A stretch of 64,000 nt of DNA from Hyphomicrobiaceae bacterium (GTDB lineage: Bacteria > Pseudomonadota > Alphaproteobacteria > Rhizobiales > Hyphomicrobiaceae): positions 31,224 through 95,223 of the forward strand of contig JALHOW010000010.1 in NCBI GenBank assembly GCA_022842785.1. Direction: 5' to 3'. The position numbers were made by a program, and so were the translations under genes. The notes beneath the pieces are model-generated. The model did no database searches and was not told the DNA's origin. It saw nothing but the letters and a program-made list of their open reading frames with translations. This document shows, one piece after another, positions 1-64,000 of this stretch; position 1 is the first letter of the stretch, and the number at the start of each line of letters is the position of its first letter.

Positions 1-1
1 C

Positions 2-457
2 GTGCTCGGGCTGACCTTCAAATGGGGTGCGCTGGTCGGCTGGACGGCGGCACGAGGGCAGCTCGAATGGCCGGCCATCCTGCTCTACGCCGGCTGCGTC
101 ACATGGACGATCGGTTACGACACCCTCTACGCCCATCAGGACAAGGAAGACGACCTTTCGCTCGGCCTGGGATCGACGGCGCTGCGCTTCGGTGATCAGA
201 CGAAATCGTGGGTCAGCGGCCTTTATGCGTTCGCCATCGTCATGTGGGCGCTCGCGGCCTGGCTCTCCGGTGTCGGCGCGATCGGGATGATGGCTTTGGC
301 GGCCGCGGCCGCACACATGACCTGGCAGGTGGCGACGCTCGATATTTCCAATCCGCCGAACTGCCTCAAGCGCTTCAGGTCGAACCGCGATTTGGGTTGG
401 CTCGTCTTCGCCGGCTTCGTCGCGGATATGGCGCTCGCAGCGGCGTTGGCGCCTTGA
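2..457 (+). CDS. ubiA: 4-hydroxybenzoate polyprenyltransferase, C-terminal part (5' end outside window)
   Basis: UbiA motif WTIGYDTLYAHQDKEDD..G..STAL.FG; several TM helices. Confidence 0.9.
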   Translation: MLGLTFKWGALVGWTAARGQLEWPAILLYAGCVTWTIGYDTLYAHQDKEDDLSLGLGSTALRFGDQTKSWVSGLYAFAIVMWALAAWLSGVGAIGMMALAAAAAHMTWQVATLDISNPPNCLKRFRSNRDLGWLVFAGFVADMALAAALAP

Positions 458-621
458 ACGCTTGGGGCTTGCGGTGTCGCACGGCTCCCTTCAAACTGGT
501 CTAAACAAGAGGTGGCCGCATCGCGAGAGCCATCGCAGAGAGAGCGGCGCATCGAAAGTGGGGTTCAGCCCTCGCCCGCTAGTTCTCTTTGGCCCGAAAC
601 AAATCCTGAAGGCGCCCGTCC

Positions 622-876
622 ATGCCTGATACGACTTCCAAGCCCCGCCAGCTCCTCCATCTTGTCTTCGGCGGCGAGCTGTCCGACCTCGACAAGCACG
701 AGTTCGCCGACCTCGAGAAACTAGATGTAGTCGGCATCTATCCCAACTATGCCGAGGCCTACAAAGCGTGGAAGGCGGCCGCCCAGAAGACGGTCGACAA
801 TGCCCAGATGCGGTATTTCATCGTGCACATGCACCGCCTCCTCGACCCCGTCGAGGAGCCATCTCCGAAGGGGTGA
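622..876 (+). CDS. DUF4170 family small protein
   Basis: LLHLVFGGEL...LDVVGIYPNY..A..AWKAAAQ.TVDNA.MRYFIVH.HRLLDP is typical of this alphaproteobacterial family. Confidence 0.8.
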   Translation: MPDTTSKPRQLLHLVFGGELSDLDKHEFADLEKLDVVGIYPNYAEAYKAWKAAAQKTVDNAQMRYFIVHMHRLLDPVEEPSPKG

Positions 877-910
877 GAAAGTCGTTCGCCAAAAGTAGTG
901 GCAAATCAGA

Positions 911-1441
911 TCAATGCTGCGAAGGGAGCGGTAGTCCCTGATCTATAAAGTGCTGTTTCAATAGTGCCAGACATGCGTCAGTGTCGACTTCGTGGGCCAA
1001 CCCAGCCGCGCCAGCGACGGCGTGGTTTATAGCTTCGAGGGCGTCGGGATATCGGAATTCGGAAACAACGTTCTCCAGGACGCCGGCAGGATTGGAGAAC
1101 TTGCGCCAATTCGAGATCAGCCATGCCAGCGTAATACGCAACCACTTGGCTTCGACGTGTTCCTCATTTGCCGGCTGTTCCTGGTCCGCCAAGTGTTCGG
1201 CAAGTTCTTTGATTTCGACGTCGTTTTCCGGCTTCAACAGAGATAGATCGATCTGGGCCTGTTGCGACCCAGGATCCATGCCAATTCGGGATGCCGCCAA
1301 TTCAACAATTGCCTCGCGATTGATGATGCCCCGGCGGCAGGCCCATAGCGCTTCGCTCCATGATATCGGCTCATAGCCAACTATGAACTTCATGGGCACG
1401 TAGAGCGTGAAACGATCTCTGCCGAGCAAGATCTCAATCAT
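911..1441 (-). CDS. DUF2247 (Imm38)-like putative polymorphic-toxin immunity protein, orphan
   Basis: Pattern ISWSEALW...IDLSLL..E...EIKEL.E.LA..E......KWLRITLAWL......NP..VLE.V.SEF.YP recalls DUF2247; visibly more AT-rich than neighbours. Confidence 0.6.
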   Translation of the reverse strand: MIEILLGRDRFTLYVPMKFIVGYEPISWSEALWACRRGIINREAIVELAASRIGMDPGSQQAQIDLSLLKPENDVEIKELAEHLADQEQPANEEHVEAKWLRITLAWLISNWRKFSNPAGVLENVVSEFRYPDALEAINHAVAGAAGLAHEVDTDACLALLKQHFIDQGLPLPSQH

Positions 1442-1570
1442 ATTGCACTCTTTGGCATAGCCAGCTGTCGATGTCGGCTAGCAATTGCCTCCAACCTTGC
1501 ATCCCGCCCGCCACCGGTCTAGCACTAGCGCCGATCCTTTCAGCATCAAGAAAAGCAAGGGCGGTTCCCC

Positions 1571-2683
1571 ATGGCGACGCATAACCTGCTCCTCCTGCCC
1601 GGTGACGGCATTGGCCCCGAGGTCATGGCCGAGGTCGACCGCTTCATCTCCTTCCTCGCCAAGAAGTCCAAGGCCGAGTTTCGCATCGAGCAGGCGCTCT
1701 GCGGCGGGTGCTCCATCGACAAGCACGGCACGCCGCTGACCGAGGAGGTCCTCGCCAAGGCCAAGGCCGCCGACGCCATCATCTTCGGCTCGGTCGGTGG
1801 TCCCAAGTGGGACAAGGTCGCCTACGAGATCCGTCCCGAGGCGGGTCTGCTGCGGCTCAGGAAGGAGCTCGACCTCTTCGCGAACCTGCGTCCCGCGATT
1901 TGCTATCCGGCGCTGGCCGAAGCCTCGAGCCTAAAGCGCGAGCTTGTAGAAGGCCTCGACATTCTCATTCTGCGCGAGCTGACGGGCGGCACTTATTTCG
2001 GCGAGCCGAAGGAGATCGTGACGCTCGAGAACGGCCAGAAGCGCGCCGTCGATACAACCGTGTACCAGACGTACGAGATCGAGCGCATTGCCCGCGTGGC
2101 CTTCGACCTCGCGCGCAAGCGCAGCAACAAGGTGCACTCCGCCGAGAAGCGCAACGTCATGAAGACGGGCGTACTCTGGAACCAGGTTGTGACGGCCGTC
2201 CATCAGGCGGAAGCCAAGGACGTCGAGCTGCAGCATATTCTCGCCGATGCTTGCGCCATGCAGCTCGTGCGCAATCCGAAGCAGTTCGACGTGATCGTTT
2301 GCGACAACCTCTTCGGCGACATGCTCTCCGACGAAGCGGCGATGCTCGCTGGCTCCCTCGGTATGCTGCCGTCGGCATCGCTCGGCTCGCCCGATCCCAA
2401 GACCGGCATTCCCAAGGCGCTCTACGAGCCGATCCATGGCTCGGCGCCGGACATTGCCGGCAAGGGTATTGCCAATCCGATCGCGCAGCTTGCCTCGTTC
2501 GGTATGGCGATGCGTTACTCGTGCAATATGGTCAAAGAGGCGGACCTGCTCGACAAGGCGATCGCCAATACGCTCGCTCAGGGCTACCGCACGGCTGACA
2601 TCATGCAGCCGAACATGCGCAGTGTCGGCACGACCGAGATGGGCAAGGCCATCGTCACCGAGATGGAGCGCCTGATCGGCTAA
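1571..2683 (+). CDS. leuB: 3-isopropylmalate dehydrogenase
   Basis: LLPGDGIGPEV, PEAGLLRLRK, NLFGDMLSDEA, EPIHGSAPDIAG motifs. Confidence 0.97.
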   Translation: MATHNLLLLPGDGIGPEVMAEVDRFISFLAKKSKAEFRIEQALCGGCSIDKHGTPLTEEVLAKAKAADAIIFGSVGGPKWDKVAYEIRPEAGLLRLRKELDLFANLRPAICYPALAEASSLKRELVEGLDILILRELTGGTYFGEPKEIVTLENGQKRAVDTTVYQTYEIERIARVAFDLARKRSNKVHSAEKRNVMKTGVLWNQVVTAVHQAEAKDVELQHILADACAMQLVRNPKQFDVIVCDNLFGDMLSDEAAMLAGSLGMLPSASLGSPDPKTGIPKALYEPIHGSAPDIAGKGIANPIAQLASFGMAMRYSCNMVKEADLLDKAIANTLAQGYRTADIMQPNMRSVGTTEMGKAIVTEMERLIG

Positions 2684-2707
2684 TCTCGGAATGAGGCAGG
2701 AGGCCTG

Positions 2708-3682
2708 ATGCCGTCATCGACCCGTCCTCTGCTCTCGATCTCCGGTACAGGTTCGGCGGCGGCAACGCTGCCCGCCGTTCCCGATCGCCAGAACTGGCGT
2801 GACATCTTCTACACGGCGCGCGACGGGCTCAGGCTCTATGCGCGCCACTATCCCGCGCCCGGCTCGACGCGCCGCCCCGTGCTCTGCCTCGCCGGGCTCA
2901 CGCGTAACAGCCGCGATTTCCACCACCTCGCCAGCGTCCTCTCGAACCCGGCTCTCCCGACATCCCGCCACGTCTATGCGATCGACTACCGCGGACGTGG
3001 GCGCTCTGCGTACGATCCGGACTGGCAGAACTATCAGGTCATGAACGAGCTGCTGGATACGCTCGATTTCATGACCATCGAGGGGCTTAGCGACACGGCC
3101 ATTGTCGGTACCTCGCGCGGCGGCATCCTGGCCATGATCATGGCCGCGGTGCGCCCCGGCAATATCGGCGCCGTGGTTCTCAATGACATCGGTCCGCTCA
3201 TCGAGCGCGAAGGACTGCTCAGGATCGTCAGTTACGTCGGGCGTATCCCGCTGCCTTCGACGTGGGCCGAAGCCGGCGAACTCGTTCGCTCCATGGCGCA
3301 GCGCCACTTTCCTGCCGTCCCAAGCGACATGTGGGAGGACATCGCGCGCCAGCAATACAATGACGAGGGCGGCCGCCCAGCACCCGGTTACGACCAGGAA
3401 CTCAATCGAACGGCCTCGATCCTGGATGGGCCGTTGCCCGAACTCTGGCCGCAGTTCAAGGCGCTCTCGCGTGTGCCTGTGCTGACGCTTCGCGGCGAAC
3501 TCTCGGATATCCTCAGCGCCGCGACGGCCGAGCGCGTGCAGCGCGAGCATCCGGATATGACGCTGCTGACCGTGCCTGGGCAGGGGCACGCGCCGTTGCT
3601 GCGCGACGAGCCGAGCATCCAGGCCATCGTGGATTTCCTCGCCCGCGCCGACGCAACGTGGACGGGCCGCCATATCGGCTGA
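2708..3682 (+). CDS. Alpha/beta hydrolase
   Basis: CLAGLTRNSRDF, DYRGRG, nucleophile GTSRGG, C-terminal GHAP. Confidence 0.85.
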   Translation: MPSSTRPLLSISGTGSAAATLPAVPDRQNWRDIFYTARDGLRLYARHYPAPGSTRRPVLCLAGLTRNSRDFHHLASVLSNPALPTSRHVYAIDYRGRGRSAYDPDWQNYQVMNELLDTLDFMTIEGLSDTAIVGTSRGGILAMIMAAVRPGNIGAVVLNDIGPLIEREGLLRIVSYVGRIPLPSTWAEAGELVRSMAQRHFPAVPSDMWEDIARQQYNDEGGRPAPGYDQELNRTASILDGPLPELWPQFKALSRVPVLTLRGELSDILSAATAERVQREHPDMTLLTVPGQGHAPLLRDEPSIQAIVDFLARADATWTGRHIG

Positions 3683-3795
3683 GGTGGCACGTCTTTGGCG
3701 CGATTCACCAGGGGATAGAGCCCGCGCCGTACTTTACTTCGCTTCGCCAGCTACCCAGCATGAACTCCGGTTCCTGTACGCGGAGGTGTGGTGCG

Positions 3796-4863
3796 ATGGG
3801 AGGGCGTAGTTCCAGCATTCAGAAGGCATCGCTATCCGCCCTGCACTATGCCGGGATCGACAGTCTCGCCGCAGGCCTGAGCCGCGGAACAGGCGCGATC
3901 TTCGCGCTTCATCATGTGCTGCCGGCGACGCCCATGGCCTTTGCGCCGAACCGGCACCTCGAAGTCACGCCCGAGTTTCTGGACCGTACCATCCGGCTCG
4001 TCATCGAGCGCGGTTACGACGTGATCTCGCTCGACGATGCGCGCGTGCGCCTCGCTGAGGGGGATCTCGCGCGGCCATTCGTCTGCTTCACGTTCGACGA
4101 TGGCTATCGCGACGTCCTGCAGCACGCCTATCCGGTCTTCAAGCGCCATCAACGGCCCTTTGCGGTCTACATCGCGAGCGATTTCGCGGACGGGCATGGG
4201 AGTATCTGGTGGCGTGCCCTCGAGAATCTCGTGCGGAACGTCGACACCATCGAGCTGAAAATCGACGGTACGCTGCAGCATTTCTCGTGCGAGCGTCCGG
4301 CCGCGAAAGCTCGCGCGTATGTGGCTATCCATCGATGGCTCAGGCGGCTGCCTGAGGACGATGCCCGTGAGATCGTTGCCGATCTTTGCCGGCACCACGA
4401 GATCGATGTCAGCGGGCTCTGCGGCGAGCTGGCCATGAGTTGGGCGGAAATTCGCGAGCTCGCGCGAGATCCTCTCGTCACCATTGGCGCACACACGCGC
4501 CGCCATGTGCCGATAGGACCGCTGTCCTATGCGGAGGCGCGTGCCGAAATCGGCGAGAGCTGCGCGCGCGTCGGGCGCGAGATCGGACGTCCCTGCCGCC
4601 ACTTCAGCTTCCCGGAGGGCGGGGTCGGACCGCGGGAGTTCGAGCTCGCTCGCGAGGCCGGCCTCGCGACTGCAGTGACATCCCACAGCGGCCTGCTGAA
4701 GCCGCATCATGCCTCGGCTATGGATGCGCTCCCCCGCATAGCGCTCAACGGTGATCTCCAGAAGCCTCACTATGTGAAGGTGCTGCTTTCGGGCGTGCCG
4801 TTTGCGCTGGACAGCGGTGCCCGGCGGGTGGGCCTGCGCCGTCCGTCAGCGGCAACCGCCTGA
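3796..4863 (+). CDS. Polysaccharide deacetylase (NodB/CE4 family)
   Basis: TFDDGY, IGAHT..H, FSFPEG motifs; start chosen from GGAGGT RBS at 3782-3787. Confidence 0.85.
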   Translation: MGGRSSSIQKASLSALHYAGIDSLAAGLSRGTGAIFALHHVLPATPMAFAPNRHLEVTPEFLDRTIRLVIERGYDVISLDDARVRLAEGDLARPFVCFTFDDGYRDVLQHAYPVFKRHQRPFAVYIASDFADGHGSIWWRALENLVRNVDTIELKIDGTLQHFSCERPAAKARAYVAIHRWLRRLPEDDAREIVADLCRHHEIDVSGLCGELAMSWAEIRELARDPLVTIGAHTRRHVPIGPLSYAEARAEIGESCARVGREIGRPCRHFSFPEGGVGPREFELAREAGLATAVTSHSGLLKPHHASAMDALPRIALNGDLQKPHYVKVLLSGVPFALDSGARRVGLRRPSAATA

Positions 4864-5013
4864 GGGAATTTCCGAGCACCTTGTTCGTTAGTCACTGTGC
4901 GACAGTTTTGTCGTGAACAGACGGCTTGTTCCGGCCGGGTGTTCATGTCAATTGTCGCCCGCCGGGCCGGCCCGGCCAAGAAAGTTCGTCACCGCAGGTT
5001 TGCTGGAGGAGCC

Positions 5014-5757
5014 ATGGTGCAGACAGTCATTTGCGCAAAGTGGGGCACTCGGTATCCCTCGGCATATGTGAACTGTCTGTGGTCGATGATCCGTCGAAAT
5101 TCGAAACGCGATACGCGCCTCGTCTGCTACACCGATGACGCGACCGGAATAGACCCGGATGTCGTCACCTACCCGATGCCGACGGTGCCGATTCCTTCGC
5201 GCAAGGCCAACTATCCCTGGCGCAAGATCTCGCTCTGGCAAGAACAACTGGAAGGCATCTCAGGGGACGTGCTGTTCCTCGACCTCGATGTCGTCGTGAC
5301 GGGTTCGATCGACGAGTTCTTCGATTACAAGCCCGAGGCGACCTTCTGCGTCATCGAGAACTGGACGCAGATGGGATCGAAGATCGGCAATACGTCCGTC
5401 TATCGCTTCCGCGTCGGTTCGCACGCCTATCTCTACGAGACCCTGGCGGCCGATCCCATGGGCGTCACGGAACGCTTTCCCAATAGCCAGACGTACATCT
5501 CGCGTACGATCAAGAGCATCGAGTTCTGGCCGGCGCCATGGTGTGTCAGCTTCAAGCACACGCTCATGCCAAGATGGCCGCTGAATTTCGTCATGACGAC
5601 GAAGCTGCCGCCCGCGACGAAGGTTGTCTGCTTCACAGGCAAGCCCGATCCGGATGAAGCGCGTGACGGCGCCTGGCCCACGAAGCGCTGGTACGAGAAG
5701 GCCTACAAGTTCGTCCGCCCGACACCCTGGATCGCCGCGCATTGGCGCGAAGATTGA
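5014..5757 (+). CDS. GT-A fold glycosyltransferase
   Basis: VICAKWGTRY...YVN, CYTDD, VLFLDLDVVV (DxD); GGAGGA RBS before ATG 5014. Confidence 0.75.
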   Translation: MVQTVICAKWGTRYPSAYVNCLWSMIRRNSKRDTRLVCYTDDATGIDPDVVTYPMPTVPIPSRKANYPWRKISLWQEQLEGISGDVLFLDLDVVVTGSIDEFFDYKPEATFCVIENWTQMGSKIGNTSVYRFRVGSHAYLYETLAADPMGVTERFPNSQTYISRTIKSIEFWPAPWCVSFKHTLMPRWPLNFVMTTKLPPATKVVCFTGKPDPDEARDGAWPTKRWYEKAYKFVRPTPWIAAHWRED

Positions 5758-5781
5758 AGCCTTCGCGCGAGCGACCGAGTT

Positions 5782-5997
5782 TCATTGCGCTTCGGGCGGC
5801 GACGCATACATCCATTTGATGAGATAGCCGGCCGGCAGCACCCAGGCGACACCAGCAATCGCGTAGAAGATCAGTTCCACGATCTTGCCGGATCCCGGCA
5901 GGACGGATGCCGCCGCCAGCATCACGACCAGCGAGTAGATGATCAGGACGACAAGCAGAAGTACCGTCCCGAGGAGCTTTCGTGTGCGTGCGTGCAT
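5782..5997 (-). CDS. DUF2842 family small membrane protein
   Basis: R.RKLLG..LL....IY...V; FYAIAGVAWVLPA..LIKWM. Confidence 0.8.
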   Translation of the reverse strand: MHARTRKLLGTVLLLVVLIIYSLVVMLAAASVLPGSGKIVELIFYAIAGVAWVLPAGYLIKWMYASPPEAQ

Positions 5998-6006
5998 GAT
6001 TATCCG

Positions 6007-7134
6007 TCAGTCGAAAACGATCATCTGCCGTACGACGGCAGCATCTGCGAGCCGGTCGAAGCCTTCGTTGACCTCGTCGAGCTTGATCAGCGCGCTGCGG
6101 AGCCGGTCCACAGGCAACTTGCGGTCCTTGTAGAGCGAAATATAGCGCGGCACGTCACGCGCAATGACGCATCCGCCCATGTAGCTGCCCTTCACTGTGC
6201 GGCCGTCCTGGACCATCTGATAGTGATTGACGGGGAACTGCGCCGTCGCAGGCGAGAGGCCGGCGGATACGGTCTGACCACCACGCACGGTGATCTTGTA
6301 GGCGAGTTCCATGGCTTTGATGCTTCCGGCCATCTCGAAGGATGAATCCACCCCGCCATCCGTCGCCGCGATGATGCGATCGACGCAATCGGCGTCCTTG
6401 GCGTTGAACGTGTCCGTGGCGCCGAGTTGACGCGCGAGCGCGAGCTTTTCATCCGAAACGTCGATCGCGAGAATGCGCCCGGCGCCCGCGACGATCGCGC
6501 CGAGAAGGCATGAAAGTCCGACGCCGCCGAGGCCGACGACAGCGACCGTCTCACCCGGCTTCACGTTGGCCGTATTCACGGCCGCGCCGACACCGGTCAC
6601 GACAGCGCAACCGAACAGCGCCGCATCATGCATCGGCACGTCCGAGGGGATTTTCTGCACGGAGTTGCGCGGCACGACAGCGTACTCGGCGAAGCACGAT
6701 AGGCCGGAGTTGTGCGCGATCGATTGCCCTTTGAGGCTCAGGCGCCGCCCGCCGGTCGCGAGATCGCCTTTCTGACGGGCTGCGTTGAAGGTCGTGCACA
6801 GGAACGGCCGCTGCGAGATGCACTGGCGGCACTGCCCGCAGCTCGGCGCGAAGATGAAGACGACGGAGTCGCCCGGTTTGATGTCGGTCACACCGGCGCC
6901 GACCTCGGTGACGACGCCCGCGCCCTCGTGGCCCACAACCATGGGCAATGGGCGCGGCCTGACGCCTTCGATGGTCGAGAGATCAGAGTGGCAGAGCCCC
7001 GCGGCCTTCACCTGGACGAGCACTTCGCCGGCGCGCGGCCCTTCGAGGTCGAGCGTCTCGATCCTGAGCGGCTGGCTTTTGGCATAAGGACGCGGCAGGC
7101 CCTGCTCGTACAGGACGGCACCTCGGATTTTCAT
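6007..7134 (-). CDS. Zn-dependent alcohol dehydrogenase (class III-like)
   Basis: GLCHSD, GHEGAG, CGQCRQC structural Zn site, FGCAVVTG, GLGGVG. Confidence 0.92.
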   Translation of the reverse strand: MKIRGAVLYEQGLPRPYAKSQPLRIETLDLEGPRAGEVLVQVKAAGLCHSDLSTIEGVRPRPLPMVVGHEGAGVVTEVGAGVTDIKPGDSVVFIFAPSCGQCRQCISQRPFLCTTFNAARQKGDLATGGRRLSLKGQSIAHNSGLSCFAEYAVVPRNSVQKIPSDVPMHDAALFGCAVVTGVGAAVNTANVKPGETVAVVGLGGVGLSCLLGAIVAGAGRILAIDVSDEKLALARQLGATDTFNAKDADCVDRIIAATDGGVDSSFEMAGSIKAMELAYKITVRGGQTVSAGLSPATAQFPVNHYQMVQDGRTVKGSYMGGCVIARDVPRYISLYKDRKLPVDRLRSALIKLDEVNEGFDRLADAAVVRQMIVFD

Positions 7135-7239
7135 GTTTCGCGTATCCTCCCCGATATGGCTCGTTGCACGTTAGCGCAGCCGATGCAGCTTCGCGAGGCT
7201 TGGTGGCGCAGTGCGGCGATGCGCCGGATGCGGTGATGC

Positions 7240-8319
7240 TTAGATCTCGATGATTTGGCCCGGCTGAACCGCGCGGAAGCGGTCCGCTGCGATGCCCTTC
7301 TGCGCCAGCGCCTCGGCGAGCGCCAGGGGCGGCGCATCCCGTGCTTCAGTCGTGAGCTGGAAAGTGCCCCAGTGATGGCCGAGCGCCATCTCCGCACCGC
7401 ATATTTGGAAAGCTTTCACGGCATCGTCGGGGTTCATGTGCTGATGCTTCATGAACCAGCGCGGTTCGTAGGCGCCGATCGGCAGCAGCGCCATGCGGAT
7501 GCCCGGATGGCGGGTGCCTACGTGCCGGAACGTGCCGCCATCGCCGAGGCCGCTGTCGCCAACGGCATAGATCCGCCCCGCCGGTGTCTCGATGACGAAA
7601 CTCGCCCAGAGTGCGTGTCGCCTATCGCGGGCGCCGCGCGCGGACCAGTGATGCGTCGGCTCGGTGTGCACGACGATGCCATTGTCGAGTTCTGTCCGGT
7701 CGCCCCAATCCACGGTGGTCGCCGCGAGGTCGAGAATGCCCTCCCGCATGATCACGTCATTGCCGAGCGGCGTGATGATTCGCGGTTTGTCGCGTGCCCA
7801 CAGCCGCGCGAGGGTCGCCAAGTCGAGATGGTCATAATGATTGTGGGTGACGAGTATCGCGTGGATCTTCGGAAGATCCTCGAAGCGGATGCCCGGTGCG
7901 CAGCAGCGTGTAGGTCCGAAGCGTGCGAAGGGGCTCGCGCGGTCGGACCATTGAGGATCAACAAGGATGTTGACGCCGCCCGCCTGGATCAGCCAGCTCG
8001 CATGACCCACAAAGGCGATCCGAGCGCGTTGTCCCGTGACCTCGCTCGGTGGTTTATCCAGAAATGGGCTTTCGACTTTCGCCGGCCATTTCTCCCACTT
8101 TTCCATGAAATAGATCTGCAGGATGCGATGCGGCCCTCCGGGCTGTGTGCCACCCGGGTTGTGGAAGAGCGTTCCGTCGAAATGGTCGCTGACCGGGCCC
8201 TGGTAGTAGGCGTTGGCGCGCCCAGGCCCAAAGCCCGCGTATCCAGCGGTGCCAAGCAGCCCTGTTGCTGAAAGCATCTTGATCAGACGCCGGCGTGTCG
8301 GTCGCACTGCCACCCTCAT
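7240..8319 (-). CDS. MBL-fold metallo-hydrolase (NAPE-PLD-like) with Tat-like signal
   Basis: TRRRLIK signal; VGHASWLI, THNHYDHLD, HHWSAR, GHHWGTFQLT; start trimmed to ATG 8319. Confidence 0.85.
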   Translation of the reverse strand: MRVAVRPTRRRLIKMLSATGLLGTAGYAGFGPGRANAYYQGPVSDHFDGTLFHNPGGTQPGGPHRILQIYFMEKWEKWPAKVESPFLDKPPSEVTGQRARIAFVGHASWLIQAGGVNILVDPQWSDRASPFARFGPTRCCAPGIRFEDLPKIHAILVTHNHYDHLDLATLARLWARDKPRIITPLGNDVIMREGILDLAATTVDWGDRTELDNGIVVHTEPTHHWSARGARDRRHALWASFVIETPAGRIYAVGDSGLGDGGTFRHVGTRHPGIRMALLPIGAYEPRWFMKHQHMNPDDAVKAFQICGAEMALGHHWGTFQLTTEARDAPPLALAEALAQKGIAADRFRAVQPGQIIEI

Positions 8320-8479
8320 CGATGCTCGCGCGGCGCAGCCTGCGCTCTCCGCATGGCTCACCGATTGTGTCGGTCGCGCTGGTATCGCATCATAAGTCCA
8401 GACACAATCGGTCCGCCGCTCAAAATTCCGAGAAGTCGGGGCCCGACACGGGGCCTGACACGGGGAAGGAAACACTTCG

Positions 8480-10150
8480 ATGGCAAAGAACCAGATCACC
8501 GGCCGCTCGGCCTTCCTCTCCGTTCTCAAGGATGAGGGCGTTACGCACCTTTTCGGTAATCCCGGCACGACCGAGCTGCCGATCATGCACGCGCTCGCCG
8601 AGCACCCGGACATGAACTACGTGATGGCCATGCAGGAGAGCCTGGTGGTTGCCATGGCCGATGGCTACTCGCGCGCTTCGGGCCAGCTCACGGCGTGCAA
8701 TGTTCACGTCGCGCCCGGTCTCGGTAATGCCCTCGGCTCGCTCTACAACGCGAAGTTCACTGGTACCCCCATAATTCTCACGGCGGGCCAGCAGGAGCAG
8801 GGCCACGGCCTTACCGAGCCGCTGCTTTACGACAACCTCGTTCCCATGGCGGAGCCGCTGGTCAAATGGGCGATCGAGGTCACGCGCCTCGAGGACCTTC
8901 CGCGCATCATGCGGCGCGCTGCCAAGGTCGCCATGACGCCGCCGACCGGCCCCGTCTTCATCTCGCTGCCGGGCGATATTCTCAACATGGAAGGTGGCAT
9001 CGATCTCGGCTCGTCGACGCGTATCGACAGCCGCGTGCGCCCATCCGACGAAGTCCTCGACGCGCTCGTCGCGCGCATCCTCAAGGCCGAGCGTCCGATC
9101 ATCATCGTCGGCGACGAGATCGTGAAGAGCGATGCGCTCAAGGAGGCGGCCGAATTCGCCGAAGCCTTCGGCTGTCCGGTGATGCAGCAGAGCGTCGCCT
9201 ATGGCGCACACTTCCTCTCCGAAAGCCCCTGTTACATCGGCGGTCTCAATCGCGAGCAGCCGGACGTCCGAGCGGCGCTCTCACCTTACGATCTGATGAT
9301 CGTCCTCGGCGCCGATCCGATCCGTATGTCGGTGTGGAGCGAGATTGATCCGATGCCGTCCGAGCTGGCGATGGTCCAGATCGGCCTCAATGACTGGGAT
9401 CTCGCCAAGAACTACTCGGCCGAGATGGCCGTCCGCGCCGATGTGCGCGAGACGCTGCGCGTGCTGACGCCGGCGCTCCTGAAGAAGGGGGGCAGCGCTC
9501 TCAAAGAGCGTGCTGCGAAGTCGCTCGCTGCGCTCAAGGAGAGCAACTGGACCGCCAAGCGCAAGAAGCTCGTATCGACGATCGATGCCCGCGAGATCGT
9601 GAAGGGCAAGCCGATCAACCCGGACTTCATGACGCTGCGCATTGTGGAGTCGATCCCGAAGGATGCCGTGGTCGTCAACGAGTCGCTCACGAGCGGCCGC
9701 CTCCTGAACAGCCTGCTCGCCTATCGTGATCGCTTCGGCTACCACGGACTTGCTTCGGGCGGCATTGGCTGGAGCGTGCCGGCTTCGGTCGGCATATCCT
9801 TGGCGCAGAAGGACCGCCCGGTCGTATGCGTCGTCGGCGATGGCTCGGCGATGTATTCCATCCAGGCGCTTTGGACGGCCGCGCACCACAGGCTGCCGAT
9901 CACCTACATCATCTGCAACAACGGCGGCTATCGCATCATCAAGCAGCGCCTCAAGCTGTTTCATAAGAACGACCAGTTCGTCGGCATGGATTTCGTGGAG
10001 CCGGCGGTGGACTTCACGGCGCTGGCGAAGTCCATGGGTCTCGAGGCGCACCGCATCACGGATCCGGCAGCTCTCGAGCCGGCAATCCGCAAGGCGACCT
10101 CGACACCCGGCGCCAAGCTCCTCGAGGTCATGGTCGAGGGGCATGTATAG
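8480..10150 (+). CDS. Thiamine pyrophosphate-dependent enzyme (benzoylformate decarboxylase-like)
   Basis: FGNPGTTELP, QESLVVAMADGY, TPP motif GDGSAMY...NNGGY. Confidence 0.9.
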   Translation: MAKNQITGRSAFLSVLKDEGVTHLFGNPGTTELPIMHALAEHPDMNYVMAMQESLVVAMADGYSRASGQLTACNVHVAPGLGNALGSLYNAKFTGTPIILTAGQQEQGHGLTEPLLYDNLVPMAEPLVKWAIEVTRLEDLPRIMRRAAKVAMTPPTGPVFISLPGDILNMEGGIDLGSSTRIDSRVRPSDEVLDALVARILKAERPIIIVGDEIVKSDALKEAAEFAEAFGCPVMQQSVAYGAHFLSESPCYIGGLNREQPDVRAALSPYDLMIVLGADPIRMSVWSEIDPMPSELAMVQIGLNDWDLAKNYSAEMAVRADVRETLRVLTPALLKKGGSALKERAAKSLAALKESNWTAKRKKLVSTIDAREIVKGKPINPDFMTLRIVESIPKDAVVVNESLTSGRLLNSLLAYRDRFGYHGLASGGIGWSVPASVGISLAQKDRPVVCVVGDGSAMYSIQALWTAAHHRLPITYIICNNGGYRIIKQRLKLFHKNDQFVGMDFVEPAVDFTALAKSMGLEAHRITDPAALEPAIRKATSTPGAKLLEVMVEGHV

Positions 10151-10188
10151 GCCTGAGCGCGATCGCTGATCAAAGGCTCAACCTATCG

Positions 10189-10225
10189 CGGACGTGCGCC
10201 CTAAGGTGCGCGTCCGTTTTGCTTT
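10189..10225 (+). terminator. Rho-independent terminator after TPP enzyme gene
   Basis: 12-bp stem CGGACGTGCGCC/GGTGCGCGTCCG, loop CTAA, followed by TTTTGCTTT. Confidence 0.75.
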
Positions 10226-10401
10226 GGGGATTGGGGCGCCTGTCCATTGCCCAGCCTGCAATGTGGGTTGGTGGGCATGGCAATGACAATGCGGTTCGCT
10301 GGGGCGGTGGAATTGGTGCAGGTCGGCTCGGTTTCGGCGTCGGTGCAGTGTTCTCGGGCCTCCGATGCGGGAGGATGCCCGGCTCGTTTGCGGCCGCGTC
10401 A

Positions 10402-10430
10402 TTGACAATCGCCTGCCGCCCCCTTAACTG
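10402..10430 (+). promoter_or_regulatory. Sigma70-type promoter of tRNA-Leu
   Basis: TTGACA at 10402-10407 with TTAACT 16 nt downstream, just 5' of the tRNA. Confidence 0.6.
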
Positions 10431-10440
10431 AAGCCCGCCT

Positions 10441-10525
<85 letters not shown>

Positions 10526-10553
10526 TCCCTCAAGGCAACTGCGTGATAACCCA

Positions 10554-10566
10554 TAAGCAACTGATT
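10554..10566 (-). promoter_or_regulatory. IHF-like binding site inside left island end
   Basis: Minus strand AATCAGTTGCTTA matches WATCARNNNNTTR. Confidence 0.55.
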
Positions 10567-10591
10567 TGCTGCATGATCTAGCTCGCCCGGC

Positions 10592-10625
10592 TGTTATACA
10601 CGGGTGCTATACATGGGCGTTATCA
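10592..10625 (+). repeat. 13-bp-period imperfect direct repeats TGTTATACA / TGCTATACA / CGTTATCA, probable integrase arm-type sites
   Basis: Same 9-mer TGTTATACA recurs at 19960-19968 near attR. Confidence 0.6.
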
Positions 10626-12376
10626 GGATGGCACGGCCAACCCGCCGAAAAGGGTCGACATACATCCAATTCGACCGCCGGATTCCGAAGGCCGTCCTTG
10701 ATCGGGTGCGCGGCCAGAAGCTGCTCATTCCCGTGGGAACGGAGGTCGTCGAGAAGCGCATCTCGCCCTCCGCCATCCACCTGAAGCTGTCCCTCCGCAC
10801 CGACGACAAGGCCGAAGGGAAGCTGCGGCATGCGCAGATCGATGGATACTTGGAGCGCGTCTATGCGGGGCTGCTCACCGCTGTACCGGTCAAGCTCACT
10901 CACCGCGAATGTGTGGCCATAGCAGGGGTATTCTACCGAGGCTGGGCCAATGAGGCCACTGACCGAGGGACTGCTACCGTCACTGAGCTGGACGAGGACG
11001 GCAACTGGGTGACGACCACGGTCGAAGGCGGGCTGATTGATGCCGGTTATGAGCCGGACGATTTGGCCGCTATCTATGGCACCGTCTCTGGACAGATGTC
11101 GGCCGCAAAAGACCCGATCGATCCCGATGGGAAGGAACTCTCGGCGCTCGTGGCACGATGGCTTCTCGGCATCAGCCTTGTCATCGACGAAGCATCTATG
11201 AAGATCGTTGTTGGTGAGGTCAGGAAGGCGATTGCGGATGCGTTCGCCACCAAGCAGAGGAACGCTCTAGGCGACTATAGTCCCGATCCGAAGGCCGATC
11301 GCTTCCCGCCCATATCCGAGGTTTCTGAGAAGCACTCCCGGAAGCCTGCGACTGTGACACGGGGCAAGTCAGAGCCATTGACGCTCACAGAGCTGTTCAC
11401 GCGATGGAAGGACAGTCCCGATCAGCGCGGAGATGCCAAGAGCCCAGGCATAGCGCAGAGCACTATCGCGAGCTATTCGACTGTCTTCCGTCAGCTCGGC
11501 GAGTTCCTGAAGCATGAAGAGGTGCGGCGGATCACTCGGGACGATATCGAGGGCTTCCTCAAGAAGAGGCGGGAGGACGGGATCGCGCAGAAGACGGTCG
11601 TCGGCGTTGATCGAGCTGCCATCCGTTCCATCTTCAAGTGGGCAGCCGAGAACAGGATCATTCAGGACAACCCGGCGGCGACACTGTGGAAGCCCAAGGC
11701 GCGCAAGAAGGCGAGGACGCGGGGAGATAAGGTCTTCACCGAGGACGAGTGCGTTGCCATCCTCAAACATGCGTCGGGCTATCAGCCTCGGAGCAATCGA
11801 GAGGACAGGAAGCTGATAGCGGCCAAGCGCTGGGTGCCATGGCTGATGGCCTACTCAGGGCTGCGTGTCGGTGAGGTTGCTCAGCTTCGCAAGAAGGACA
11901 TCGAAGAACACCATGGGCATTGGGCTATGGCGATCGACTTCAATGCCGGCACCACCAAGAGCAAAGGGACGTGGCATGTACCTTTGCATTCTCACCTGAT
12001 CGATCTCGGCTTCCTCGATTTCGTGAAGCGTGCCCGCGATGGGTACTTATTCATCGATCCGACACCCGAGCGATACAAGGCGGAGGCTCCGGAAAGCCGA
12101 ACGAAGGATGAGCGCGGGATACTAGGCCCGCTGAAGACGCTTCAGAATGACCTTGCTGAGTTTGCCAGAGAGGTCGTCAAGCGTGAATCCGTGCCCCCCA
12201 ATCATGGCTGGCGCCACACGTTCATCTCCATGTGCCGGACGGTCGGTATAGACCCCGAGACGCAACGCGCCTTCCACGATCACGCGGGCGAGACGGTATC
12301 CGAGTCCGAGTACGGCGTGTTCTATCCTGCGATGATCGAGGTGCTGAAGAAGATACCGAGGTATGAAGTCAAATAG
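10604..12376 (+). CDS. Tyrosine recombinase/integrase with DUF6538-like N-terminus (start may be ATG 10628, MARPTRRKGS)
   Basis: Catalytic set GLRVGE (R), TTKSK (K), HGWRH (HxxR), FHDHA (H), SEYG (Y); adjacent to tRNA att. Confidence 0.92.
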   Translation: MLYMGVIRMARPTRRKGSTYIQFDRRIPKAVLDRVRGQKLLIPVGTEVVEKRISPSAIHLKLSLRTDDKAEGKLRHAQIDGYLERVYAGLLTAVPVKLTHRECVAIAGVFYRGWANEATDRGTATVTELDEDGNWVTTTVEGGLIDAGYEPDDLAAIYGTVSGQMSAAKDPIDPDGKELSALVARWLLGISLVIDEASMKIVVGEVRKAIADAFATKQRNALGDYSPDPKADRFPPISEVSEKHSRKPATVTRGKSEPLTLTELFTRWKDSPDQRGDAKSPGIAQSTIASYSTVFRQLGEFLKHEEVRRITRDDIEGFLKKRREDGIAQKTVVGVDRAAIRSIFKWAAENRIIQDNPAATLWKPKARKKARTRGDKVFTEDECVAILKHASGYQPRSNREDRKLIAAKRWVPWLMAYSGLRVGEVAQLRKKDIEEHHGHWAMAIDFNAGTTKSKGTWHVPLHSHLIDLGFLDFVKRARDGYLFIDPTPERYKAEAPESRTKDERGILGPLKTLQNDLAEFAREVVKRESVPPNHGWRHTFISMCRTVGIDPETQRAFHDHAGETVSESEYGVFYPAMIEVLKKIPRYEVK

Positions 12377-13100
12377 AACCTGTGGTTCCGGGCGCCTCCA
12401 GCGGTTCAGGATTCCCTGTCCTGTACTGGAAGGTCAACATCGGAGCTGATGCCGGCCGATACTGATACCTTCCACCGCCTTCGAACTCGATTGCTTCAGA
12501 CCATCGCTGCATTACGCCGTCGAGGACCCGAATGCGGCTCACGAGATCATCCAAGTCCAGATTGATGTCGCGCGCAGACAGCACGAAGCTCTGCGTAAAG
12601 CACAGCAACTGAGTATCCAGGACGAGCCCTGTTGCGGAGTGGCGCAGTCTTGAACTTGCAGCCATAACTGTCGCGTACCTCAAGGGCGCTTTGTCGCTTG
12701 CCCAGGAGATGGCGCCCCAAAGTGGCGGCTGCGAAGGACTGAGCTTTCCAACTTCTGCGTTGATGTGCTGGATGTAGTGGCGCAGGTCCTCGACGGTCGC
12801 TGTCGCCTTGATGAATGTGACGAAAGCAGGCTCCTGTCGCTTCACTACAGGGAACTGCCTGAGCAACATGCGAATGCGGTGCGCTGCATCGATGATCGAC
12901 CACACGTCGGCAACTACCTCAATAACCTCAGCTTCAGCCGGCCCTACCTCTGGGTGCTCTTCGAACGTCCGCAGCTTCCTGAGCGCCCTCTTATGGCACA
13001 TATCGGCAATCGCGCAGGAGTAGCGTACACCGTCTAGGCTCAGCAGCAGCCGACGCACTCGATCTGCATCGATCCCGATTCGCTGTGGTCTGTCGGTCAT
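12369..13100 (-). CDS. Hypothetical protein, putative HEPN-family nuclease (RHYIQH)
   Basis: Helical region DVWSIIDAAHRIRMLL followed by EDLRHYIQH (RxxxxH); GAGGAT RBS before ATG 13100. Confidence 0.55.
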   Translation of the reverse strand: MTDRPQRIGIDADRVRRLLLSLDGVRYSCAIADMCHKRALRKLRTFEEHPEVGPAEAEVIEVVADVWSIIDAAHRIRMLLRQFPVVKRQEPAFVTFIKATATVEDLRHYIQHINAEVGKLSPSQPPLWGAISWASDKAPLRYATVMAASSRLRHSATGLVLDTQLLCFTQSFVLSARDINLDLDDLVSRIRVLDGVMQRWSEAIEFEGGGRYQYRPASAPMLTFQYRTGNPEPLEAPGTTGSI

Positions 13101-13288
13101 GGCGTTTATCCTCACGGAGCTGTTCGCCACAAGTCGTGCGCCGATTCGATATTCTCCTACAGTTGCTCCGCTGATGGTGTGTCGTTGGATTGACATGTCA
13201 TGTGGGATGCGTGATCCGGAAGAGAGGACGCCTATTGCCTCCAGCCGAATCGAACTACCGTTCAGCGCTTTGGCATTGAGGCAACGTG

Positions 13289-14017
13289 ATGACCGCGAAC
13301 GAGGGGTTTGGGGTCGCCTTCCAATTCGAGGGCTTGCTGGCTGACGTTGCGGGGCTTGATGGTTCCGATCACGAGGCCGCGACTCAAGCGGCGCGGCGTC
13401 TCCTTGCTCTTCACTCTCAAGTGTTTCTCACAGGGAAGGTACCGAGGGCAGCCCTTTCTGAAGGTGATGGGTACCATGTGATCCACGTTGCAAGCCGCCA
13501 AGGCTCTCACGTCGATCTTTGGCAGATTCTCGTTACAAATCCGAACCCCTGGCTGGTCACTGTCGCCGGAGGCCTGGGCTTTTTCCTCTTTGAGGATGAG
13601 ATCAAGCTAGCCGTAAAGAAGGCCAAACGCTTTCTGAGGAACAGCGTGAGGACTACCCTTCGAAGCCGGCCGTATCAGCCGCCAGAGATACCGCTAGCTC
13701 AACCCGTGCTGCAGGCCTTGAGCGGGAACAATGCGCCGATCGTCGATGTGGAGATCGAGGCAGCATACGAACGCGAGCGCCTACGCGATGTCACGGTGCA
13801 TATTCTCTCGGACCTTGCACGCCCCATTGGACGCAGCGCGCACACTCTGACGATCATTGTGGATGGCGAGCGCATCGCCACCATCGATGGAGCACTGAAG
13901 AGCCGACTGGTCAGGGAGCGAGAGGAGGCCTCTGCAAGGCAGCTTCGCCTAGATGAAGAGATCGCTGATGCATTGCGACCGTTGAGGGCGACGCGCGCTA
14001 GTAGAAACGCAGCGTAG
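13289..14017 (+). CDS. Hypothetical mobile-element protein, DUF7946-like
   Basis: F.FEG..AD...LD..D...A.Q...RLL..H...F.TGKV...LARPIGRSA.TLTI recalls DUF7946 from memory; GAGG RBS. Confidence 0.5.
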   Translation: MTANEGFGVAFQFEGLLADVAGLDGSDHEAATQAARRLLALHSQVFLTGKVPRAALSEGDGYHVIHVASRQGSHVDLWQILVTNPNPWLVTVAGGLGFFLFEDEIKLAVKKAKRFLRNSVRTTLRSRPYQPPEIPLAQPVLQALSGNNAPIVDVEIEAAYERERLRDVTVHILSDLARPIGRSAHTLTIIVDGERIATIDGALKSRLVREREEASARQLRLDEEIADALRPLRATRASRNAA

Positions 14018-14052
14018 CTATTGATCTTTTCGATCGGGCTGACGAGAGAATT

Positions 14053-15111
14053 CTAGATCAGCTCCGCACCGCTATCGCGCTTCACTGCAGCACCAGCCTC
14101 ATACCAGGGCTTCGTCGCGTTCACGATCTTCACGACGCTCAGCATCACGGGCACCTCGATGAGGACTCCGACGACCGTGGCCAGCGCGGCGCCGGAGTTG
14201 AGGCCGAACAGTCCGATCGCTGCCGCGACCGCAAGCTCGAAGAAGTTGCTTGCCCCGATCAGGGCAGAGGGGGCCGCCACGCAGTGAGCCTCGCCAGTCC
14301 AGCGATTGAGCACGTAGGCGAGGCCCGCGTTGAAGTAGACCTGAATGAGGATCGGCACGGCGAGGAGCGCGATCACCAGCGGCTGAGCAAGGATCTGTGG
14401 ACCTTGGAATGCGAACAGCAGCACGAGGGTCGCCAGCAATGCCATGAGCGAGAGAGGCTGCACCGCAGTGAGTAGTCTCGCCAGCCCTACTTCCCCTGCT
14501 CGCGACAGCGTCACTCGCCGGATGAGCTGGGCGAGGACGACCGGCACGACGATGTAGAGAACGACCGAGAGAATGAGCGTCTGCCACGGCACCACGATCG
14601 CTGAGAGGCCCAACAGCAGGGCGACGATGGGCGCGAAGGCGAAGATCATGATCACGTCATTGAGCGCAACTTGGCTCAGTGTGAAGTGCGGCTCACCGTC
14701 AGAGAGGTTGCTCCACACGAACACCATGGCGGTGCACGGCGCGGCGGCAAGCAGGATGAGCCCCGCAATGTAGCTGCTGACTTGATCAGGAGGCAGCAGT
14801 GGACGGAAGAGCCATGCAATGAAGATCCACCCTAGCAGGGCCATCGAGAACGGCTTCACAGCCCAGTTGATGAAGAGCGTTACGCCAATGCCGCGCCAGT
14901 GCTCCGTGACGCGCAGCAGCGCCCCGAAGTCGATCTTGACGAGCATTGGGATGATCATCAGCCAAATCAGCAGGGCTACTGGCAGATTGACACTGGCGAT
15001 CTCGGCCGCGGCGATCGCCTGGAAGAGGCCCGGCGCCAGCCATCCGATGGCAATGCCTGCCACGATGCATAGAGCGACCCAGAGGGTCAGATAACGTTCA
15101 AAGGTGGACAT
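14053..15111 (-). CDS. acr3: ACR3 family arsenite efflux transporter
   Basis: MSTFERYLTLWV, LIWLMIIPML, AAPCTAMVFVWS, GASNFFELAVA, GVLIEVPVML. Confidence 0.95.
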   Translation of the reverse strand: MSTFERYLTLWVALCIVAGIAIGWLAPGLFQAIAAAEIASVNLPVALLIWLMIIPMLVKIDFGALLRVTEHWRGIGVTLFINWAVKPFSMALLGWIFIAWLFRPLLPPDQVSSYIAGLILLAAAPCTAMVFVWSNLSDGEPHFTLSQVALNDVIMIFAFAPIVALLLGLSAIVVPWQTLILSVVLYIVVPVVLAQLIRRVTLSRAGEVGLARLLTAVQPLSLMALLATLVLLFAFQGPQILAQPLVIALLAVPILIQVYFNAGLAYVLNRWTGEAHCVAAPSALIGASNFFELAVAAAIGLFGLNSGAALATVVGVLIEVPVMLSVVKIVNATKPWYEAGAAVKRDSGAELI

Positions 15112-15153
15112 GATCGGTCGCCGGTAACTGGGTTGAGTGGTCGGTATTGCTGA

Positions 15154-15681
15154 TCAGCCAGCTTTCCCGCGGGGCACCGTGCTTCCCTCCATGGCCCCGA
15201 TTTCCTTCAGGCGTGTGCCGAGCGCCATACGGTCGATGCTCTGGAGGGGCAGCGCGACGAAGGCGCCGATGCGGTTGCGCAGGAAGCGGAAAGCCTTCTC
15301 GAAGGCCCGCTCCTTCTCGATATCGCTGCCTTCGACGGTCGCGGGGTCCTCAATGCCCCAGTGCGCGGTGATGGGCTGCCCGGGCCAGAGTGGGCAAGCC
15401 TCGCCCGCAGCCTGATCACAGACCGTGAAGACGAAGTCCATCTTGGGTGCACCGGCTTCGGCGAACTCGCTCCAGCTCTTCGAGCGGAGACCGTCGAGCG
15501 GGTACTCGTGGGCAGCCAACGTCTTGATGGCGAAAGGATTGACCTCGCCCTTCGGCATGCTTCCCGCCGAGAACGCTTGGAAGCGCCCCGCGCCTTCTCT
15601 GCGCAGTATCGCCTCGGCAAGGATGGATCTCGCGCTGTTGCCAGTGCAGAGGAACAGCACGTTGTAGGTCGCGGTGCTCAT
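15154..15681 (-). CDS. arsC: Arsenate reductase, LMW-PTP type
   Basis: VLFLCTGNSARSILAE, FTVCD.AAGEACP.WPGQP.TAHWG..DP. Confidence 0.92.
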   Translation of the reverse strand: MSTATYNVLFLCTGNSARSILAEAILRREGAGRFQAFSAGSMPKGEVNPFAIKTLAAHEYPLDGLRSKSWSEFAEAGAPKMDFVFTVCDQAAGEACPLWPGQPITAHWGIEDPATVEGSDIEKERAFEKAFRFLRNRIGAFVALPLQSIDRMALGTRLKEIGAMEGSTVPRGKAG

Positions 15682-15703
15682 TGGCCGACTCGGCTTCGTA
15701 GGG

Positions 15704-15752
15704 GTTGACTCTTATTTCGATACTATTAGAAATACCGTTTCTATCGGTCAAC
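15704..15752. promoter_or_regulatory. Divergent ars promoter/ArsR operator region
   Basis: TTGAC on each strand (15705 +, 15751 -) flanking inverted repeats TATTTCGA-n6-TAGAAATA and TAGAAA-n5-TTTCTA. Confidence 0.65.
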
Positions 15753-15772
15753 AACTTTGATATGACAGTTCC

Positions 15773-16093
15773 ATGAAACTCGATGATGCAGCGGCCCACC
15801 TGGAGGCCCTCGGTAATCCGACGCGGCTCAAGATCTTTCGAGCGCTCGTTCGGGCTGGAGACAACGGGCTGAGCGTCGGCAAGCTACAAACCCGCCTGGA
15901 CATCGCCGCCTCGACCCTCTCGCATCACTTGAAGACGTTGCTTGTGGTCGGCCTCATCACGCAGGAGCGGCAGTCAACAACTCTGATCTGCCGCGCGAGC
16001 TACGACTTGATGCGAGGTCTGGTCGATTTCCTCGTCGATGAGTGCTGTGTCGAGTCCACTGGCACACTGTGTGTCACTAAGTCGGCCTGCTGA
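15773..16093 (+). CDS. arsR: ArsR/SmtB repressor with C-terminal Cys cluster
   Basis: LEALGNPTRLKIFRALVRAG, STLSHHL, FLVDECC...C.....C. Confidence 0.9.
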   Translation: MKLDDAAAHLEALGNPTRLKIFRALVRAGDNGLSVGKLQTRLDIAASTLSHHLKTLLVVGLITQERQSTTLICRASYDLMRGLVDFLVDECCVESTGTLCVTKSAC

Positions 16094-16128
16094 CAGAGAC
16101 GGAAACAGCCATCCGAAGGGAAGCCTCA

Positions 16129-17472
16129 ATGAGCAAGACCGTCGCGATCGTTGGGGCTGGCCCCGTGGGTTTGGCCGCTGCCGCACACGCCCTGGAGCGG
16201 GGCCTGGAGCCGATCGTTCTGGAGGCCGGAGACGCTGCGGGTGATGCCGTGCGCCAGTGGAGCCACGTCCGCATGTTCTCTCCATGGGAGTACAACATCG
16301 ACAAGGCTGCGGCTCGAATGCTGGCCAGAGCCGGCTGGAACACGCCCGATCCGCAAGGCTACCCGACGGGTGGCGAGCTGGTGTCTCGCTACGTCGCCCC
16401 ACTTGCGACTCGAACCGCATTGCGCGGACACATCCGCACGTCAGCACGTGTGACCTCGATCGGCCGTGTGGGCTTCGACAAGGCGAAGTCAAAGGGCCGC
16501 GAGGCGGCGCCGTTCGAGATCCGTTATCGCAACGGCAAGGGACCGGAGCGCCTTATTGCCGACGCCGTGATCGATGCGTCGGGGACGTGGCACTCGCCCA
16601 ATCCGGCGGGTGACAACGGGCTTGCCGCATTCGGCGAACTCGAGTGCGCTGAGCGTCTGGCCTACGGGATGCCGGATGTGTTGGGGCGCCAGCGCGATCG
16701 GTACGCTGGCAAGAGAGTGGCGGTGCTCGGCGCTGGGCATTCGGCCATCGGGACGCTCATCGATCTCGTGAAGCTCAAGGAGGCCGCAGAAGGGACGGAG
16801 GTTCTTTGGCTGATCCGTGGCCCTGATCCTCGTAAATCTTTCGGCGGCGGTGCCAACGACAAGCTCTCGGCGCGAGGCGAACTTGGCACGACATTCGCCC
16901 GGCTCGTCAACGCAGGGACTATCCGCGTCGAGACCGGATTTCACGTAACGCATGTAGGTCTCGCGAACGATCGCCTGCGCATTGGGGCCGGATCTGCTTG
17001 CTGTGGCCGACACGTGATCGCCGATGAGCTGATCGTCTTGACGGGTTTCAGGCCGGACATGTCGTATCTGGCAGAGTTGCGCCTCGGTCTCGACGCGGCA
17101 CTCGACTGCCCCACGGCACTGGCTCCTCTCATCGATCCCAACGAGCATAGCTGCGGCACGGTTCGTCCACATGGGGCTCGCGAACTCGCGCATCCCGAGG
17201 CTGGCTTCTACATCGCTGGCATGAAGTCCTATGGACGTGCGCCGACCTTTCTCATGCTGACCGGGTATGAGCAGGTGCGGTCGATCATTGCAGACATCGC
17301 CGGTGACAAGGAGGCTGCACGGCGCGTCGAGCTGGTCCTGCCCGAAACAGGAGTCTGTTCGCGCGAGCCGCTTTCGGAGGCGTCAGGCTGCTGCGCTACG
17401 CCGACCACGAACGAGACTTCAGCTTGCTGCGCAACCGCGCCAACCAAGAAGTCCGCGACTTGCTGCGGCTGA
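16129..17472 (+). CDS. Flavin-dependent monooxygenase of ars clusters (ArsV-like by inference) with Cys-rich tail
   Basis: GAGPVG (FAD), GAGHSA (NADPH), DASGTW, GMKSYGRAPTFL..TGYEQVRS; tail with three CC pairs. Confidence 0.8.
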   Translation: MSKTVAIVGAGPVGLAAAAHALERGLEPIVLEAGDAAGDAVRQWSHVRMFSPWEYNIDKAAARMLARAGWNTPDPQGYPTGGELVSRYVAPLATRTALRGHIRTSARVTSIGRVGFDKAKSKGREAAPFEIRYRNGKGPERLIADAVIDASGTWHSPNPAGDNGLAAFGELECAERLAYGMPDVLGRQRDRYAGKRVAVLGAGHSAIGTLIDLVKLKEAAEGTEVLWLIRGPDPRKSFGGGANDKLSARGELGTTFARLVNAGTIRVETGFHVTHVGLANDRLRIGAGSACCGRHVIADELIVLTGFRPDMSYLAELRLGLDAALDCPTALAPLIDPNEHSCGTVRPHGARELAHPEAGFYIAGMKSYGRAPTFLMLTGYEQVRSIIADIAGDKEAARRVELVLPETGVCSREPLSEASGCCATPTTNETSACCATAPTKKSATCCG

Positions 17473-17501
17473 TCCTGTCGTAGCGACCATCAGGGGGAAG
17501 C

Positions 17502-18749
17502 ATGGACGGGTCTGGTGAGATCGACCGCACGGCGGCCCGCCGTCTGGTGGCGTTGGTCTGTACCGCGCAAGTGCTTGTGCAGATCGGGGCGTTCTTCTGG
17601 CCCGCTCTGCTGCCTCAGTTGGCCCCGCAGTGGGGCCTCTCGAACAGTGGCGCTGGCTGGATCACAGCGGCCTTCTACGGCGCCTACATGCTGGCGGTGC
17701 CGGTGCTGGTGCCGCTCACCGACCGCTATGACCCCAAGCGCATTTATCTGCTCGGCGTGGGCCTCACGATCGTCGGCCACGCCATGTTCGGGCTCATGGC
17801 GGACGGCTTCTGGTCGGCGCTGCTGTGCCGCGCTCTGACCGGGATTGGATGGGCTGGCACCTACATGACGGGTCTCAAGCTGCTTGCCGATCGCGTCGAT
17901 GCAAAGATGATGTCGCGGGCAACTGCGGGACATGCAGCCAGCATCGGGATCTCCGGTGCGATGTCCTTTGCGACGGCCGAATGGATCACGCATCTCGGTG
18001 GCTGGCAGAGCGCCTTTGTTGCAGCGGCCCTCAGCGCCGTTCTCGCGTGGTTGATCATCGCCACTGTGGTGCCCGCTCAGGTTCGCAAGCCAGCCCGCGC
18101 GGCGGATGGCGGCGGGCTTTACGACTTCCGCCCTGTCCTGAAGAACCGCTCGGCAATGGCCTACGCGCTCGCTTACTGCGTTCATACGCTGGAGATGAGC
18201 GCCCTACGTGGTTGGGGCGTGGCGTTTCTCGCTTATGTCGCCGCCACTACCGGTAGCCAGGGAGCAGCGATCTCACCTGCCGTGCTCGTTACTGGGCTGG
18301 GGCTCATCGGGACCTTCGCGAGCCTCCTCGGAAACGAGGCGGCCATTCGACTGGGGAGACGGCGTCTCGTGCAAACCGCCATGTTCGCCTCCGTTGTGCT
18401 CGGCGGCACGATCGGCTTCCTTGGCACGTACTCGTACACGGTCGCCGCGATCCTCATGCTGGTCTACGGCTTGGTGATCTGGCTCGACTCCTCGTCGCTG
18501 ACGGCCGGTGCCGCCGGTACAGCAGAACCGTCGCGGCGTGGCGCAACCCTCGCGGTGCACTCGTCTCTCGGGTATGCGGGAGGCTTTGTCGGTCCGCTCA
18601 TGATGGGCTGGACGCTCGATCTCAGTGGCGGGATGTCCACCCTGGGTTGGGGCGTTTCTTTCGCCGCGGTCTCGGCGCTGATGCTGCTCGCGTTGATCGC
18701 GTTCTGGTGGATACGACCTAGGGAGCTTGCTGGCGACCGAGGGAGCTGA
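17502..18749 (+). CDS. MFS transporter in arsR operon
   Basis: About 12 hydrophobic segments; loop motif LTDRYDPKRIY; 29-bp gap after the monooxygenase. Confidence 0.88.
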   Translation: MDGSGEIDRTAARRLVALVCTAQVLVQIGAFFWPALLPQLAPQWGLSNSGAGWITAAFYGAYMLAVPVLVPLTDRYDPKRIYLLGVGLTIVGHAMFGLMADGFWSALLCRALTGIGWAGTYMTGLKLLADRVDAKMMSRATAGHAASIGISGAMSFATAEWITHLGGWQSAFVAAALSAVLAWLIIATVVPAQVRKPARAADGGGLYDFRPVLKNRSAMAYALAYCVHTLEMSALRGWGVAFLAYVAATTGSQGAAISPAVLVTGLGLIGTFASLLGNEAAIRLGRRRLVQTAMFASVVLGGTIGFLGTYSYTVAAILMLVYGLVIWLDSSSLTAGAAGTAEPSRRGATLAVHSSLGYAGGFVGPLMMGWTLDLSGGMSTLGWGVSFAAVSALMLLALIAFWWIRPRELAGDRGS

Positions 18750-18837
18750 GCGTGGCGCTTGTTGAGGCGGCGAATTGTCGAAGTTGTTGCGGCCACGAGA
18801 GGCGAGAGAAGCCTCCGGAGCATTCGATCTGCCTCGG

Positions 18838-19731
18838 TCAAGGGCCCGATGGGGTGGCATTGTGGGGTAGCGGCTGGGAAGCATCGTCCTTCCGCGAAAA
18901 CTGATTGACCATGCACTTCAGTTGGCAGTCGTTCCAGTCGAAGGCCTCGCTCCGCTTGGCTGCTTTCGCTCTTTGCGATGAGCAACGGCTTTTGCAGGCA
19001 TCATTGGGGTTCGCAGGTTTGGGTTTCGCAGCCTTTGCGCTCGTTGGCTGGCGCTGCGCCCCTTCAATGGCGGGGCTGCGACTGACGGTCACGCGTTTTT
19101 CGTCCGACGCGATCGGTATTCCGGGGCTGTGCAGGCTATCGACCTTTGGCATCGCGATTGGCTGGATACCCTGCTGCTTGCCTTTGTCTCGAATTGAGCC
19201 CGTGGACTGAGGGGCTGTCACTCGCCAATCTGTTCTCCAGGCTGATGGCGCAGGCGATGGGGAAGGGGGCCGAGGAACAAGTGCGGCGAGGCAGGCGGCC
19301 ACAAAGCCAAGGACAATGAGCGCTGCCCACCCGTTCCCCAAGCTGGCCCTGCGTGCTGGAACCTCTGGCTGTGTCGGCGCTCTCTCGTCTACTGATATTC
19401 TTCGCGTGCCATACTCCGCGAGGGACTGAGCAGCGTCGGCAAATCCTCTTGCTCCGCCAGCTCTTGAGAACATGACAAGCTCATTCAACCCACTGGGGCT
19501 TGTCAGATGCAGCTCTTCATAGCGGCAGATCGGTAGCTGTCTGTTGAATGCAAACCGTCGATCCGGTCCGCCCTTCTTGTTGGGATGTTGCCAAGTGTGG
19601 TCCACTACTTGAGCATCTGTAGGAACGGTGCCACCTTCAATGTACCGAACGCTGCGCGCGTCGAGGTTGATCTGAGAGTATGAGATCGCTCCCGCGCTGT
19701 GTCGGTCCGTGACGAGCAGGAAGTCGGGGAA
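18838..19731 (-). pseudogene. Probably 5'-truncated gene whose N-part resembles the C-terminal region of DUF4236-type proteins, followed by TM and Pro-rich/CxxxC tail
   Basis: Reading upstream of the called GTG (19605) continues in frame: FPDFLLVTD...SVRYIEGGTVPTDAQVVDHTWQHPNKKGGPDRRF; no start codon before the in-frame stop at ~19795. Confidence 0.5.
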
Positions 19732-19959
19732 GCGGGGTCTTCGCAGCTCTGGAGGCCGACGCGCGGGGCCTATTCGAGGTTGGGTCTTCGATACTCAATA
19801 CTGTGCGCCTTTCGACGGGAGGGATCATGCGCGACGGAAACTCATCTCGCCGCCGCAACCCATGGAAATGGCTGCTGATATATCGCGCGTCAAGTGCTCC
19901 GGGGGCCGAGCCGTCGGTATTCACCATGAAAAGGTCGCTTGAGTGGCGATGGGCGGCGG

Positions 19960-19968
19960 TGTTATACA
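19960..19968 (+). repeat. TGTTATACA, probable integrase arm-type site at right end
   Basis: Identical to 10592-10600. Confidence 0.55.
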
Positions 19969-20000
19969 AGCGTCAGGAGGCGACGAAAATTTGCTAGTAA

Positions 20001-20013
20001 TATCAATGTATTC
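20001..20013 (+). promoter_or_regulatory. IHF-like site inside right island end
   Basis: TATCAATGTATTC matches WATCARNNNNTTR except the last base. Confidence 0.45.
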
Positions 20014-20028
20014 TGGATAAGAACTGGC

Positions 20029-20047
20029 AGTCCTATTCTGGGCACCA
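20029..20047 (+). repeat. attR core AGTCCTATTCTGGGCACCA
   Basis: Copy of tRNA-Leu 3' end with one mismatch (C10513 vs A20035). Confidence 0.9.
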
Positions 20048-20289
20048 CTTTCCCGCGATATCCCCTTGATGAGCCTCGAGTAGTTCGCTCAGGTGGCTCG
20101 ATGCCGCCGGAGCAGCCGCGCCCTGCTGCCGGGCCCCACGTGCGCCAAGCACGCGCCTCCGTGGTGCCCTCCGCGACACACATCGGTCTGTGCACAGGTT
20201 ACCCACCAGCGAGTTCAGGCCGTCTGATTGACCCCCCTTTAGAGGGTAGCTAGACGAGTTTGTGGCTTTTTTGTGCGTGCGTTAATCCG

Positions 20290-20820
20290 ATGGGGGCGTT
20301 CTTGAGGTCGAGCAAAGCAATCTTCTCCGCGGTTCTGACCGGTGGAGTTTTTATCGTCGCCGTGTCGGCCATGACGGGGTGCGCATCGGCGCAGTCGCGT
20401 TGGCAGGCCGAGGCACATGGTGACACCATTGGCACACAGGCCCGCCAGCAGCGGCGTCTGATGCGTCAGCACGAGCGGGCTGCCGAGCTGAGGCAGGACC
20501 GGCGTGAGCAGCGCCAGCAAATCAGACGCGCCCGAGTCATTCGGACATCGCCGGTGATCGCGGAAGACAAATGCCGTCCGAACCTCGCGGTGGTCGGTGA
20601 CCAGTATGCGAGCGAGAGCGGCGCGCAGGGTGAGGCCGACAAGGCCTGGATGCAGACGGCGCGTTGGCAGTGGGGCGAGCGCTATATGGCGCGCGAGCAC
20701 GCCGACGATGCCACGTACGAGTGTGGCCGGTCGTCGGTCGGCTCGGTCATCGGTCAGGTATTCTATCGCTGCCGTCTGACCGCGAAGCCCTGCCGGCCCG
20801 ACGCGTCGCCTGGAAAATAA
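20290..20820 (+). CDS. Hypothetical secreted protein/lipoprotein with four further Cys
   Basis: Hydrophobic N-terminus ending AMTGC (lipobox-like); Arg/Gln-rich helix; typical codon usage. Confidence 0.65.
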   Translation: MGAFLRSSKAIFSAVLTGGVFIVAVSAMTGCASAQSRWQAEAHGDTIGTQARQQRRLMRQHERAAELRQDRREQRQQIRRARVIRTSPVIAEDKCRPNLAVVGDQYASESGAQGEADKAWMQTARWQWGERYMAREHADDATYECGRSSVGSVIGQVFYRCRLTAKPCRPDASPGK

Positions 20821-20978
20821 TGGCCGCAACGCTGGCCCTGAATGCACGCACATCCAATCGAGCGGGCGGCGAATTGTTTTCGCCGCCCGCTGTTGTTCGC
20901 CAGACAAGCGCCCTCGTGATGCCCTGATCGTCAGTCCAGTCTCCGCGCCTCGGGAGACGGCACTGCAGAGTATCGCGA

Positions 20979-21890
20979 ATGAACGATGAGGCATGGCGCG
21001 CTGACGCCGCTGGCGAACAAGCGGCCAGCGATGTGCGGCGCCGCGACGCCTGGCTCGCCGCGCTCAAGCGCGTTTCGGAACGCTGGCTTCTGCCGCTGCC
21101 GTTCGGCCGCCTCTGGCATGAGCTCCTGCTCTTCGGTGTGTTGCAGGCGTGGGCCTGCCTCTTTGCCGGCATCCTGTTGGTCGCGATCGTGGCGACGAAG
21201 TTCGCGTGGCCGATCGGCGCGCCCATGCCCCGCTATGATTTCCTGTTTCTGATTGCGCTCGCGACGCAAGGCGCGTTGCTGGCCTTCAAGATGGAGCGCA
21301 TCGAGGAAGCCAAGGTCATTCTCATCTTCCATATCGTCGCGACGATCATGGAGATCTTCAAGACCACCAAAGGCTCGTGGCTCTATCCGGAAGCGAACTT
21401 CATCCGCATTGCCGGCGTGCCCCTGTTCTCGGGCTTCATGTATTCGGCCGTCGGCAGCTACATCGCGCGCTGCTGGCGCCTCTTCGATTTCCGCTTCTCG
21501 AACTATCCGCCCATCTGGACGACGTGGCTGCTGGCCGCGCTGATCTACGTGAACTTCTTCACCCACCATTACGTCGTCGACCTGCGCTATGGCCTCTTCG
21601 CCTTGGCAGCGCTGACCTACGGCCGCACTGTCATCCACTTCACGGTCGATACCGAGCCGCGCCGAATGCCGCTGCTGCTCGGCTTCTTTCTCGTCGCGCT
21701 CTTCATCTGGTTTGCCGAGAACATCAGCTCGTTCTCCGCCATCTGGCTCTATCCCCATCAGATCAAGGCGTGGTCGCCCGTCGGGCTCGGAAAACTCGGC
21801 TCCTGGTTCCTTCTGATGATCATCAGTTTCGTGCTCGTGGCGTCGGTTAACGCGCCGCGCCCGCTCGCATCCGGCAACAGGGCGGCCTGA
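20979..21890 (+). CDS. DUF817 family membrane protein
   Basis: FG.LQAWACLF, RYDFL, EEAKVILIFH, MEIFKT..GSW.YPE, PLFSGFMYSAVGSYIAR. Confidence 0.88.
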   Translation: MNDEAWRADAAGEQAASDVRRRDAWLAALKRVSERWLLPLPFGRLWHELLLFGVLQAWACLFAGILLVAIVATKFAWPIGAPMPRYDFLFLIALATQGALLAFKMERIEEAKVILIFHIVATIMEIFKTTKGSWLYPEANFIRIAGVPLFSGFMYSAVGSYIARCWRLFDFRFSNYPPIWTTWLLAALIYVNFFTHHYVVDLRYGLFALAALTYGRTVIHFTVDTEPRRMPLLLGFFLVALFIWFAENISSFSAIWLYPHQIKAWSPVGLGKLGSWFLLMIISFVLVASVNAPRPLASGNRAA

Positions 21891-22018
21891 TCGGCATCGG
21901 TCGGCAAGAAAGGGCAAGCGGGGGACGCCTCTGAGCGCCGTCGGCCCCGGTCGCTCGACGATTTCTGCCGCATTTCGTGCCATGTATGCGGAAACAAAGG
22001 AAATTGGAGACAACCGGC

Positions 22019-24310
22019 ATGGACGGCGATCGACCTGATGCGGATGATGGGCGCGGATCGCGCGCGTTCCGCTGGGTATTGCGTCGTGCGCGCCACGCTT
22101 TCGCCCTCTTCCGACCGTCACCATGCCGCCGCCCGTCACAGGAAAATGCGGCACAGATTCAGACGGGGGAGGCGCCAGCCACGGGTCGGGCGCCCTGGCG
22201 CCGCGGTGAGACGTCAAAGACGCGATCCCGCGGCGCCATCGTACGGACCGGCATTGTTGCTGCTGTCGCGGCTCTCGTTTGCATTTCTCCCATCCTCGCA
22301 CTGGAGCTGGCTGCGCGCTGGTCCGCACCGCCGAGCCTCGAGCGCGCGAGCCACACTTCAACGGTCGTTCTTGACCGCCGGGATCGCCTGCTGCGTGCCT
22401 TCACGACACCGGATGACATCTGGCGCTTGCCGATCGCGGTGGGGGATGTGGATGCGCGCTATCTCGACATGCTCCTCGCCTTCGAGGATCGGCGCTTCCG
22501 CTCGCACGGTGGTGTCGATGCTCTCGCGACGCTGCGTGCGGGGTGGCAGTTCCTGAGCCACGGACGGATCGTCTCGGGCTCGTCGACACTGACGATGCAG
22601 ACAGCGCGCCTGCTGAGTGGCGAGCATCCGCGAACGCTCACCGGCAAGCTCGAACAGATGGTGCGCGCACGCCAGCTCGAGCTGATGCTCGGCAAGGACC
22701 AGATCCTCGACATCTATCTGCGGCTCGCGCCCTTCGGCGGGAACATCGAGGGTGTGCGCGCGGCATCGCTCGCCTATTTCGGCAAGGAGCCGCGACGCCT
22801 TTCTCCCGGCGAGGCTGCACTCCTCGTGGCGCTCCCGCAGAGCCCCTCCATGCGCCGCCCGGATCGCAATCCGGAGAATGCCCGGCGCGCGCGCGATCGC
22901 GTTCTTGCGCGCGCACGCGAGGCTGGAGTCATCAAGGAGGAAGAAGCGCGCGCGGCGGTGACTGAAGCCGCGCCGACAGTGCGGCGCACCTTCGGGATGC
23001 TCGCGCCTCACCTCGCCGAAAGCGAGGTCGCGCGTCGGCCCAACGAGCGTGTGCACCGCTTGACGCTCGATCGCGATGCGCAGACGGCGCTCGAGCGGGC
23101 GGCGCGCGAACACACGGAGGCGCTCGGTTCACGGCTCTCGAGTGCGGTGCTCGCACTCGATCACACGACGGGCGATATCCTCGCTTATGTCGGTTCCGCG
23201 GATTACTTCGACAGTGGTCGCCTCGGTGCGATCGACATGGTGCAAGCCGTGCGCTCGCCGGGATCGACACTGAAGCCGATCATCTATGGCATTGCGTTCG
23301 AGGCAGGTCGCGCACATCCGGAGACACTCATCGATGACCGGCCGACACGCTTCGGCACGTACCATCCGAAGAACTTCGACCAGAGCTTCCGCGGCACCGT
23401 AACGATCCGCGAGGCGCTTGGGCTCTCGTTGAACATCCCGGCCGTGCAGGTGCTCTCCGAGATCGGGCCGGCGCGTCTCAATGGCCGCCTGCGCCGTGCG
23501 GGCCTCAAGACCGAGCTTCCAGCGGGCGCGCAGCCGACACTCGCGATTGCGCTCGGAGGTATCGGCCTTCGGCTGCAGGATCTGGCGACGCTGTATGCAG
23601 CTCTCGCCAGTGGCGGACGCGCGATGGAGCCGAACTACCTCAAAGGGGAGCGGCGCGGCTTTACGAAGGCGCCACCGCGGCTCTTGTCGCCGGTCTCCGC
23701 CTGGTATGTGACGGACATCCTCAAGGACGCGCCGCCGCCGGCCAATGCGCGCGGTGGGCGGATCGCCTACAAGACTGGGACGTCCTACGGTTATCGCGAT
23801 GCCTGGGCTGTGGGCTATGACGGCAAGCATGTGATCGCCGTCTGGATCGGCCGCGCCGACGGCACGGCGACACCGGGCTTGAGCGGTCATTCAGCCGCCG
23901 CGCCTTTGCTCTTCGATGCCTTCGCGCGCATTGCCGACAAGACGACGCCGTTGCCGGCCGCGCCACCGGGCGCCATTCGCGCGACGAGCGGGACGCTGCC
24001 GCCGCCGCTCCGTCGCTTCGGCGATGACGCGCGCGGGCAGGAGACCGCGACATTTCTGGAGCCGCTCGTGCGCATTGCCTTCCCGCCGGATCGCGCCGAA
24101 CTCGAGCACGACGATGGCGAGGACGCCGCGGTGATGCTGAAGGCTGAAGGGGGGGCGCTGCCTCTGACCTGGCTGGCGGATGGGGCGCCTATCTCGTCCG
24201 ATCCGCAGCGTCGCGACGTGGAGTGGCGGCCGGATGGACGCGGCTTCGCGCGCATTACCGTGATCGACGCGAAGGGCAAGAGCGATCGAGTCGACATCCG
24301 GCTGAAGTAG
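22019..24310 (+). CDS. pbpC: Penicillin-binding protein 1C
   Basis: Transglycosylase FEDRRF/SGSSTLTMQTARLL, transpeptidase SPGSTLKP, SLN, KTGTS, C-terminal BiPBP domain; start from GGAG RBS. Confidence 0.93.
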   Translation: MDGDRPDADDGRGSRAFRWVLRRARHAFALFRPSPCRRPSQENAAQIQTGEAPATGRAPWRRGETSKTRSRGAIVRTGIVAAVAALVCISPILALELAARWSAPPSLERASHTSTVVLDRRDRLLRAFTTPDDIWRLPIAVGDVDARYLDMLLAFEDRRFRSHGGVDALATLRAGWQFLSHGRIVSGSSTLTMQTARLLSGEHPRTLTGKLEQMVRARQLELMLGKDQILDIYLRLAPFGGNIEGVRAASLAYFGKEPRRLSPGEAALLVALPQSPSMRRPDRNPENARRARDRVLARAREAGVIKEEEARAAVTEAAPTVRRTFGMLAPHLAESEVARRPNERVHRLTLDRDAQTALERAAREHTEALGSRLSSAVLALDHTTGDILAYVGSADYFDSGRLGAIDMVQAVRSPGSTLKPIIYGIAFEAGRAHPETLIDDRPTRFGTYHPKNFDQSFRGTVTIREALGLSLNIPAVQVLSEIGPARLNGRLRRAGLKTELPAGAQPTLAIALGGIGLRLQDLATLYAALASGGRAMEPNYLKGERRGFTKAPPRLLSPVSAWYVTDILKDAPPPANARGGRIAYKTGTSYGYRDAWAVGYDGKHVIAVWIGRADGTATPGLSGHSAAAPLLFDAFARIADKTTPLPAAPPGAIRATSGTLPPPLRRFGDDARGQETATFLEPLVRIAFPPDRAELEHDDGEDAAVMLKAEGGALPLTWLADGAPISSDPQRRDVEWRPDGRGFARITVIDAKGKSDRVDIRLK

Positions 24311-24320
24311 CGGGCGTGCG

Positions 24321-25766
24321 CTACGTCGGCGGCACTTTCCCGGGGCGTGGATCGATGGGCACGAGCTTGTCGAGACCTGTCAGCTCTTCGAAGGCTGCGC
24401 CGGCCGCGAGCAGCGCCGCTTCGCCACGCGGTGGCGCGATGATCTGCAACCCGACTGGCCTTCCGAACTGGTCGAAGCCGCACGGCAGGGCGAGCGACGG
24501 CACGCCCATGAGCGTCGGGATCGCCGTGATCAGCGAGCCGCCGAGATAGTGCTCGACGACCTTGCCATCGATCTTCTCCGGCATCCGCCGCGTAACGTCG
24601 AAAGCCGGCGTCGAGGAGCCGGGCGTGATCAGCAGGTCGTAGGTCTCGAAGAAGGCCGCAACGCGTCGGTAGAAGGCCGCACGCTCCCGCTCCGCCCAAC
24701 CGATCCGCGAAGGCGTTGCCTCGAGGCCGAGCTTCGTATTCCAGATGATGTCCTGCTTGAACTTGTCGGGGTATTGCGCGATCTGCAACTCACGATCGAC
24801 GACGTAAGACTGCGCGCGGAGCACCATGAAGGCGTCTGCGATCTGCCCGACGTCGGGTGCTGCCTCCTCTACTGTCGCGCCAAGCTCCTTAAAGCGCTGC
24901 ACCGCCTTGGCGCAGATCTCGCGCGTCTCGCTGTCCATGGGCGCCGCGCCACCGAAGCTGGCGGACCATGCGACGCGGCGGGGCAGCTTGCGGGCCGCCA
25001 CGGCATCGCTGAAGGCCTGCGCGGGCGCGTCGAAGGTCTGGGGATCACGCGGGCAGAAGCCGGCCATGCTGTCGAGGAAGAGGGCGACGTCCGGCACATT
25101 GCGCGCCATGGGGCCCTGCACCGAGAGCGGTGCGTAGAGGTTGTTCGACGTCCCGCGCGTCACGCGGCCGGGCGAGGGTCTCAGGCCAACGACGCTGCAG
25201 TACGTGGCGGGCCGCCTGAGGCTGCCTGCATGGTCGCTGCCATGCGCGAGCCAAGCCTCTCCAGCGGCGAGCGAGGCGGCACCACCGCCCGTCGAGCCGC
25301 CGCAGGTGAGCGCTGTATTCCAGGGATTGGTCGTGCGCCCGAAGACTTCGTTGAAGGTCGAGCCACCCGAGCCGAACTCCGGTGTGTTCGATTTGGCGAT
25401 GACGATGCCGCCCTTGCGCTCGATGCGCTCGACGAGCGGGTGCGACGCGGTGGGAATGTGATCCTTGAAGATGGGTGAACCGTACGTCGTGCGCACGCCG
25501 GCGACATCGGTCAGATCCTTGATCGTGACGGGCAGGCCCGCCAGCCAGCCCGCCTCGCCTTCGGCGTCGCGCCGTTCGCCCCGCATGAGGGCACGGGCGT
25601 GATCGCGTGCACGGTCGAGGCAGAGCGTCGGTAGTGCATTGATTGCACCCTCGCAGGCCGCAATGCGCTTCTCGGCCGCATCGATCAGGTCGAGCGGCGT
25701 GATCTCCTTACTGCGGAGGCGGCGGACGGCCTCGCGTGCGGTCATGCGGATGAATTCGTCGGACAT
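24321..25766 (-). CDS. Amidase signature family protein
   Basis: GLPVTIKD, KSNTPEFG, GGSTGG, GSDHAGSLRRPA. Confidence 0.9.
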   Translation of the reverse strand: MSDEFIRMTAREAVRRLRSKEITPLDLIDAAEKRIAACEGAINALPTLCLDRARDHARALMRGERRDAEGEAGWLAGLPVTIKDLTDVAGVRTTYGSPIFKDHIPTASHPLVERIERKGGIVIAKSNTPEFGSGGSTFNEVFGRTTNPWNTALTCGGSTGGGAASLAAGEAWLAHGSDHAGSLRRPATYCSVVGLRPSPGRVTRGTSNNLYAPLSVQGPMARNVPDVALFLDSMAGFCPRDPQTFDAPAQAFSDAVAARKLPRRVAWSASFGGAAPMDSETREICAKAVQRFKELGATVEEAAPDVGQIADAFMVLRAQSYVVDRELQIAQYPDKFKQDIIWNTKLGLEATPSRIGWAERERAAFYRRVAAFFETYDLLITPGSSTPAFDVTRRMPEKIDGKVVEHYLGGSLITAIPTLMGVPSLALPCGFDQFGRPVGLQIIAPPRGEAALLAAGAAFEELTGLDKLVPIDPRPGKVPPT

Positions 25767-25786
25767 GGGTGCAATCCCTCTGAGGA

Positions 25787-26857
25787 TCAGTTGCGGCGCG
25801 CGGGGCCGATCTTGTCGAGCGGGCCGAGTGCGCGTTCGAGCATGGGCACGACCTCGCCTGCGAAGCGCTCGATGGATCTCAATGCGGTTGCGAGGGGCGA
25901 CGCGCCAGCCTGGAACTGGAGCAGCATGTGCACGGGCTCCGCCGCGCGGATCAGGCCGGCCATGCGCTCGGCGACGGTCGTCGCGTCACCGACCAGAACC
26001 GAGGCCGAGAAGACGTCGAGCGGCGGCTCGCCCTCGTACGGCTTCTCGATGAGCATGGCCCCGTCGATCAGCTCCTCGCGGCGGCGCAGGCTTTGCGAGA
26101 GCCGGATCTGGTGGCGTAGATTGTCGATGAAGTCGGCCGCTTCGGCCTTGCTGTCGGTGATGCAGACATGGCGCAAGGGCGCGATCGCGGGCTGCCTGGC
26201 CTCGAGCCCCTGCTCGGCGTAGATCCGGCCGATGCTGGCCTTCACCTCGCTGAGCTGGGCGACCGAGGCGTGACGGGGTGTCAGCATTATCGGCCAGCCC
26301 TTGCGGGCGGCGAGGCCCTGCAGCGTCCGGTTATCGCCCGCGATCCAGATATCGGGCAGCTTGCCCGTCGGCCGCGAGGCGATATGCGTTTCGGGAAGTT
26401 CGTAGAAGCGGCCTTTGTGGCTGAATGTTTCGTCCGAGAAAGCCTTCTCCAGAATCTCCACGAACTCGACGAGTTTCGGGGCCGAATCGGCGAGATTTTC
26501 GCCGAATCTCTCGAATTCGTAGGGCTGGTATCCACTCCCGATCCCTAGAATCAGCCGGCCGTGACAAAGCGCATCGACCATCCCGATTTCCGATGCCAGC
26601 CGGACGGGGTTGTAAAGCGGCACCACAACGACCCCGCTTGCGAGCTTGATTCGCGAGGTTTCGCCGGCAAGCCGCGCGACCATCATCAGCGGTGAGGGGC
26701 ATGTGCAATAATTCGAGAAATGGTGCTCGGCGAACCAGGCGATATCGAAACCGGCGGCCTCGGCGGCCTTCACCTGCGCGATCGCCCCGTCATAGAGCGT
26801 GGCCGCAGCTGTTCTGGGCGTGCGATAGCCCATCAGATTGAAGATGCCGAAGTTCAT
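25787..26857 (-). CDS. Luciferase-like (LLM class) flavin-dependent monooxygenase
   Basis: MNFGIF, AEAAGFDIAWFAEHHFSNY, P.LM...LAGETSRIKL, GRLILGIGSGY. Confidence 0.9.
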   Translation of the reverse strand: MNFGIFNLMGYRTPRTAAATLYDGAIAQVKAAEAAGFDIAWFAEHHFSNYCTCPSPLMMVARLAGETSRIKLASGVVVVPLYNPVRLASEIGMVDALCHGRLILGIGSGYQPYEFERFGENLADSAPKLVEFVEILEKAFSDETFSHKGRFYELPETHIASRPTGKLPDIWIAGDNRTLQGLAARKGWPIMLTPRHASVAQLSEVKASIGRIYAEQGLEARQPAIAPLRHVCITDSKAEAADFIDNLRHQIRLSQSLRRREELIDGAMLIEKPYEGEPPLDVFSASVLVGDATTVAERMAGLIRAAEPVHMLLQFQAGASPLATALRSIERFAGEVVPMLERALGPLDKIGPARRN

Positions 26858-27134
26858 GAGCACGCTCCCCGCCGGTTCGTCTGCAGGATGATCCTGCAAC
26901 ATCGGCCTCGGAGGCCGGTTTCCCGGCAGTTTGTCCGAGCTTGGGGAGCAAGGGAACCCCGAGGCTGGCCAGTGGAGCCGCGCTCAGAGGAGGACATACA
27001 TACCAAATTGGCCTATCGGGCCAAGGCGTCACGGAAACTCAGGGCCTAAAAATGCATCGACCGGTGCCGTGATCGAGACGGTACCGGTCGACGGGGACAT
27101 AAGAAACGCCGCGAGCGACTACGGGAAGTCGCTC

Positions 27135-27404
27135 TTAAGCGCGCTTGCGGCGGGCTGCCGGCTTACGGGCGGCGGCCTTCTTCGCGGGGGCGCGACGAAC
27201 CTTCGAGGTGGCGGCCTTGCGGCGGGCGGGGCCAGCGCGCTTCACGGCGGTCTTCTTTACGGCGCGCTTCGCCGGGGCCTTCTTCGCAACGGTCTTCTTC
27301 GCAACGGTCTTCTTCTTGGCGACTTTCTTCTTGGCAACCTTCTTCACGGGCGCCTTCGTCATCGTCGTAGTGGTCGTTGTGGTCTTCTTTGCAATCTTAG
27401 CCAT
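27135..27404 (-). CDS. Histone-H1-like basic protein (89 aa)
   Basis: AGGAG RBS; 26 Lys + 10 Arg, no acidic residues; VAKKK/TVAKK pentapeptide repeats. Confidence 0.8.
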   Translation of the reverse strand: MAKIAKKTTTTTTTMTKAPVKKVAKKKVAKKKTVAKKTVAKKAPAKRAVKKTAVKRAGPARRKAATSKVRRAPAKKAAARKPAARRKRA

Positions 27405-27494
27405 GTTGATATCTCCTATCTCTTCCCGGTAGCAAGTCACTCGCCTGTCAAGACGAATCGTGTCCACTTGCAAGGATGAATGTGAGATTTGGTA

Positions 27495-27510
27495 GTTAAT
27501 GGGAAGTTAA
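27495..27510 (-). promoter_or_regulatory. CtrA box TTAA-N7-TTAAC
   Basis: Minus strand TTAACTTCCCATTAAC, about 90 bp upstream of the H1-like ATG. Confidence 0.75.
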
Positions 27511-27703
27511 TGAATTCAAATCCCGATACTCCGCTGAGATAATCGGAATAACTTTCTCGATCGCTTTCTGCGCAGCGATAATGAAAGTAATGCAATAAAA
27601 TCGGCCATATTCGCTCGCTCGCCGATGTTGCTGGACGGCCTCGAAAATTTCGCGCTAGCATGCGCGTCGGAAAGCGCTTGAACGCGCCGTTGAGGGCAGA
27701 GAA

Positions 27704-28516
27704 GTGATCGAAATCGAGCGAGTCGCGCGAATCATGCGCGAAGTTGCAGCGGAAGAAATCGTGCCGCGTTGGCGCAATCTCGCCGGTGCAGACGTCGTCG
27801 AAAAGACTGGTCCGAGCGACATCGTGACGGTCGCGGATCGCGCAGCGGAGGTCGCGCTCACGCGTCGGCTTGCCGAGTTGATCGCAGGCTCGCGCGTCGT
27901 CGGCGAGGAAGCCGTGCACGCCGATCCGACGGTCCTGCAGCACTTTGCGAGCGGCGATCCCGTGTGGGTGATCGATCCGATCGATGGCACGAGCGCATTC
28001 GCCAAGGGCGAGTCCGGCTTCACGGTGATGGTCGCGCTCGTGCGCGGTGAAGAGCTGCTCGCTGGATGGATTCTCGCGCCCTCTAGTGGTGAACTGCACA
28101 TGGGTGAGCGCGGAAGTGGTGCCTACCGTGTGCGCGACGGCGCCGTCACACGGCTGCCGCGCCCTTCGATTCCGACCATGAACAAGGAGCTGATCGGTCT
28201 CCTCGGCCGCCGGCACATGAGCGACGCGCGTCGCGCGGAACTTAAGGCACGGGCCGGGGCCTTCGCGGCTCTTCAGAATGTTTCCTGCGCGGGCATGGAC
28301 TATCCGCGGCTGCTTTCAGGAAGCGCGCACTTCGCGATCTACAACAAATCCGAACCCTGGGATCATCTGCCGGGCCTCACGCTCGCCAGCGAACAAGGCT
28401 TTGCGTTCTGCAAGCACGACGGCAGCGCCTATCGGCCGGGTGACAACGCCGGCGGTCTCGTCATCGCGCCGAGCGAGGCCGTCGCCGGGGATATCCGACG
28501 GCTGCTGCTCGCCTGA
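27704..28516 (+). CDS. Inositol monophosphatase family protein
   Basis: DIVTVAD, VVGEE, WVIDPIDGT, WDH.PG. Confidence 0.9.
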   Translation: MIEIERVARIMREVAAEEIVPRWRNLAGADVVEKTGPSDIVTVADRAAEVALTRRLAELIAGSRVVGEEAVHADPTVLQHFASGDPVWVIDPIDGTSAFAKGESGFTVMVALVRGEELLAGWILAPSSGELHMGERGSGAYRVRDGAVTRLPRPSIPTMNKELIGLLGRRHMSDARRAELKARAGAFAALQNVSCAGMDYPRLLSGSAHFAIYNKSEPWDHLPGLTLASEQGFAFCKHDGSAYRPGDNAGGLVIAPSEAVAGDIRRLLLA

Positions 28517-28521
28517 GGCCG

Positions 28522-29394
28522 TTAGCTGCCCGGCAGAACCAGGATCTTGGGGGTCTTGGGCAGTGTCGCCCGCGAGACGACCGTTGTCGGTACTTCGGCC
28601 ATCTCGACTTCGAAGTGCGGGCGCGCCTCGTGCAGAAAGCGCTCCAGCGTATAGGACGAGAAGTAGTGCATGGGGATCATGAGGGGCGCCTTCAGCGCCT
28701 TCAGGACCTCCATCATGCCCTGCACGTCCAGCGTGAAGCTGCCGTCCACGGGAACCAGAACGACATCGAGCTGGCCGATCTGCGCGAGCTGCTGGGTCGT
28801 CAGCGTATGATGCAGGTGGCCGAGGTGGCCGATGCACAGATTCCCCGTTTCGAAGACGAAGATCGAGTTGCCCCAGGTATCGGTGCCGCCCCCATAGCTG
28901 CGGATGTTGGTCGGGATATTGCGGACGCGCACGTCCTCGAGGCTGATGTCGTGCTGGGCGTGCCCGCCGTCGGGGTTCCAGCCACGCAGGACGTGAGCGA
29001 TCGCTGGATCTGGGTTGTTGGTGTAGTGCGTGGTGTGGGCCCGGTTCATGGTCACGATCTCGGGGATCACGGCCGGCCGCACATAGTCGTTGTAGTCGGT
29101 CGCGATCCGGACGCCGCGCTGCGTTTCGAGCAGGAATGTCGAATGACCGACGTAGCTGATCCGCGTCTCGCCAATCTTGAGTTGTGCGCGGTGGACGAGG
29201 GAGGGGATCGAAATGCCGCCAGGCCCGCGCTTGGTCGGTGCTTCGGCCATTGCGAGGCAGAGGTCCGGTGCGACTTTGCTTGGGGCTGGGCTTGGAGCCG
29301 GCGCCTGGGCATTGGCGGGAGGGATGGCGAGGATCAGCAGGGCTGCCGGCAGGAGGGACAAGGCGGCAGCTTCGAGCAACGTCCTCACGCGCAT
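28522..29394 (-). CDS. Exported MBL-fold metallo-hydrolase
   Basis: Signal peptide; YVGHSTFLLET, TMNRAHTTHY, GHLGHLHH, PMHY. Confidence 0.85.
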   Translation of the reverse strand: MRVRTLLEAAALSLLPAALLILAIPPANAQAPAPSPAPSKVAPDLCLAMAEAPTKRGPGGISIPSLVHRAQLKIGETRISYVGHSTFLLETQRGVRIATDYNDYVRPAVIPEIVTMNRAHTTHYTNNPDPAIAHVLRGWNPDGGHAQHDISLEDVRVRNIPTNIRSYGGGTDTWGNSIFVFETGNLCIGHLGHLHHTLTTQQLAQIGQLDVVLVPVDGSFTLDVQGMMEVLKALKAPLMIPMHYFSSYTLERFLHEARPHFEVEMAEVPTTVVSRATLPKTPKILVLPGS

Positions 29395-29422
29395 TCGGAC
29401 CTCCGGGTCTGTTACGACACCA

Positions 29423-30631
29423 TCATGCGGCCGCCCCACTCGTCCTCAAGGCCGCTATCTCATTCTCGCTGAGCCCTGCCTCCCGCAGAATCACATCTGT
29501 GTGTTGGCCGAGGTCCGGGCCTGGGCCCGGTCGGCGAGGTGCAGCATGACCGATCTGGAACGGCGCCGCCAGTGTCTGCGGCATGCCGGGGGTGTCGGTC
29601 TCGACCACCGCGCGCGCGGCAATGGCCTGCGCGTCCTCCGGAATATCCTGCAGGCGATTGATGATCGAGTGTGGGACGCCTCGCGCTTTCAACATCCTGT
29701 TCCAGTGCGCGAACGGCCGCGTCCGGATGATGGGATCTAGGATCTCGCGCAGGGCCGCGGCATTGGCGTGGCGCGCTGCGCGCTCGACGAAACGAGGGTC
29801 CGTTGCCAGATCCGGCCGCTCGATCATTTCCAGGATGACGGGAAAGTCGCGCGTCTCGTTGGTGACGTTGATCTGGAGCCAGCGGTCGTCGGACGTCAGG
29901 TAGATGTTGGCAAGTGCCGAGCGGGGGCGATCGCGCGGCGGGCGATTGGGCAGGTAGGACCCGAGGAGTGCCGCCTGGGCATAGACGCCGTTCGACCATA
30001 GGCCGTTGGCGAGCAGGTTGCTGGCAACCCAGGTGCCCTTGCCGGTTCGCGCGCGGTCGATGAGTGCGATGAGAATGGCCGAGAGCAGCGCCATGGCCGA
30101 CGGACGGTCGCCCTGTGCCGGCAGCGCGAAGCCCGGTGGCTGACCTTCGAAGTGAGTCCCATCGAGCAGGCCCGAGCGGGCGAAGTAGGCGTTGCTGTCG
30201 TAGCCCGGCTGATCCTTGTCGCCGCCCTCCTCGCCGTAGCCCGAGAAGGACGCATAGATGAGCCGCGGATTGCGCGCCGAGACTTCCTCGTAGCTGAGGC
30301 GCAGGCGTGCGCGCACGGGGAAGGGGTAGTTCGTGATGAGGATGTCGGCCTGGTCGATCAGCCGGTCGAGGGCGGCGCGGCCCTGCGGGTTCTTCAGATC
30401 CAGCGCAATCGAACGCTTGTTCCGGGCGTCGAGGTGCCAGGGGTAGTTGACCTCGGACTTGGGAAAGCTCGTGAGATTGATGTTCCCGCGATGCGGATCG
30501 CCTTCTCCCGGCGGCTCCACCTTGATGACGTCGGCGCCGTAGTCGCCGAGGACGACGGCTGCGGCCGGTGCAGCAATGAACGAGCTGACGTCGAGCACGC
30601 GCAGTCCGTCGAGCGGGAGCGGGTTCGCCAT
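29423..30631 (-). CDS. CaiB/BaiF family CoA-transferase
   Basis: LDGLRVLD, LGDYGADVIKVEPP.EGD, ARNKRSIALDLK, GPDLGQHT. Confidence 0.92.
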   Translation of the reverse strand: MANPLPLDGLRVLDVSSFIAAPAAAVVLGDYGADVIKVEPPGEGDPHRGNINLTSFPKSEVNYPWHLDARNKRSIALDLKNPQGRAALDRLIDQADILITNYPFPVRARLRLSYEEVSARNPRLIYASFSGYGEEGGDKDQPGYDSNAYFARSGLLDGTHFEGQPPGFALPAQGDRPSAMALLSAILIALIDRARTGKGTWVASNLLANGLWSNGVYAQAALLGSYLPNRPPRDRPRSALANIYLTSDDRWLQINVTNETRDFPVILEMIERPDLATDPRFVERAARHANAAALREILDPIIRTRPFAHWNRMLKARGVPHSIINRLQDIPEDAQAIAARAVVETDTPGMPQTLAAPFQIGHAAPRRPGPGPDLGQHTDVILREAGLSENEIAALRTSGAAA

Positions 30632-30748
30632 TGGGGCCCTTCTTTTTGTCGGACGTTTGCCTCTGGCGGCGAGCTTAGCGGCGCTGTTCAGCGCTGCCTA
30701 GAGTGGCTACGCTGCGGAAAAGAACATGCAACCGGGAGGACAATCACG

Positions 30749-31564
30749 ATGAGCGCGATCAACGGAGACTGGCTGGGCCTTGGTGGGCGCGTAGCGGTCG
30801 TGACGGGAGCGGCCAGCGGCATCGGACGCGCCGCGGCTTACAGCCTATCGAGCGCCGGCGCGGCCGTTGCCCTGCTCGATATCAACATCGAAGGCGCCAA
30901 GGATGCCGCGCGTCAGATCGCGGAGACGGGTGGCAAGGCCATCGCCGTCGAGTGCGACACGACAAGTGAGGCGAGCATCGCGGCGGCGCGATCGCAGGTC
31001 GAGGCAGGGCTCGGCGGTGCCGACATCCTTGTGAACAACGCGGGTATCTTGCGGCCGGGCGGGCTCGATAAGCTCGCGCTCGCGGACTGGAACAAGATCC
31101 TCGCCGTGAATTTGACCGGCTACCTGCTCACGGCCCAGTCCTTCGGCGAGGGCATGCGTGAGCGCAAGCGCGGGGCGTTGGTGCACATCGCCTCGATCGC
31201 GGCGAGCGAGCCACAGCCGTATTCGGGCGCCTACAGCGCGGCCAAGACGGGCGTCGTCATGCTGTCCCGCCAGCTCGCTGTCGAGTGGGGCGCTCAGGGT
31301 GTGCGCTCGAATGTCGTCAGCCCGGGCTTTATCCGGACGCCACTGAGCGAAGGGTTCTATCAGGTGCCGGGCGTCGTCGAGGCGCGTTCGCGCGTCGTGC
31401 CGGTGGGGCGGGTTGGTACGCCGGAGGACATCGCCAACGCGGTGACGTTCCTCGCTTCGGACAAGGCCGCGTACGTCAGCGGATCGGAGTTGCTCGTCGA
31501 CGGCGGCGCCAACACCATCCTCATGGGGCAGGTACCCCGCCCGGGCTTCGAACGCCCGAGCTAA
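30749..31564 (+). CDS. Short-chain dehydrogenase/reductase
   Basis: TGAASGIG, LVNNAG, YSAAK, PG.IRT; GGAGGA RBS. Confidence 0.92.
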   Translation: MSAINGDWLGLGGRVAVVTGAASGIGRAAAYSLSSAGAAVALLDINIEGAKDAARQIAETGGKAIAVECDTTSEASIAAARSQVEAGLGGADILVNNAGILRPGGLDKLALADWNKILAVNLTGYLLTAQSFGEGMRERKRGALVHIASIAASEPQPYSGAYSAAKTGVVMLSRQLAVEWGAQGVRSNVVSPGFIRTPLSEGFYQVPGVVEARSRVVPVGRVGTPEDIANAVTFLASDKAAYVSGSELLVDGGANTILMGQVPRPGFERPS

Positions 31565-32640
31565 CGTCCCTTCTGTCCTCGCCGGCCGACCGCACCTTCG
31601 ATGAGGGCGGCGAGGCGGCCTTCGTCGCGGGCCTCGAACGTGAGCCGTATCGGCAGGGCGCGCGCCTGCGCATGGAGCTCGGCTAGAGGACCGGCGCCGC
31701 CAGCAAGACGCGCGCGGTCCTTCTCCGTGGTGACGAGCGTTGCGCCGTGCGCGCGCGCGAGTTCGAGAAGGCGGCTCGCATCAGCGGGCTTGAAGGCGTG
31801 GTGATCGGGAAAGGTGAGCGTCGCGACGGGGCGGGCGCCAAGCGCGGCGAGCGTTGCGAAAAAGCGATCCGGAACGCCGATGCCGGCGAAGGCGACGACC
31901 GGTCCGGAGGAAAGCCAGGCCGAGGCGCTCGCAGGAACGATCTGCGCTTCGAGCACGGGGCCCTCGAAGTCGTGGCGCAGGTTGGCGGCGAAATCGCTCT
32001 GGACCTGCAGTGTCCCTGTGCTGGAGCCGCGGTTGACGACGATGGCATCGACGAGGTCGAGCTGAAAGTCGAGCGGTGCCCGCAGCGGTCCGGCCGGCAT
32101 CACACGGCCGTTGCCCACACCGCGCGCGCCGTCGACGATGGCGATGGTGAGATCCTTCGCAAGGCCGGGGTTCTGCAGACCGTCGTCCATGATGATGACA
32201 TCGGCGGCGGGGCGGGCGCCGGACGCCGTGCTGGCCTCTGCGGCAATAGCGCGCGCGCCCGCTGCGCGATCGCGGCTGATCAGCGTCGGATGGGCAGCGG
32301 CAAGCAGCAGCGGTTCGTCGCCGACGTCTTCTGCGCGGTCACGCTCGGGATCGACCCAGTGAGGGCCAGACACGCGGCCGCCGTAGCCGCGCGAGAGGAA
32401 GGCGCTGGTCAAGCCCATGCCGCCGATAAGGTCGGCGATGGTGAGCGCGAGTGGCGTCTTGCCGGTGCCGCCCGCTGTGAAATTGCCGATGCAGATGACG
32501 GTGATGGGCGCGCGGTACGGCGTGGCCCGGGCGAAGCGCCGGCGCACCAGCCCGCCCCACAGCGCAGCCGCAGGTCCGAGCAGCCGAGGCACGATGCCGG
32601 GCGCCGTCTCATACCACCACGTTGGCTCGCGCATCGTCAC
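31561..32640 (-). CDS. lpxK: Tetraacyldisaccharide 4'-kinase
   Basis: IGNFTAGGTGKTP, LSRGYGG, GDEPLLL, MDDGLQN, FPDHH, TTEKD. Confidence 0.95.
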   Translation of the reverse strand: MTMREPTWWYETAPGIVPRLLGPAAALWGGLVRRRFARATPYRAPITVICIGNFTAGGTGKTPLALTIADLIGGMGLTSAFLSRGYGGRVSGPHWVDPERDRAEDVGDEPLLLAAAHPTLISRDRAAGARAIAAEASTASGARPAADVIIMDDGLQNPGLAKDLTIAIVDGARGVGNGRVMPAGPLRAPLDFQLDLVDAIVVNRGSSTGTLQVQSDFAANLRHDFEGPVLEAQIVPASASAWLSSGPVVAFAGIGVPDRFFATLAALGARPVATLTFPDHHAFKPADASRLLELARAHGATLVTTEKDRARLAGGAGPLAELHAQARALPIRLTFEARDEGRLAALIEGAVGRRGQKGR

Positions 32641-32744
32641 CGGTCGGCGTCCTCGTGCTCCTGTTCCGGCTGTCTCGGAACCAATTCGACCAAGGCCGCT
32701 TGTAGCAAGTTGGTGACAGTTTCACAGACCGTACAAAATGGGAT

Positions 32745-32772
32745 TTGACATGCGCTACGGCCGCTCTACAAG
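32745..32772 (+). promoter_or_regulatory. Sigma70-type promoter
   Basis: TTGACA at 32745-32750, CTACAA at 32766-32771. Confidence 0.6.
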
Positions 32773-32782
32773 CTCCGCGCAT

Positions 32783-32930
32783 CGGGACCTAAATAGTTCC
32801 GGGTTCGGGGGGAGTTGAACGTGGCTCCGCAAGGAAGCGGCCCGTTCGGCGTCTCTCGGGCGATTGTTCCCCTCCAAGACTGCGCGTCCATCATGATCCG
32901 CGAGACAGCGCGGGGTGGTGACTGGAGACT
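32783..32930 (+). ncRNA. Candidate structured 5' leader or sRNA upstream of SET gene (family unassigned)
   Basis: Starts just after the promoter; hairpin 32783-32801; long hairpin 32810-32857 with GCAA tetraloop; third hairpin ~32890-32920. Confidence 0.45.
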
Positions 32931-33042
32931 ACCTACGCATGTCCGCTAGGACACAATGCTCGCACTGCGGGGCCAAGCGCACCTTGCCCTCGATCACCTC
33001 AGTTTTCTCTCGAAAAATGCTGAATAGCTGGAGACAAGTATC

Positions 33043-33492
33043 ATGATGCTCGTCGCTACGTCCGTGCGTGCCAGCGCGATCGAAGGCGTTGGCGTATTTG
33101 CAGTGGACTTCATCCCGGCGGGGACGCCGATCTGGGCGCTCGACGAGCGCTTTGACAAGGTCTTCACCGAGGAAGAGGTCGCTAGCTTCCCGCAAAATGT
33201 GCAGGACTACTTCAATCGCTACGGCTATCCGCACATGGAGCGGGACGGCTTTGTCGTGCTCGAACTCGACAATGGCCGGTTCATGAACCACAGCCTGAGC
33301 CCGAATACGGACTTCACACGGCCGGACGTTGGCTACGCCATCGCCGATATCCATCCGGGTCAGGAGCTGATCTGCAACTACTTCGAGTTCGATCGCACGT
33401 TCCAGGGCTTCGATGCCCCGGCGGTCGCTGTCGAGCCAGCGTACGCCGTTCACGCGAATGGCTTGGGCGCTGGCATCAGCGCCAGCATCTGA
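33043..33492 (+). CDS. SET domain-containing protein (putative lysine methyltransferase)
   Basis: S.IEG.GVFA...I..GT.IW, GRFMNHS..PN, AIADI.PGQEL..NY. Confidence 0.9.
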   Translation: MMLVATSVRASAIEGVGVFAVDFIPAGTPIWALDERFDKVFTEEEVASFPQNVQDYFNRYGYPHMERDGFVVLELDNGRFMNHSLSPNTDFTRPDVGYAIADIHPGQELICNYFEFDRTFQGFDAPAVAVEPAYAVHANGLGAGISASI

Positions 33493-33769
33493 GTCGACGC
33501 GTCGCGGAAGGGGGCAGCCGGGGCCTTAGGCCCCGGTGCCGCCGCTGCGTTACAGCGTCCGTCCAGCCGGACAGTGGGCGCGTTTTCGCATTCATTTGGC
33601 ATGGCGCTGGCTGCCGTCCCTGCGGCTTTACGGGCGCGGGCTCACGACCAGTTCAATTGGCATCGGGCGCCGAAATGCCTTAATGCTTCGGCCCAATAAC
33701 GCTGGATCCGGCGTGTCCTCCCGACGAGGGGGAGTCGCTGGGTCGATTTAGGCCGTGAAGGAGAACGAC

Positions 33770-34468
33770 GTGACGGCGACGCCTTTTGCCCTGTTCGCGC
33801 GCAGCCTGAATCGGCGCGCATTCCTGATTGGTGCGACCAGCGCCGCAGCGCTCGCGACGGCTGCTGGTCTGACGCCGGCACTTGCTCAGCGGCGCTCTGC
33901 CGCTCCGGATGAAGTTTCGGTCGAGGCCCTGATGAAGCCCGGCGCGTTGCCGGAGCTGGCCGTCGGCAAGGCCGACGCGCCCGTTACGATCGTCGAGTAC
34001 GCATCGATGACGTGCGGGCACTGCGCCAATTTCCACAACACCGTTTATCCGGCACTCAAAGAGAAATATATCGACACCGGCAAGGTGCGCTTCATCCTGC
34101 GTGAGTTCCCGCTCGACAATCTCGCAGCGGCGGCCTCGATGCTTGCCCGGTGCGCCGGCGGCGATGCAACCCAGGCCATGATCAGCGCCCTCTTCAAGAC
34201 ACAGGACAAATGGGCGTTCGTCCGCGGCAACCCGGTGCCGGAGCTCTTCAAGATCGCTCAGCAGGCCGGCTTTACCCAGGAGCGTTTCGACACGTGCCTG
34301 AAGGACAACGCGACGCTCGACCAAATGATCTCCGCCCGCCAGCGGGCGAGCGATGAGTTCGGAGTCAACGCGACGCCGACGTTCTTCATCAACGGCAAGC
34401 GTCTTCGCGGGCGGTCGGACTCGCTCGAAGCTTTCGATCAGGCGCTCGCGCCCTTCCTCGGCGGCTGA
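33770..34468 (+). CDS. DsbA family thiol-disulfide oxidoreductase with Tat-like signal
   Basis: LNRRAFL signal; EYASMTCGHC, REFPLD, ATPTFFING. Confidence 0.9.
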   Translation: MTATPFALFARSLNRRAFLIGATSAAALATAAGLTPALAQRRSAAPDEVSVEALMKPGALPELAVGKADAPVTIVEYASMTCGHCANFHNTVYPALKEKYIDTGKVRFILREFPLDNLAAAASMLARCAGGDATQAMISALFKTQDKWAFVRGNPVPELFKIAQQAGFTQERFDTCLKDNATLDQMISARQRASDEFGVNATPTFFINGKRLRGRSDSLEAFDQALAPFLGG

Positions 34469-34504
34469 TACGCCGTGCGCACCCGCCGGGGAGCCGGGAC
34501 GTTG

Positions 34505-35362
34505 ATGCCGCGCGCGATGGCGAGGTTCACCACGAACCTTGTCCTGCTCGCCTCGGCCGTCGCGCTTGCAGGCTGCTCGGGCGATGCACTCAGCACGCTC
34601 GATCCATCGCGCCCGGTGGGCATGACCCAGGAAACCGCGGCCGTCGGCGTTTCAGCGCAGCCAAAGGCGCCCGCCTTCGATCCTTTCTCCGACAGTCCAG
34701 TGACGTCGGTGCCCATGCGTCAGGTCATCGATAACCCGACGCTCGCCGAGGTGATGCGCCCGGGCCCACTGCCGGAATTCTCGATCGGTAGCCAGGATGC
34801 CCCGGTCACGATCATCAAGTACGCCTCTCTGACCTGCCCCTTCTGCCGCCGCTTTCAGGCGGAGGTTTTCCCGGTCCTGAAGCGCGATTACATCGACCGC
34901 GGGAAGGTCCGTTTCATCATTCGCGAGTTTCCCATCGGCAAATCCAGCGGCATGGCGACCATAGCGCTGCGCTGCGCCCCCATGGACCGCTACCTTGAGC
35001 TGTACGGGCGCTATCTTTCCACGCAGGCGCAGTGGGTTTCCCAGGAAGTTCGGATCGAGCCGATCCTGAAGGTTGCACAAGGTGTTGGCTTGTCGGCGGC
35101 GCAGTTTGACAGCTGCCGCCAGAATCAAGGCATGATCGGCGCCCTGAACCAGGTGAAAGACCGTGGTCGGGAGCTTGGGGTCATTGGGACGCCGAATTTC
35201 TTCATCAACGGCCAGCTCGTGAAGAAGACGCTGGATCTGGCCGAGCTTCGGGCGATCATCGATCCATTGATCTCGGGCCCTGCGCTAGTGTCCCGATCCC
35301 GAGGTTCGCCTGACCTCGATGCTGGCGTCTCGAGCGAACCTCGGAATCAAAAGGGACACTAG
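34505..35362 (+). CDS. DsbA family lipoprotein
   Basis: Lipobox ALAGC; YASLTCPFC, REFP, GTPNFFING. Confidence 0.88.
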   Translation: MPRAMARFTTNLVLLASAVALAGCSGDALSTLDPSRPVGMTQETAAVGVSAQPKAPAFDPFSDSPVTSVPMRQVIDNPTLAEVMRPGPLPEFSIGSQDAPVTIIKYASLTCPFCRRFQAEVFPVLKRDYIDRGKVRFIIREFPIGKSSGMATIALRCAPMDRYLELYGRYLSTQAQWVSQEVRIEPILKVAQGVGLSAAQFDSCRQNQGMIGALNQVKDRGRELGVIGTPNFFINGQLVKKTLDLAELRAIIDPLISGPALVSRSRGSPDLDAGVSSEPRNQKGH

Positions 35363-35543
35363 AGTCATAGTGTTGCTAGTGCGATTCAGATCGAGAAATT
35401 CGCTCACAGGGCAGGGGCGAACGCTGGCGAATTTCTCGATCATCGCACTAGCCGCGACACCGGTATCCGTACCGCGTTGAGCGCATTTTCGTATAAGGCG
35501 TGCGAGCGAAGACCGATCCACCGCTATGAAGGCGGGTGCTGAC

Positions 35544-38500
35544 GTGCAGATCACGCGACTTCGGCTGCTCGGCTTCAAATCGTTCGTGGAGCCGACCGAG
35601 CTTGTCATCGAGAAGGGACTGACCGGCGTTGTCGGGCCGAACGGCTGCGGCAAGTCGAACCTGCTCGAGGCCTTGCGCTGGGTCATGGGCGAGACGTCCT
35701 ACAAGTCCATGCGCGCCTCGACCATGGAGGACGTGATCTTCTCCGGGACGAATGCCCGGCCGGCCAGGAACATGGCCGAGGTCACGATCTCGATCGACAA
35801 CGGCGCGCGCACGGCGCCGGCCGAACTCAACGACGCCGACGTGCTCGAGGTTACGCGCCGCATCGAGCGCGACGCGGGCTCGGCGTATCGTGTGAATGGC
35901 GGCGAAGTCCGTGCGCGCGACATCAAACTGCTGTTCGAGGATGCCTCGACGGGCGCTCGCTCGCCCTCCCTCGTCCGCCAGGGACAGATTGCCGAGATCG
36001 TCAATTCAAAGCCGGAGCAGCGTCGCCGCATCCTGGAGGATGCGGCGGGCATCGCCGGTCTGCACAGCCGTCGCCATGAGGCGGAGCTGCGGCTCAAGGC
36101 AGCCGAGGGCAATCTGGCGCGCGTCAACGATGTGCTCGGTCAACTCGGCAGTCAGATCGAGGCCCTGAAGCGCCAGACCCGGCAGGCACGACGTTATCGC
36201 GAGTTATCGGGCGAGATTCGCAAGGCCGAGGCACTGCTGCTTCATCTTTCGTGGACTGCGGCGCAGAACGAGGTGGTCGCAACGGAGGCCGCGCTCTGGC
36301 AGGGCCTAGGTGCGCTTGCGGCCGCGACCGAGCGCGAAGCTGCGCTCGTCACCGAGGAAGCTGAGCGCGCGTCAGCCATCGAGCCATTACGTGAGGAGGA
36401 AGCGCGTCGGGGCGCGGCGCTCGCCCGCCTGCGCATCGAGCAGGAGAATTTCGAGAAGGAGGCGCGGCGTCTCGCCGAGCGCCAGCGCGAACTCGAAGCG
36501 CGCGCGGAGCAGATGCGGCGCGACATCGAGCGCGAGCAGCAGCAGGTCGCCGAGGCGCGCGCGATCCTCGACAGACTGGGCTCGGAAGCGGAGACGATCA
36601 AGACCGAGGTCGCCGACGGCCAGCAAGCGGAAGAAGAAACCCGCGCGGGTCTCGATGAAGCCGAGGCGGCACTTGGCGAAGCGACGGCCAGGCTCACGGA
36701 GGTCACGGCGCGCGCCATCGAGGCACGCACGCGCCGCCGCGCGCTCGAGAGTACGCACGCCGAGCGGCAGGGCCATGTGAAGCGCATCGAAAGCCAGCTC
36801 GCCTCTTTCGCGACACAGGCGCGGGAGATCGCGGCGCGCGCGCCCGATGCCGAGCGCCTTCAGCAACTCTCCGAGGCGGGTCAACGCCTCATGCGTGAGT
36901 TGGAGTTCGTCGATGAGCAAGCGCTGGCCGCCGAGGCGCGCGCCGCCGAGATCGCCATCGAGGCGCGGGCGCGCGAGGAGGCCAGTCAGGCTGCGCTGCT
37001 GACCTCTGGCCAGCTTCGCACGGAAGTCGAGACGCTTGCCAAGCTGCTGTTGCCGGTGCGCGATGACGGCCTGCCGCCGATGATCGACGAGCTGCGCGTC
37101 CAGCCCGGTTATGAGCGCGCGCTCGGTGCAGCCCTCGGCGATGATCTCGATGCGCCTGTTGCTGAAGAGGCGGATGTCTATTGGCGCCACGTCGGACGCG
37201 CCGCGGATGATCCGCCGCTGCCCGTCGGCGTGCACCCGCTGGCTCACGAGGTGGATGCGCCGCCGGAGCTTGCGCGGCGGCTGGCGCAGATCGGCGTCGT
37301 CGTGCGTGAGGATGGGCGGCTCCTGCAGCCCTATCTGCGCCCCGGCCAACGGCTCGTGTCGCCCGAGGGCGATCTCTGGCGCTGGGATGGTTTTACGGTC
37401 GCGGCCACTGCGCCGACGGCTGCTGCTGTGCGGCTTGCCGAGCGCAATCGGCTGGGCGAGCTCGAAGTGCTCGAGGATGCGGCGCGGCGCGAGGCGGAGG
37501 ATCTCACTTCGGCGACGCGCACAGCGCGCGAGATGCACCGGGTCGCGGAGAGCGAGGAGCGCCGCCTGCGCCAGTCCTGGCGCGAAACCCAGGCCGAACT
37601 CGCCCGCACGCGCGAAAAGCTCACGGTGATCGAGCGACAGGCACGCGAGACCGAGCAGCGGCTGGCGGCCGTCGCCGAGAATCGCTCCGCCGCCGAAGCG
37701 GCACTCGTCGAGGCGAAGGAGCGACTGGCCGAAATCGAGACAGCCATTGATGCCCTCGACAATGACGATGCGCTCGAAGCCGAGGTCGCAGCAGTCGAGA
37801 GAGAAACGGGCAAGCATCGCAGCACGGTCGGAGAAATTCGCCAGGTGCTTTCGCGCATCGAGCGCGACGTGCACGTGCGCAGCGAGCGGCTCAATGCCGT
37901 CGAGGTCGAGCGCACGCGTTGGCAAGCACGCTGCGAGGATGCAGGTGGTCACGTCGCGACGCTGAGCGCGCGTATGGGAGAGACCGAGGAAGAGCTTGCC
38001 GATATGGCCGAGCTTCCGGCCGAAATCGAAGCACAGCGCATCAAGCTGCACGACCAGATGCAGGCGGCCGAGACGGCGCGCAGTGAGGCGTCGGATCGCC
38101 TTGCGGAATCCCAGTCCGGGCACCGCGAGAGCCAGCAGGCGCTCAAGTCTGCGCAGGCGGCGGTGAGCGATCAGCGTGAGCAGCGCGCGCGCGCCGAAGC
38201 CAAGCTCGAATCTGCGCGCCAGAAGCGATCCGACGAGGGGCGGCGGATCCGCGAGACCATGGACTGCGCGCCCGAAGCCTGCCTCGCGCTGGCCGAGGTG
38301 GAGCCCAATGCGACCCTGCCGGCGCTCGCCGACGTGGATCGATCGCTGCAGCGCCTCAAGGCCGATCGCGAGCGCCTCGGCGGCGTCAATCTTGCGGCCG
38401 ATGACGAGCTTCAAAAGATGAACGAGCAGTTCGCGACAATGGATCTCGAGCGGCTCGACGTCGAGCAGGCGATCAACAAGCTGCGCGGCGCCATCGGTCA

Positions 38501-39032
38501 GCTCAATCGCGAGGCGAAGAAGCGCCTCGGCGAGGCGTTCGATCTCGTGAACGGCCACTTCCAGCGCTTGTTCGGCACGCTGTTCGGCGGCGGCGAGGCG
38601 CGGTTGGAGATGATCGAAAGCGAGGAGGACCCGCTCGAAGGCGGCCTCGAAATCATCGCCCGTCCACCGGGCAAGAAGCCCGCGACGCTATCGCTGCTGT
38701 CCGGCGGCGAGCAGACGCTGACCGCGCTCTCGCTGATCTTCGCAGTGTTCCTGACGAATCCCTCGCCGATCTGCGTGCTCGACGAGGTGGACGCACCGCT
38801 CGACGATGCCAATGTCGATCGCTTCTGCTCGATGATGGAACACATGGCGGCGGACACCGAAACGCGCTTCCTCGTCATCACGCACCATCCGATGACCATG
38901 GCGCGCATGGATCGGCTGTTCGGTGTGACCATGGCCGAGCGCGGCGTCTCGCAGCTCGTCTCCGTCGATCTCGCGACCGCTGAGCGGATCATCGAAAACG
39001 GTGGCGAAGACGCTCAGGCCGGCGCCGCCTGA
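35544..39032 (+). CDS. smc: Chromosome segregation protein SMC
   Basis: GFKSF, GPNGCGKSN, long coiled coils with hinge, LLSGGEQ, LDEVDAPLD, ITH. Confidence 0.97.
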   Translation: MQITRLRLLGFKSFVEPTELVIEKGLTGVVGPNGCGKSNLLEALRWVMGETSYKSMRASTMEDVIFSGTNARPARNMAEVTISIDNGARTAPAELNDADVLEVTRRIERDAGSAYRVNGGEVRARDIKLLFEDASTGARSPSLVRQGQIAEIVNSKPEQRRRILEDAAGIAGLHSRRHEAELRLKAAEGNLARVNDVLGQLGSQIEALKRQTRQARRYRELSGEIRKAEALLLHLSWTAAQNEVVATEAALWQGLGALAAATEREAALVTEEAERASAIEPLREEEARRGAALARLRIEQENFEKEARRLAERQRELEARAEQMRRDIEREQQQVAEARAILDRLGSEAETIKTEVADGQQAEEETRAGLDEAEAALGEATARLTEVTARAIEARTRRRALESTHAERQGHVKRIESQLASFATQAREIAARAPDAERLQQLSEAGQRLMRELEFVDEQALAAEARAAEIAIEARAREEASQAALLTSGQLRTEVETLAKLLLPVRDDGLPPMIDELRVQPGYERALGAALGDDLDAPVAEEADVYWRHVGRAADDPPLPVGVHPLAHEVDAPPELARRLAQIGVVVREDGRLLQPYLRPGQRLVSPEGDLWRWDGFTVAATAPTAAAVRLAERNRLGELEVLEDAARREAEDLTSATRTAREMHRVAESEERRLRQSWRETQAELARTREKLTVIERQARETEQRLAAVAENRSAAEAALVEAKERLAEIETAIDALDNDDALEAEVAAVERETGKHRSTVGEIRQVLSRIERDVHVRSERLNAVEVERTRWQARCEDAGGHVATLSARMGETEEELADMAELPAEIEAQRIKLHDQMQAAETARSEASDRLAESQSGHRESQQALKSAQAAVSDQREQRARAEAKLESARQKRSDEGRRIRETMDCAPEACLALAEVEPNATLPALADVDRSLQRLKADRERLGGVNLAADDELQKMNEQFATMDLERLDVEQAINKLRGAIGQLNREAKKRLGEAFDLVNGHFQRLFGTLFGGGEARLEMIESEEDPLEGGLEIIARPPGKKPATLSLLSGGEQTLTALSLIFAVFLTNPSPICVLDEVDAPLDDANVDRFCSMMEHMAADTETRFLVITHHPMTMARMDRLFGVTMAERGVSQLVSVDLATAERIIENGGEDAQAGAA

Positions 39033-39147
39033 CGCGCTGCGCAGCTTGCGCGGGTCTCCGGGTTGGTATATTCAAATCCGCGAATATAATGGTGCGCGGC
39101 AATCGGCGGACCGCTTCGGCGATTGGTCGGCACGCCGGGGAGGGAAC

Positions 39148-40233
39148 ATGCGGGAAGCGATCGTCGCGAACGGCCCATTCTGGCTGGCGATTGGCGGCCT
39201 CGTCATCGGCTTCGTTTTTGGTGCGCTCGTCTTCCGGACGAACTTCTGCACCATGGGCTCGGTCTCCGACATCGTGAACCTCGGCGATTGGCGCCGCTTC
39301 CGCGCCTGGGTGCTTGCGGGTGTCACGGCATTGGCCGGCGCGCAGACGCTGCATTGGCTCGGCGTCGTCGATCTGACGAAGTCGATGTATCTCGCGGCGA
39401 GTTTCAACTGGTTCGGATACGTCGTTGGTGGGTTGATCTTCGGCTTCGGCATGGTCTTCGCGGGCGGATGCCCGAGCCGGAATCTTTCGCGTGCCGGCGC
39501 GGGTGACCTGCGCTCGCTGCTGACGCTCATGATCGTCGGCATCTTCGCCTACATGACCATCGGCGGTCTCATTGGCCCTGTCCGCGCCGCGATCGAGCAG
39601 GCGACGAGCTTCAGTCTGCCGACGGCGACGCAGGGCATCGGCGATCTGGTTGATCGCGCGCTCGCGCTCTCGGCAGGCTTCGGGCGCATCTTCGCGTCGT
39701 GGGTGATTGTCCTCGCGGGCCTCGCTTACTGCTTCAAGGATGCGGAGTTCCGCTCATCACCTGCGCATGTCTGGTCGGGCATTGGCGTCGGCCTCTGCGT
39801 CATCGCGGGCTGGGCGCTGACCGGCCTCGCCTTCGACGACATGGCCGATCGACCGACACAACCCATTTCCCTCACGTATGTTCGTCCGAGCGGCGACACG
39901 CTCGAATGGCTGCAGCGTTACACGGCCGCGCCCATCCCGGGCTTCGGCGTTGCGACGGTGTTCGGCGCGCTCCTCGGTGCCTTCGCGGCTGCAAAGTCCA
40001 TGGGCCGCTTCCGCATTCTCACGTTCTCGGATACGGGCGACACCGTGCGCACGCTGCTCGGCGCCATGATGATGGGTGTCGGCGGCGTCATGGCCCTCGG
40101 CTGCACGGTCGGACAGGGCATCACCGGCGTTTCGACGCTGGCGCTCGGATCGTTCATCACATTCGGCGCGATCGTTGGGGGCGCCGTTGTCGGTCTGAAA
40201 GCACTCGAGCGCTGGCTAATGTCGGAGGCGTAG
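39148..40233 (+). CDS. YeeE/YedE family (sulfur-compound transporter) protein
   Basis: RTNFCTMG, GMVFAGGCPSR, GGVMALGCTVGQG. Confidence 0.88.
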   Translation: MREAIVANGPFWLAIGGLVIGFVFGALVFRTNFCTMGSVSDIVNLGDWRRFRAWVLAGVTALAGAQTLHWLGVVDLTKSMYLAASFNWFGYVVGGLIFGFGMVFAGGCPSRNLSRAGAGDLRSLLTLMIVGIFAYMTIGGLIGPVRAAIEQATSFSLPTATQGIGDLVDRALALSAGFGRIFASWVIVLAGLAYCFKDAEFRSSPAHVWSGIGVGLCVIAGWALTGLAFDDMADRPTQPISLTYVRPSGDTLEWLQRYTAAPIPGFGVATVFGALLGAFAAAKSMGRFRILTFSDTGDTVRTLLGAMMMGVGGVMALGCTVGQGITGVSTLALGSFITFGAIVGGAVVGLKALERWLMSEA

Positions 40234-40259
40234 GCTCCTCCGGCAAGCACACCGAAAGC

Positions 40260-40290
40260 AAAATGACCGGCCTCGCGGCCGGTCATTTCG
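40260..40290. terminator. Bidirectional terminator between convergent genes
   Basis: AAATGACCGGC..GCCGGTCATTT inverted repeat. Confidence 0.75.
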
Positions 40291-40313
40291 TTTGATGATG
40301 ATGTGTGCGCCGA

Positions 40314-41102
40314 TCAGTACGTCTTGGGCTTCGCGACTTCACCGCCGCCACGCACGTCCTTGATGGCCTGTGCCGCCGCGACAGCGAGCAGCCGCGCATC
40401 GTTGAGAATCGTGCAGAAGTGATAGCCCTGCTCGAAGCGCGTGAGCGCCGTCTTCGGCCCGTCCGTATGCACGCCCGCGATGAGGCCCTTGGCGGCTGTC
40501 TTCTTCGCGATGAGCTTGATGGCCTCGACGACTTCCGGGTCCGAGGGATCGAGTGTCGGCGGCTTGCCATGCGCCATGGAGAGATCCGAGGGGCCGACGT
40601 ACACGCCGCTCAGGCCCTTCACGCTCAGGATCTCGTCGAGGTTCTTGAGACCGTCACGCGTCTCGATCATGGCGAGCAGCAGCACTTCCTCGTTGGCGCC
40701 CTGCCAGTAGTCGGCGCCGCCGTACTGCACTGCGCGGTTCGGGCCCATCGACCGGCCACCGATCGGCGGATAGCGGCCGGCCGAGACGAACTGCTCAGCC
40801 TCGGCTTTGTTGTTGATCATCGGGCAGATGATACCGTACGCGCCCGCGTCGAGCATCTTCATGATGATGCCGGGCTCGTTCCACGGCACGCGTGCCATCG
40901 GCACGGCATTCGTCGTTGAGATCGCCTGCATCATGCCGACGGCGGCCTGATAGTCGACGGCCCCGTGCTGGAGATCGATGGTCACGGCTTCCCAGCCCTG
41001 ATGCGCCATGACCTCGGCCGAATACGAATTGGGAATGGCGAGCCAGCCATTCAGGGCCTTTGTGCCGGCCGCAATAGCCTTCTTGAGCTCGTTCTTGCGC
41101 AT
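40314..41102 (-). CDS. HpcH/HpaI family aldolase
   Basis: IDLQHG, ARVPWNEP, LDAGAYGIICPM, MIET, YVGPSDL. Confidence 0.9.
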   Translation of the reverse strand: MRKNELKKAIAAGTKALNGWLAIPNSYSAEVMAHQGWEAVTIDLQHGAVDYQAAVGMMQAISTTNAVPMARVPWNEPGIIMKMLDAGAYGIICPMINNKAEAEQFVSAGRYPPIGGRSMGPNRAVQYGGADYWQGANEEVLLLAMIETRDGLKNLDEILSVKGLSGVYVGPSDLSMAHGKPPTLDPSDPEVVEAIKLIAKKTAAKGLIAGVHTDGPKTALTRFEQGYHFCTILNDARLLAVAAAQAIKDVRGGGEVAKPKTY

Positions 41103-41228
41103 CGAATGTTCCTTCCCTGGGGGTTATTCGTCGATCCCGTGCGGGGAATATACCGACCTCGCCGTGCCTTGGCTCGACCAGAATCGCATAGGCGGTTCGA
41201 CAACCCTGTCGGGCGCGCTGATCTCAGG

Positions 41229-41534
41229 TCAGTTCCCGCGCACGGTGTCCCAAATCCAGGTGAGCGTGCCGGTTACGATCGAGAGGACGATGCGGGCGAC
41301 GATCGTGAAACCCATGAACGCGAGCTGGCGCTCCTCCAGGAGGACGCGGATCCAATTGTTATACTCGGGCGACAGACCTCGTGTGATCAGCCAGGTCTTG
41401 AGACCGCTGGCCGCATCCAGGATCTGGTTCATGGTGTCGGGGTACTTGAGGAACACGAAGCCGAACGCGATCGCTCCGAGCACGAGCGAGAGAAAGATAT
41501 TGCCGGTCGAAAGCAGTAGCCGCCGCATGATCAT
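41229..41534 (-). CDS. Hypothetical small membrane protein
   Basis: 101 aa with two hydrophobic segments; typical codon usage. Confidence 0.65.
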   Translation of the reverse strand: MIMRRLLLSTGNIFLSLVLGAIAFGFVFLKYPDTMNQILDAASGLKTWLITRGLSPEYNNWIRVLLEERQLAFMGFTIVARIVLSIVTGTLTWIWDTVRGN

Positions 41535-41637
41535 GACAGCCCCCCGTCATTGAGCCGTAAGGCTCCCCACGCGCACTGTAACTGCGAACAGTAACGCGTG
41601 GGAGGGCAAAACAGTCTCGTCGGTGAGGGAAGAACCG

Positions 41638-44121
<2,484 letters not shown>

Positions 44122-44252
44122 TTATTACAGATTCTTATAGCACGACTGCAGCTGGAACGGGTGCGAAATCATCGCTGCTGCGACATGATTCCCAGCATTA
44201 AAATGCGCGCTAATTCAATGTCTTATATGGCCGGCGGTGCGATCCTAAGCAG

Positions 44253-45455
44253 TTACCCGGACTGCGGGGTTCCAAGCTCGCCCAAAGTGAGCCTCTGAGC
44301 CCGCTCGCCCAGGGCCGAGAAGGCTTCGCTGTCCGTGCCCGTCATCCAGGCCTGGGTGCCGATCGCGACGATCTCGTCGAAGAGGGCAGCGCGACGCGAT
44401 GCATCGAGATGGGCGGCGATTTCGTCGAGCAGCAGGATGGGCGCGGCGCCCTGCCGGCGCTCGGCCATCAGCTCGGCATGAGCCAGGATCAGGCCGACCA
44501 GGAGTGCCTTCTGTTCGCCGGTCGAGCACTGGCGCGCAGGCGCGTCCTTCGGGCCATGGCCGACCACGAGGTCGCTGCGATGCGGACCGTCGAGTGCGCG
44601 GCCGGCGCCGCGGTCGCGCTCGCGGACTTTGGCGAGCGTGCGCGCGTAGGCGTCCTCGACCTCGACAGCCGGGCGCTCGGCCAGAGCCGCTTCGAGCGCG
44701 CCTTCGAGCTCGAGCTTCGCCCAGGGAAAGGCGGAGGCCGTCGCGCGGTCTCGGCGCGCCTCGATCATGGTGGCGAGAGCGGCGACCGTTTGCGCGCGTG
44801 CGGCGGCCATGGCGACGCCCGTCTCCGCCATGACGATCTCGAGCCCTTCGAGGCGCGCATTCTCGCGCACGCCTTCCTCGAGCAGGCGATTGCGCTGGGC
44901 CATGGCGCGCTCGAAGTGATTGACGCGCGTGCGATAGCCGGGATCGAAGCAGAGGATCATGCGGTCGAGAAAGCGGCGGCGATCACCACCGGCGCCGGTG
45001 AAGAGGCCATCCATGGCGGGTGTGAGCCAGACCATCTCCACGTAGTCGGCCAGGACGCCGGAGCCGCTCTGTGGCTCCCCGTCGATGCGAACGGCTCGGC
45101 CCGTGCGATTGGAAGCCGTGCTTGCGCCCGTGAGGCCCGTGCCGATGTCCACCGGTCCGATGGGCGTGTGGACGCGTGCAGCGACGGCCCAAGCGTCCGC
45201 ACCACGCCGCGCGATCTCGGGATAGGGCGCACGCCTTAGGCCCTGGCCTGGCGCCAGCAGGGAGATGGCCTCGATGAGATTGGTTTTGCCGGCGCCGTTC
45301 GGTCCCGTCAGCACGACGGGGCGCGCGTCGAACGTCTGCGATAGGCGCGTATGATTGCGGAAATCGGTGAGCGTCAGGCGCTCGACCCATACGCGCGCAC
45401 CTGCGCTTGGCGACTCCATGCTGGAAGCTTCAGCCATGCCTTCGTGTGTCGTCAC
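44253..45455 (-). CDS. recF: DNA replication and repair protein RecF
   Basis: DFRNH, GPNGAGKTN, RRRFLDR, CSTGEQK, LLDEIAAHLD; GTGA overlap with dnaN stop. Confidence 0.96.
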   Translation of the reverse strand: MTTHEGMAEASSMESPSAGARVWVERLTLTDFRNHTRLSQTFDARPVVLTGPNGAGKTNLIEAISLLAPGQGLRRAPYPEIARRGADAWAVAARVHTPIGPVDIGTGLTGASTASNRTGRAVRIDGEPQSGSGVLADYVEMVWLTPAMDGLFTGAGGDRRRFLDRMILCFDPGYRTRVNHFERAMAQRNRLLEEGVRENARLEGLEIVMAETGVAMAAARAQTVAALATMIEARRDRATASAFPWAKLELEGALEAALAERPAVEVEDAYARTLAKVRERDRGAGRALDGPHRSDLVVGHGPKDAPARQCSTGEQKALLVGLILAHAELMAERRQGAAPILLLDEIAAHLDASRRAALFDEIVAIGTQAWMTGTDSEAFSALGERAQRLTLGELGTPQSG

Positions 45456-46570
45456 ACCCGCATCGGCATCAGGACGTAGAGGGCGCTCTCATCGCCGACG
45501 TCCTTGAGGATGGTCGGCGAGCCCGGATCCGAGAGCAGGAACTTCAGCGAGTCGCTCTCGAGTTGGCCCGAAATATCGAGCAGGTAGCGCGCGTTGAAGC
45601 CGATCTCCATGGCCGGTGCGGAGAATTGCGCTTCGACTTCCTCGGTCGCGCTGCCGCCGTCCGGATTGTTCACCGAGAGCACCAGCTTGCCCGGCGCAAT
45701 GTTGAGCTTCACCGCCCGCACGCGCTCGCTGGCGATCGTCGAGACGCGATCGACAGCGCCCATGAACACTTGGCTCGAAACTTCGAGCACCTTGTCGTTC
45801 GACTGCGGGATGACGCGGCTGTAGTCGGGGAATGTGCCGTCGACGAGCTTCGACGTCATGGTGATCGGGCCAATCTCGACGCGTACCTTGGCCGGCGAGA
45901 CTTCGACGCGGACAGGTGCGTCGCTCGCCTCGATGAGGCGATAGAGCTCGTGCACGGTCTTGCGCGGGACGATGATGCCGGGCATCCCGTCGACGCCGCC
46001 CGGCTGCGCGAGGTCGAATTGCGCGAGCCGGTGCCCGTCCGTCGCGACGGCGCGCAGTGTTGCCTTGCCGCCGGTCTTGGCCGGATGCAGGTAAATCCCG
46101 TTGAGGTAGTAGCGCGTCTCTTCCGTCGAGATCGCAAAGCGCGTCTTCTCGATGAGGCGCTTGAAGTCGCCCGAGGCGATCTCGAAGCTGTGCGACATCT
46201 GCCCGGCGGCGAGATCGGGGAAATCATCGGCCGGGAGCGCCTGCAGGGCGAAGCGCGCATGGCCAGCGATGATCGAGACGCGCTCGCGCTCGGGCTCCCG
46301 CTCGATGCGGATCTGCACGCCGTCGGGGAGCTTGCGCACGATGTCATGAAGCATGTGCGCGGGAACCGTCACGGCGCCGGGCGTCGCGACATTCGCAGAA
46401 ACGCTCTCGACGACCTCGCGCTCGAGGTCGGTCGCCTTGAGCTGGAGGCCCTCGGCATTAGCCCGGAGCAGAACATTGGACAGGATCGGGATCGTCGTGC
46501 GTTTTTCGACGACGCTCGCGACGTGCCCGAGTGCGCGCAGAAGGTCGCCACGTTCAATGACAAACCGCAT
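45452..46570 (-). CDS. dnaN: DNA polymerase III beta sliding clamp
   Basis: TTIPILSNVLL, ATDL, STEETRYYLNGIY, ATDGHRLA, GTFPDY.RVIP, LMPMRV. Confidence 0.97.
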   Translation of the reverse strand: MRFVIERGDLLRALGHVASVVEKRTTIPILSNVLLRANAEGLQLKATDLEREVVESVSANVATPGAVTVPAHMLHDIVRKLPDGVQIRIEREPERERVSIIAGHARFALQALPADDFPDLAAGQMSHSFEIASGDFKRLIEKTRFAISTEETRYYLNGIYLHPAKTGGKATLRAVATDGHRLAQFDLAQPGGVDGMPGIIVPRKTVHELYRLIEASDAPVRVEVSPAKVRVEIGPITMTSKLVDGTFPDYSRVIPQSNDKVLEVSSQVFMGAVDRVSTIASERVRAVKLNIAPGKLVLSVNNPDGGSATEEVEAQFSAPAMEIGFNARYLLDISGQLESDSLKFLLSDPGSPTILKDVGDESALYVLMPMRV

Positions 46571-46763
46571 TTTGAATCCCACCTGACAACAGTCACATCG
46601 TACGCCCGTGGCCAGAGTACGGAGACAACAAAACCCCCGACGCACATTGATTGTATGCCGAGTCCGCCACGATTCGTTGTGGCTCAAACTTGGACTTCCC
46701 ACGCCCGTTTGGCAAGCAAAACGGCACGCTTGTCACTGGGCGCTGATGCAGCTTGGAGCCGTT

Positions 46764-49136
46764 TTACGAGCCGCTGCGGGCCATGAACGCCGTGGACCAG
46801 AGACGGACCACCCCATCGGCCCCTGCCGAGGCCAGGGTCGCCCCATCCGGGGCGAAGCTCAGCGCGCGTACCTCGCCCGAGTGCCCGGCAAAGGTGCGCG
46901 GCGGGCGGTGCCGGGTCATGTCCCAGAGGCGCACGCGTCCGTCGCGGCCGGCCGTGGCGAGCCAGCGCCCATCACCCGAAAAGGCCAAGGCGGCTGCAGT
47001 CCCCTTGTGGGCCTGGATGGAGCGTTCGATGCGGCGCGTCGTCATGGACCAGATGCGGACATTGCCCGTGGCGTCGCCCGAGGCGAGCCGGCGTCCGTCA
47101 GGGGCAAAGGCGAGGGAGACGATAAGGTCGCGGTGGCCGCGAAAGGCGCGCGTCTCGGCCAGAGACTCGGCACTCCACGTGCGGACCGTGCGGTCGGCGC
47201 CACCCGAGGCAATCAGGTTGCGCGAGCCGGAGAACGCGACGGCCTGCGCGGCGCTCTCGTGGCCGTCGAAGACATGGACCGGCAACACGGGCGTGCGCGC
47301 ATCGAGCAGCGTGAGCTTCCCGTCGTTTCCGGCGGCAAGAATGCGCTCGGGCGAGCCCGCGAACGCGACGGACCAGATGTCGGCCTCGTTGCGCTTGAAG
47401 GCAGCGACGCGCAGGCCGTACTCGAGATCCCATAACGTGATGCGCCCACCTTTATGCCCCGTTATGGCGCGGGTCGGTCCGACGGCGAGCGATGTCGCGG
47501 CGCCGGCATCGAGGTCGATGCTGCGGAAAAGTGTCCGCGTGCTGTTGTGCCAGATCTTGAGTGCACGGTCCTCGCCCGTCGTGACGATGAAGCGTCCATC
47601 AGATGTGTGGCCGACACTGGCGACGCCGCCCTTGTGGCCATTGATTTCACCGACCTGCGCCGAGGCGATCTGGCCGCTCGAAAGCGTGCCCGCGCCCTGA
47701 CGCTCCGAGCGAATGGGTGCGTTCTGGTAGGAAACGGCTAGCCAAGCGACTCCGAAGCCGATCATGGCTTTCACGAGAAGCGGGCGCCACCAACGGCTCT
47801 TTTTCTTCGTTTTCATGGCCTTTGGATTACGGCGCGGCACAGGGGCCGGTAGGTTGCCTTTGGCTGGAGCCTCGACGACGGCGACAGCAACAGGAGCGGC
47901 ACTGGCTTTCGCTGCTTGCTTTACGGGCGACGCCTCGATGGGTTCCCTTGCCTTGGCGCTGGCCTTGGCCTCGGCACGCCGGGCGCGCCACTCGCTGAAG
48001 ATCGCGGAGACCTTTCCTGCGGAGATCGGGCGATCGGGTGCTTCGGCCGGCGGTGTGGCCAAGGCGATATCGGAATCAGCCTTCGCCGAGGCCTTCTTTG
48101 CCTCCTTGGCTTCCTTGATGATCTTCGGAACGCCTGGATCGCTGTCCCTGGGTTTGGCGGCTGGTTTCGGCTTAGCCTTGGGCGGCACGCTGTCCGCCGT
48201 TCGAATCCTCGCAGGCTCGACGGGTGTTGGTGCAACCTCTGCAACGTCATCCGGCTTGCCGGGCGGAGCCATGAGCTGCTTGCGCCAGACATCGATCGAG
48301 CGCGGCCGTGCCGTGATGTCGAGGGCGAGCGCGGCATCGATCGCAGCGAGGAAGCCCGGTCGATACGAGCTGATGGCAGCGTCGCGCGCCGGCACCATAT
48401 CATCGGCCACCATGCGGGAGGGCGCGTCCGGAGGGCGCTTCCCGGTCACGGCCTGATAGAGCGTCGCCGCGAGAGAGTAGATATCCGTCCACGGGCCTTG
48501 CTGGCGCGCGTTGGTGGCGTACTGCTCATAGGGGCTGTAGCCCGGCTTTACGAGCGCCGACACGGTGCGAGAGTGCTGGGCAATGTCGCTCCGCGCGGAA
48601 CCGAAGTCGATCAGGACGGGTGAGCCGTCATTGCGAATGATGACGTTGTCCGGCGCGATGTCGCGGTGGAGGAAATCCGACGCGTGGATAAGCGATAGCG
48701 CATCCAGTAGCGGCGGTACGACCCGATCCAGCTCATGCTGGCGTGGCGCCCGGCCAAGGGCCTTGAGCCAGGCCTTGAAACTCTTGCCGTCCTCATAGTG
48801 CAGCACGATGAAGCCGGAGTTGGCCTCGCGGAAGAAACGGTACACGCGGACGATATTCGGATGATCGAACCGGGCGAGCGTACGCGCTTCGTCGAGGAAG
48901 CGGTCGAGCCCCCACTGGTAGTCGCCGGTACAATCCTGCGAGCGTGGCTGCGCGCCCTGTTTCGAATCGCGAATGGCGAAATCGACCGGGAAATACTCCT
49001 TGATCGTCACCATGCGCGCGAGGGGGACTTCCTCGGCCAGATAAGTGATGCCGAAGCCTCCGGCGCCGAGGACGCGCTCGATGCGATAGTCCTCCGCGAG
49101 GCGCGTACCTTCGGGCAATGCAGCGAGATTCGTCAT
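46764..49136 (-). CDS. Hanks-type Ser/Thr kinase - Pro/Ala/Lys linker - TM - 7x WD40
   Basis: GAGGFG, TIKE, HPNIV, HRDIAPDN, DFG, GYSPYEQ; TM WWRPLLVKAMIGFGVAWLAV; seven GH...W[DSH]-type repeats. Confidence 0.9.
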   Translation of the reverse strand: MTNLAALPEGTRLAEDYRIERVLGAGGFGITYLAEEVPLARMVTIKEYFPVDFAIRDSKQGAQPRSQDCTGDYQWGLDRFLDEARTLARFDHPNIVRVYRFFREANSGFIVLHYEDGKSFKAWLKALGRAPRQHELDRVVPPLLDALSLIHASDFLHRDIAPDNVIIRNDGSPVLIDFGSARSDIAQHSRTVSALVKPGYSPYEQYATNARQQGPWTDIYSLAATLYQAVTGKRPPDAPSRMVADDMVPARDAAISSYRPGFLAAIDAALALDITARPRSIDVWRKQLMAPPGKPDDVAEVAPTPVEPARIRTADSVPPKAKPKPAAKPRDSDPGVPKIIKEAKEAKKASAKADSDIALATPPAEAPDRPISAGKVSAIFSEWRARRAEAKASAKAREPIEASPVKQAAKASAAPVAVAVVEAPAKGNLPAPVPRRNPKAMKTKKKSRWWRPLLVKAMIGFGVAWLAVSYQNAPIRSERQGAGTLSSGQIASAQVGEINGHKGGVASVGHTSDGRFIVTTGEDRALKIWHNSTRTLFRSIDLDAGAATSLAVGPTRAITGHKGGRITLWDLEYGLRVAAFKRNEADIWSVAFAGSPERILAAGNDGKLTLLDARTPVLPVHVFDGHESAAQAVAFSGSRNLIASGGADRTVRTWSAESLAETRAFRGHRDLIVSLAFAPDGRRLASGDATGNVRIWSMTTRRIERSIQAHKGTAAALAFSGDGRWLATAGRDGRVRLWDMTRHRPPRTFAGHSGEVRALSFAPDGATLASAGADGVVRLWSTAFMARSGS

Positions 49137-49464
49137 TCGCGCCGTCGCCGCGCGCGAAATCTGTCGCTGCCGCCGAGATCGCGGCACGCGCCTAATCTCG
49201 CACGTCCTGTGCCCGTCGTTGCCCTCACGGAACCCGGCCTCCGCGTCTGTCGGCAAGAAACAAGGTCAGGCGACCGAATCTCCCCTGGAATTGCCCTTAA
49301 AGCAGCGTCGATTTGCCGGCAACAATGTGGCGGAAGCACGAGCAAATCACGTCGCCTCGAAAAGCGTCTAGCGGGGACATGAACAAGTAATTCAGGCTGG
49401 GTTCACATGAAGTCGAATAATCTTCGTATCAGCGCTGGGAGAACGCAGGACTACGAAGGAGTGA

Positions 49465-49773
49465 ATGATGAAACGAACTCTTCTGGCAGCAGTAATTGGT
49501 GGGTTCATTACACTGGCGGGCGGCGCTGTTACCGCGCAGTCGGCTCCGATTACGGTGCCAAAGGGCACCGAGGCCGGGACTAGTCTTGTGCAGACTACCG
49601 GCTATGGCTACAGCCATCGCCGTCACTATCATCGCCATCACTGGCGTCATCGCCCGGTGGTCCGTTGGGACTACTACCGCGCACCGCGCCGCTATGTCAG
49701 GCCGCACTACCGCTACGAGCGGCCGTATCATGGTGGGTGGAGCAACCGGTATCATCGGCGGCACTACCACTAA
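49465..49773 (+). CDS. Small secreted His/Arg/Tyr-rich protein
   Basis: AAGGAG RBS, signal peptide, low-complexity HRRHYHRHHWRH tail, downstream terminator. Confidence 0.75.
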   Translation: MMKRTLLAAVIGGFITLAGGAVTAQSAPITVPKGTEAGTSLVQTTGYGYSHRRHYHRHHWRHRPVVRWDYYRAPRRYVRPHYRYERPYHGGWSNRYHRRHYH

Positions 49774-49785
49774 CGCTGCAGCCTA

Positions 49786-49828
49786 AACGGACGGCCGGCC
49801 GACAATCCGTCGGCCGGCCGTTTCCGTT
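49786..49828 (+). terminator. Terminator-like hairpin
   Basis: 12-bp perfect stem CGGCCGGCCGAC/GTCGGCCGGCCG followed by TTT. Confidence 0.65.
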
Positions 49829-49989
49829 GGCGAAGTGCGATCAGCGGGAGGCCTGTCTCCTCCGGCGCCGTGCGCTCCACGCTTAGGGCCCATGCGGACC
49901 GTCACGATTGGTTTCGTTACGTTTGCCGCTGCTTGCCGTGCTGCTAATGTGCCGCCGCATTCTCGATTGAAAGCGGAGACAGCACGGGC

Positions 49990-51432
49990 ATGGCGACGAC
50001 GACGCGGCGGGCTCAGGTTGGAAGCGATGTTCTTGAGCGCCTCAAGAGTGTCGTCGGACCAGCCGGAACGATTGATGATCCCTCGGACATCGCGCCTTAC
50101 TGCCGTGCATGGCGCGGCATCTGGGAAGGCAAATCGCCTCTCGTCCTGCGTCCCGCGAATGTCGAGGAGGTCGCTGCGCTCGTCCGCATCTGCGCCGAGA
50201 CCGGTACCGCGATCGTCCCGCAGGGCGGCATTACCGGTCTGACGGGGGCCAGCCAGCCGCATGATGACCTGAGCGAGGTGATCATCTCGACGCAGCGCAT
50301 GAAGCGCATCCGCGGCATCGACACGGCGAACGACACGATTACCGTTGATGCCGGTGTCATCCTCCAGGAAATCCAGCGGGCGGCGTCGGATGCCAACCGC
50401 CTGTTCCCGCTGAGCCTCGGTGCTGAAGGCTCCTGCCAGATCGGCGGCAACATCTCGACCAATGCCGGCGGCAATCAGGTCCTGCGCTACGGCAATACGC
50501 GCGCGCTCGTTCTCGGGCTCGAGGTGGTGCTGGCGAGCGGCGAGATCTGGAATGGTCTCCGGGGCCTGCGCAAGGACAACACCGGCTACGACATGAAGCA
50601 GCTCTTCATTGGCGCCGAAGGCACGCTTGGCATCATCACGGGCGCGACTCTGCGTCTTTTTCCGAAGCCGTCCGATACGATCAGCGCCTACATCGGCGTG
50701 GAGAGCCCGGCAGCGGCCGTCGAGCTCCTCTCTGTTCTGCGCGGCAAGCTCGGCGAATCCATCTCGGCCTTCGAGCTATTGCGCCGCCAGATCATCGATC
50801 TCCTGCTGGCCGGCGTGCCGGGACATACCGATCCCATGCCGAGCGTCCATCCGTGGTACGTGCTCATGGAGGTCGCCGGCCAAGGCGAGCCCGGTACGCT
50901 CAACGGTCCGCTTGCGGATGCGCTCGGCGCAGCTATGGAAAGCGGCCTCGTGCGCGACGCCATGATCACGACGTCCGGCGAACAGGCGCGCAAGCTCTGG
51001 AAGATGCGCGAAGACCTTGCCGAGGCGCAGAAGTCGGCCGGTGGCTCGATCGCGCATGACATCTCGGTGCCGCTCTCGCGCATCCCCGAGTTCATCGAGA
51101 AGGCTGATGCGGCTGTCGAGAAGGCTTATCCCGGCGTGCGTCACTGCTGCTTCGGGCATGTCGGCGACGGCAATCTGCACTACAACCCGATCCGTCCTGC
51201 GGACTGGACTTACGAGCGCTTCCACGCCGAGTACCCGAGCATGAACAAGATCGTGCACGACATCGTCGTGTCGCTCGGCGGATCGATCAGCGCCGAGCAC
51301 GGCATCGGCCGTCTGCGCATGGAAGAGAACTATCGCTACAAGAGCCCTGTCGAGATCGGCATGATGACAGCCGTGAAGAAGGCGCTCGATCCCAAGAACA
51401 TCATGAACCCGGGCAAAGTGCTGCGCGGCTGA
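49990..51432 (+). CDS. FAD-binding oxidoreductase (D-2-hydroxyacid dehydrogenase type)
   Basis: VPQGG.TGL, SCQIGGNISTNAGG, GAEGTLGIIT, HVGDGNLH, SISAEHGIG, DP.NIMNPGK. Confidence 0.9.
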   Translation: MATTTRRAQVGSDVLERLKSVVGPAGTIDDPSDIAPYCRAWRGIWEGKSPLVLRPANVEEVAALVRICAETGTAIVPQGGITGLTGASQPHDDLSEVIISTQRMKRIRGIDTANDTITVDAGVILQEIQRAASDANRLFPLSLGAEGSCQIGGNISTNAGGNQVLRYGNTRALVLGLEVVLASGEIWNGLRGLRKDNTGYDMKQLFIGAEGTLGIITGATLRLFPKPSDTISAYIGVESPAAAVELLSVLRGKLGESISAFELLRRQIIDLLLAGVPGHTDPMPSVHPWYVLMEVAGQGEPGTLNGPLADALGAAMESGLVRDAMITTSGEQARKLWKMREDLAEAQKSAGGSIAHDISVPLSRIPEFIEKADAAVEKAYPGVRHCCFGHVGDGNLHYNPIRPADWTYERFHAEYPSMNKIVHDIVVSLGGSISAEHGIGRLRMEENYRYKSPVEIGMMTAVKKALDPKNIMNPGKVLRG

Positions 51433-51475
51433 GCGCAGGCACAGCTCTTCGCATTCAAGAAATGGAGGAATCGAA

Positions 51476-52360
51476 ATGGCACGCATAGGCTTCATTGGCC
51501 TTGGCAACATGGGTCTGCCCATGGCCGGCAATCTCGTCAAAGCGGGCCATCAGGTCCTCGGCTTCGACCTCGTGACGTCGAATGTCGAGAAGGCCGTGGC
51601 GCGCAAGGTCGAAAAGGCGAATGGGGCTCTCGACGTTGCCAAGAACGCCGACTGCGTCATCACCATGCTGCCGGCGGGCAAGCACGTGCTCGAGGTATTG
51701 GGCGGCGGACTTCTCTCGGCGGCAAAGCCCGGCACGATCTTCATCGATTGCTCGACGATCGACGTCGCGTCCGCGCGTGCGGCACATGATATGGCGGCGA
51801 AGGCTGGAATGCTCTCGCTCGACGCGCCTGTTTCTGGCGGTGTCGGCGGTGCTGAAGGCGCGACGCTCACGCTGATGGTTGGCGGCACGAAAGAGGCTTT
51901 CGCCAAAGGCCAGCCCATTCTTTCAGGCGTCGGCAAGAAGGTCGTGCATTGCGGCGATCCCGGTGCCGGCCAGTCGGCCAAGATCTGCAACAACATGATG
52001 CTGGCGATCACCATGATCGGCACCTGCGAGGCTTTCAATCTCGCGGAGAAGCTCGGCCTCTCGCACGCCGCGCTCTTCGATGTGGCCTCGACGTCATCGG
52101 GTCAGAGCTGGGCGGTGACGACGTACTGCCCTGTTCCCGGTCCCGTACCGACGTCGCCCGCGAACAACAACTACAAGCCGGGCTTTGCCGCGGCGCTCAT
52201 GCAGAAGGATCTCGGGCTTTCACAGGAGGCGGCGCGCGGCGCTGGCGCGTCGACGCCGATGGGCGCGGCGGCAAGCCAGCTCTACAATCTCTTTGTCGCG
52301 CAGGGGCACGGTGGCGATGACTTCTCCGGCATCATCAACATGATCAAAGGGAAGGCCTGA
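51476..52360 (+). CDS. mmsB: 3-hydroxyisobutyrate dehydrogenase
   Basis: FIGLGNMG, DAPVSGG, AKICNNM, SSGQSW...YCPVPG. Confidence 0.9.
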   Translation: MARIGFIGLGNMGLPMAGNLVKAGHQVLGFDLVTSNVEKAVARKVEKANGALDVAKNADCVITMLPAGKHVLEVLGGGLLSAAKPGTIFIDCSTIDVASARAAHDMAAKAGMLSLDAPVSGGVGGAEGATLTLMVGGTKEAFAKGQPILSGVGKKVVHCGDPGAGQSAKICNNMMLAITMIGTCEAFNLAEKLGLSHAALFDVASTSSGQSWAVTTYCPVPGPVPTSPANNNYKPGFAAALMQKDLGLSQEAARGAGASTPMGAAASQLYNLFVAQGHGGDDFSGIINMIKGKA

Positions 52361-52363
52361 GCC

Positions 52364-53248
52364 ATGGCGAACATCGCATTCATCGGCCTTGGCAATATGG
52401 GTGGCCCGATGTCGGGCAACCTCATCAAGGGCCAGCACAAGGTGCGCGGCTTCGATCTCGTCGCCGATCTGCGTGCTGCCGCCGAGAAGGAAGGCGTGCA
52501 GATTGCGTCGTCCGCGCAGGATGCCGTCAAAGGCGCCGATGTCGTCATCACCATGCTGCCGCAGGGCAAGCATGTGCTGAGTGTCTGGCGTGACATCATC
52601 GAAGCGGTGCCGGCAGGTGCACTGATGATCGACTGTTCTACGATTGACGTCGCGAGCGCAAAGGAAGCGCACGCCATTGCAGCGGCGCGCGGTCTCGACG
52701 TCGTGGACGCGCCCGTTTCGGGCGGTACGGTCGGCGCGAAGGCCGCGACACTAACGCTGATGGTCGGCGGAACGGATCAGGCTGTCGCGCGCGCGCGTCC
52801 GATTCTGGAGAAGGTCGGCAGCAAGGTCGTGCACTGCGGTGGCGCGGGGCTCGGGCAGGCGGCCAAGATCTGCAACAACATGATGGCCGGCATCAACATG
52901 GTCGCGGCGTCGGAAGGCTTCGCGCTCGCCGAGCGTCTTGGTCTCTCCGCGCAATCGCTGTTCGACGTGGTCTCGACGTCATCGGGTCAGTCGACAGCCG
53001 CCGTTGGTTTCTGCCCCGTACCTGGGCTCTCCGAGCGTGCGGCATCGAACAACGACTACAAGCCCGGCTTCGCGCTTGCGCTCATGCTCAAGGATCTGAA
53101 GCTCGCTCAATCAGCGGCGGCCTCCGTCGGCGCGACAAGTCCGATGGGTGCTCTTGCGGTGCAGCTCTACACGCTGCACGACCTCGCAGGCGAGGGTGGC
53201 ATGGATTTCTCGCACATCTACACAATGATCCGCGGCGCTCAAAAGTAG
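52364..53248 (+). CDS. 3-hydroxyisobutyrate dehydrogenase paralog
   Basis: Same motifs as the upstream gene but SSGQSTAAVGFCPVPG. Confidence 0.85.
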   Translation: MANIAFIGLGNMGGPMSGNLIKGQHKVRGFDLVADLRAAAEKEGVQIASSAQDAVKGADVVITMLPQGKHVLSVWRDIIEAVPAGALMIDCSTIDVASAKEAHAIAAARGLDVVDAPVSGGTVGAKAATLTLMVGGTDQAVARARPILEKVGSKVVHCGGAGLGQAAKICNNMMAGINMVAASEGFALAERLGLSAQSLFDVVSTSSGQSTAAVGFCPVPGLSERAASNNDYKPGFALALMLKDLKLAQSAAASVGATSPMGALAVQLYTLHDLAGEGGMDFSHIYTMIRGAQK

Positions 53249-53279
53249 CGGACAACGCGCGGAACGGGAGGATCACCAT

Positions 53280-53882
53280 ATGACGACCATCGACTACTAC
53301 ATGACGCTCAACAGCCCGTGGACCTACCTCGGCTCGGCTCTTTTCGCCGAGATCGCTGCGCGTCACGGCGCGACTGTGCGCATCAAGCCGACGAAGTACA
53401 GCGAGGTCTTTCCGAAGACCGGCGGCCTGCCGCTGCCGAAGCGATCGCCGGAGCGTCGCGCCTATCGCATGATGGAGCTCAAGCGCTGGCGCGACTTTCG
53501 GAAGGTGCCGATCACCCTCGAGCCGAAGCACTTCCCTTCCGACGAAGCACTCGGCAGCCGGTTGGTGATCGCCGCTGCCTTGCAAGGCAAGGACGCCTGT
53601 CGCCTGGCGCAGGAGCTTGGCCGGTCGATCTGGGAGCTTGAAGGCAACCTTGGCGATGAATCTGTTGTCGCGGAAGCCGCCAAGCGCGCCGGGCTCGATG
53701 CCGCGGCGATCCGCAAGGCGGGTCCGTCGGATGCGGAACTCGACGAGATCCACAACAGCAATACCGCTGAAGCGCTGCATCGCGGTGTCTTCGGTGCGCC
53801 GAGCTATGTGTTGCCGTCCGGCGAATTCTTCTGGGGGCAGGACCGGCTCGAGTTCCTCGATCGCGCACTGGCAAAGCGCTAG
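53280..53882 (+). CDS. 2-hydroxychromene-2-carboxylate isomerase / kappa-class GST family
   Basis: IDYY...SPWTYLG, GVFGAPSY, FWGQDRL. Confidence 0.88.
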   Translation: MTTIDYYMTLNSPWTYLGSALFAEIAARHGATVRIKPTKYSEVFPKTGGLPLPKRSPERRAYRMMELKRWRDFRKVPITLEPKHFPSDEALGSRLVIAAALQGKDACRLAQELGRSIWELEGNLGDESVVAEAAKRAGLDAAAIRKAGPSDAELDEIHNSNTAEALHRGVFGAPSYVLPSGEFFWGQDRLEFLDRALAKR

Positions 53883-54088
53883 CAGTCCGCGGCGGCCGTC
53901 GCCTCAGGAATTGCGGCACGTACTGATGCGTCGCCGCACAGTGTAACAGCGACGGCGCCGTCCAACGTCACGACGGCTGGCGGAACCATGGGGGCGGCGA
54001 ACGACCGGCGCTCCGCGCTGAGGCACAGTGCCAGGTTGGCCATGACCAGCAGCAGCGCGAGGCAGGCGGGCATCTCCAATGTCGACAT
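53879..54088 (-). CDS. Hypothetical 69-aa exported/membrane protein
   Basis: AGGAG RBS, hydrophobic N-terminus, upstream palindrome. Confidence 0.45.
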   Translation of the reverse strand: MSTLEMPACLALLLVMANLALCLSAERRSFAAPMVPPAVVTLDGAVAVTLCGDASVRAAIPEATAAADC

Positions 54089-54118
54089 GATGGCTCTCCT
54101 GGCGCCCGCCTCAATTAC

Positions 54119-54135
54119 TGCAATCTATGATTGCA
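54119..54135. promoter_or_regulatory. Palindromic operator TGCAATC-tat-GATTGCA
   Basis: Perfect 7-3-7 inverted repeat in an AT-rich divergent intergenic region. Confidence 0.55.
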
Positions 54136-54305
54136 TAATTGCGTCTGAGCATCTTATGCGTGTTGATTGCTGGTTAGCCGTTCGCTTTTGAAATGCCTAG
54201 TATTTGATGGATCCGGCGACGGCGCTCGGGTTCTGCAAGAGGCGTGACCGCAGCTGCTTTGCGTGCGACAGGTGGGGAAACGCGGCTTTGTTTCCAGGAG
54301 CGCCG

Positions 54306-54569
54306 ATGCAGCTCATCGTCCGGGCGAACGATCCAGTGCTCATCAGTTTCGTCGAGGCTCTGTTTCGAGAGGCCGGCATCGCCGTGTACATCGCCGATAC
54401 GCACATGAGCATCACGGAAGGTTCGATCGGCGTATTCCCGCGGCGCGTGCTCGTGCTCGCGGAAGACTGGCCGCGCGCGGCTCAGATCCTCGAGGATGCC
54501 GACCTCGGCCAATGGATCGTCCGCGAAGGCCCACGACGGGGCTCGACGCCATCCAATAGCGAGTCATGA
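54306..54569 (+). CDS. DUF2007 family protein
   Basis: NDPVLISF.EAL..EAGI....D.HMS..EGSIG.FPRRVLV. Confidence 0.85.
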   Translation: MQLIVRANDPVLISFVEALFREAGIAVYIADTHMSITEGSIGVFPRRVLVLAEDWPRAAQILEDADLGQWIVREGPRRGSTPSNSES

Positions 54570-55348
54570 CCACGGTCGACGCGTTCACATCCGATGCCTT
54601 CCTCGGCGGCGCCCTCGAAGTCTTGCAGCCTTCGCGAGGCTACCGTGCCGGTCTCGATGCCGTTTTGCTTGCGGCCGCCTGCGGTGCCGAGATCGGCGAT
54701 CAGGCGCGCGTCCTGGACGCGGGCGCCGGCGTTGGCGTTGCGGGGCTCTGCGTCGCGCGCCGTGTTTCCGATGCGCACGTAACCCTCGTCGAGCGTGAGC
54801 CTGAACTCGCGGCACTCGCCCGGCAGAATGCCGCGCGCAATGGGCTCGATGCGCGCATTCGTGTCGTCGAACTCGACGTCGCGGAGGGCGGCGCCGGAAT
54901 CAATCGCGCGCGAGAGACGGATACGGGGATCTGCGCGGGCGCGTTCTCGCACGTCATCGCCAACCCGCCCTACTTCACCGAGGGGCGTGGAACTCGGTCC
55001 CCGGCTGATCTGAAGGCTGCATCACATGAGATGGCGGATGGCGCGCTCGACCAGTGGTGCCGTTTTCTCGCAACAGCGGCGGCGAGCAATGGTCTCGTGA
55101 CTGTGATCCATCGTGCCGACGCGCTGGACGCGCTCCTTCATGGTCTCGGCCGCCGCTTCGGGGGGCTCCGCGTGCTGCCGCTCTACCCGCGCGCGGGGGC
55201 CGAAGCGCACCGCGTCATTGTCCAGGGCCGCAAGGGGAGCCGCGCGCCGCTGAGGCTTCTTCCGGGAATTGAGCTGCACTGCGACGGCAATGGCTTCGTT
55301 CCGGCTATTGATGCCGTGCTGCGCCATGGTGCGGCCCTCGACTGGTGA
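54566..55348 (+). CDS. SAM-dependent methyltransferase, tRNA1(Val) m6A37 (TrmN6)-like
   Basis: GYRAGLDAVLLAA, LDAGAGVG, IANPPY; ATGA overlap with DUF2007. Confidence 0.85.
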   Translation: MTTVDAFTSDAFLGGALEVLQPSRGYRAGLDAVLLAAACGAEIGDQARVLDAGAGVGVAGLCVARRVSDAHVTLVEREPELAALARQNAARNGLDARIRVVELDVAEGGAGINRARETDTGICAGAFSHVIANPPYFTEGRGTRSPADLKAASHEMADGALDQWCRFLATAAASNGLVTVIHRADALDALLHGLGRRFGGLRVLPLYPRAGAEAHRVIVQGRKGSRAPLRLLPGIELHCDGNGFVPAIDAVLRHGAALDW

Positions 55349-55508
55349 TGGTCCGGCCGGCCGAAGGGCTGCATGGAATGCCTCTCGGGTGCTTGGAAGC
55401 GTCATCGAGAGCCGCTATGGTTGTGAGGACGGCGGCGCCCCGTGTGCCCCGCGCCTCGGCGCCTCCAGCGCCAGCTCGTTCAATCCAAACCGGGAAGGAT
55501 TAAGCATC

Positions 55509-55991
55509 ATGGCCATCAAGGTCGGTGACAAGCTGCCGGACGCGACATTCAATACGATGAGTTCGGAAGGCCCGAAGCCAATGACGACGGCTGATGTATT
55601 CGGCGGCAAGAAGGTCGTGCTGTTCGCGGTGCCGGGCGCTTTCACGCCGACGTGCCACAACACGCATCTGCCCGGCTTCATTGAGATGGCCGGCGATATC
55701 AAGTCCAAGGGTATCGACGCGATCGCCTGTGTGTCGGTAAACGACGTCTTCGTCCTCAATGCCTGGGCGAAGCAGACGGGCGCTGACGGCAAGATCCAGT
55801 TTCTTGCCGACGGCTCGGCAGACTTCACGAAGAAGATCGGCCTCGAGTTCGATCTGACCGGTCGCGGTCTCGGTGTTCGTTCACGGCGCTACTCGATGGT
55901 CGTCGAGGACGGTGTCGTGAAGTCGATCAACCTCGAAGAAGGCGCGGCGGTCGACAAGTCGAGCGCGGCGACGGTCTGCGGGATGCTCTGA
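55509..55991 (+). CDS. Peroxiredoxin, PRX5 type
   Basis: VPGAFTPTC...HLPGF, VNDVFV, RSRRYSM. Confidence 0.93.
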   Translation: MAIKVGDKLPDATFNTMSSEGPKPMTTADVFGGKKVVLFAVPGAFTPTCHNTHLPGFIEMAGDIKSKGIDAIACVSVNDVFVLNAWAKQTGADGKIQFLADGSADFTKKIGLEFDLTGRGLGVRSRRYSMVVEDGVVKSINLEEGAAVDKSSAATVCGML

Positions 55992-56015
55992 GCTTCGGAT
56001 CGAGCAATGTGAATC

Positions 56016-56047
56016 AAAACGGCCGGGTTTCGCCCCGGCCGTTTTTT
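56016..56047. terminator. Bidirectional terminator
   Basis: AAAACGGCCGGG..CCCGGCCGTTTTTT. Confidence 0.8.
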
Positions 56048-56074
56048 GTTGGCTGACGTCGATGATCGCGCCGA

Positions 56075-57097
56075 TCAGGGCCGGGCCTTGCGCTTCCAAC
56101 GCTCGGCGAGCGTGCCGACGACGCCCTTCGGCATGTAGATGATGAAGAGCACCAGCAGCAGGCCGTAGATGAAGGTGTCGAGCGCCAACGCGCTTTGGCC
56201 GAGCAGCTTGCTCAGCGTCTCGGAGCCGCGCAAGCCGACGCGCAGCGTCTCGGCGAGAACCTGCGTGAACACGGCGCCGAACGTCGGCCCGAAGAGTGAC
56301 CAGATGCCGCCCGCGATCACGGCGAACACGATGTTGAGTGAGACACCGAGCCCCGCGATCGTATCGGGGCCGATGTACATCTGATACTGGCCGTAGATCG
56401 CGCCGCCGAATGCGCACATGGCCGACGAGAGCGCCGTGATCTTGAGCTTCTCGCGCGTGACGTTGATGCCGACCGACGCCGCGGCGTCCTCATCCTGCGA
56501 GGCGGCATCCAGCGCATAGCGGTCCATGCTGCGATCCACCTTCACCCAGATGATGAGGCCGACGAGCCAGATGGCGAGCACGATGTAGTAGGCGAGCACT
56601 CGGTTGGGCTCGAACTGCATGGCGTAGAGTGAGAGGCCGTCGCCATAGCGCGCCGGCTGCGTTCCGAGCGATCCGCCCGTCCAGTCGCGCAGGCCGACAA
56701 TGCACAGGCGCACGAACTCGGTGAAGGCGAGCGTCAGCAGTGCGAAGTAGTGGCCCGTGATCCGCATGCGAAAGCACGGATAGCCGACGAGAACGCCCGC
56801 GATCGTTGCCACGAGCATGGCGACGGGAATGCCGATCCACGGCGTGATGCCGGCGAAGTTCCAGAGCATGACGGTGACGTACGCACCGATGCCCGTGAAC
56901 GCCCCGTGGCCGAGGGAGGTGAGCCCGAAGCGGCCCATCATCGACCAGCCGGTATAGATGAATGCCCAGATCAGGATCTGGATGACGAGGTGCAGATAGT
57001 AGCGATCCGTCCCCGGGAAGATCTGCTTGATGATGAGCGGCAGCACCAGCAGGACGGCAAGCCCGATCGCCCAGGAGATATGCTTTTGGGTGATCAT
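56075..57097 (-). CDS. Branched-chain amino acid-type ABC permease (LivM-like)
   Basis: SLGHGAFTGIG, GHYFALLTLAF, GGIWSLFGP.FGA; start ATG 57097. Confidence 0.9.
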   Translation of the reverse strand: MITQKHISWAIGLAVLLVLPLIIKQIFPGTDRYYLHLVIQILIWAFIYTGWSMMGRFGLTSLGHGAFTGIGAYVTVMLWNFAGITPWIGIPVAMLVATIAGVLVGYPCFRMRITGHYFALLTLAFTEFVRLCIVGLRDWTGGSLGTQPARYGDGLSLYAMQFEPNRVLAYYIVLAIWLVGLIIWVKVDRSMDRYALDAASQDEDAAASVGINVTREKLKITALSSAMCAFGGAIYGQYQMYIGPDTIAGLGVSLNIVFAVIAGGIWSLFGPTFGAVFTQVLAETLRVGLRGSETLSKLLGQSALALDTFIYGLLLVLFIIYMPKGVVGTLAERWKRKARP

Positions 57098-57987
57098 GAC
57101 TTGGCTCCGAAGAGGCCCTGCGGCCGGACGAAGATGACGAGCATGAAGAACAGGAAGGCGATGGCGTAACCCCACTCGGTGGCGACGCAGGAGCCACCGA
57201 TGGTGATGAACTGGGCGATGATGAAGGCCGCGACGAAGCCGCCGACCATGTTGCCGAGGCCGCCGAGCACGCAGATCATGAAAACGAGCGGACCGAACTG
57301 CAGGCCGATCTGCGGATAGATGTCGTACTGCAGGACCATCAGGCACGCGGCGAGGCCGGCAAGCCCGCCGCCGATCGCCGAAGTCGCGAGATAGATCTTC
57401 TTCTGGTCGACGCCCATGAGCGGCATGATCTGCCGGTCCTGCGAGATCGCGCGGATCGCGGTCCCGATGTAGGTGCGCGTGAGGAACTGCCAGAGCAGGA
57501 TCATGGCGCCGAGCGCGACGGCGAAGGTGATGATGCGGCTCCAGGCAAAGCTCATGTCGCCGAAGTTCACCGAGCCGAGCCGAATGCCGAGGTTCCGGAA
57601 TTCGATGCCGAATGCCATCGTCGCCGCGGCCTGCAACAGGAACAGCACGCCGCCCGTTACGAGGAGCTGGTTGATCGGCGGCTGATCGAGCACCGGTCGT
57701 ATGACGAGGTAGTGCAGGATCGTGCCCGCGCACGCGACAAGGCCGATGCCCATCAGGAATGCGAGCGGGAGTGGCAGCCCCAGGACCTGCACGAAGTAGA
57801 AGATCGCGTACATGCCGACCATGACGAGCTCGGCGTAGCAGATCCACACGACGTCGATGACGCCGAAGATGAGATTGAGCCCGAGCGCCAGGAGAGCGAG
57901 CAATCCGGCCAGCAGCACACCGTTGAGCAGCGCTTCGACGAAAAACACGTCGAGCGAGCAATCGAGACTTGAGAAAAACCCGAACAT
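57094..57987 (-). CDS. Branched-chain amino acid-type ABC permease (LivH-like)
   Basis: ALGLNLIFGV, GTAIRAISQD, LGGLGNM.G; start ATG 57987. Confidence 0.9.
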   Translation of the reverse strand: MFGFFSSLDCSLDVFFVEALLNGVLLAGLLALLALGLNLIFGVIDVVWICYAELVMVGMYAIFYFVQVLGLPLPLAFLMGIGLVACAGTILHYLVIRPVLDQPPINQLLVTGGVLFLLQAAATMAFGIEFRNLGIRLGSVNFGDMSFAWSRIITFAVALGAMILLWQFLTRTYIGTAIRAISQDRQIMPLMGVDQKKIYLATSAIGGGLAGLAACLMVLQYDIYPQIGLQFGPLVFMICVLGGLGNMVGGFVAAFIIAQFITIGGSCVATEWGYAIAFLFFMLVIFVRPQGLFGAKS

Positions 57988-58054
57988 CCGCTTCTCCCCT
58001 TGCGGCCCGTATCCAGTACCGGCCGCCAACCCGTCACGTGCCCTGCGCGGGCAA

Positions 58055-58759
<705 letters not shown>

Positions 58760-58770
58760 CTGAGCCCGCC

Positions 58771-59502
58771 CTAGTGCTCCGTTTCGCCGAGGTAGACCTC
58801 GACGACGCGCTTGTCCGTCTGCGCATCGGCGGGCTTTCCGTCGAAGATCTTCTCGCCGTGGTCGAGCACGACCACGCGGTCGACGACGCGCATCAGCACG
58901 CCCATGATGTGCTCGACCCACACGATCGTGATGCCCTTCTCCTTGCGGATGCGCTCCAGCATGTCCGCGGCCTGATCCATTTCGCCGTGATCGAGGCCGT
59001 TGAGGCTTTCGTCGGCGAGCAGGAGGCGTGGTCCGGTTGCGAGCGCACGGGCGAGCTCGAGCTTTTTCAGCGAGGCCGCCCCAAGTCCGTCCGTTGATGT
59101 AGTGGCGTCGGTCGGCAGGCCAACCATGGCGAGCGATTCCTCGGCCTTGGCCCAGCATTGCGCGCGCGACAGGTGCGCGTTGGAGCCGAAGTGTGCGGAG
59201 AGCGCGACATTCTCGAGGAGCGAAAGATTGCGAAAGGGCCGGGGTATCTGGAACGTCCGGGCGATACCCTTGTGGCAGACTTGATTTGCCTTGAGGCCGC
59301 CGATCTCGCCGCCCTCGAACTTCACGCTGCCAGCGGTCGGCGTATACATGCCGGCGATGCAGTTGAAGGTCGTGCTCTTGCCAGATCCGTTCGGCCCGAT
59401 GAGGCCGAGGATCTCTCCTTCCGCGACATCGAACGATACGTTGCTTACAGCGGTGAAGCCGCCGAACTGCTTGGTTAGTCCATCTACTTTGAGCATCGCC
59501 AT
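58771..59502 (-). CDS. ABC ATP-binding protein (LivG-like)
   Basis: GPNGSGKST, RTFQ, LLADE, VEHIM. Confidence 0.92.
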   Translation of the reverse strand: MAMLKVDGLTKQFGGFTAVSNVSFDVAEGEILGLIGPNGSGKSTTFNCIAGMYTPTAGSVKFEGGEIGGLKANQVCHKGIARTFQIPRPFRNLSLLENVALSAHFGSNAHLSRAQCWAKAEESLAMVGLPTDATTSTDGLGAASLKKLELARALATGPRLLLADESLNGLDHGEMDQAADMLERIRKEKGITIVWVEHIMGVLMRVVDRVVVLDHGEKIFDGKPADAQTDKRVVEVYLGETEH

Positions 59503-59610
59503 GCGCGGGGGCCGCTGAATCTGCCAAGAGTGAGGGCGTGGACAATAGGAGGCCTCATCGCTGTCGCCCAGCCCTAGCTAGCGGCAGCGATGAGGCGCAA
59601 ACGCGTGGGA

Positions 59611-60909
59611 TCAGCGCGCGTAGGCGTGGCCCTTGGGGAAGGGCAGCACCGGATCGACCGTGCGCAAGTTCGCGGGCCAGGCGATCTTCGTCACGCCGTC
59701 GATGTACTGCATGACGACCGGGCTCGAGCGCTCGTTCTGGCCCGACATCTGATGGCCGGGGGGGAAGAACTTCACGCCATAGCCTTGGATGGTGCCGCCA
59801 TCGGGAATATCGGTCTCGAGCGCGGCCTTGCGGAGCGCTTCAGGATCGAAGCCGCCATGCTTCTTGATCGCGCGCGGCAGCACGTCAGTGAGGAAGATCC
59901 ACTGCTGATTGAAGCCCATGGACGCGTGTGGTGGAACTTCGCTGACCTTGGTCTCGGCCTTGTAGCGCTTGACCATCTCGGCCGTGACGTCGCCGATGCC
60001 GGGCGCGAGGGTCTTGGCATCGAGAAGCTGCGCGGCGACCGGGTCGACGTTGTAGAAATAGTTCACGTCGCCCTTGAAGGTCTCGATCAGCTTGTCGATC
60101 TGCCCGTAGCCCGCGCCGTGACCGATGAGGGCGTCGAACTTCAGACCGGCTTCCTTCGACTGACGCAGGAAGAGCGTGATGTCCGGGTTATATCCCGTGT
60201 GAAGGATGACGTCCGGCCGTGCGCGGCGAAGCTTCGTGACGAGCGCCGAAAGATCGGTCGACGTCGCGGCATAGCCTTCCTTGTGCACGATCTTGATGCC
60301 GAGTTCCTTGCAGGTCGCCTCGTTGCCGGCCGCAACGCCGGTGCCATAAGGGCCGTCCTCATAGAGGATCGCAACGCTGATGTCCTTGGGATCCTTGCCG
60401 AGCTTGGCCTTGGCATTCTCCGCGATGAACTTGCACGACGCCGCGCCGAACTGATCCGAATGGACTTGAGAGCGGAAGACGTACTGCAGGTTCTTGTCCT
60501 TCAGCACCGCTGACGCAACGCAGACGTTGGCCCACATGAATCTCTTGGCTGCGTCGACCTTGGCGGCCATGGGCACGCAGTGCGCCGAAGAGAACACGCC
60601 CATCAGCGCGTCGACCTTGACCTCGTTCAGCAGTCGCTCGGATTCGTTGATCGCGACGTCGGTCTTGGACTGGGCATCGGCATACGTCGCGACGATTTTA
60701 TGTCCCTCGACGCCGCCCCGCTCGTTGATCATTTCGACGGCGATCTTGGTTGCGATCGCGGCCGGCAGCGAGCCACCTCCGGCGAATGGGCCGGTGTAGT
60801 CGTAGATGATGCCGAGCTTGATTTCCTTCTGGGCGGCGGCGGGCAGGCTGGCGCCCACGACAAGCCCAATCGCTGCTGCGGCGACCGCAGCAGACCTCAA
60901 AAACTTCAT
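59611..60909 (-). CDS. ABC substrate-binding protein (Leu/Ile/Val-binding family)
   Basis: Signal peptide; IKLGIIYDYTGPFA, INERGGVEG, YEDGPYG. Confidence 0.9.
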   Translation of the reverse strand: MKFLRSAAVAAAAIGLVVGASLPAAAQKEIKLGIIYDYTGPFAGGGSLPAAIATKIAVEMINERGGVEGHKIVATYADAQSKTDVAINESERLLNEVKVDALMGVFSSAHCVPMAAKVDAAKRFMWANVCVASAVLKDKNLQYVFRSQVHSDQFGAASCKFIAENAKAKLGKDPKDISVAILYEDGPYGTGVAAGNEATCKELGIKIVHKEGYAATSTDLSALVTKLRRARPDVILHTGYNPDITLFLRQSKEAGLKFDALIGHGAGYGQIDKLIETFKGDVNYFYNVDPVAAQLLDAKTLAPGIGDVTAEMVKRYKAETKVSEVPPHASMGFNQQWIFLTDVLPRAIKKHGGFDPEALRKAALETDIPDGGTIQGYGVKFFPPGHQMSGQNERSSPVVMQYIDGVTKIAWPANLRTVDPVLPFPKGHAYAR

Positions 60910-61189
60910 GGTGGTCTCTACTCCCTAGGTGAGTTAGCTCGGTTAAGCCCGATGTTGCTCGTTTGCCCGTACACTGGAGAAGGAAGCCCCCGACTGTCAA
61001 TTGCTTTCACAAGCGAGATAACGGTGGTTCCGGCGCCGGTACCCATTCTTGCTGCTCGATATTCGGGCGCATCGTGCCGACGAAAGTCGCGGAGCAATCG
61101 GGTGGTATGCGAGGTCCCGCTCGGATATACCTTGCGCGGGAGATTAAGCGGTCCCCGGCGGGACGTGGCGGACGCACGGGAAGGATTGG

Positions 61190-61972
61190 ATGCAGGACAA
61201 GCTGTCGAGGTCAGCGCACGAGGGGGGTGCTCCCGGCGAGGAGCCGGCGCGACCCTTGGCTGCAGAGCCGGTGGAAGTTCACCGCTGGCGCGTCGGCGCA
61301 CGACTGCGGAACTACTTCCTGACCGGCCTCGTCGTCGTCGGCCCCGTCACCATCACGATCTACATCGCCTGGTACGTCATCAATATCGTTGACCGCTGGG
61401 TAAAGCCGTACATTCCGCACATCTACAATCCGGATACCTATCTGCCGTTCGCGGTGCCGGGCATCGGGCTCGTTTTTGCGATCCTCATGCTGACGATGAT
61501 CGGCGCGCTCGCGGCAAATCTGCTCGGTCGCTCGCTCATCAGTGCCGGCGAGATGATGCTCGACCGCACGCCCATCGTGCGCAACGTCTATCGGGCGCTC
61601 AAGCAGATCTTCGAGAGCGTCGTCAGCGTATCCGCTCCCGAGCAGGCCTTCCAGAAGGTCGGCCTGATGGAGTTCCCGTCGCCGGGCATATGGTCGATCG
61701 TATTCGTGACGGGCGAGGCGACTCGGCAGATCGCCTCGCTGAAACCGCAGGATGACCTGATCAGCGTGTTCATGCCGACGGGCATGCTGCCGCCTACGGG
61801 CTTTGTATGCTTCGTGCCGCGTGCCAGCGTCACCATCATTGGCATGAGTGTCGAGGATGCCGCGAAGATCGTCATCTCGGCCGGCATGGTCAATCCGGAG
61901 ACGCAGGCACGTCTACGTGAGCTGCGCGAGAAGGCCGGCATCACGGATGACGCCAAGCCGCCGCGGGCTTAG
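61190..61972 (+). CDS. DUF502 family membrane protein
   Basis: LRNYFLTGL, P.VRNVY..LKQI, VF.PT...P.TGF, MSVEDAAK.VIS.G. Confidence 0.9.
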   Translation: MQDKLSRSAHEGGAPGEEPARPLAAEPVEVHRWRVGARLRNYFLTGLVVVGPVTITIYIAWYVINIVDRWVKPYIPHIYNPDTYLPFAVPGIGLVFAILMLTMIGALAANLLGRSLISAGEMMLDRTPIVRNVYRALKQIFESVVSVSAPEQAFQKVGLMEFPSPGIWSIVFVTGEATRQIASLKPQDDLISVFMPTGMLPPTGFVCFVPRASVTIIGMSVEDAAKIVISAGMVNPETQARLRELREKAGITDDAKPPRA

Positions 61973-62937
61973 CTAGGCCGCGTCGCGTCGGCGCCGATGC
62001 CGAGGTAGGCATCGAAGACTGACCAGAAATGCTGCCGGATCGTATCGTTCTCCTGCAGGATCTCATGCTCCGACTGAGGTATGGGGACGTGCGCGCCGAT
62101 CTTGAGGCGGCTCGCGAACGTCTCGATTGCGCGTGAGGAGACAATGCGGTCGTTGGCAGCGCTGAAGAGCAGCAGGGGCACCTGAACGCGCCGGGCGAAT
62201 GCCGGATCCATCACATGCGCGCACGTGCGGTACGCCGCCCGGGTCCAGCCATCCGTCGGATATCCGAGCGCGAGTTCGGGTGCGGCTTCGACGACCTGGC
62301 GATTGCGCATGTAGCGCTCGCGGTCCGAGGTCAGCGTATTGCCTTCGAATGGAACCATCTCAGCCGGTTGATCGGAGCCCGTCGGCACATAGCGCGTCGA
62401 TTGCCCGAGCAGGCAGGCGGTCTCGACAAAAACGCGCGCGAGATTGCCCGGAACCCGCGCCTTGTCCGCGATGATCTCGAACATCGGCGCGCACAGTACG
62501 ATGCGATCGAACCACGAGTCCGGCGCGACCGAATGCCGGGCCAGTATGTTGCCGCCCATGGAGTGGGCGAGCGCGTAGTACGGCGGCGGGCACTCAGGAA
62601 GCACCACCTGCTTCATGAAGACTGCGAGATCCTGATCGAATTCCTTGAAATCCCGGATATGGCCTTTGCGCCGGTTGGCCAGCAGTCGATGCGAGCCACC
62701 CTGCCCACGCCAGTCATGGATGGCGACGGCGAAACCACGCCGCCGCAGGTCCGCGATGACTTCGAAGTACTTCTCGATGTATTCGCCACGACCTGAGAAT
62801 ACGCAGACCGTGCCGCGAGCGGGGCCGCGCGTTGCACTCCAGCGGGCAAAGCGCAGGGGAGCGCCGTCATATCCGGCAAAGTCACCGCTGACGGCGCCAC
62901 TCGGGACCGGGTTCTTCGCGAGCGAGACCAGGGTCAT
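61969..62937 (-). CDS. Lysophospholipase (PldB-like) alpha/beta hydrolase
   Basis: GRGEYIEKYFE, DWRGQGGS, AHSMGG, HEILQE. Confidence 0.88.
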   Translation of the reverse strand: MTLVSLAKNPVPSGAVSGDFAGYDGAPLRFARWSATRGPARGTVCVFSGRGEYIEKYFEVIADLRRRGFAVAIHDWRGQGGSHRLLANRRKGHIRDFKEFDQDLAVFMKQVVLPECPPPYYALAHSMGGNILARHSVAPDSWFDRIVLCAPMFEIIADKARVPGNLARVFVETACLLGQSTRYVPTGSDQPAEMVPFEGNTLTSDRERYMRNRQVVEAAPELALGYPTDGWTRAAYRTCAHVMDPAFARRVQVPLLLFSAANDRIVSSRAIETFASRLKIGAHVPIPQSEHEILQENDTIRQHFWSVFDAYLGIGADATRPS

Positions 62938-63045
62938 GGATCACCGGCTGTGGGCATGGAGGTGAAGGGAAGTGCGAATCAGAACTCCGCGAGATTAACA
63001 ATCGCCGCGTTCCAGGGCAGATGCTTTTGAGAGCTTTCCCGCGCG

Positions 63046-63082
63046 CAAAAACAACAACGGCAGAGGCGAGCCCCTGCCGTTT
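63046..63082 (-). terminator. Terminator for minus-strand gene
   Basis: AACGGCAG/CTGCCGTT stem followed on the minus strand by GTTGTTTTT. Confidence 0.65.
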
Positions 63083-63109
63083 CAATGACCTGTACTCGAA
63101 ACTTAAAGC

Positions 63110-63646
63110 TCAGCGGAGATAGGGTCCGTACCCGTAGTGCCTGCGCGGCCCGTACGCGTAGGGTCCGCCGGGGACCGGTGCGAGAGGTTGTGCGGATACG
63201 ATCTCGCCCGAACAACGGTCGATCTTCAGGCGATGCAGCAATCCGTTGGGACGCCTAGCCTCGACGATGGCGACGCGGCGGCGGACATCGATCTCCTGAA
63301 AGTCGCTCCATCCCTCGCGATACAGCCGATCACGGATCACGTGACGCGGCGTGCAGTCATATGCAAAGCGATCCTCGTGCCTGTAGACGCGAGCCGGAGG
63401 CGCCAACCGCTTGTCGTCGTAGTCGTCGTCGACATCGGCGTAGCGCTCCTCGATCTCTTCCTTCTCGACATAGCGCCGCGAGATGCGCCCTGGCGGCGGG
63501 CCGTAGAGGTCTTGATAGCGCGGATCTTCATACGCCGACCTGTAGCGATCTGATGGACCATATCCAAGGTCTGCGGCCTGTGCGGGGGCGCTCCCCGCCA
63601 GACTCAATAAGGCGACGGCGCCGGTCGCCACGGCGATCAGTCTCAT
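63110..63646 (-). CDS. Secreted protein with PepSY-like C-terminal domain
   Basis: AGGAGG RBS, signal peptide ending AQA, domain IRDRLYREGW.D...I......VEA....LKIDRCSGEIV. Confidence 0.7.
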   Translation of the reverse strand: MRLIAVATGAVALLSLAGSAPAQAADLGYGPSDRYRSAYEDPRYQDLYGPPPGRISRRYVEKEEIEERYADVDDDYDDKRLAPPARVYRHEDRFAYDCTPRHVIRDRLYREGWSDFQEIDVRRRVAIVEARRPNGLLHRLKIDRCSGEIVSAQPLAPVPGGPYAYGPRRHYGYGPYLR

Positions 63647-63808
63647 GGCCTAGAACCTCCTGAAGCTGCTGGTCTCGCTTCTGCTGACTTGCTGCCGTAG
63701 CCCGCGCTTCCAGCGCCCCACTCGCGCCAAGAGCTGCAATCTCCGGCCTGCCCACGCCTCCCTCCGATGGCAGGGTGACGGCGCCACCATGAATGCAGGC
63801 TGCCTGCT

Positions 63809-63827
63809 GCGTTCATTTGGCGTTCAT
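63809..63827. promoter_or_regulatory. Direct repeat GCGTTCAT-n3-GCGTTCAT (11-bp period), OmpR/PhoB-type box
   Basis: Exact 8-bp repeat one helical turn apart, in the divergent intergenic region. Confidence 0.45.
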
Positions 63828-63908
63828 CCGCAACGTCGGGTGGCTTGATTAGTTGCTGAGATTGCGGAACCTTGATGGCCAAATCATCGGATGTGCTCAG
63901 GAGGATAC

Positions 63909-64000
63909 GTGTTTCAGGACGGTTTGCTGAAGGGCAAGAGGATTCTCGTAACGGGCGGCGGCACTGGCCTCGGAGCTGCCATGGGGCGGCGATTTCTGGA
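63909..64000 (+). CDS. SDR (2,4-dienoyl-CoA reductase-like), N-terminal fragment
   Basis: AGGAGG RBS, MFQDGLLKGKRILVTGGGTGLG; runs off the window. Confidence 0.8.
   Translation, partial: MFQDGLLKGKRILVTGGGTGLGAAMGRRFL

What the first reader, a model, noticed from the sequence alone, without database searches (positions are those of the whole stretch)
12369..13100. Putative HEPN RNase tail-to-tail with the integrase: candidate new anti-phage or addiction gene
Seen: a 243-aa protein with its own RBS and an RxxxxH motif (RHYIQH, 12765-12782) after a predicted helical bundle; its 3' end overlaps the integrase 3' end by 8 bp. Established: RxxxxH is the HEPN RNase active site, common in Abi and toxin systems, and integrase-adjacent slots of tRNA islands are defence hotspots. 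Inference: an undescribed defence nuclease, possibly working with the divergent gene at 13289.
Basis: partly seen in the sequence, partly recalled or inferred. Interest (0 to 1): 0.72.

Follow-up and report, generated by a model that had tools for sequence, protein, structure and literature searches.

The report
Unannotated solo HEPN-like RNase gene family
The gene next to the integrase is real and belongs to a rare protein family found in no reference family library; the family carries every sequence hallmark of HEPN RNA-cutting toxins, works without a fixed partner gene, and is probably a single-gene phage-defence or addiction nuclease, though its fold match and activity remain untested.

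Summary
ORF 12369-13100 (-) is a real 243-aa gene with a GAGGA ribosome-binding site. Its 3' end overlaps the integrase 3' end by 8 bp, and RHYIQH lies at 12765-12782.

A bare RxxxxH is not beyond chance (0.58 expected, 2 present). Conservation is what matters. A full HMMER scan found 752 relatives. In 112 aligned relatives R107 is 111/112, H112 is 112/112, and the residue after R is N, H or D in 110/112. D71-x3-R75 on the preceding long helix is 109/112 each. These are the published HEPN signatures, and they sit where HEPN expects them in a confident AlphaFold model (pLDDT 93).

No Pfam, NCBIfam, PADLOC, PHROGs or PDB sequence profile detects the family. Foldseek gives no significant hit. HEPN membership is therefore signature-level only.

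The proposed partner gene at 13286 never co-occurs with relatives, so that idea is not supported. Relatives are solo genes, AT-richer than their flanks in the loci examined. They sit beside recombinases, nucleases or a DUF4238 defence gene, or inside housekeeping operons.

The gene is cargo of a 9.5-kb tRNA-Leu arsenic-resistance island. My best reading is a new solo HEPN family of latent RNases (defence or addiction), at confidence about 0.5.

The parts
12369..13100 (-). Candidate gene: a 243-aa cytoplasmic protein and member of an unannotated family of about 220-250-aa solo proteins
   Evidence: ORF and coding bias. 752 relatives by full HMMER. The start is supported by homologue N-termini. 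No TM segment, maximum KD19 of 1.24. AF2 with MSA gives pLDDT 93.1 and pTM 0.88.
13109..13113 (-). Shine-Dalgarno-like GAGGA, 8 nt upstream of the ATG at 13100
   Evidence: Read directly from the sequence.
12765..12782 (-). Codons for R107-H-Y-I-Q-H112, the candidate HEPN Rx4H catalytic motif at the end of model helix 101-111
   Evidence: R107 is 111/112. Position 108 is N in 62, H in 46 and D in 2. Q111 is 110/112 and H112 is 112/112.
12876..12890 (-). Codons for D71-A-A-H-R75, an acidic-x3-basic motif on model helix 56-81. It is the candidate equivalent of the HEPN helix-2 Ex3[KR] motif.
   Evidence: D71 is 109/112 (plus 2 E) and R75 is 109/112 (plus 2 K). The HEPN definition is from PMC3710099.
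12495..12749 (-). Residues 118-202: a beta-rich region (strands 130-134, 142-146, 172-176, 179-182) followed by helix 183-202. It begins with the conserved PxWGxxSW. Proposed to be an insert plus the fourth bundle helix.
   Evidence: DSSP of the AF2 model. P126 is 101/112, W128 is 88/112, and G129 and W133 are each 112/112.
10604..12376 (+). Tyrosine integrase (590 aa) of the island, convergent with the candidate and overlapping it by 8 bp
   Evidence: Phage_int_SAM_1, Phage_integrase and DUF6538 hits. XerD/XerC-type NCBIfam hits.
10441..10525 (+). tRNA-Leu(CAG), the integration target. Its last 19 nt (10507-10525) form the left copy of the att repeat.
   Evidence: ARAGORN. Repeat.
20029..20047 (+). 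Right copy of the att repeat, AGTCCTATTCTGGGCACCA, 18/19 identical to the tRNA 3' end. It marks the far end of the ~9.5-kb island.
   Evidence: 12-nt exact core found, extended to 18/19. Contigs of a related strain in runs X1 and X6 match the window only from 20029/20030 rightwards.
13286..14017 (+). It is not linked to the family.
   Evidence: Only a sub-threshold DUF7946 hit, E 0.022. No relative in 31 loci or in plasmids.

Best explanation
The ORF encodes an intact member of a previously unannotated, sparsely but widely distributed bacterial protein family. I read the family as a new branch of the HEPN superfamily: a metal-independent endoribonuclease whose active site is built from R107, N/H108 and H112 at the end of the third core helix, and from D71/R75 on the second helix.

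The protein works alone, with no conserved partner. It is carried as cargo by mobile DNA, here a 9.5-kb tRNA-Leu integrative island that also carries arsenic-resistance genes.

By analogy with solo HEPN abortive-infection proteins (HepS, AbiD/AbiF, AbiU2, AbiJ), it is probably made in a latent state. The beta-rich region inserted after the catalytic motif, and/or oligomerisation, would keep it inactive. An invader-derived trigger would then switch it on to cut tRNA or mRNA and arrest the infected cell.

Shown here: that the gene and the family are real, the motif conservation, the confident two-part model, the lack of a partner, the AT-rich mobile-type contexts, and the island boundaries. Inferred: the HEPN fold, RNase activity, latency, the trigger, and the defence role.
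For: Family and intactness: 752 relatives, 294 of them at E<=1e-10. P0001 keeps every conserved residue except G148 (Ala).

HEPN signature, as defined in PMC3710099:
- The definition places Rx4-6H at the end of helix 3, with N/D/H after the R. Here R107 is 111/112, position 108 is N/H/D in 110/112, and H112 is 112/112. The model helix 101-111 ends exactly at H112.
- The definition includes a second conserved acidic residue on helix 2, as Ex3[KR]. Here D71-x3-R75 on helix 56-81 is 109/112 each.
- The definition includes an insert between helices 2 and 3. Here that is residues 82-100, with a short helix.

Weak corroboration: the only family-level PADLOC matches seen in more than one member are tm_HEPN and Csx28, the HEPN proteins associated with CRISPR type VI-B (2 members each, best E 0.0016). 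One member hit Abi_C at E 0.07. HepT (6m6u) ranked 5th of 350,542 PDB chains, but at E 0.5.

Solo status: no neighbour family recurs across about 21 distinct contexts.

Mobility: relatives are AT-richer than their flanks in every locus examined, for example 0.34 against 0.60-0.64 in L007 and 0.578 against about 0.63 here.

Conflict-type neighbours:
- Window: tyrosine integrase.
- L015: serine recombinase, tyrosine integrase and a PDC-S33 RelA/SpoT-like protein.
- L005: serine recombinase.
- L006: a DUF4238 gene with a 4-bp overlap. DUF4238 is a tested anti-T7 defence protein.
- L014: NYN/HEC-09.
- L001: PIN.
- L003: an IS element.

Precedent: a solo HEPN protein is sufficient for sensing and abortive infection (HepS, PMC13043305).
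Against: No HEPN-clan profile detects the query, any of the 112 relatives or the family consensus, even at E<=10.

Profile search of PDB sequences finds nothing. Foldseek of a pLDDT-93 model has no hit below E 0.09 in the PDB or BFVD, although solved HEPN structures, including HepT, are in that library.

The packing of helix 183-202 as the fourth bundle helix could not be checked.

Several relatives sit in non-defence places: inside an ABC-transporter operon, between sucC and sucD, and upstream of rpsL. No relative was found on 2.9 million viral contigs or in 50,697 phage records.

There are no expression data, because the source is a biofilter/drinking-water metagenome.
Confidence: 0.5

Rival explanations
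1. The family is not HEPN. It would be a helical-plus-beta protein of another, unknown kind (a regulator, adaptor or a different enzyme), and its conserved R/H/D residues would merely mimic the HEPN signature.
For: There is no profile or structural match to any HEPN family. The top Foldseek hits are generic helical bundles such as ferritin/Dps, talin and TBCA. Some relatives are co-oriented and tightly packed inside housekeeping operons.
Against: The four best-conserved polar positions fall exactly on the four HEPN signature positions, and on the expected helices. Position 108 is restricted to N/H/D in 110/112. HEPN families are known to be mutually undetectable by simple profile searches; PMC3710099 needed HHpred plus motif inspection.
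Confidence: 0.25
2. It is a toxin that stabilises the island (addiction), held in check by an unrecognised cis-acting antitoxin. One candidate is antisense RNA from the convergent integrase transcript that overlaps its 3' end. It would not be a phage sensor.
For: The 8-bp convergent overlap leaves no room for terminators between the two genes. Recombinase adjacency recurs in the window, L015, L005, L003 and L012. A PIN toxin lies in the same small insert in L001.
Against: Most relatives have no recombinase nearby and no conserved flanking ORF or repeat. In L007 only 47 bp precede the gene and 3 bp follow it, which leaves no room for an antitoxin gene.
Confidence: 0.12
3. It is one half of a two-gene system with the divergent ORF at 13286-14017.
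For: The two genes are divergent, with a shared 185-bp intergenic region. The neighbour has a faint DUF7946 match, E 0.022.
Against: tblastn finds the neighbour in none of 31 loci that hold relatives of the candidate, and in no plasmid record. All-against-all comparison of 81 flanking proteins shows no recurrent partner.
Confidence: 0.04
4. It is a housekeeping or operon-specific RNA-processing or regulatory factor, comparable to the HEPN-derived regulator MtlR in the mannitol operon.
For: L007-L010: the gene lies between the permease and ATPase genes of an ABC transporter, co-oriented, on 7 contigs. L016/L017: it follows oligopeptide ABC ATPase genes. L027: it lies upstream of rpsL/rpsG.
Against: The operons differ from case to case. 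The inserted gene is sharply AT-richer than the operon (GC3 0.27 against 0.87-0.90 in L007), so it is a recent foreign insertion. The family is rare and patchy: clusters of one or two members, spread over five phyla.
Confidence: 0.05

Closest known systems
HepS (HEPN Solo defence element, Gifsy-1 prophage; PMC13043305)
   Same: Both are single proteins of at most 250 aa with one Rx4H motif (R100-H105 in HepS, R107-H112 here). Both lack a conserved partner or inhibitor gene and are carried on an integrated mobile element. HepS shows that such a protein can both sense infection and execute abortive infection.
   Different: There is no detectable sequence or Foldseek similarity to anything in the PDB copy. 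HepS is often prophage-encoded, while this family was not found on viral contigs or in phage records. This family has a beta-rich region after the motif. Its oligomeric state, trigger and RNA target are unknown.
Lactococcal single-gene HEPN Abi proteins (AbiD/AbiD1/AbiF = Pfam Abi_2, AbiU2, AbiJ/Abi_C, AbiV)
   Same: They are stand-alone HEPN proteins on mobile DNA with a conserved Rx4-6H motif (Table 1 of PMC3710099). The RN-type form of the motif in those families is from my own recollection. Only one relative gave a faint Abi_C hit, E 0.07.
   Different: No Pfam model of these families matches the query, 111 of the 112 relatives or the family consensus. The length and the beta-rich insert also differ.
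HepT/MntA (HEPN-MNT, DUF86) toxin-antitoxin modules
   Same: The catalytic signature is the same. HepT (6m6u) is the only nuclease among the top Foldseek hits: rank 5, E 0.5, TM 0.38 on the target.
   Different: That hit is not significant. There is no adjacent nucleotidyltransferase (MNT) gene here or in any related locus. The protein is about twice the size of HepT.
Csx28 / tm_HEPN (accessory HEPN proteins of CRISPR type VI-B)
   Same: They are the only PADLOC families hit by more than one relative (2 members each, best E 0.0016 and 0.015).
   Different: The E-values are marginal given 112 searches. The query itself does not hit. There is no transmembrane segment and no CRISPR context.

Membership tests
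HEPN superfamily (Anantharaman et al. 2013, PMC3710099) | Conserved Rx4-6H motif with a polar N/D/H residue immediately after the R | tested here: met
   R107 is 111/112. Position 108 is N in 62, H in 46 and D in 2. H112 is 112/112. Definition.
HEPN superfamily (Anantharaman et al. 2013, PMC3710099) | The motif lies at the end of core helix 3 or the start of the following loop, often with a helix distortion there | tested here: met
   DSSP of the pLDDT-93 model shows helix 101-111, a break at H112, then helix 113-117. This rests on a predicted structure, not a solved one.
HEPN superfamily (Anantharaman et al. 2013, PMC3710099) | Second conserved acidic residue on helix 2, typically as Ex3[KR] | tested here: met
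   D71-x3-R75 on model helix 56-81. D71 is 109/112 (plus 2 E) and R75 is 109/112 (plus 2 K). D stands in place of E. Its proximity to R107/H112 in 3D was not measured.
HEPN superfamily (Anantharaman et al. 2013, PMC3710099) | Four-helix up-and-down bundle made of two alpha-hairpins, with an insert between helices 2 and 3 | tested here: inconclusive
   Helices 12-47 and 56-81, the insert 82-100 and helix 101-117 all fit. The fourth helix would have to be 183-202, after a beta-rich insert. Foldseek top hits are helical bundles but not significant.
HEPN superfamily (Anantharaman et al. 2013, PMC3710099) | Recovery of a known HEPN family by profile or structure comparison | tested here: not met
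HEPN superfamily (Anantharaman et al. 2013, PMC3710099) | Metal-independent RNase activity that depends on the R and H residues | not testable with these tools
   Needs biochemistry.
HepS family (solo HEPN Abi) | Sequence or structure homology to HepS | tested here: not met
   No PDB sequence hit with the query or the family profile, and no Foldseek hit. I did not confirm that HepS chains are in the PDB copy. No HepS-like ORF with R100/H105 is in the LT2 Gifsy-1 record, so no direct comparison was possible.
HepS family (solo HEPN Abi) | Stand-alone gene without a conserved partner, on a mobile element | tested here: met
   This is a functional resemblance, not evidence of homology.
HEPN-MNT (HepT/MntA) toxin-antitoxin | Adjacent minimal nucleotidyltransferase antitoxin gene | tested here: not met
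   No NTP-transferase neighbour in the window or among 81 flanking proteins of related loci.
Known anti-phage defence systems (PADLOC-DB v2.0.0) | Match to a model of a known or candidate defence protein | tested here: not met
   No hit for the query at E<=1. Only marginal tm_HEPN/Csx28 hits, in 2 of 112 relatives each.

The most novel reading that the evidence does not exclude
The family is a new solo-HEPN immune or selfish nuclease whose gene travels as a one-gene, AT-rich cassette. It can land not only beside integrases but also precisely between genes of essential operons: an ABC transporter in L007, and mdh-sucC|sucD in L001. If so, it is either mobilised by an unrecognised mechanism or retained because its loss is lethal. 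The beta-rich insert after the catalytic histidine would be a new type of trigger sensor.
Probability: 0.15. Interest if true: 0.75.

Novelty: new member of a known kind. Interest (0 to 1): 0.45.

Why it matters
If the HEPN reading and a defence or addiction role are confirmed, this would add a new family to the small set of single-protein HEPN immune nucleases. The family has about 750 clusters at 50% identity across at least five phyla.

None of the reference libraries I searched (Pfam, NCBIfam, PADLOC, PHROGs) recognises it, so pipelines built on those libraries miss it. It would provide a fresh sensor-plus-RNase module whose trigger and RNA target are unknown.

It also shows that motif-level conservation plus a confident AlphaFold model can flag HEPN families that HMM and Foldseek searches miss. 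If it turns out not to be HEPN, it is simply one more conserved hypothetical family on mobile DNA.

Tried and rejected
- Word-indexed homologue search with the single protein and with the alignments found little. The single protein found only itself. The alignments returned 16 and 3 mostly short-contig hits, all unnamed or named 'hypothetical protein'. The full HMMER scan was needed.
- An exact-sequence contig look-up of the window protein found nothing on record.
- The single-sequence AlphaFold model was useless (pLDDT 43), so only the MSA model was used.
- Pfam, NCBIfam, PADLOC and PHROGs were run on the query. Pfam, PADLOC and PHROGs were also run on the 112 relatives, and Pfam on the family consensus sequences. 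The result was only noise, plus marginal tm_HEPN/Csx28/Abi_C hits.
- PDB sequence and profile searches found nothing relevant. Foldseek against the PDB and BFVD gave nothing significant.
- Viral-contig scans with two subfamily alignments, and tblastn against phage records, found nothing. Two related-loci runs failed because the alignments were too diverse.
- I tried to obtain genuine HEPN reference sequences for an hhalign test:
  - The supplement of PMC3710099 holds only links.
  - The HepS paper has no held supplements.
  - The LT2 Gifsy-1 record has no ORF with R100/H105.
  - The pNP40 (AbiF) accession is not in the plasmid collection.
  No profile-profile test against HEPN could therefore be run.
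- Rejected: partner-gene hypothesis.
- Rejected: spurious antisense ORF.
- Rejected: 275-aa start.
- A promoter, terminator and repeat scan of the locus showed nothing above background.
- No RNA data exist for this metagenomic source.
Full report
**1. What is in the sequence**

The minus strand is open from 13196 to 12369. It is preceded by GAGGA at 13109-13113, with an 8-nt spacer.

Its TGA (12369-12371) and the TAG of the convergent 590-aa integrase (12374-12376) give the stated 8-bp overlap. RHYIQH is residues 107-112, encoded at 12765-12782.

GC content by codon position (0.615/0.463/0.656) is gene-like. Apart from its terminal stop, this frame is the only one without stops across the interval. 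The upstream extension to 13196 has no codon bias, and homologues start at the position of the 13100 ATG.

One caveat applies. A bare Rx4H is expected 0.58 times in a protein of this composition, and two are present. The motif in a single sequence means nothing on its own.

**2. It is a real family, and nobody has named it**

The word-indexed search of 5.8 billion proteins returned only the query. The exhaustive HMMER scan of 1.84 billion cluster representatives returned 752 proteins at E<=1e-3. Of these, 294 were at E<=1e-10 and 12 at E<=1e-30, with the best at 48% identity and E 1.5e-56.

Nearly all hits are 200-250 aa and match along most of their length. A few carry short N-terminal extensions, and none has another domain.

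Those with any source name are 'hypothetical protein', and clusters have one or two members. RefSeq also calls the Tunicatimonas plasmid member WP_302211019.1 hypothetical.

Pfam, NCBIfam and PADLOC give nothing for the query. Scanning all 112 aligned relatives gives only scattered noise in Pfam and PHROGs. The PDB has no sequence relative, even with the family profile.

Members occur in these lineages:
- Hyphomicrobiaceae, Hyphomicrobiales and Sphingorhabdus (Alphaproteobacteria)
- Nitrospiraceae
- Verrucomicrobiae
- Tunicatimonas (Bacteroidota)
- Gemmatirosa (Gemmatimonadota)

**3. Conservation and structure**

In the 112-sequence alignment A1, the invariant residues are W67, H112, G129 and W133. 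D71, R75, R107, Q111, P126 and G148 are at or above 90%.

Column counts are:

| Position | Count in 112 sequences |
|---|---|
| R107 | 111 |
| 108 | N 62, H 46, D 2 |
| Q111 | 110 |
| H112 | 112 |
| D71 | 109 (plus 2 E) |
| R75 | 109 (plus 2 K) |
| D23 | 100 |
| R26 | 93 |

The consensus reads ...FLDGIRYS...DAWSIVDxxHRLR...VExLR[N/H]xxQHL...PxWGxLSW.

With this alignment AlphaFold2 gives a confident model (mean pLDDT 93.1, pTM 0.88). Its elements are helices 12-47, 56-81, 91-99, 101-111 and 113-117, then strands 130-134, 142-146, 172-176 and 179-182, then helix 183-202. The protein has no hydrophobic segment typical of a membrane span.

**4. Is it HEPN?**

I took the definition from Anantharaman et al. 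2013 (PMC3710099). It has four parts:
- A four-helix bundle of two hairpins, with an insert between helices 2 and 3.
- The residue after R mostly N, D or H.
- In many families, a second conserved acidic residue on helix 2, as Ex3[KR], lying next to the motif.

The family meets each sequence criterion, and on the expected secondary-structure element:
- LR[N/H]xxQH closes helix 101-111, with the break exactly at H112.
- D71-x3-R75 sits on the second long helix.
- Residues 82-100 form the insert between helices 2 and 3.

The fourth helix would have to be 183-202, after a beta-rich insert. The same paper describes a beta-hairpin insert right after the motif in Csx1.

Against this, no method of homology detection available here connects the family to HEPN:
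- No HEPN-clan Pfam model hits, even for consensus sequences at E<=10.
- The PDB profile search finds nothing.
- Foldseek has no hit below E 0.09.

The faint signals all point the same way but are individually insignificant. HepT 6m6u ranks 5th at E 0.5. tm_HEPN and Csx28 are the only PADLOC families hit by two members. One member hit Abi_C.

I could not read the model's coordinates, and I could not obtain reference HEPN alignments for hhalign. My estimate that this is a catalytically active HEPN domain is about 0.65-0.7. Membership is supported at signature level only.

**5. Context in the window**

tRNA-Leu(CAG) lies at 10441-10525, followed by the integrase. The last 19 nt of the tRNA recur at 20029-20047 with one mismatch. 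This delimits a ~9.5-kb island that holds:
- the integrase
- the candidate gene
- the orphan ORF 13286-14017
- an ACR3-type (SBF) permease
- an LMW-phosphatase-type ArsC
- ArsR
- a pyridine-nucleotide-disulphide oxidoreductase
- an MFS transporter
- a further hypothetical ORF

In the metagenome runs that hold the sequence, the interior of the island has contig depth 3-6, against 18-90 for the flanks. Contigs of a ~95%-identical strain match only from 20029/20030 rightwards. This supports the right boundary and shows the island is strain-specific. GC content is about 0.58 for int-candidate-13286, against 0.63-0.68 around.

**6. Context of relatives**

I fetched 31 loci from GTDB genomes, metagenomes, plasmids and exact-protein look-ups. 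They represent about 21 distinct contexts.

The proposed partner (13286-14017) and the integrase have no relatives in these loci. The one exception is a distant tyrosine recombinase in L015. The partner is also absent from the plasmid collection.

A Pfam tally of 81 flanking proteins is heterogeneous. All-against-all BLAST finds no recurrent neighbour other than generic ABC ATPases and duplicates of the same lineage. The gene is therefore a solo.

Two patterns stand out. First, the gene is AT-richer than its flanks in every locus I examined:

| Locus | Gene GC | Flank GC |
|---|---|---|
| L007 | 0.34 | 0.60-0.64 |
| L016/L017 | 0.42 | 0.60 |
| L011 | 0.40 | 0.51-0.56 |
| L013 | 0.36 | about 0.47 |
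| L014 | 0.62 | 0.73 |
| L001 | 0.57 | 0.64-0.66 |

In L007 the drop is knife-sharp at the ends of the flanking genes.

Second, many neighbours are mobile-element or conflict genes:
- L015: serine recombinase, tyrosine integrase, and a 1092-aa RelA/SpoT-like protein matching PADLOC candidate PDC-S33.
- L005: a large serine recombinase.
- L003: an IS transposase.
- L012: an integrase fragment.
- L001: a PIN toxin in the same small insert.
- L014: an NYN/HEC-09 protein.
- L029: a weak HNH restriction-endonuclease-like protein.
- L006: a DUF4238 protein overlapping the gene start by 4 bp. DUF4238 was shown to give strong T7 resistance.

Other copies sit in plain housekeeping surroundings:
- between permease and ATPase genes of an ABC transporter
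- between sucC and sucD
- upstream of rpsL/rpsG

No copy was found on IMG/VR viral contigs or in phage records.

**7. Most likely function**

A catalytically intact HEPN-type RNase with no partner would poison its host unless it were latent. It is foreign in composition, carried by islands, and found next to recombinases and other nucleases.

The best-documented model is the solo HEPN abortive-infection protein. HepS is constitutively made as an inactive tetramer, is opened by a phage tail-tip protein, and then cuts tRNA anticodon loops (PMC13043305).

I propose the same logic here. The beta-rich region after the catalytic histidine begins with the invariant PxWGxxSW, and it is the candidate regulatory or substrate surface. 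Everything beyond the signature is inference.

An addiction role, stabilising the island, is a close alternative and is not exclusive. The two-gene idea is rejected. A non-HEPN reading keeps about a quarter of the probability.

**8. Novelty and score**

The family is absent from all four reference family libraries searched (Pfam, NCBIfam, PADLOC, PHROGs) and from the PDB sequence and structure searches, so as a family it is new. As a kind, a stand-alone HEPN RNase on mobile DNA, it is known.

I file it as a new member of a known kind, with interest 0.45.

The single-gene, AT-rich insertions into essential operons are the most unusual thing seen, and they deserve a separate look.

Noticed in passing
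L007 7953-8770 (also L008-L010): A family member with GC 0.34 (GC3 0.27) sits as a lone, co-oriented gene between two BPD_transp_1 permease genes and two ABC_tran ATPase genes whose GC is 0.60-0.64. The GC drop is knife-sharp, with only 47 bp upstream and 3 bp downstream of the gene. The protein was seen on 7 contigs, four of which are shown as loci.
   Followed up: partly
L001 4970-6916: In a Hyphomicrobiaceae MAG, a ~1.9-kb lower-GC insert splits the mdh-sucC | sucD TCA-cycle gene cluster. The insert holds a PIN-domain toxin gene (5020-5496, -) and the family member (6001-6714, +).
   Followed up: partly
L006 4913-7428: In a Verrucomicrobiae chromosome the family member (5971-6660) overlaps by 4 bp the end of a DUF4238 gene, a domain shown elsewhere to protect against T7. 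A 248-aa unknown ORF follows 22 bp later, so this may be a three-gene defence cluster. PADLOC did not hit either neighbour.
   Followed up: partly
L015 2910-10527: This is the second-closest relative by tblastn (43% identity, after L001's 46%) and the best-scoring. It lies divergent to a 1092-aa RelA/SpoT-like protein matching PADLOC candidate PDC-S33 (E 4e-12). A large serine recombinase and a P4-type tyrosine integrase lie within 3.5 kb downstream.
   Followed up: partly
window 10507-10525 and 20029-20047: A 19-nt imperfect direct repeat of the tRNA-Leu 3' end delimits a ~9.5-kb integrative island carrying an arsenic-resistance cluster: ACR3/SBF 14053-15111, ArsC 15154-15681, ArsR 15773-16093, an oxidoreductase with a Cys-rich tail 16129-17472, and MFS 17502-18749. 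Metagenome contigs of a related strain break exactly at 20029/20030, and the island interior has far lower depth than the flanks.
   Followed up: yes
window 13286-14017 (+): A 243-aa orphan ORF divergent from the candidate. It has gene-like codon GC, only a sub-threshold DUF7946 match (E 0.022), and no relative in the plasmid collection or in any fetched locus. Its function is unknown.
   Followed up: partly
window 18838-19605 (-): A 255-aa Pro/Ala/Ser-rich hypothetical ORF at the far end of the island, just inside the right att repeat. It has no Pfam hit.
   Followed up: no
L005 530-5459: In a Nitrospiraceae MAG, a 574-aa large serine recombinase and the family member (GC 0.37 against 0.44-0.46) lie directly upstream of an alaS ORF. 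As I called it, that ORF matches only positions 322-551 of the tRNA-synt_2c profile. This may be an element inserted at or in alaS, or simply a late start call.
   Followed up: no
L023 2510-2740, L024 870-1121: A 77-84-aa ORF (MKSWEIIADRLSKAGWSLGWVSAVDS...) overlaps the start of the family member by 14 bp. It is seen in the one lineage represented by L023 and L024 and has no PADLOC hit. It could be a lineage-specific partner or antitoxin.
   Followed up: no

What the first reader, a model, noticed from the sequence alone, without database searches (positions are those of the whole stretch)
15773..18749. arsR-monooxygenase-MFS operon with an MFS unlike ArsK/ArsJ: candidate new organoarsenical/antimony efflux pump
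Seen: three co-oriented genes with gaps of about 30-35 bp; the MFS has Cys in predicted TM1 (VCTAQ) and TM7 (AYCVH). Established: TM1 and TM7 line the MFS cavity, and an arsR-arsV-arsK operon (flavin monooxygenase plus MFS) detoxifies MAs(III)/Sb(III) in Ensifer. This MFS does not match the ArsK or ArsJ N-termini as I recall them. Inference: a different MFS subfamily recruited as an oxidise-and-export partner; As(III) export is already covered by Acr3, so its substrate may differ.
Basis: partly seen in the sequence, partly recalled or inferred. Interest (0 to 1): 0.7.

Follow-up and report, generated by a model that had tools for sequence, protein, structure and literature searches.

The report
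Arsenic operon with an unnamed exporter
A small mobile arsenic-resistance island carries an arsR–arsV(flavin monooxygenase)–transporter operon whose transporter belongs to a conserved but uncharacterised membrane-pump family, unrelated in sequence to the known arsenic pumps ArsK and ArsJ, so it is a good candidate for a new metalloid exporter, though its substrate has not been shown.

Summary
arsR (15773-16093), a 447-aa flavin monooxygenase (16129-17472) and a 415-aa MFS (17502-18749) are co-oriented, with gaps of 35 and 29 nt. They lie divergent from arsC-acr3, inside a ~9.5-kb tRNA-Leu integrative island.

The monooxygenase is an ArsV-type enzyme, by inference. It is 48% identical to the Ensifer adhaerens protein that sits between arsR and a PGAP-named arsK.

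The MFS ("MFS-X") is not ArsK or ArsJ:
- It has no NCBIfam ArsK or ArsJ hit.
- BLASTP against reference ArsK gives E 0.7, and against ArsJ E 1.4.

MFS-X belongs to a separate, highly conserved family found mostly in uncultured Alpha- and Betaproteobacteria.
- In 24 of 80 related genome loci it lies next to arsR-arsV, in several arrangements. It often sits beside ArsK-like MFS genes, ArsJ or Acr3.
- A conserved ArsR-type operator (ATTTC-N10-GAAAT) lies upstream of it.

The rest of the family is orphan, sometimes among housekeeping genes. Cys20 (TM1) is invariant. The TM7 Cys is only 77% conserved and does not track ars linkage.

The substrate is unknown. ArsW could not be compared directly; indirect evidence suggests ArsW is a different MFS type.

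Verdict: a new variant of a known kind of operon, of moderate interest.

The parts
10441..10525 (+). tRNA-Leu(CAG). Its 3' 19 nt (10507-10525) form the left attachment repeat of the island.
   Evidence: ARAGORN; direct repeat D20
10604..12376 (+). Tyrosine recombinase (island integrase)
   Evidence: Pfam Phage_int_SAM_1/4 pass their gathering scores; the catalytic-domain model Phage_integrase scores 21.0 bits, below its 27.1 cut-off; directly downstream of the tRNA
14053..15111 (-). acr3 arsenite efflux permease
   Evidence: TIGR00832, 373 bits against a cut-off of 282.8
15154..15681 (-). arsC, LMW-PTP (thioredoxin-type) arsenate reductase
   Evidence: Pfam LMWPc 63 bits; TIGR02691 66.7 bits, below cut-off. 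CX5R loop plus Cys88 and Cys96 read from the sequence.
15714..15733 (.). Palindromic box ATTTC-N10-GAAAT in the arsC/arsR intergenic region: candidate ArsR operator. It overlaps the -10 hexamer of the leftward promoter-like site (15751-15722).
   Evidence: Single match in 64 kb, expected 0.02. Same box upstream of arsR, or between arsR and the MFS, in 15 ars-linked genome loci and in arsR-arsV-arsK plasmid loci. Promoter scan.
15773..16093 (+). arsR, ArsR/SmtB repressor with C-terminal Cys91-Cys92...Cys100 (the ECC..C motif conserved in its orthologues)
   Evidence: NF033788 64.6 bits against a cut-off of 55; C-termini compared
16129..17472 (+). ArsV-type FAD/NAD(P)H monooxygenase with a conserved C-terminal Cys-rich tail (LPETGVC..CC..ACC..CCG, about residues 405-447)
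   Evidence: Pfam Pyr_redox_3 and FMO-like. 69% identical to the Nitrobacter hamburgensis protein and 48% to the Ensifer adhaerens protein, both lying between arsR and an ArsK-type MFS. Tail conservation. Not ArsO: 47.6 bits against a cut-off of 425.
17502..18749 (+). MFS-X: a 12-TM major-facilitator permease of an uncharacterised family. Invariant Cys20, Gln23 and Gln27 (TM1), His144 (TM5), His228 and Glu231 (TM7) and His353 (TM11).
   Evidence: Pfam MFS_1; AF2 model; conservation; no similarity to ArsK or ArsJ
20029..20047 (+). Right attachment repeat: 18 of 19 nt identical to the 3' end of tRNA-Leu. It bounds a ~9.5-kb island.
   Evidence: Direct repeat D20

Best explanation
The window carries a ~9.5-kb integrative arsenic-resistance island inserted at tRNA-Leu. 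Two divergent transcription units share one ArsR-controlled intergenic region: arsC-acr3 to the left and arsR-arsV-mfsX to the right.

Proposed working, step by step:
1. ArsR is a repressor of the type that senses metalloid through C-terminal cysteines (ECC..C). It is proposed to sit on the ATTTC-N10-GAAAT box and to leave it when a trivalent metalloid binds (inferred).
2. ArsV is a flavin monooxygenase with a Cys-rich metalloid-capturing tail. It oxidises MAs(III), aromatic As(III) and Sb(III) to the less toxic pentavalent forms. The family assignment is inferred; the activity comes from the literature on ArsV.
3. MFS-X is a 12-TM MFS from a family distinct from ArsK, ArsJ and the ArsK-like 'K2' type. 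It is most likely a proton-coupled efflux permease of the same regulon. It would remove a metalloid species that Acr3 does not handle.

My preferred substrate class is trivalent organoarsenicals and/or Sb(III), bound through the invariant TM1 cysteine. On this reading MFS-X acts in parallel with ArsV, as ArsK does in arsRVK operons.

What is shown: gene order, family (non-)membership, conserved linkage, the conserved operator, and the conserved residues. What is inferred: regulation, direction of transport and substrate.
For: - Operon anatomy and RBSs.
- ArsV assignment: E. adhaerens E-60 plasmid has arsR, then an FAD oxidoreductase 48% identical to the window's, then a PGAP-named arsK. Sinorhizobium RAC02 has the same order, with an ArsK 46% identical to the A. 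fabrum C58 protein. Paenibacillus has MarR upstream of a homologue, as bioRxiv 10.1101/2021.08.12.456183 describes for arsV.
- The Cys-rich tail is conserved from Hyphomicrobiales to Streptomyces.
- MFS-X linkage: 24 of 80 genome loci have arsR (at least 60% identical) and/or arsV within 6 kb, in at least three gene orders and at least four clades of the family tree.
- The operator box lies between the divergent arsR and MFS-X in L011, L017, L019, L027 and L051. In L045 it lies between the arsJ stop and the MFS-X start.
- MFS-X co-occurs in single clusters with Acr3, ArsJ and two ArsK-like MFS types, which argues against redundancy.
- Cys20 is invariant in 81 sequences and in the 38%-identical paralogue X2.
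- The fold is a canonical 12-TM MFS.
- Soil metatranscriptome contigs 90-95% identical cover acr3 through arsV and part of MFS-X. This is weak evidence.
Against: - There is no functional data for any member of the family.
- About two thirds of close homologues (63-76% identical) have no ars neighbour. One sits among oligopeptide-transport, mtgA, prfC and scpAB genes. So the family may have a non-arsenic physiological substrate.
- Cys226 (TM7) is not conserved and does not track ars linkage.
- No motif typical of drug/H+ antiporters was identified. The closest solved structures are Spinster lipid transporters at 18-21% identity, which says nothing about arsenic.
- The exact operator box was not found upstream of orphan copies.
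- Co-transcription and induction were not measured.
Confidence: 0.6

Rival explanations
1. Oxidise-and-export. MFS-X expels the pentavalent product of ArsV (methylarsenate, aromatic arsonates or antimonate), like the published ArsV+ArsW pair.
For: MFS-X directly follows arsV in the window and in L001, L002, L004, L071, L072 and L075. Reviews report that ArsW extrudes methylarsenate made by ArsV. In several loci MFS-X sits beside ArsK-like MFS genes that would already cover trivalent species. The membrane-embedded His144, His228, His353 and Arg110 are invariant and could bind an oxyanion.
Against: An invariant membrane cysteine is more typical of soft trivalent metalloid ligands. In Paracoccus, the genus in which ArsW was described, the MFS next to arsV is the K2 type, which has no similarity to MFS-X. 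Loci such as L005-L007, L052 and L076 carry both K2 and MFS-X, so MFS-X would be redundant there. Pentavalent products are far less toxic, so selection for a dedicated pump is weaker (established knowledge).
Confidence: 0.22
2. MFS-X is a housekeeping or otherwise arsenic-unrelated transporter, for example of an organic metabolite. It has merely hitch-hiked into some ars islands.
For: 54 of 80 loci show no ars gene within 6 kb, and no other conserved neighbour. The orphan copy in L090 is in a core-gene neighbourhood. One MAG has both an ars-linked and an orphan copy (L001 and L055). Structural neighbours are lipid or organic-ion transporters.
Against: Linkage to arsR-arsV recurs in several gene orders and clades. 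It comes with a conserved operator placed directly upstream of MFS-X, even where arsR is not adjacent (L045). The paralogue X2 is also found only beside arsR-arsV in these loci (L001, L002, L023, L043). Hitch-hiking would not keep 29-nt operon spacing across 64-98% divergence.
Confidence: 0.15
3. MFS-X is simply a divergent ArsK (or ArsJ) orthologue doing the same job.
For: It occupies the position that ArsK holds in arsR-arsV-arsK operons of Ensifer, Sinorhizobium, Nitrobacter, Bosea, Microvirga, Neotabrizicola and Streptomyces.
Against: No NCBIfam MFS_ArsK hit at E<=0.001, whereas distant ArsK-like MFS proteins score 152-200 bits. BLASTP E values are 0.2-18 against six ArsK-clade proteins and 1.4 against ArsJ. 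hhalign probability is 2%. MFS-X co-occurs with ArsK-like genes in the same operon.
Confidence: 0.03

Closest known systems
arsR-arsV-arsK operon (Ensifer adhaerens; ArsV flavin monooxygenase plus ArsK MFS)
   Same: Same first two genes. ArsR is 60-68% identical to the orthologues in the Sinorhizobium RAC02 and Nitrobacter arsR-monooxygenase-MFS loci, and ArsV 48-69% to those of Ensifer, Sinorhizobium and Nitrobacter. Same order, the same ATTTC-N10-GAAAT box upstream, and an MFS as third gene.
   Different: The third gene is from another MFS family with no detectable pairwise similarity to ArsK. In relatives MFS-X is often additional to an ArsK-like gene rather than a substitute.
ArsK (Agrobacterium tumefaciens/fabrum; NCBIfam NF033733)
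   Same: A 12-TM MFS of about 415 aa, encoded in ars clusters under ArsR control.
   Different: No model hit, BLASTP E=0.7. Different conserved residues: MFS-X has invariant Cys20, His144, His228, Glu231 and His353.
ArsV+ArsW (Paracoccus sp. SY; Chen et al. 2021, known here only through reviews)
   Same: The concept of a flavin monooxygenase paired with an adjacent permease.
   Different: In Paracoccus genomes the MFS after arsV is the K2 (ArsK-like) type, unrelated to MFS-X.
ArsJ (organoarsenical MFS working with GAPDH)
   Same: An MFS in ars clusters.
   Different: BLASTP E=1.4, and no GAPDH partner in the window. In L045 a gapdh-arsJ pair and MFS-X coexist.
Spinster-type MFS (SPNS2/SPNS1), the closest solved structures
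   Same: Overall fold, TM-score 0.76-0.84; weak sequence similarity, E 1e-9 to 1e-7.
   Different: 18-21% identity. These are eukaryotic lipid transporters and give no functional inference.

Membership tests
ArsK (MFS) | Scores at or above the curated cut-off (400 bits) of NCBIfam NF033733 MFS_ArsK | tested here: not met
   No hit at E<=0.001. Positive controls: N. hamburgensis MFS 200 bits and Streptomyces FR-008 MFS 152 bits; PGAP-named ArsK in A. fabrum and E. adhaerens.
ArsK (MFS) | Detectable homology to a reference ArsK (A. fabrum C58, WP_010974577) | tested here: not met
   BLASTP E=0.7 over 19 residues; family profile against ArsK hhalign probability 2%
ArsK (MFS) | [quoted passage not shown] | not testable with these tools
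   Needs expression in E. coli AW3110 and transport assays
ArsJ (MFS) | Homology to ArsJ and an adjacent ArsJ-associated GAPDH | tested here: not met
   No NCBIfam ArsJ hit. BLASTP E=1.4 against the PGAP-named ArsJ of Neotabrizicola. No GAPDH gene in the island.
ArsP | ArsP_1 (PF03773) permease domain | tested here: not met
   The only Pfam hit is MFS_1
ArsW | Homology to Paracoccus sp. SY ArsW; methylarsenate efflux | not testable with these tools
   The paper (PMC8865377) and the sequence are not held. Indirect evidence: Paracoccus angustae and P. yibinensis have arsR-arsV followed by a K2-type MFS unrelated to MFS-X.
Major facilitator superfamily | 12 TM helices in two 6-helix bundles; MFS_1 profile; motif A-like loops | tested here: met
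   MFS_1 104.5 bits. AF2 model with 12 long helices, pTM 0.86. Foldseek TM 0.83 to SPNS2. TDRxDxKR (TM2-3 loop) and GNExxIRxGRR (TM8-9 loop) conserved.
ArsV (flavin monooxygenase), for the upstream gene | Two-dinucleotide-binding FMO-like flavoprotein orthologous to the gene between arsR and arsK in Ensifer adhaerens | tested here: met
   Pyr_redox_3 and FMO-like. 48% identity over 94% of the length to the E. adhaerens E-60 protein between arsR and arsK. The reference ST2 ArsV sequence itself was not available, so orthology is inferred from species and synteny.
ArsV (flavin monooxygenase), for the upstream gene | NADPH/FAD-dependent oxidation of MAs(III), Rox(III) and Sb(III) | not testable with these tools
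   Needs a biochemical assay
ArsO | NCBIfam NF040505 score of at least 425 bits | tested here: not met
   47.6 bits. The true ArsO of Streptomyces FR-008 is only 26% identical.
ArsR/SmtB, C-terminal-Cys (AfArsR-like) type | Winged-helix ArsR/SmtB domain plus a vicinal Cys pair and a third Cys near the C-terminus, with no CVC in helix 3 | tested here: met
   NF033788 64.6 bits against a cut-off of 55. Cys91, Cys92 and Cys100; the ECC..C motif is conserved in 25+ orthologues. The comparison with AfArsR Cys95/96/102 is from memory.
Acr3 | TIGR00832 score of at least 282.8 bits | tested here: met
   373.1 bits

The most novel reading that the evidence does not exclude
MFS-X, together with its paralogue X2, founds a previously unnamed family of ArsR-regulated metalloid permeases. 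Its specificity would be covered by none of Acr3, ArsB, ArsJ, ArsK, ArsP or ArsW: for example, a dedicated antimony exporter (Sb(III) or Sb(V)) or an aromatic-arsenical exporter. It would use an invariant TM1 cysteine and a His/Glu cluster in TM5, TM7 and TM11 as the binding site.
Probability: 0.3. Interest if true: 0.65.

Novelty: new variant of a known kind. Interest (0 to 1): 0.45.

Why it matters
Arsenic and antimony resistance is annotated from a short list of named transporters. This family is invisible to the libraries scanned here (NCBIfam and Pfam beyond generic MFS). It also has no close relative (tblastn E<=1e-20) among 72,556 sequenced plasmids, where the best matches are 24-31% identical. 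Yet it is common in uncultured Hyphomicrobiales and other Proteobacteria from soil, drinking-water biofilters and compost. If it exports an organoarsenical or antimony species, it would add a missing term to gene-based models of As/Sb cycling. It would also give a fourth, sequence-independent example of an MFS recruited to ars operons. The conserved ArsR box and the Cys-rich ArsV tail are directly testable handles.

Tried and rejected
- I tried to read the primary papers on ArsK (PMC6275340), ArsV/ArsW (PMC8865377) and ArsZ (PMC9308690). None is held. Text searches for arsRVK and ArsW gave only secondary mentions.
- I looked for source names 'ArsV' or 'ArsW' among homologues of the Sinorhizobium monooxygenase and of the Paracoccaceae K2 MFS. 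None was found.
- tblastn of MFS-X against 72,556 plasmids gave nothing at 1e-20. Only 24-31% matches to haloarchaeal and Azospirillum MFS genes appeared at 1e-4. This is useful as a negative result.
- The hypothesis that the TM7 Cys marks ars-linked copies is rejected.
- The hypothesis that the monooxygenase is ArsO is rejected.
- An inverted-repeat scan of the intergenic region with an 8-nt minimum found nothing. The 5+5 palindrome emerged only from the cross-species alignment.
- BsExpA (Brevundimonas) and 'MSF1' were considered as relatives, but no sequences were available.
- The neighbour census by greedy ORF calling was noisy in this GC-rich DNA and was replaced by tblastn with reference proteins.
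- The Python machine was lost. Two counts were therefore not completed: loci with at least 3 kb of flank on both sides, and a full Cys226-by-context table. A 50-sequence alignment was read by eye instead.
Full report
**1. What is in the sequence**

ORF listing and profile scans give this order:
- tRNA-Leu(CAG) 10441-10525
- a tyrosine-recombinase gene 10604-12376
- two ORFs without Pfam hits (12369-13196 on the minus strand, 13286-14017 on the plus strand)
- acr3 14053-15111, minus strand (TIGR00832, 373 bits against a cut-off of 282.8)
- an LMW-PTP arsC 15154-15681, minus strand
- then, divergently, arsR 15773-16093, a 447-aa flavoprotein 16129-17472 and a 415-aa MFS 17502-18749

The gaps between the last three genes are 35 and 29 nt. 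Purine-rich ribosome-binding sites precede the second and third genes. No convincing terminator lies between them.

The last 19 nt of the tRNA recur at 20029-20047 with 18 of 19 identical (family D20). The whole ars cluster therefore lies in a ~9.5-kb integrative island.

**2. The upstream enzyme is an ArsV-type monooxygenase, not ArsO**

The enzyme hits Pyr_redox_3 and FMO-like. It scores only 47.6 bits on the ArsO model, whose cut-off is 425.

tblastn against plasmids finds 156 records. Several carry the same three-gene architecture:
- Nitrobacter hamburgensis plasmid 2: arsR (68% identical), monooxygenase (69%), then an MFS.
- Sinorhizobium sp. RAC02: arsR, monooxygenase (51%), then an ArsK 46% identical to the A. 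fabrum protein.
- Ensifer adhaerens E-60 plasmid p-3: arsR, an FAD-dependent oxidoreductase (48%), then a gene PGAP names 'arsenite efflux MFS transporter ArsK'.

This is the arsRVK architecture reported for E. adhaerens ST2. I know that paper from memory and from secondary citations.

A Paenibacillus plasmid has MarR directly upstream of a 46%-identical homologue. This matches the statement in bioRxiv 10.1101/2021.08.12.456183 that marR precedes arsV in Paenibacillus.

All homologues share a C-terminal tail, LPETGVC...CC(G/A)xP...ACC...(CCG or GCGC). The run of vicinal cysteines is the kind that binds trivalent metalloids; that reading is an inference.

I therefore call the gene arsV-type with about 85% confidence. 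The reference ST2 sequence itself was not available.

**3. The MFS is not ArsK or ArsJ, nor is it any ArsK-like type that normally follows arsV**

NCBIfam contains an ArsK equivalog (NF033733). PGAP also names ArsJ, as seen.
- The window's MFS hits neither model at E<=0.001.
- The MFS genes that follow arsV in Nitrobacter and Streptomyces FR-008 score 200 and 152 bits on the ArsK model.
- BLASTP of the window MFS gives E=0.7 against A. fabrum C58 ArsK and E=1.4 against Neotabrizicola ArsJ.
- It gives E values of 0.2-18 against five ArsK-clade MFS proteins. Those proteins are mutually related at 1e-17 to 1e-109.
- A 35-sequence profile of the family against ArsK gives 2% hhalign probability.
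- The only relative among cluster-associated MFS genes is a paralogue, here called X2. It is 38% identical (E 1e-67) and follows MFS-X in L001 and L002.

The closest solved structures, by sequence and by fold, are Spinster-type transporters, followed by generic MFS proteins. Sequence E values are 1e-9 to 1e-7 and TM-scores 0.76-0.84, at 18-21% identity.

A phmmer scan of 1.84 billion cluster representatives finds 354 at E<=1e-30 and 3172 at E<=1e-3. The family is compact and well separated.

**4. Where the family occurs and what it sits next to**

Close homologues (63-98% identical) are abundant, with 3914 significant hits in the word-indexed search. They come almost entirely from MAGs and metagenomes of Hyphomicrobiaceae, other Alphaproteobacteria and Betaproteobacteria. 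No plasmid in PLSDB matches at tblastn E<=1e-20; relaxed to 1e-4, only 24-31%-identical haloarchaeal and Azospirillum MFS genes appear.

In 80 genome loci, tblastn with reference proteins shows arsR (at least 60% identical) and/or arsV within 6 kb in 24 loci, and any ars gene in 26.

Gene orders differ:
- arsR>arsV>X (window, L001, L002, L004, L071, L072, L075)
- arsR>arsV>K2>X (L005-L007, L052, L076)
- <arsV<arsR >X>K1(>K2) (L011, L015, L019, L027, L041, L051)
- X2 placed before or after X (L001, L002, L023, L043)
- in L045, arsV>acr3>arsR/arsC>gapdh>arsJ>X

K1 and K2 are two ArsK-related types, 35% and 30% identical to ArsK. The ars-linked copies fall in at least four clades of a neighbour-joining tree, interleaved with unlinked clades.

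The remaining loci share no conserved neighbour. One orphan copy, 76% identical, lies between an oligopeptide ABC operon and mtgA-prfC-scpAB.

**5. A conserved operator ties MFS-X to the ArsR regulon**

Aligning the arsC/arsR intergenic regions of the window, L001, L002, L072 and Nitrobacter exposed an invariant palindrome, ATTTC-N10-GAAAT.
- It occurs once in the 64-kb window, at 15714-15733, where 0.02 matches are expected.
- It overlaps the -10 hexamer of the leftward promoter-like site.
- Across the 90 loci fetched by then it matches in 23. It lies just upstream of arsR in co-directional clusters, including the Ensifer, Sinorhizobium, Bosea and Neotabrizicola plasmids.
- It lies in the shared arsR/MFS-X intergenic region in the divergent clusters L011, L017, L019, L027 and L051.
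- In L045 it lies between the arsJ stop (5911) and the MFS-X start (5980).
- The exact box was not seen upstream of orphan copies.

This is the strongest evidence that the ars-linked MFS-X genes are metalloid-regulated. ArsR binding to the box is inferred, not shown.

**6. Residues**

In 81 sequences, 160 of 415 positions are at least 97% conserved.
- Cys20 is invariant, and is also kept in X2.
- The AlphaFold2 model (pLDDT 84.9) places Cys20 in TM1 with Gln23 and Gln27.
- Cys226, His228 and Glu231 fall in TM7, His144 in TM5 and His353 in TM11.
- Cys226 is only 77% conserved. It is Ala in ars-linked L005 and Ser in L041, but Cys in many orphans.
- X2 instead has Cys one turn later (HCFE).

**7. 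ArsW**

Reviews state that ArsV oxidises MAs(III) and ArsW extrudes methylarsenate in Paracoccus sp. SY. The oxidise-and-export concept is therefore already published. I could not get the sequence.

Paracoccus angustae and P. yibinensis carry arsR-arsV followed by a K2-type MFS, next to arsJ-gapdh. I infer that ArsW is probably the K2 type, to which MFS-X shows no similarity. This remains the main uncertainty for novelty.

**8. Expression**

No run holds the exact sequence as RNA. Four soil metatranscriptomes contain contigs 90-95% identical that cover acr3, arsC, arsR, arsV and parts of MFS-X. This is weak evidence that close homologues are transcribed, and DNA carry-over is not excluded.

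**9. Verdict**

The operon is a real arsR-arsV-MFS unit on a small mobile ars island. Its MFS belongs to an unnamed family distinct from ArsK and ArsJ, and probably from ArsW. The family is recurrently embedded in ArsR/ArsV clusters beside the known pumps, which points to a non-redundant metalloid substrate.

Function, direction of transport and substrate are inferred. A large orphan fraction of the family keeps a non-arsenic role possible. I rate this a new variant of a known kind, with interest 0.45.

Noticed in passing
window 10441-20047: The whole ars cluster is a ~9.5-kb integrative island. It runs from tRNA-Leu(CAG) and an adjacent tyrosine recombinase on the left to an 18/19-nt repeat of the tRNA 3' end at 20029-20047. 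GC content in 12-14 kb is slightly lower (0.58) than in the surroundings.
   Followed up: partly
window 15714-15733; also L001, L002, L011, L017, L019, L027, L045, L051, L067, L071, L072, L075, L076, L081, L083, L085-L088: A conserved palindrome ATTTC-N10-GAAAT accompanies arsR-arsV clusters from Hyphomicrobiales MAGs to Ensifer, Bosea and Neotabrizicola plasmids. It is a candidate operator of this ArsR subfamily. Ensifer and Sinorhizobium have a second copy between arsR and arsV.
   Followed up: partly
window 17340-17472 (ArsV residues ~405-447): The Cys-rich C-terminal tail of the monooxygenase (GVC..CC..ACC..CCG) is conserved as a motif in homologues from Alphaproteobacteria to Streptomyces. 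It looks like a metalloid-capturing arm.
   Followed up: partly
window 18750-19605 compared with L001 6863-8001 and L002 7246-8384: The near-identical loci L001 and L002 carry a second MFS paralogue (X2, 38% identical to MFS-X) directly after MFS-X. In the window, homology stops about 13 nt after the MFS-X stop codon. An unrelated 255-aa ORF on the minus strand (18838-19605, no Pfam hit) follows instead.
   Followed up: partly
L005-L007, L011, L019, L041, L051, L052, L076: Some arsR-arsV clusters carry two or three different MFS genes in a row (MFS-X, K1, K2). This is an unusual concentration of MFS permeases around one monooxygenase.
   Followed up: partly
window 33154-33209 compared with 11726-11781: A 56-nt stretch 71% identical to part of the island integrase gene occurs near 33.2 kb. 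It may mark a second related recombinase gene or island.
   Followed up: no
L092 3606-4971 and L093 1292-2660 (Paracoccus yibinensis and a Logan contig): The arsV homologue is called as two ORFs (286/287 aa plus 180/167 aa). This suggests a frameshifted or split arsV in these Paracoccus loci.
   Followed up: no
L082 (Streptomyces sp. FR-008 plasmid pSSFR1) 1-7564: The plasmid carries an ArsO-family monooxygenase in an ars cluster (PGAP name). A separate ArsV-type monooxygenase plus an ArsK-like MFS lie 1.7 kb further on. ArsO and ArsV-type enzymes thus coexist in one cluster.
   Followed up: no
window 12369-14017: Two island ORFs (275 aa on the minus strand, 243 aa on the plus strand) lie between the integrase and acr3 and have no Pfam hit. 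A 50%-identical relative of the 243-aa ORF lies downstream of the cluster in L002 (9832-10512).
   Followed up: no

Follow-up and report, generated by a model that had tools for sequence, protein, structure and literature searches.

The window analysed here, by which we mean the whole 64-kb stretch of DNA, carries on its minus strand a short open reading frame that runs from an ATG at 27404 to a stop codon at 27137-27135 (Table 1). Its translation yields an 89-aa protein (MAKIAKKTTTTTTTMTKAPVKK...RRKRA) with 26 lysines, 10 arginines, 23 alanines and 12 threonines. The 36 Lys and Arg residues amount to 40% of the sequence, which contains no Asp, Glu, aromatic residues, Cys, His, Asn, Gln or Leu, and the computed pI of about 12 coincides with the ceiling of the calculator. 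The basic residues are paired and recur every five positions, in repeats of the form KKxxA/KKTVA, and the autocorrelation of K/R against shuffled sequences presents z values of 4.1 at lag 5 and 2.3 at lag 10. Translation, composition and periodicity hence bear out the original prediction of a protein with 36 K/R, no D/E and pentapeptide repeats. AlphaFold2 modelled the protein as almost entirely coil, without any folded segment (pTM 0.14).

Table 1. Features of the small basic gene and of its upstream region (coordinates are those of the window).
Feature	Position	Strand	Basis and remarks
GAGTAT, speculative candidate for the -10 of a possible further promoter upstream	27526..27531	-	AGTAT kept in 10/13 loci; contigs end at 27514, 27519, 27520
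Full CtrA-type box, TTAAC-N6-TTAAC (= TTAA-N7-TTAAC)	27495..27510	- (gene's orientation)	unique in the window; half-sites invariant
-10-like hexamer CACATT (CAnATT)	27479..27484	-	C, A, A, T, T invariant in 13 loci
Inferred 5' UTR, ~67 nt	27405..27471	-	conservation; RNA contig ends; snap-back joint
Predicted hairpin at mRNA 5' end	27432..27471	-	RNAalifold and MFE; outer stem GCAAGU/ACUUGC, inner UUCGUC/GRCGAG
GANTC (GAATC), CcrM-type methylation motif	27455..27459	.	within the hairpin, at about +13 to +17 relative to the inferred start
Shine-Dalgarno AGGAGA	27412..27417	-	7 nt before ATG; read from sequence; invariant in 13 orthologous loci
CDS, 89-aa polycationic low-complexity protein	27135..27404 (including stop codon)	-	translation, composition, charge period
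Tandem 15/18/33-nt DNA repeats	27276..27345	-	TRF; encode K-K-x-x-x pentamers
Intrinsic terminator: 8-bp hairpin (27113-27134) directly after stop, then GCGGCGUUUCUU	27098..27134	-	fold -17.5 kcal/mol, z = -3.0
Second, back-up terminator-like hairpin and T run	27057..27076	-	sequence kept in locus L006

The open reading frame is a genuine coding gene under selection, as revealed by third-position-biased variation, in-frame indels, the Shine-Dalgarno sequence and metatranscriptome contigs over a monocistronic mRNA. Variable sites at codon positions 1/2/3 numbered 3/1/15 and 2/2/12 in the orthologue comparison, and the orthologous products (73, 75, 79, 81, 83 and 89 aa) differ by whole-codon indels in the repeat region that keep the frame, with orthologue lengths and alignment identifying the 15/18/33-nt repeats as the source of these differences. 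It had been anticipated that such a gene would be missed by annotation. The window's own protein has no database record when read from the ATG at 27404, but its relatives are usually annotated, albeit with a wrong start that extends their N-terminus through the promoter (P0001-P0008). A longer reading frame, beginning at a TTG at 27473 (112 aa) or corresponding to the 126-148-aa public products, was considered as the true gene and rejected: in the window, the extended part and the upstream 'conserved peptide' lie in different reading frames, single-base indels separate the orthologous spacers, and the segment FEFINFPLTTKS of the longer public products is the translated CtrA box.

The locus is a transcribed monocistronic gene of about 370 nt and is well expressed. 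A 340-nt RNA contig spans the whole mRNA of an orthologue and ends at 27098, just past the intrinsic terminator, where the 3' boundaries of RNA contigs lie at 27098, 27101 and 27102. In three RNA runs the small gene presents a depth of 22-35, and its neighbours have no same-strain contig there.

The gene is embedded in a conserved neighbourhood that comprises genes for a CoA-transferase, a lactamase_B_3 protein, an inositol-monophosphatase-family protein (IMPase), the small basic protein, a luciferase-like monooxygenase and an amidase. The IMPase gene (27704-28516, plus strand) is divergent and shares a 299-bp spacer with the small gene. Related contigs are labelled Hyphomicrobium or Hyphomicrobiaceae, which makes a budding, dimorphic host, as originally envisaged, plausible. 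No syntenic small gene was found within 4 kb in more distant Hyphomicrobiales MAGs (L003-L005), the IMPase of which is 54-57% identical. An exhaustive HMMER search of 1.84 billion representatives yielded no more than two related clusters, the 600 pattern matches of a metagenome scan left only 2 confirmed loci, and a word-indexed search with alignment added a single frameshifted fragment. The distribution of the family is restricted to one small clade of Hyphomicrobiaceae that is apparently uncultured; as such, the family cannot represent a general alphaproteobacterial mechanism, and its reach is limited.

The salient feature of the upstream region is a full CtrA-type box (TTAACTTCCCATTAAC, 27510-27495) in the orientation of the gene. 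Its 3' and 5' ends lie 91 and 106 nt upstream of the ATG, in agreement with the predicted TTAA-N7-TTAAC some 90 bp upstream. The motif is identical to the consensus obtained by CtrA ChIP-seq in the stalked, budding bacterium Hyphomonas neptunium, and conservation of the CtrA pathway in the Alphaproteobacteria has been described (available text of PMC7200025). TTAA-N7-TTAA(C) occurs a single time in the 64-kb window, with 0.00 and 0.05 occurrences expected from dinucleotide shuffles, and no second CtrA-type site was found in the window even at one mismatch. Conservation in orthologues had been set beforehand as a check on the box, and all 10 half-site columns proved invariant in the 13 distinct orthologous loci. 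Three of the six columns between the half-sites vary, as expected of a protein-contact pattern, and the surrounding spacer evolves fast: upstream of the box only 40 of 193 columns (21%) are invariant, with pairwise identity down to 0.49-0.55.

The arrangement between the box and the coding sequence is likewise constrained. The CAnATT hexamer, a putative -10 element with a weak match to the consensus, follows the box after 10-11 nt and precedes six variable positions and an invariant TGCAAG. The spacing from the box to CAnATT and to GCAAG is constant within 1 nt in all 13 loci, the window being one base shorter than the other 12 between the box and the -10-like element. In the leader, 46 of 69 columns are invariant over 27405-27473. 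RNA-run contigs (assembled contigs, not reads) end at 27475 (depth 31), 27476, 27477 and 27481, several of them stopping inside the variable hexamer next to the leader, where strain variation can break assemblies. In one contig the hairpin stem is the site of a joint between opposite strands, 27431|27471, a snap-back signature that places the 3' end of first-strand cDNA at about 27471. RNA 5' ends are thus grouped at 27471-27481, and other contigs reach 27494, 27514, 27519-27520 or far upstream; those extending past the box imply either that the box lies inside some transcripts or that the libraries contain DNA.

The 5' base of the box is located 39 nt from G27471 in the window and 40 nt in the other 12 loci. 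In Caulobacter, the full CtrA motif of activated promoters has its 5' base near -35 (-39 at ctrA P2), and full motifs belong overwhelmingly to the activating class (available text of PMC4287350). With the start taken from metatranscriptome contigs, a box 5' base at about -39 would correspond to this activating geometry. A sigma-54 promoter, suggested by TTGCA in the conserved block, was rejected on reading the sequence, which has no GG 10 nt upstream. No SciP-type GCGNC was seen by eye 60-90 nt upstream of the start. The 5'-terminal hairpin predicted for the message receives weak support (one compensatory pair, z = -0.75), and neither the leader nor the spacer matched any Rfam family, whether at the gathering threshold or at E <= 1.

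The GANTC foreseen at 27455 is present as GAATC and is kept in 12 of the 13 orthologous loci, having been lost in L086. The window as a whole contains 93 GANTC sites versus 349 +/- 17 expected, a 3.7-fold depletion similar to that of alphaproteobacteria carrying CcrM. One GANTC near a gene is unremarkable by itself. Methylation-sensitive CcrM/GcrA promoters carry the motif either in the interval from -35 to -10 or immediately before the start (available text of PMC4287350), and the site identified here occupies neither position. Its location downstream of the inferred start and its absence from L086 make it only weak evidence for methylation control.

The product had been termed histone-H1-like, a designation that its composition and pentamers uphold and that does not extend to homology, given that all family HMM scores fall below their cut-offs. 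The Hc2 profiles PF07382 and NF038052 scored 25.6 (cut-off 40) and 17.5 (cut-off 135) bits, the Burkholderia-type H1-like profile NF038053 scored 20.2 (cut-off 80) bits, and Pfam at E <= 0.1 returned nothing beyond the sub-threshold HC2 match. These scores indicate an analogue by composition, not a homologue. The pentamers of Hc2 (HctB), a late-stage-specific protein that condenses the nucleoid, are defined by two basic residues plus A/V/T/P (PMC2848022). The 89-aa protein shares such lysine-rich pentamers, the lack of acidic residues and of a globular domain, and a length polymorphism via repeat number that is also present in the window's orthologues. It differs from Hc2 in length (73-89 versus 165-237 aa), in lacking the 36-residue super-repeat, in its free-living alphaproteobacterial host and in its proposed control by CtrA instead of the chlamydial late-gene machinery. 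Consecutive lysine-rich pentamers and a size that varies between strains are shared with BpH1 of Bordetella and Burkholderia-type proteins, and to our knowledge BpH1 has no link to a cell-cycle regulator. Proteins of the BpH1 type occur in free-living or host-associated proteobacteria, and BpH1 differs in being longer (182-206 aa), expressed in exponential growth and dispensable (PMC2848022).

Hc1 (HctA) is also small and basic, as well as DNA-condensing and developmentally timed, and its message is tightly controlled through the leader by the sRNA IhtA (available text of PMC8343073); the leader of the small gene is likewise unusually conserved. Unlike the 89-aa protein, in which Pfam and AlphaFold2 detect no such domain, Hc1 has a conserved N-terminal dimerisation domain (PMC2848022), and in contrast to IhtA no sRNA partner is known here, the Rfam search being empty. 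Eukaryotic linker histones H1/H5 share only the composition of their C-terminal tail, their winged-helix domain being missing from the 89-aa protein according to Pfam and the pTM of its model. The disordered K/A/P-rich tails of AlgP and PhaF in Pseudomonas have an H1-like composition, bind DNA and polyphosphate (polyP) and tether granules to the nucleoid (PMC11894788), but these proteins also possess numerous KPAA repeats and, at the N-terminus, a structured domain of coiled-coil or phasin type, whereas the protein described here is the tail alone. On the regulatory side, the locus with its putative start would resemble the CtrA-activated promoters of Caulobacter (ctrA P2, fliQ, ccrM), in which, in the available descriptions, a single full site with its 5' base ~35-39 nt upstream replaces the -35 and a GANTC lies near. 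It differs from the Caulobacter and Hyphomonas neptunium regulons in that a nucleoid-coating protein is absent from the targets named in the available parts of those sources, and in its host, an uncultured Hyphomicrobiaceae lineage.

These features make the small basic gene a solid candidate for a cell-cycle-timed DNA-coating protein. The explanation that we favour, tentatively and at somewhat less than an even chance, is that it is a CtrA-activated gene for a DNA-coating polycation, on in predivisional/bud and swarmer cells; we infer that CtrA binds the box, that it activates and does not repress the gene, and that DNA is what the protein coats. Its main promoter would lack an ordinary -35, the place of which would be taken by the full CtrA site, and the position of this site 39-40 nt before the mRNA 5' end, together with CAnATT, suggests that CtrA~P may recruit RNA polymerase. 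The gene would be on when CtrA~P is high, in the late predivisional cell or bud compartment and in the swarmer cell, and a polycation that compacts and silences would then be deposited on the daughter nucleoid. A disordered polycation would presumably act only by coating polyanions, and its most likely target would be chromosomal DNA, as for H1-like proteins of the Hc2/BpH1 type. The leader hairpin and the terminator hairpin after the stop would be those expected of a stable, abundant message. A more specific version must be regarded as unlikely: in a hyphal budding bacterium, CtrA~P would directly activate a lineage-specific, domain-less 'linker-histone tail' in the bud, and this protein would compact and silence the daughter chromosome.

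RNA contigs spanning the box mean that control by CtrA may be activating or repressing. If CtrA mainly repressed the gene, the principal promoter would lie upstream (-10 GAGTAT at 27531-27526, start near 27517-27520), or tandem promoters would share the one site; the box would then span roughly +8 to +25, and transcription would be blocked by the CtrA~P bound there. The protein would in that case be made in stalked, replicating cells, much like BpH1, which is expressed in exponential growth (PMC2848022), in growing Bordetella. In the tandem version one site would switch two promoters, as in Caulobacter ctrA P2/P3, and the available text of PMC4287350 does include the proposal that one full site activates one promoter and represses another. 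RNA-run contigs ending at 27514 (depth 35), 27519, 27520 and, in one case, 27494 would fit this arrangement, as would the AGTAT of 10/13 loci, at the right distance from those ends. The ends at 27514-27520, however, lie at the border of a conserved block, a place at which assemblies break, GGAATG replaces GAGTAT in three loci, and no good -35 is recognisable for this promoter. Several box-spanning contigs also come from libraries that evenly cover the neighbours, which looks like DNA, whereas the snap-back joint and four contig ends indicate 27471-27481, and the available Caulobacter data assign full motifs overwhelmingly to activation. Mainly repressive control is hence rather improbable. Even lower is the probability that the box serves the divergent IMPase gene, alone or additionally, in which case its conservation would be uninformative specifically on the small gene. 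The box does lie within the shared spacer, a sigma-70-like TTCAAA-17-GATAAT on the plus strand begins 5 bp from it, and the start codon-to-box distance is 193 nt in 10/13 loci. Yet 194-209 nt separate the box from the start codon of the IMPase gene, as against only 39-40 nt to the small gene's conserved leader, three loci have an 11-12-nt insertion on the IMPase side while the other side is constant within 1 nt, and the plus-strand promoter-like site is not kept in L006, L081, L002 and L086. Moreover, the TTAAC direct repeat is oriented towards the small gene, which, in contrast to the IMPase gene, is well covered in three RNA runs.

There is similarly little probability that TTAAC-N6-TTAAC is the site of another regulator, or an A+T-rich promoter element that resembles the CtrA consensus. 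The divergent spacer has 45-49% G+C versus about 66%, which raises the local chance of TTAA, and several other spacer blocks are conserved as strongly as the box. Against this, the 9-10-base match is exact, correctly spaced and the sole one in 64 kb, the half-sites are invariant while the bases between them vary, and we know of no other alphaproteobacterial regulator with a TTAAC direct-repeat motif. A somewhat weightier alternative, although an unlikely one, maintains the same regulation and assigns the protein to polyP granules, RNA or ribosomes as main partner instead of the chromosome, so that storage granules would be partitioned, or translation silenced, in the bud or swarmer. Both polyP and PHB serve as storage compounds in hyphomicrobia, and a bare polycation has no specificity domain. 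The K/A/P-rich tail of AlgP binds and spaces polyP granules (PMC11894788), and Hc2 strongly binds RNA and represses translation (PMC2848022). The structured N-terminal domains of AlgP/PhaF are missing here, however, the conserved neighbourhood has no granule gene, and DNA is the most abundant accessible polyanion.

We know of no CtrA-controlled compaction factor, and a literature search found no paper connecting an H1-like protein with CtrA. Evinger and Agabian reportedly described in 1977 a difference in the physical state of the nucleoid between swarmer and stalked cells. Such a difference in dimorphic alphaproteobacteria is also reported in the available text of PMC1175088. Polycationic H1-like proteins arise independently in narrow lineages, and they are probably under-counted, because homology searches barely detect them and gene callers misplace their starts. 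The locus itself, with one short gene, one perfect operator and a leader and terminator that delimit a small expression cassette, is a concrete and compact candidate. If the more specific version with direct activation in the bud were true, it would be the first case in which the master regulator of the alphaproteobacterial cell cycle is tied at the molecular level to compaction of the whole nucleoid, and an independent invention of the use that Chlamydia and Coxiella make of Hc1/Hc2 and Hq1. Compaction could then help the chromosome to pass through the narrow hypha or to settle on its far side, and could hold the swarmer in its non-replicating state.

The 89-codon frame encodes MAKIAKKTTTTTTTMTKAPVKKVAKKKVAKKKTVAKKTVAKKAPAKRAVKKTAVKRAGPARRKAATSKVRRAPAKKAAARKPAARRKRA (translated from the ATG at 27404), and translation and composition bear out the original prediction of an 89-aa protein with 36 Lys/Arg residues (26 K, 10 R) and no Asp or Glu; the product also contains 23 A and 12 T, and lacks aromatic residues. 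The pentapeptide repeats put forward in that prediction were likewise recovered, with a five-residue periodicity of the basic positions (by autocorrelation, z = 4.1 for lag 5 and z = 2.3 for lag 10). The frame is intact in all 13 distinct orthologous loci analyzed (the window, L002, L006, L081-L083, L085, L086 and L089-L093), and protein length ranges from 73 to 89 aa through gain or loss of whole codons in the Thr run and the K-K-x-x-x repeats. Over the C-terminal third, which is free of indels, the counts of variable sites at codon positions 1/2/3 were 3/1/15 and 2/2/12, a third-position bias that indicates purifying selection on the protein. Loci on longer contigs maintain the gene order CoA-transferase III, lactamase_B_3, divergent IMPase-family gene, small gene, luciferase-like monooxygenase and amidase. 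The orthologous loci, the preserved frame, the codon-position pattern and the conserved gene order hence directly support the small ORF as a real gene under selection as coding sequence.

Among genome-collection contigs, the closest belong to MAGs that carry the labels Hyphomicrobium sp., Hyphomicrobiales, Alphaproteobacteria or Pseudomonadota (IMPase 54-81% identical); one related protein derives from a Hyphomicrobiaceae MAG. The sequence occurs in DNA and RNA runs from biofilters, drinking water, activated sludge, soil and sediment. The seven-codon Thr run, with the 9-nt repeat GTCGTAGTG present 2.3 times, is expanded in the window, orthologues having at most four Thr codons there. In L002, a Hyphomicrobium MAG locus, a 100-base run of N (1895-1994) lies within the gene's repeat region and represents masked or unassembled low-complexity sequence.

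Features of the small-gene locus and other elements of the window
Feature	Coordinates	Strand	Remarks
Small gene CDS	ATG 27404 to TAA 27137-27135	-	89-codon frame
Shine-Dalgarno-type AGGAGA	27412-27417	-	7 nt ahead of ATG
Tandem repeats of 15/18/33 nt	27276-27345		coding DNA of small gene
Thr-codon run	27364-27384		small gene
8-bp hairpin	27113-27134		-17.5 kcal/mol, z = -3.0; followed by UUUCUU tract
GANTC (GAATC)	27455-27459		about +13 to +17, inside predicted 5' hairpin
-10-like element (CACATT)	27479..27484		CAnATT in the loci
CtrA-type box TTAACTTCCCATTAAC	27510..27495	-	gene's orientation
Sigma-70-like site	27515-27543	+	abuts box
Conserved spacer blocks	27584-27599, 27623-27638, 27645-27660		0.88-0.92 mean column identity, 13 loci; as conserved as box
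IMPase-family gene	27704-28516	+	divergent neighbour
tRNA gene	10441-10522	+	sole Rfam match at gathering threshold in window
SMC condensin gene	35526-39032	+
gyrB	41638-44094	-

Public records of relatives (P0001-P0008, 'hypothetical protein', 126-148 aa) place the start well upstream, 50-70 codons too soon, and take in the promoter, as do the calls in L083 (2501-2935), L085 (2501-2938) and other loci. The string 'FEFINFPLTTKS' in P0001-P0008 is the CtrA box in translation, and one NCBI MAG annotation (hypothetical protein VNZ50_09435) also translates promoter and box. The N-terminal extension was rejected as an artefact, since its frame does not match that of the window, and single-nucleotide indels distinguish the spacers of the loci. 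The exact 89-aa protein had no match in public records.

AlphaFold2 returned almost entirely coil for the 89-aa protein (pTM 0.14) and hence no fold. The sole Pfam match, HC2, scored 25.6 bits (cut-off 40), and NCBIfam models for the Burkholderia-type H1-like family and Hc2 scored 20.2 against 80 and 17.5 against 135 bits, respectively. Since an exhaustive HMMER search of 1.84 billion cluster representatives returned only two clusters, both orthologues, and all family scores lie below cut-off, the protein is a demonstrable member of no named family. It nonetheless presents the Hc2/BpH1-type architecture: back-to-back pentamers that combine two basic residues with A/V/T/P, absence of acidic residues and repeat-number polymorphism (PMC2848022). 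Hc1 and Hc2, made late in the chlamydial cycle, condense the nucleoid upon expression in E. coli, and BpH1 is dispensable and produced in growing cells (PMC2848022); similar tails in AlgP and PhaF bind DNA and granules (PMC11894788). Judging from its composition, a 9.6-kDa protein with 40% K/R must bind polyanions, of which DNA is most likely the target, RNA and polyphosphate being the alternatives; the chances that coating or compacting DNA is its main role appear roughly even.

The predicted TTAA-N7-TTAAC motif lies upstream of the gene in the gene's orientation, and is the sole TTAA-N7-TTAA in the 64-kb window (0.05 expected); no second box was found there even with one mismatch, including near the SMC condensin gene and gyrB, which lie 8-14 kb from the small gene. 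The 299-bp divergent spacer is fast-evolving, with 40 of 193 columns upstream of the box invariant among the 13 loci and pairwise identity to the window down to 0.49-0.55 in four of them. Both TTAAC half-sites are invariant at 10/10 bases in every locus, and three of the six bases between them vary. Downstream, 10 nt separate the box from the conserved CAnATT in the window, against 11 nt in all 12 orthologues; six variable positions and an invariant TGCAAG opening the leader follow, so that the first base of the motif precedes the G of GCAAG by 39 nt in the window and 40 nt elsewhere. The window is one base short at 27485/27486, between box and -10-like element, relative to all 12 other loci.

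The box is identical to the ChIP-seq CtrA consensus TTAA-N7-TTAAC of Hyphomonas neptunium (PMC7200025). Full motifs in Caulobacter have their 5' base near -35 where promoter activity tracks CtrA, and at -39 in ctrA P2 (PMC4287350), and most promoters activated by CtrA carry a single site, at -35 (PMC11264516). Conservation and position of the box, both directly observed, thus outline by analogy the anatomy of a promoter activated by CtrA, where the box would replace the -35 element. The box is quite probably a functional CtrA site, and net activation of the small gene is the somewhat favored effect.

Transcription of the gene was observed in assembled contigs of public metatranscriptomes. A 340-nt contig in run X28 (depth 22) spans the whole message of an orthologue, from ~27494 to 27098, with its 3' boundary just past the hairpin and UUUCUU tract; two further contigs end at 27101 and 27102. 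These ends directly support the mRNA 3' end and indicate a monocistronic message. Small-gene depth reached 22-35 in X28, X33 and X26, whereas the IMPase and monooxygenase genes were uncovered by the same strain in these runs even at 80-88% likeness, indicating that its message is far commoner than those of its neighbours. In the repeat region (27267-27345), many unrelated KKA-repeat contigs from sludge and sediment metatranscriptomes match over 30-45 nt, some very deep (up to about 1955 in X33), suggesting that other lysine-rich repeat proteins are highly expressed in these communities.

At the 5' side, contigs end at 27475 (X33, depth 31), 27476 (X39), 27477 (X45, depth 6; a contig of 151 nt, the length of a read) and 27481 (X35), next to a strain-variable hexamer just upstream of 27472 at which assemblies can break. 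The X40 contig joins +27381..27431 to -27471..27382 through six shared letters, exactly at the stem GCAAGU (27471-27466)/ACUUGC (27437-27432), as expected of a first-strand cDNA 3' end folding back to prime the second strand; this snap-back pattern places an RNA 5' end at, or within a few bases of, 27471. Other ends lie farther upstream, at 27494 (X28), 27514 (X26, same sample as X33), 27519 (X29) and 27520 (X34), or inside the leader (a few at 27444-27461, some abutting sequencing adapter). Contigs from X34, X36, X37, X42, X30, X47 and X51 continue far upstream, X36 resembling DNA in that it also covers the IMPase gene evenly. On our reading, 27471-27477 marks the main mRNA 5' end, and the upstream signal reflects either a minor additional start or carried-over DNA.

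In the window, the box and the IMPase start codon are 194-209 nt apart, and a sigma-70-like site on the + strand adjoins the box; the box-to-start spacing is exactly 193 nt in 10 of the 13 loci. The sigma-70-like site, however, has not been kept in the four most distant loci, and the IMPase-side spacing extends to 204-205 nt in the remaining three, whereas the small-gene side is constant within 1 nt. Since the direct repeat is oriented towards the small gene, with the conserved -10-like element and leader following at promoter distance, we consider the box to belong to the small gene; it may in addition act on the IMPase gene. The 193-nt spacing persists despite ~50% sequence divergence (27511-27703 and orthologous loci), and the three longer spacers carry an 11-12-nt insertion (GAATATGGAGA-like) of about one helical turn on the IMPase side. 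The three conserved spacer blocks, one of which reads AAAGTAATGCAATAAA on the + strand, may correspond to an IMPase promoter or leader or to other operator sites.

GANTC sites are 3.7-fold scarcer in the window than dinucleotide shuffles predict (93 observed, 349 +/- 17 expected). Such depletion is typical of alphaproteobacteria with CcrM, and the window fits a CcrM-carrying genome. Five GANTC sites cluster in a 200-bp stretch (26452-26652) inside the luciferase-like monooxygenase gene, in its 5' half, against a window average of one per ~690 bp. The GANTC at 27455-27459 is present as originally noted and kept in 12/13 loci, being lost in L086. We give it little weight as evidence for methylation control because the methylation-sensitive sites of Caulobacter lie at other positions (PMC4287350).

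We infer CtrA binding, sign of control, expression timing and target polyanion as follows. CtrA~P would bind the box and activate the promoter starting at ~27471; a stable, abundant, monocistronic message would then yield the polycation, which would coat the bud or swarmer nucleoid, compacting it and damping its activity. The looser combined statement, a CtrA-activated polycation that coats nucleic acid, we hold at slightly under even odds. Coxiella Hq1 is a developmentally timed H1-like condenser. Such condensers are likewise known from Chlamydia (PMC2848022). CtrA promoters of this design are already known, and the protein adds to the H1-like type a new version that is very short and restricted to one lineage; literature searches returned no link of an H1-like protein to CtrA in an alphaproteobacterium. 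The gene occurs only in a small, apparently uncultured clade; the locus provides a clean candidate for the old question of swarmer nucleoids.

Follow-up and report, generated by a model that had tools for sequence, protein, structure and literature searches.

A conserved, structured mRNA leader with a segment complementary to the start codon precedes a SET-domain methyltransferase gene in one genus of Hyphomicrobiaceae

The SET-domain methyltransferase gene (hereafter SET) in the 64,000-nucleotide stretch of DNA analysed here (the window) is preceded by a conserved, structured mRNA element on the plus strand that lies outside the described RNA families. This leader probably controls the translation of SET, and the reading that we favour, with a probability of roughly 0.45, is that it acts in cis as a 5′ leader in which an upstream segment would occlude the start codon. 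The feature expected of start occlusion, a leader segment that is both complementary to the translation start and conserved, was found: the segment CAUCAUGAU is the perfect 9-nt complement of AUCAUGAUG (33040–33048), start codon included, and the complementarity is kept in all 19 distinct leader sequences that we collected.

SET and the divergently oriented lpxK gene are separated by a spacer of 402 nt in this uncultured genus of Hyphomicrobiaceae, and the SET start (AUG, 33043–33045) is confirmed by an MMLV N-terminus that is kept across orthologues. Two tandem genes for DsbA-like thioredoxin-fold proteins (237 and 295 aa, 33755–35362) follow SET on the same strand. Beyond lpxK, a plus-strand open reading frame of 470 aa (30152–31564) has a short-chain dehydrogenase domain confined to residues 213–454, and its first ~160 codons overlap a CoA-transferase gene on the minus strand (29423–30631); the true start of this frame probably lies far 3′ of 30152. 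The features of the SET upstream region are collected in Table 1.

Table 1. Features of the lpxK/SET spacer and its flanking genes, in coordinates of the window.
Feature	Position	Strand	Conservation or support
lpxK	31561–32640	minus	Pfam LpxK, 6.5e-86
Upstream block GCTTGTAGCAAGTTGGTGACAG ... CAAAATGGGA	32697–32743		(near-)invariant columns, 13 genomes
Promoter-like site	32744–32771	plus	hexamers kept across the genus
P1 hairpin, CGGGAC / GTTCCG, 6–7 bp	32783–32801	plus	folds and compensatory changes
P2/P3 long hairpin	32803–32861	plus	same architecture in 12/12 folds
Linker with pyrimidine tract UUCCCCUCCA (32867–32876)	32862–32888	plus	tract semi-conserved
'Anti-start' element CAUCAUGAU	32889–32897	plus	UCAUGA invariant, 19/19
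P5 hairpin, outer GCG...CGC, inner GGUGG/CUACC	32908–32938	plus	covariation
Open frame, AUG 32939 to UGA overlapping SET AUG	32939–33046	plus	35 codons here
P6 hairpin, UGUCC-GNNA-GGACA	32940–32953	plus	stem invariant
P7 hairpin, CGGGG(C)CAAG / CUUG(C)CCUCG, variable 5-nt loop	32968–32992	plus	98% of cells pair
C/U-rich tail GAUCACCUC..UUUUCUCUC..GAAAAAUG	32993–33019	plus	length variable, indels and substitutions
RBS block CUGAAUAGCUGGAGACAAGUAUCAUGAUG	33020–33048	plus	invariant in 19/19 except one A/U site
SET-domain methyltransferase gene, 149 aa	33043–33492	plus	Pfam SET, 1.3e-10

Facing away from lpxK, the promoter-like site consists of TTTGACA (−35, 32744–32750) and CTACAA (−10, 32766–32771) with a spacer of 15–16 nt. 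Both hexamers are invariant in 13 of 13 genomes, save for CTACAT in two, and it is because TTTGACA and CTACA(A/T) are invariant across the genus that we call a promoter here; a simple sigma-70 scan of the strict E. coli type did not call the site. A preliminary description of this DNA had spoken of a strong promoter; its −35 hexamer TTGACA does lie at 32745–32750. The putative transcription start, placed from the promoter-like site at ~32778–32781, together with the SET start at 33043 gives a leader of ~262–265 nt; that description had put it at "about 270 nt". Inspection by eye for a sigma-54 site or a promoter within the leader showed no conserved spacing that fits.

The 47 nucleotides at 32697–32743, just upstream of the −35 hexamer, are conserved as given in Table 1, while the adjoining spacer is only 66% identical. 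This block may be an operator, a UP-like site or the divergent lpxK promoter, or may be a regulator site common to both divergent genes. It holds a GTGA..TCAC inverted repeat, and a second CTACAAGC lies within it on the minus strand, identical to the −10 region of the leader.

BLAST matched the lpxK/SET spacer in 12 of the 13 genus genomes, with identities from 94% down to 68%, and gave zero matches in 47 other genera. A pattern scan of metagenomes added 11 further contigs, bringing the total to the 19 distinct leader sequences, and in the genus genomes and the contigs alike the spacer always lies between lpxK and SET. Covariance models of the 5′ domain (R1) and the 3′ domain (R2) gave the same picture: R1 found one copy in the window's own genome, and both models recovered the element from each of the five genus genomes sampled, while neither had a match in 145 family genomes that represent 50 other genera. 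R2 also found nothing in 150 genomes of the order, and a search ahead of 69 SET orthologues belonging to other clades gave no match at the expected place. Within this set of genomes and loci, the leader is confined to one genus, where it occurs only before SET.

A search of the whole window against Rfam 15 at gathering thresholds returned a tRNA at 10441–10522 only, and the region 32600–33100 had zero matches even at E<=10, which excludes speF (RF00518), alpha-r45, SAM-II, SAM-V, SAM/SAH, SAH and ROSE as families. The leads named in the preliminary description, a speF/alpha-r45-type leader or a SAM-sensing element, thus fall away as family assignments, whereas the Rfam and covariation checks that it had proposed came out in favour of a conserved element, with zero Rfam matches and with both conservation and covariation present.

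Conservation of the leader is uneven. The invariant blocks comprise the −35 and −10 hexamers, UCAUGA, GGAGAC (18/19), AUGUCCG..AGGAC, CAAG..CUUG and the whole RBS, and mean pairwise identity is 0.75 overall, 0.80–0.84 in the 3′ half and only 0.57 midway along the long hairpin; for comparison, it is 0.72 for the fourfold sites in SET and 0.66 for neutral spacer. Sequence constraint is therefore moderate and patchy, and the least conserved stretch stays base-paired. To the alignment of 19 sequences we fitted a hand-assembled model that comprises P1, P2/P3, P5, P6, P7 and the long-range helix between CAUCAUGAU and the SET start; standard pairs occupy 90.7% of its cells, against 33–47% with slid partners. 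Covariation over the whole model is 0.160, against at most 0.090 with slid partners, and was reached by 0 of 500 shuffles, a test that shared ancestry inflates since the sequences come from one genus and have an effective number of 1.5–3.3. The folding energy of the leader as a whole is ordinary (z −0.94; opposite strand, z −1.13), so the case for structure is made by comparison and not by stability.

In each of 12 divergent homologues the 5′ domain (32779–32865) folds into one and the same pair of hairpins, with z-scores between −1.7 and −3.8 in 10 of the 12 (full range −0.9 to −3.8), and after realignment with the covariance model its covariation is 0.225 against at most 0.134. P1 was predicted in 9 of 12 homologues, the other three having variant 5′ hairpins; 86–91% of its cells pair, with compensatory AU->GC and GC->AU changes. 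The long hairpin rises from a basal P2 helix of 10 bp, in which the G-run side (32803–32812) pairs with UCUCUCGGGC (32852–32861). Pairs form in 92% of the cells of this helix; it shows numerous changes between GU and GC or AU and a GC->CG exchange at its base, and four of its ten pairs are mostly G-U (U-G in 14/19 and 17/19 sequences, G-U in 11/19 and 14/19). Frequent G-U pairs, those of basal P2 included, assign the RNA to the plus strand. The middle of P2, here GTTGAACG (32814–32821) with CGTTCGGC (32843–32850), is variable and irregular and has the lowest sequence identity (57%), yet remains self-complementary, with compensatory changes. At the apex, the helix CCGC/GCGG (32827–32830/32837–32840) covaries by CG->UA at two pairs, with the variants CUGC/GCAG and CCGU/ACGG, around a variable loop of 4–6 nt. 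P2 was also considered as an attenuator and rejected for want of an adjacent U-run.

Most of the pairings given for this domain in the preliminary description hold up. The hairpin CGGGAC (32783–32788)/GTTCCG (32796–32801) lies where it had been placed and pairs, and the proposed pairing of the G-run (32807–32814) with CTCTC (32853–32857) is confirmed: it makes up the base of P2, paired in the 92% of cells mentioned above. The stem said to be capped by a GCAA tetraloop was right as regards the pairing of GTTGAACG with CGTTCGGC, but a GCAA tetraloop does not cap it and is not conserved; the comparison supports CCGC/GCGG with a variable loop. A second partner had also been proposed for the G-run, so that the leader would switch between the two. 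The segment in question, TTCCCCTC, does sit at 32867–32874 as first placed, and the pyrimidine tract of the linker to which it belongs could pair with the G-run or with the UGGAG of either SD copy. However, the pairing of the G-run with UUCCCCUC is compatible with 84% of cells, which does not stand out from the 72–81% of slid partners, and its covariation is within that of shuffles; comparative support for a switch between two G-run partners was not found.

In the 3′ domain, P5 covaries (0.203 against 0.141 shuffled, 0/500), with compensatory GC->AU and GU->CG changes. Its loop displays CUGGAGAC (32922–32929), a second copy of the SD 8-mer of SET, and the GGAGAC of this loop is invariant in 18 of the 19 sequences. 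P6 and P7 are nearly invariant and are backed only by changes of the G-U type, the GNNA loop of P6 and a mismatch of P7 that turns into a pair: all cells of P6 pair (100%) and its loop is confined to GNNA (GCUA, GCCA, GUCA, GAUA, GUAA), and P7 shows GU->AU/GC changes as well as an internal C-C mismatch that has become C-G or G-C in two lineages. Folding of the 3′ domain by itself favours a long-range alternative to P6, UCCGCGAGACA with UGUCCGCUAGGA; the local P6 is preferred overall, and the alternative was set aside as its 5′ partner is not kept in three genomes (G010, G012 and G013). In some species the SD is predicted to pair with the C/U-rich tail that follows P7. Within this tail, the stretch GAUCACCUC..UUUCU (32994–33015) resembles the 3′ end of 16S rRNA, which is near-universally GAUCACCUCCUUUCU, and the version in G010 is GAUCAUCCUCUUUCU. 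The idea that the tail GAUCACCUC imitates the 16S 3′ end was not retained, as the likeness is not kept in deep-branching species; in the window's own genome the 16S end is unassembled.

The RBS block that closes the leader contains the SD GGAGAC (33030–33035) and the SET AUG. Both 8-mers of this RBS, CUGGAGAC at the SD and AUCAUGAU at the start site, are duplicated in the leader; as AUCAUGAU is palindromic, the anti-start segment doubles as another copy of this start-site 8-mer. ATCATGAT and CTGGAGAC each have three occurrences in the 64-kb window, two of them here. A complement to the start of at least 9 nt arose in 0.95% of dinucleotide shuffles (P ~0.0095), and the upstream side varies only by an A->G change, found in four sequences, which leaves a G-U pair. 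The long-range helix 32889–32897/33040–33048 shows no compensatory change, both sides being almost invariant, and coding and RBS function place further constraints on its start side. When the 3′ domain is folded together with the RBS, the helix has a predicted mean pair probability of ~0.7. In full-length leaders the predicted probability is bimodal between species, ranging from 0 to 0.99, with values of 0.4–0.99 in 9 of the 19; in the other predicted state the SET AUG lies in the loop of a local hairpin. These predictions would fit a leader balanced between a closed and an open state.

We propose that the SET mRNA would be transcribed from the TTGACA/CTACAA promoter-like site with a leader of ~265 nt that folds into two domains, a 5′ domain made of P1 and P2/P3 and a 3′ domain made of P5, P6 and P7. 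CAUCAUGAU, just 5′ of P5, would pair with AUCAUGAUG at the SET start, and as this helix would close the 3′ domain and hide the start, translation would be held down until the helix is opened. Opening could come about through an alternative local fold, through ribosomes that load at the SD copy in the P5 loop, read a short frame and stop at the SET RBS, or through a further factor. Two other pairings were tried and rejected. A local hairpin that would hide the anti-start segment (fold X, 122–137/146–163 of alignment A3) pairs in 86% of cells with covariation within that of shuffles, and deep-branching species use different registers for it. A pairing of CUCCGCGC (32773–32780) with the SD, taken from RNAalifold, has both sides invariant and an upstream side that probably lies 5′ of the transcription start.

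UCAUGA is palindromic, and its pair of copies (e.g. as the two ATCATGAT palindromes) might just as well be bound on the DNA by a dimeric regulator, and the whole region might be conserved at the DNA level or incidentally, as promoter and operator sites of lpxK and SET with hairpins that have no regulatory role. Protein sites typically look like such palindromic 8-mers, the species are close relatives, the identity of the leader (0.75) exceeds that of fourfold sites (0.72) only a little, and whole-leader stability is not significant on either strand. Against this reading, P1, P2/P3 and P5 carry compensatory changes and changes that preserve pairing through G-U, strand-specific G-U pairs are frequent, the middle of P2 diverges yet keeps its pairing, and the conserved blocks lie 110–260 nt 3′ of the promoter, which is unusual for operators. 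We consider conservation at the DNA level alone unlikely.

An sRNA of ~215 nt, independent or processed, that ends at or after P7 and acts in trans, with SET expressed by read-through or separately, would account for the conserved promoter-like site, for the stable and conserved P7 and for the U/C-rich run 12 nt after it. However, no terminator-like site was found in 32500–33200, and P7 was rejected as a terminator because it has no adjacent U-run, the run that follows being set apart from the stem. The element is present in one copy per genome, always fixed to SET, and its conservation continues unbroken into the RBS. The promoter together with a terminator or defined 3′ end that would mark an sRNA gene was accordingly not found as a pair, and with no terminator an independent sRNA is unlikely. 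The RBS block begins 27 nt past P7, which leaves no room for a separate SET promoter, and this, combined with the lack of a terminator, makes a cis-acting leader the simplest reading. Of the two possibilities raised in the preliminary description, a cis-regulatory RNA switch or an sRNA, the conserved structured plus-strand element is thus upheld, its working as a switch is plausible, and the sRNA is not supported.

Within the cis-acting leader, the open frame that starts at AUG 32939 deserves separate consideration. This AUG, found in 18 of the 19 sequences, sits 9 nt 3′ of the SD copy in the P5 loop, and the frame, 13–35 codons long across relatives, stops in the invariant RBS block in 18 of 19, at most ~30 nt away from the SET AUG; in the window it ends in an AUGA overlap with the SET start, one of three stops used. 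The stretch CUGAAUAGCUGGAGACAAGUAUCAUGA (33020–33046) has a stop in every frame (UGA, UAG and a UGA that overlaps the SET AUG), and the 80 nt 5′ of the RBS block are nearly stop-free in all frames. As the three leader frames are equally stop-poor, the openness of this one is uninformative. A conserved leader peptide or small protein was ruled out by frame-shifting indels (G012, G006), a premature stop at codon 14 (G009) and variable sites that are distributed 14/13/11 over the codon positions, with no third-position excess; the C-termini vary as well. A second frame, from AUG 32892, was discarded since it has no SD and the frame is not kept. The frame at 32939 may nevertheless be translated, though unconstrained as a protein.

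Its translation could even be the main point of the leader, if reading an arbitrary frame of 13–35 codons unfolds the SET RBS and the 5′ domain tunes initiation of the upstream frame. Consistent with this, the SET SD 8-mer stands at a workable distance from AUG 32939 in 18 of 19 sequences, nearly all frames (18/19) end close to the SET AUG, and the one sequence without the SD copy, M096, also has GUG in place of the AUG. By contrast, the indels and the early stop, the low stop content of all frames and the even spread of variable sites argue the other way, and changes cluster in hairpin loops, as RNA constraint predicts. We regard coupling to this frame as the main function as doubtful.

A putative riboswitch, in which one domain would serve as an aptamer, for example for SAM or SAH, and binding would shift the start-codon helix, could make use of the several helices, the invariant joining regions, an expression platform over the start codon and a predicted bistability that differs between species; the downstream SET enzyme uses SAM as its cofactor, with SAH as the product. 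Of the general marks of a riboswitch, a covarying multi-helix fold was found (P1, P2/P3 and P5, within one genus), but recurrence across lineages or related genes was not. Validated classes usually span many taxa and genes, and riboswitches normally govern genes of synthesis or transport and not consumer enzymes. The leader, however, has no match to an Rfam riboswitch class even at E<=10, occurs in one genus ahead of one gene, and precedes a consumer enzyme, which makes a riboswitch distinctly unlikely.

Start occlusion by CAUCAUGAU, our preferred reading, has a more elaborate and distinctly unlikely extension, in which the leader would be a bistable translational switch of a new class that mimics its own RBS, with a decoy SD in the P5 loop and a palindromic start copy that pairs with the genuine AUG, and is set by a metabolite such as SAM or SAH, by the SET enzyme or by its substrate. 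If this were true, it would be the first riboregulation of a bacterial SET-domain protein methyltransferase, and the separate SET leaders in other alphaproteobacterial clades would be analogous devices.

Conserved sequences peculiar to each clade lie upstream of the SET orthologues of at least three other clades of alphaproteobacteria. An Rfam search of 12 SET loci from other clades at E<=1 gave nothing relevant. In a Rhodomicrobium-like group (group A; loci L027, L030, L031 and L034–L087, ~1285–1512), a leader of ~215 nt with its own helices follows TTGCAA-N17-AATCAT. Among these helices are a hairpin that covaries, GUUGC/GCAAC, and a closing helix, GUGAG/CUCAC, and the CCUC 5′ of a CGCGGCC/GGCCGUG stem can pair with the loop GAGG; a compensatory CCUU/GAAG change in L035 suggests an H-type pseudoknot. 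This leader may be an RNA motif that has so far gone undescribed. Homology between it and the leader studied here was rejected, a global alignment of the consensus sequences scoring like shuffled controls (z −0.07), and neither nhmmer at E<=1 nor model R2 gave a match at the expected place; strings that by eye appeared common to both (CAAUGC, AUCA(A)CCUCA, GAGAC..CAGC) did not hold up. In Sphingomonadaceae (L029, L033, L040, L047, L059, L079, L089, L090, ~1440–1500), a hairpin directly 5′ of the SET SD appears by eye to covary from genus to genus (GGGUGC/GCACCC, GGCGC/GCGCC, GAGCGC/GCGCUU). The SET loci of Methyloceanibacter have, also by eye, a separate conserved block, ACCGCAUGAG... The presence of conserved SET leaders in several clades, none of them in Rfam, suggests a recurring regulatory theme that has not been described.

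To our knowledge, bacterial SET-domain methyltransferases are poorly understood, and we know of nothing on their control in free-living bacteria; a literature search on the regulation of bacterial SET genes gave nothing relevant. The conserved structured leader is a first hint of tight post-transcriptional regulation of SET, and it offers defined nucleotides for testing, namely 32889–32897, the P5 loop and AUG 32939. With a range of only one uncultured genus, the leader is of limited general importance unless its signal is found.

Several described systems resemble the leader in part. With the speF leader and alpha-r45 (SmrC45) it shares the character of a structured intergenic element of alphaproteobacteria; in contrast to speF, the gene 3′ of it encodes a SET methyltransferase and not ornithine decarboxylase, and it has no Rfam match. 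With SAM-II (RF00521), SAM-V, SAM/SAH and SAH riboswitches it has in common a structured leader, a SAM-linked gene and a start that can be sequestered. Unlike those riboswitches, it has five hairpins over 265 nt with no covariance-model match at E<=10, and it is found in one genus before a SAM-using enzyme and not a gene of the SAM cycle. In leader-ORF coupling, translation of a short upstream frame unfolds a downstream RBS, and here too an SD and an AUG lie inside the leader and the frame ends in an AUGA overlap, whereas this frame differs from species to species and is free of coding constraint. The 5′ UTR of E. coli rpoS is a long, self-inhibitory leader whose translation start is kept closed by pairing to a segment further 5′ until that helix is opened. 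The SET leader is like it in having several hundred nucleotides and an upstream segment complementary to the start region, and differs from it in having no sequence or Rfam relation to rpoS and in carrying duplicates of both its SD and its start-site 8-mers.
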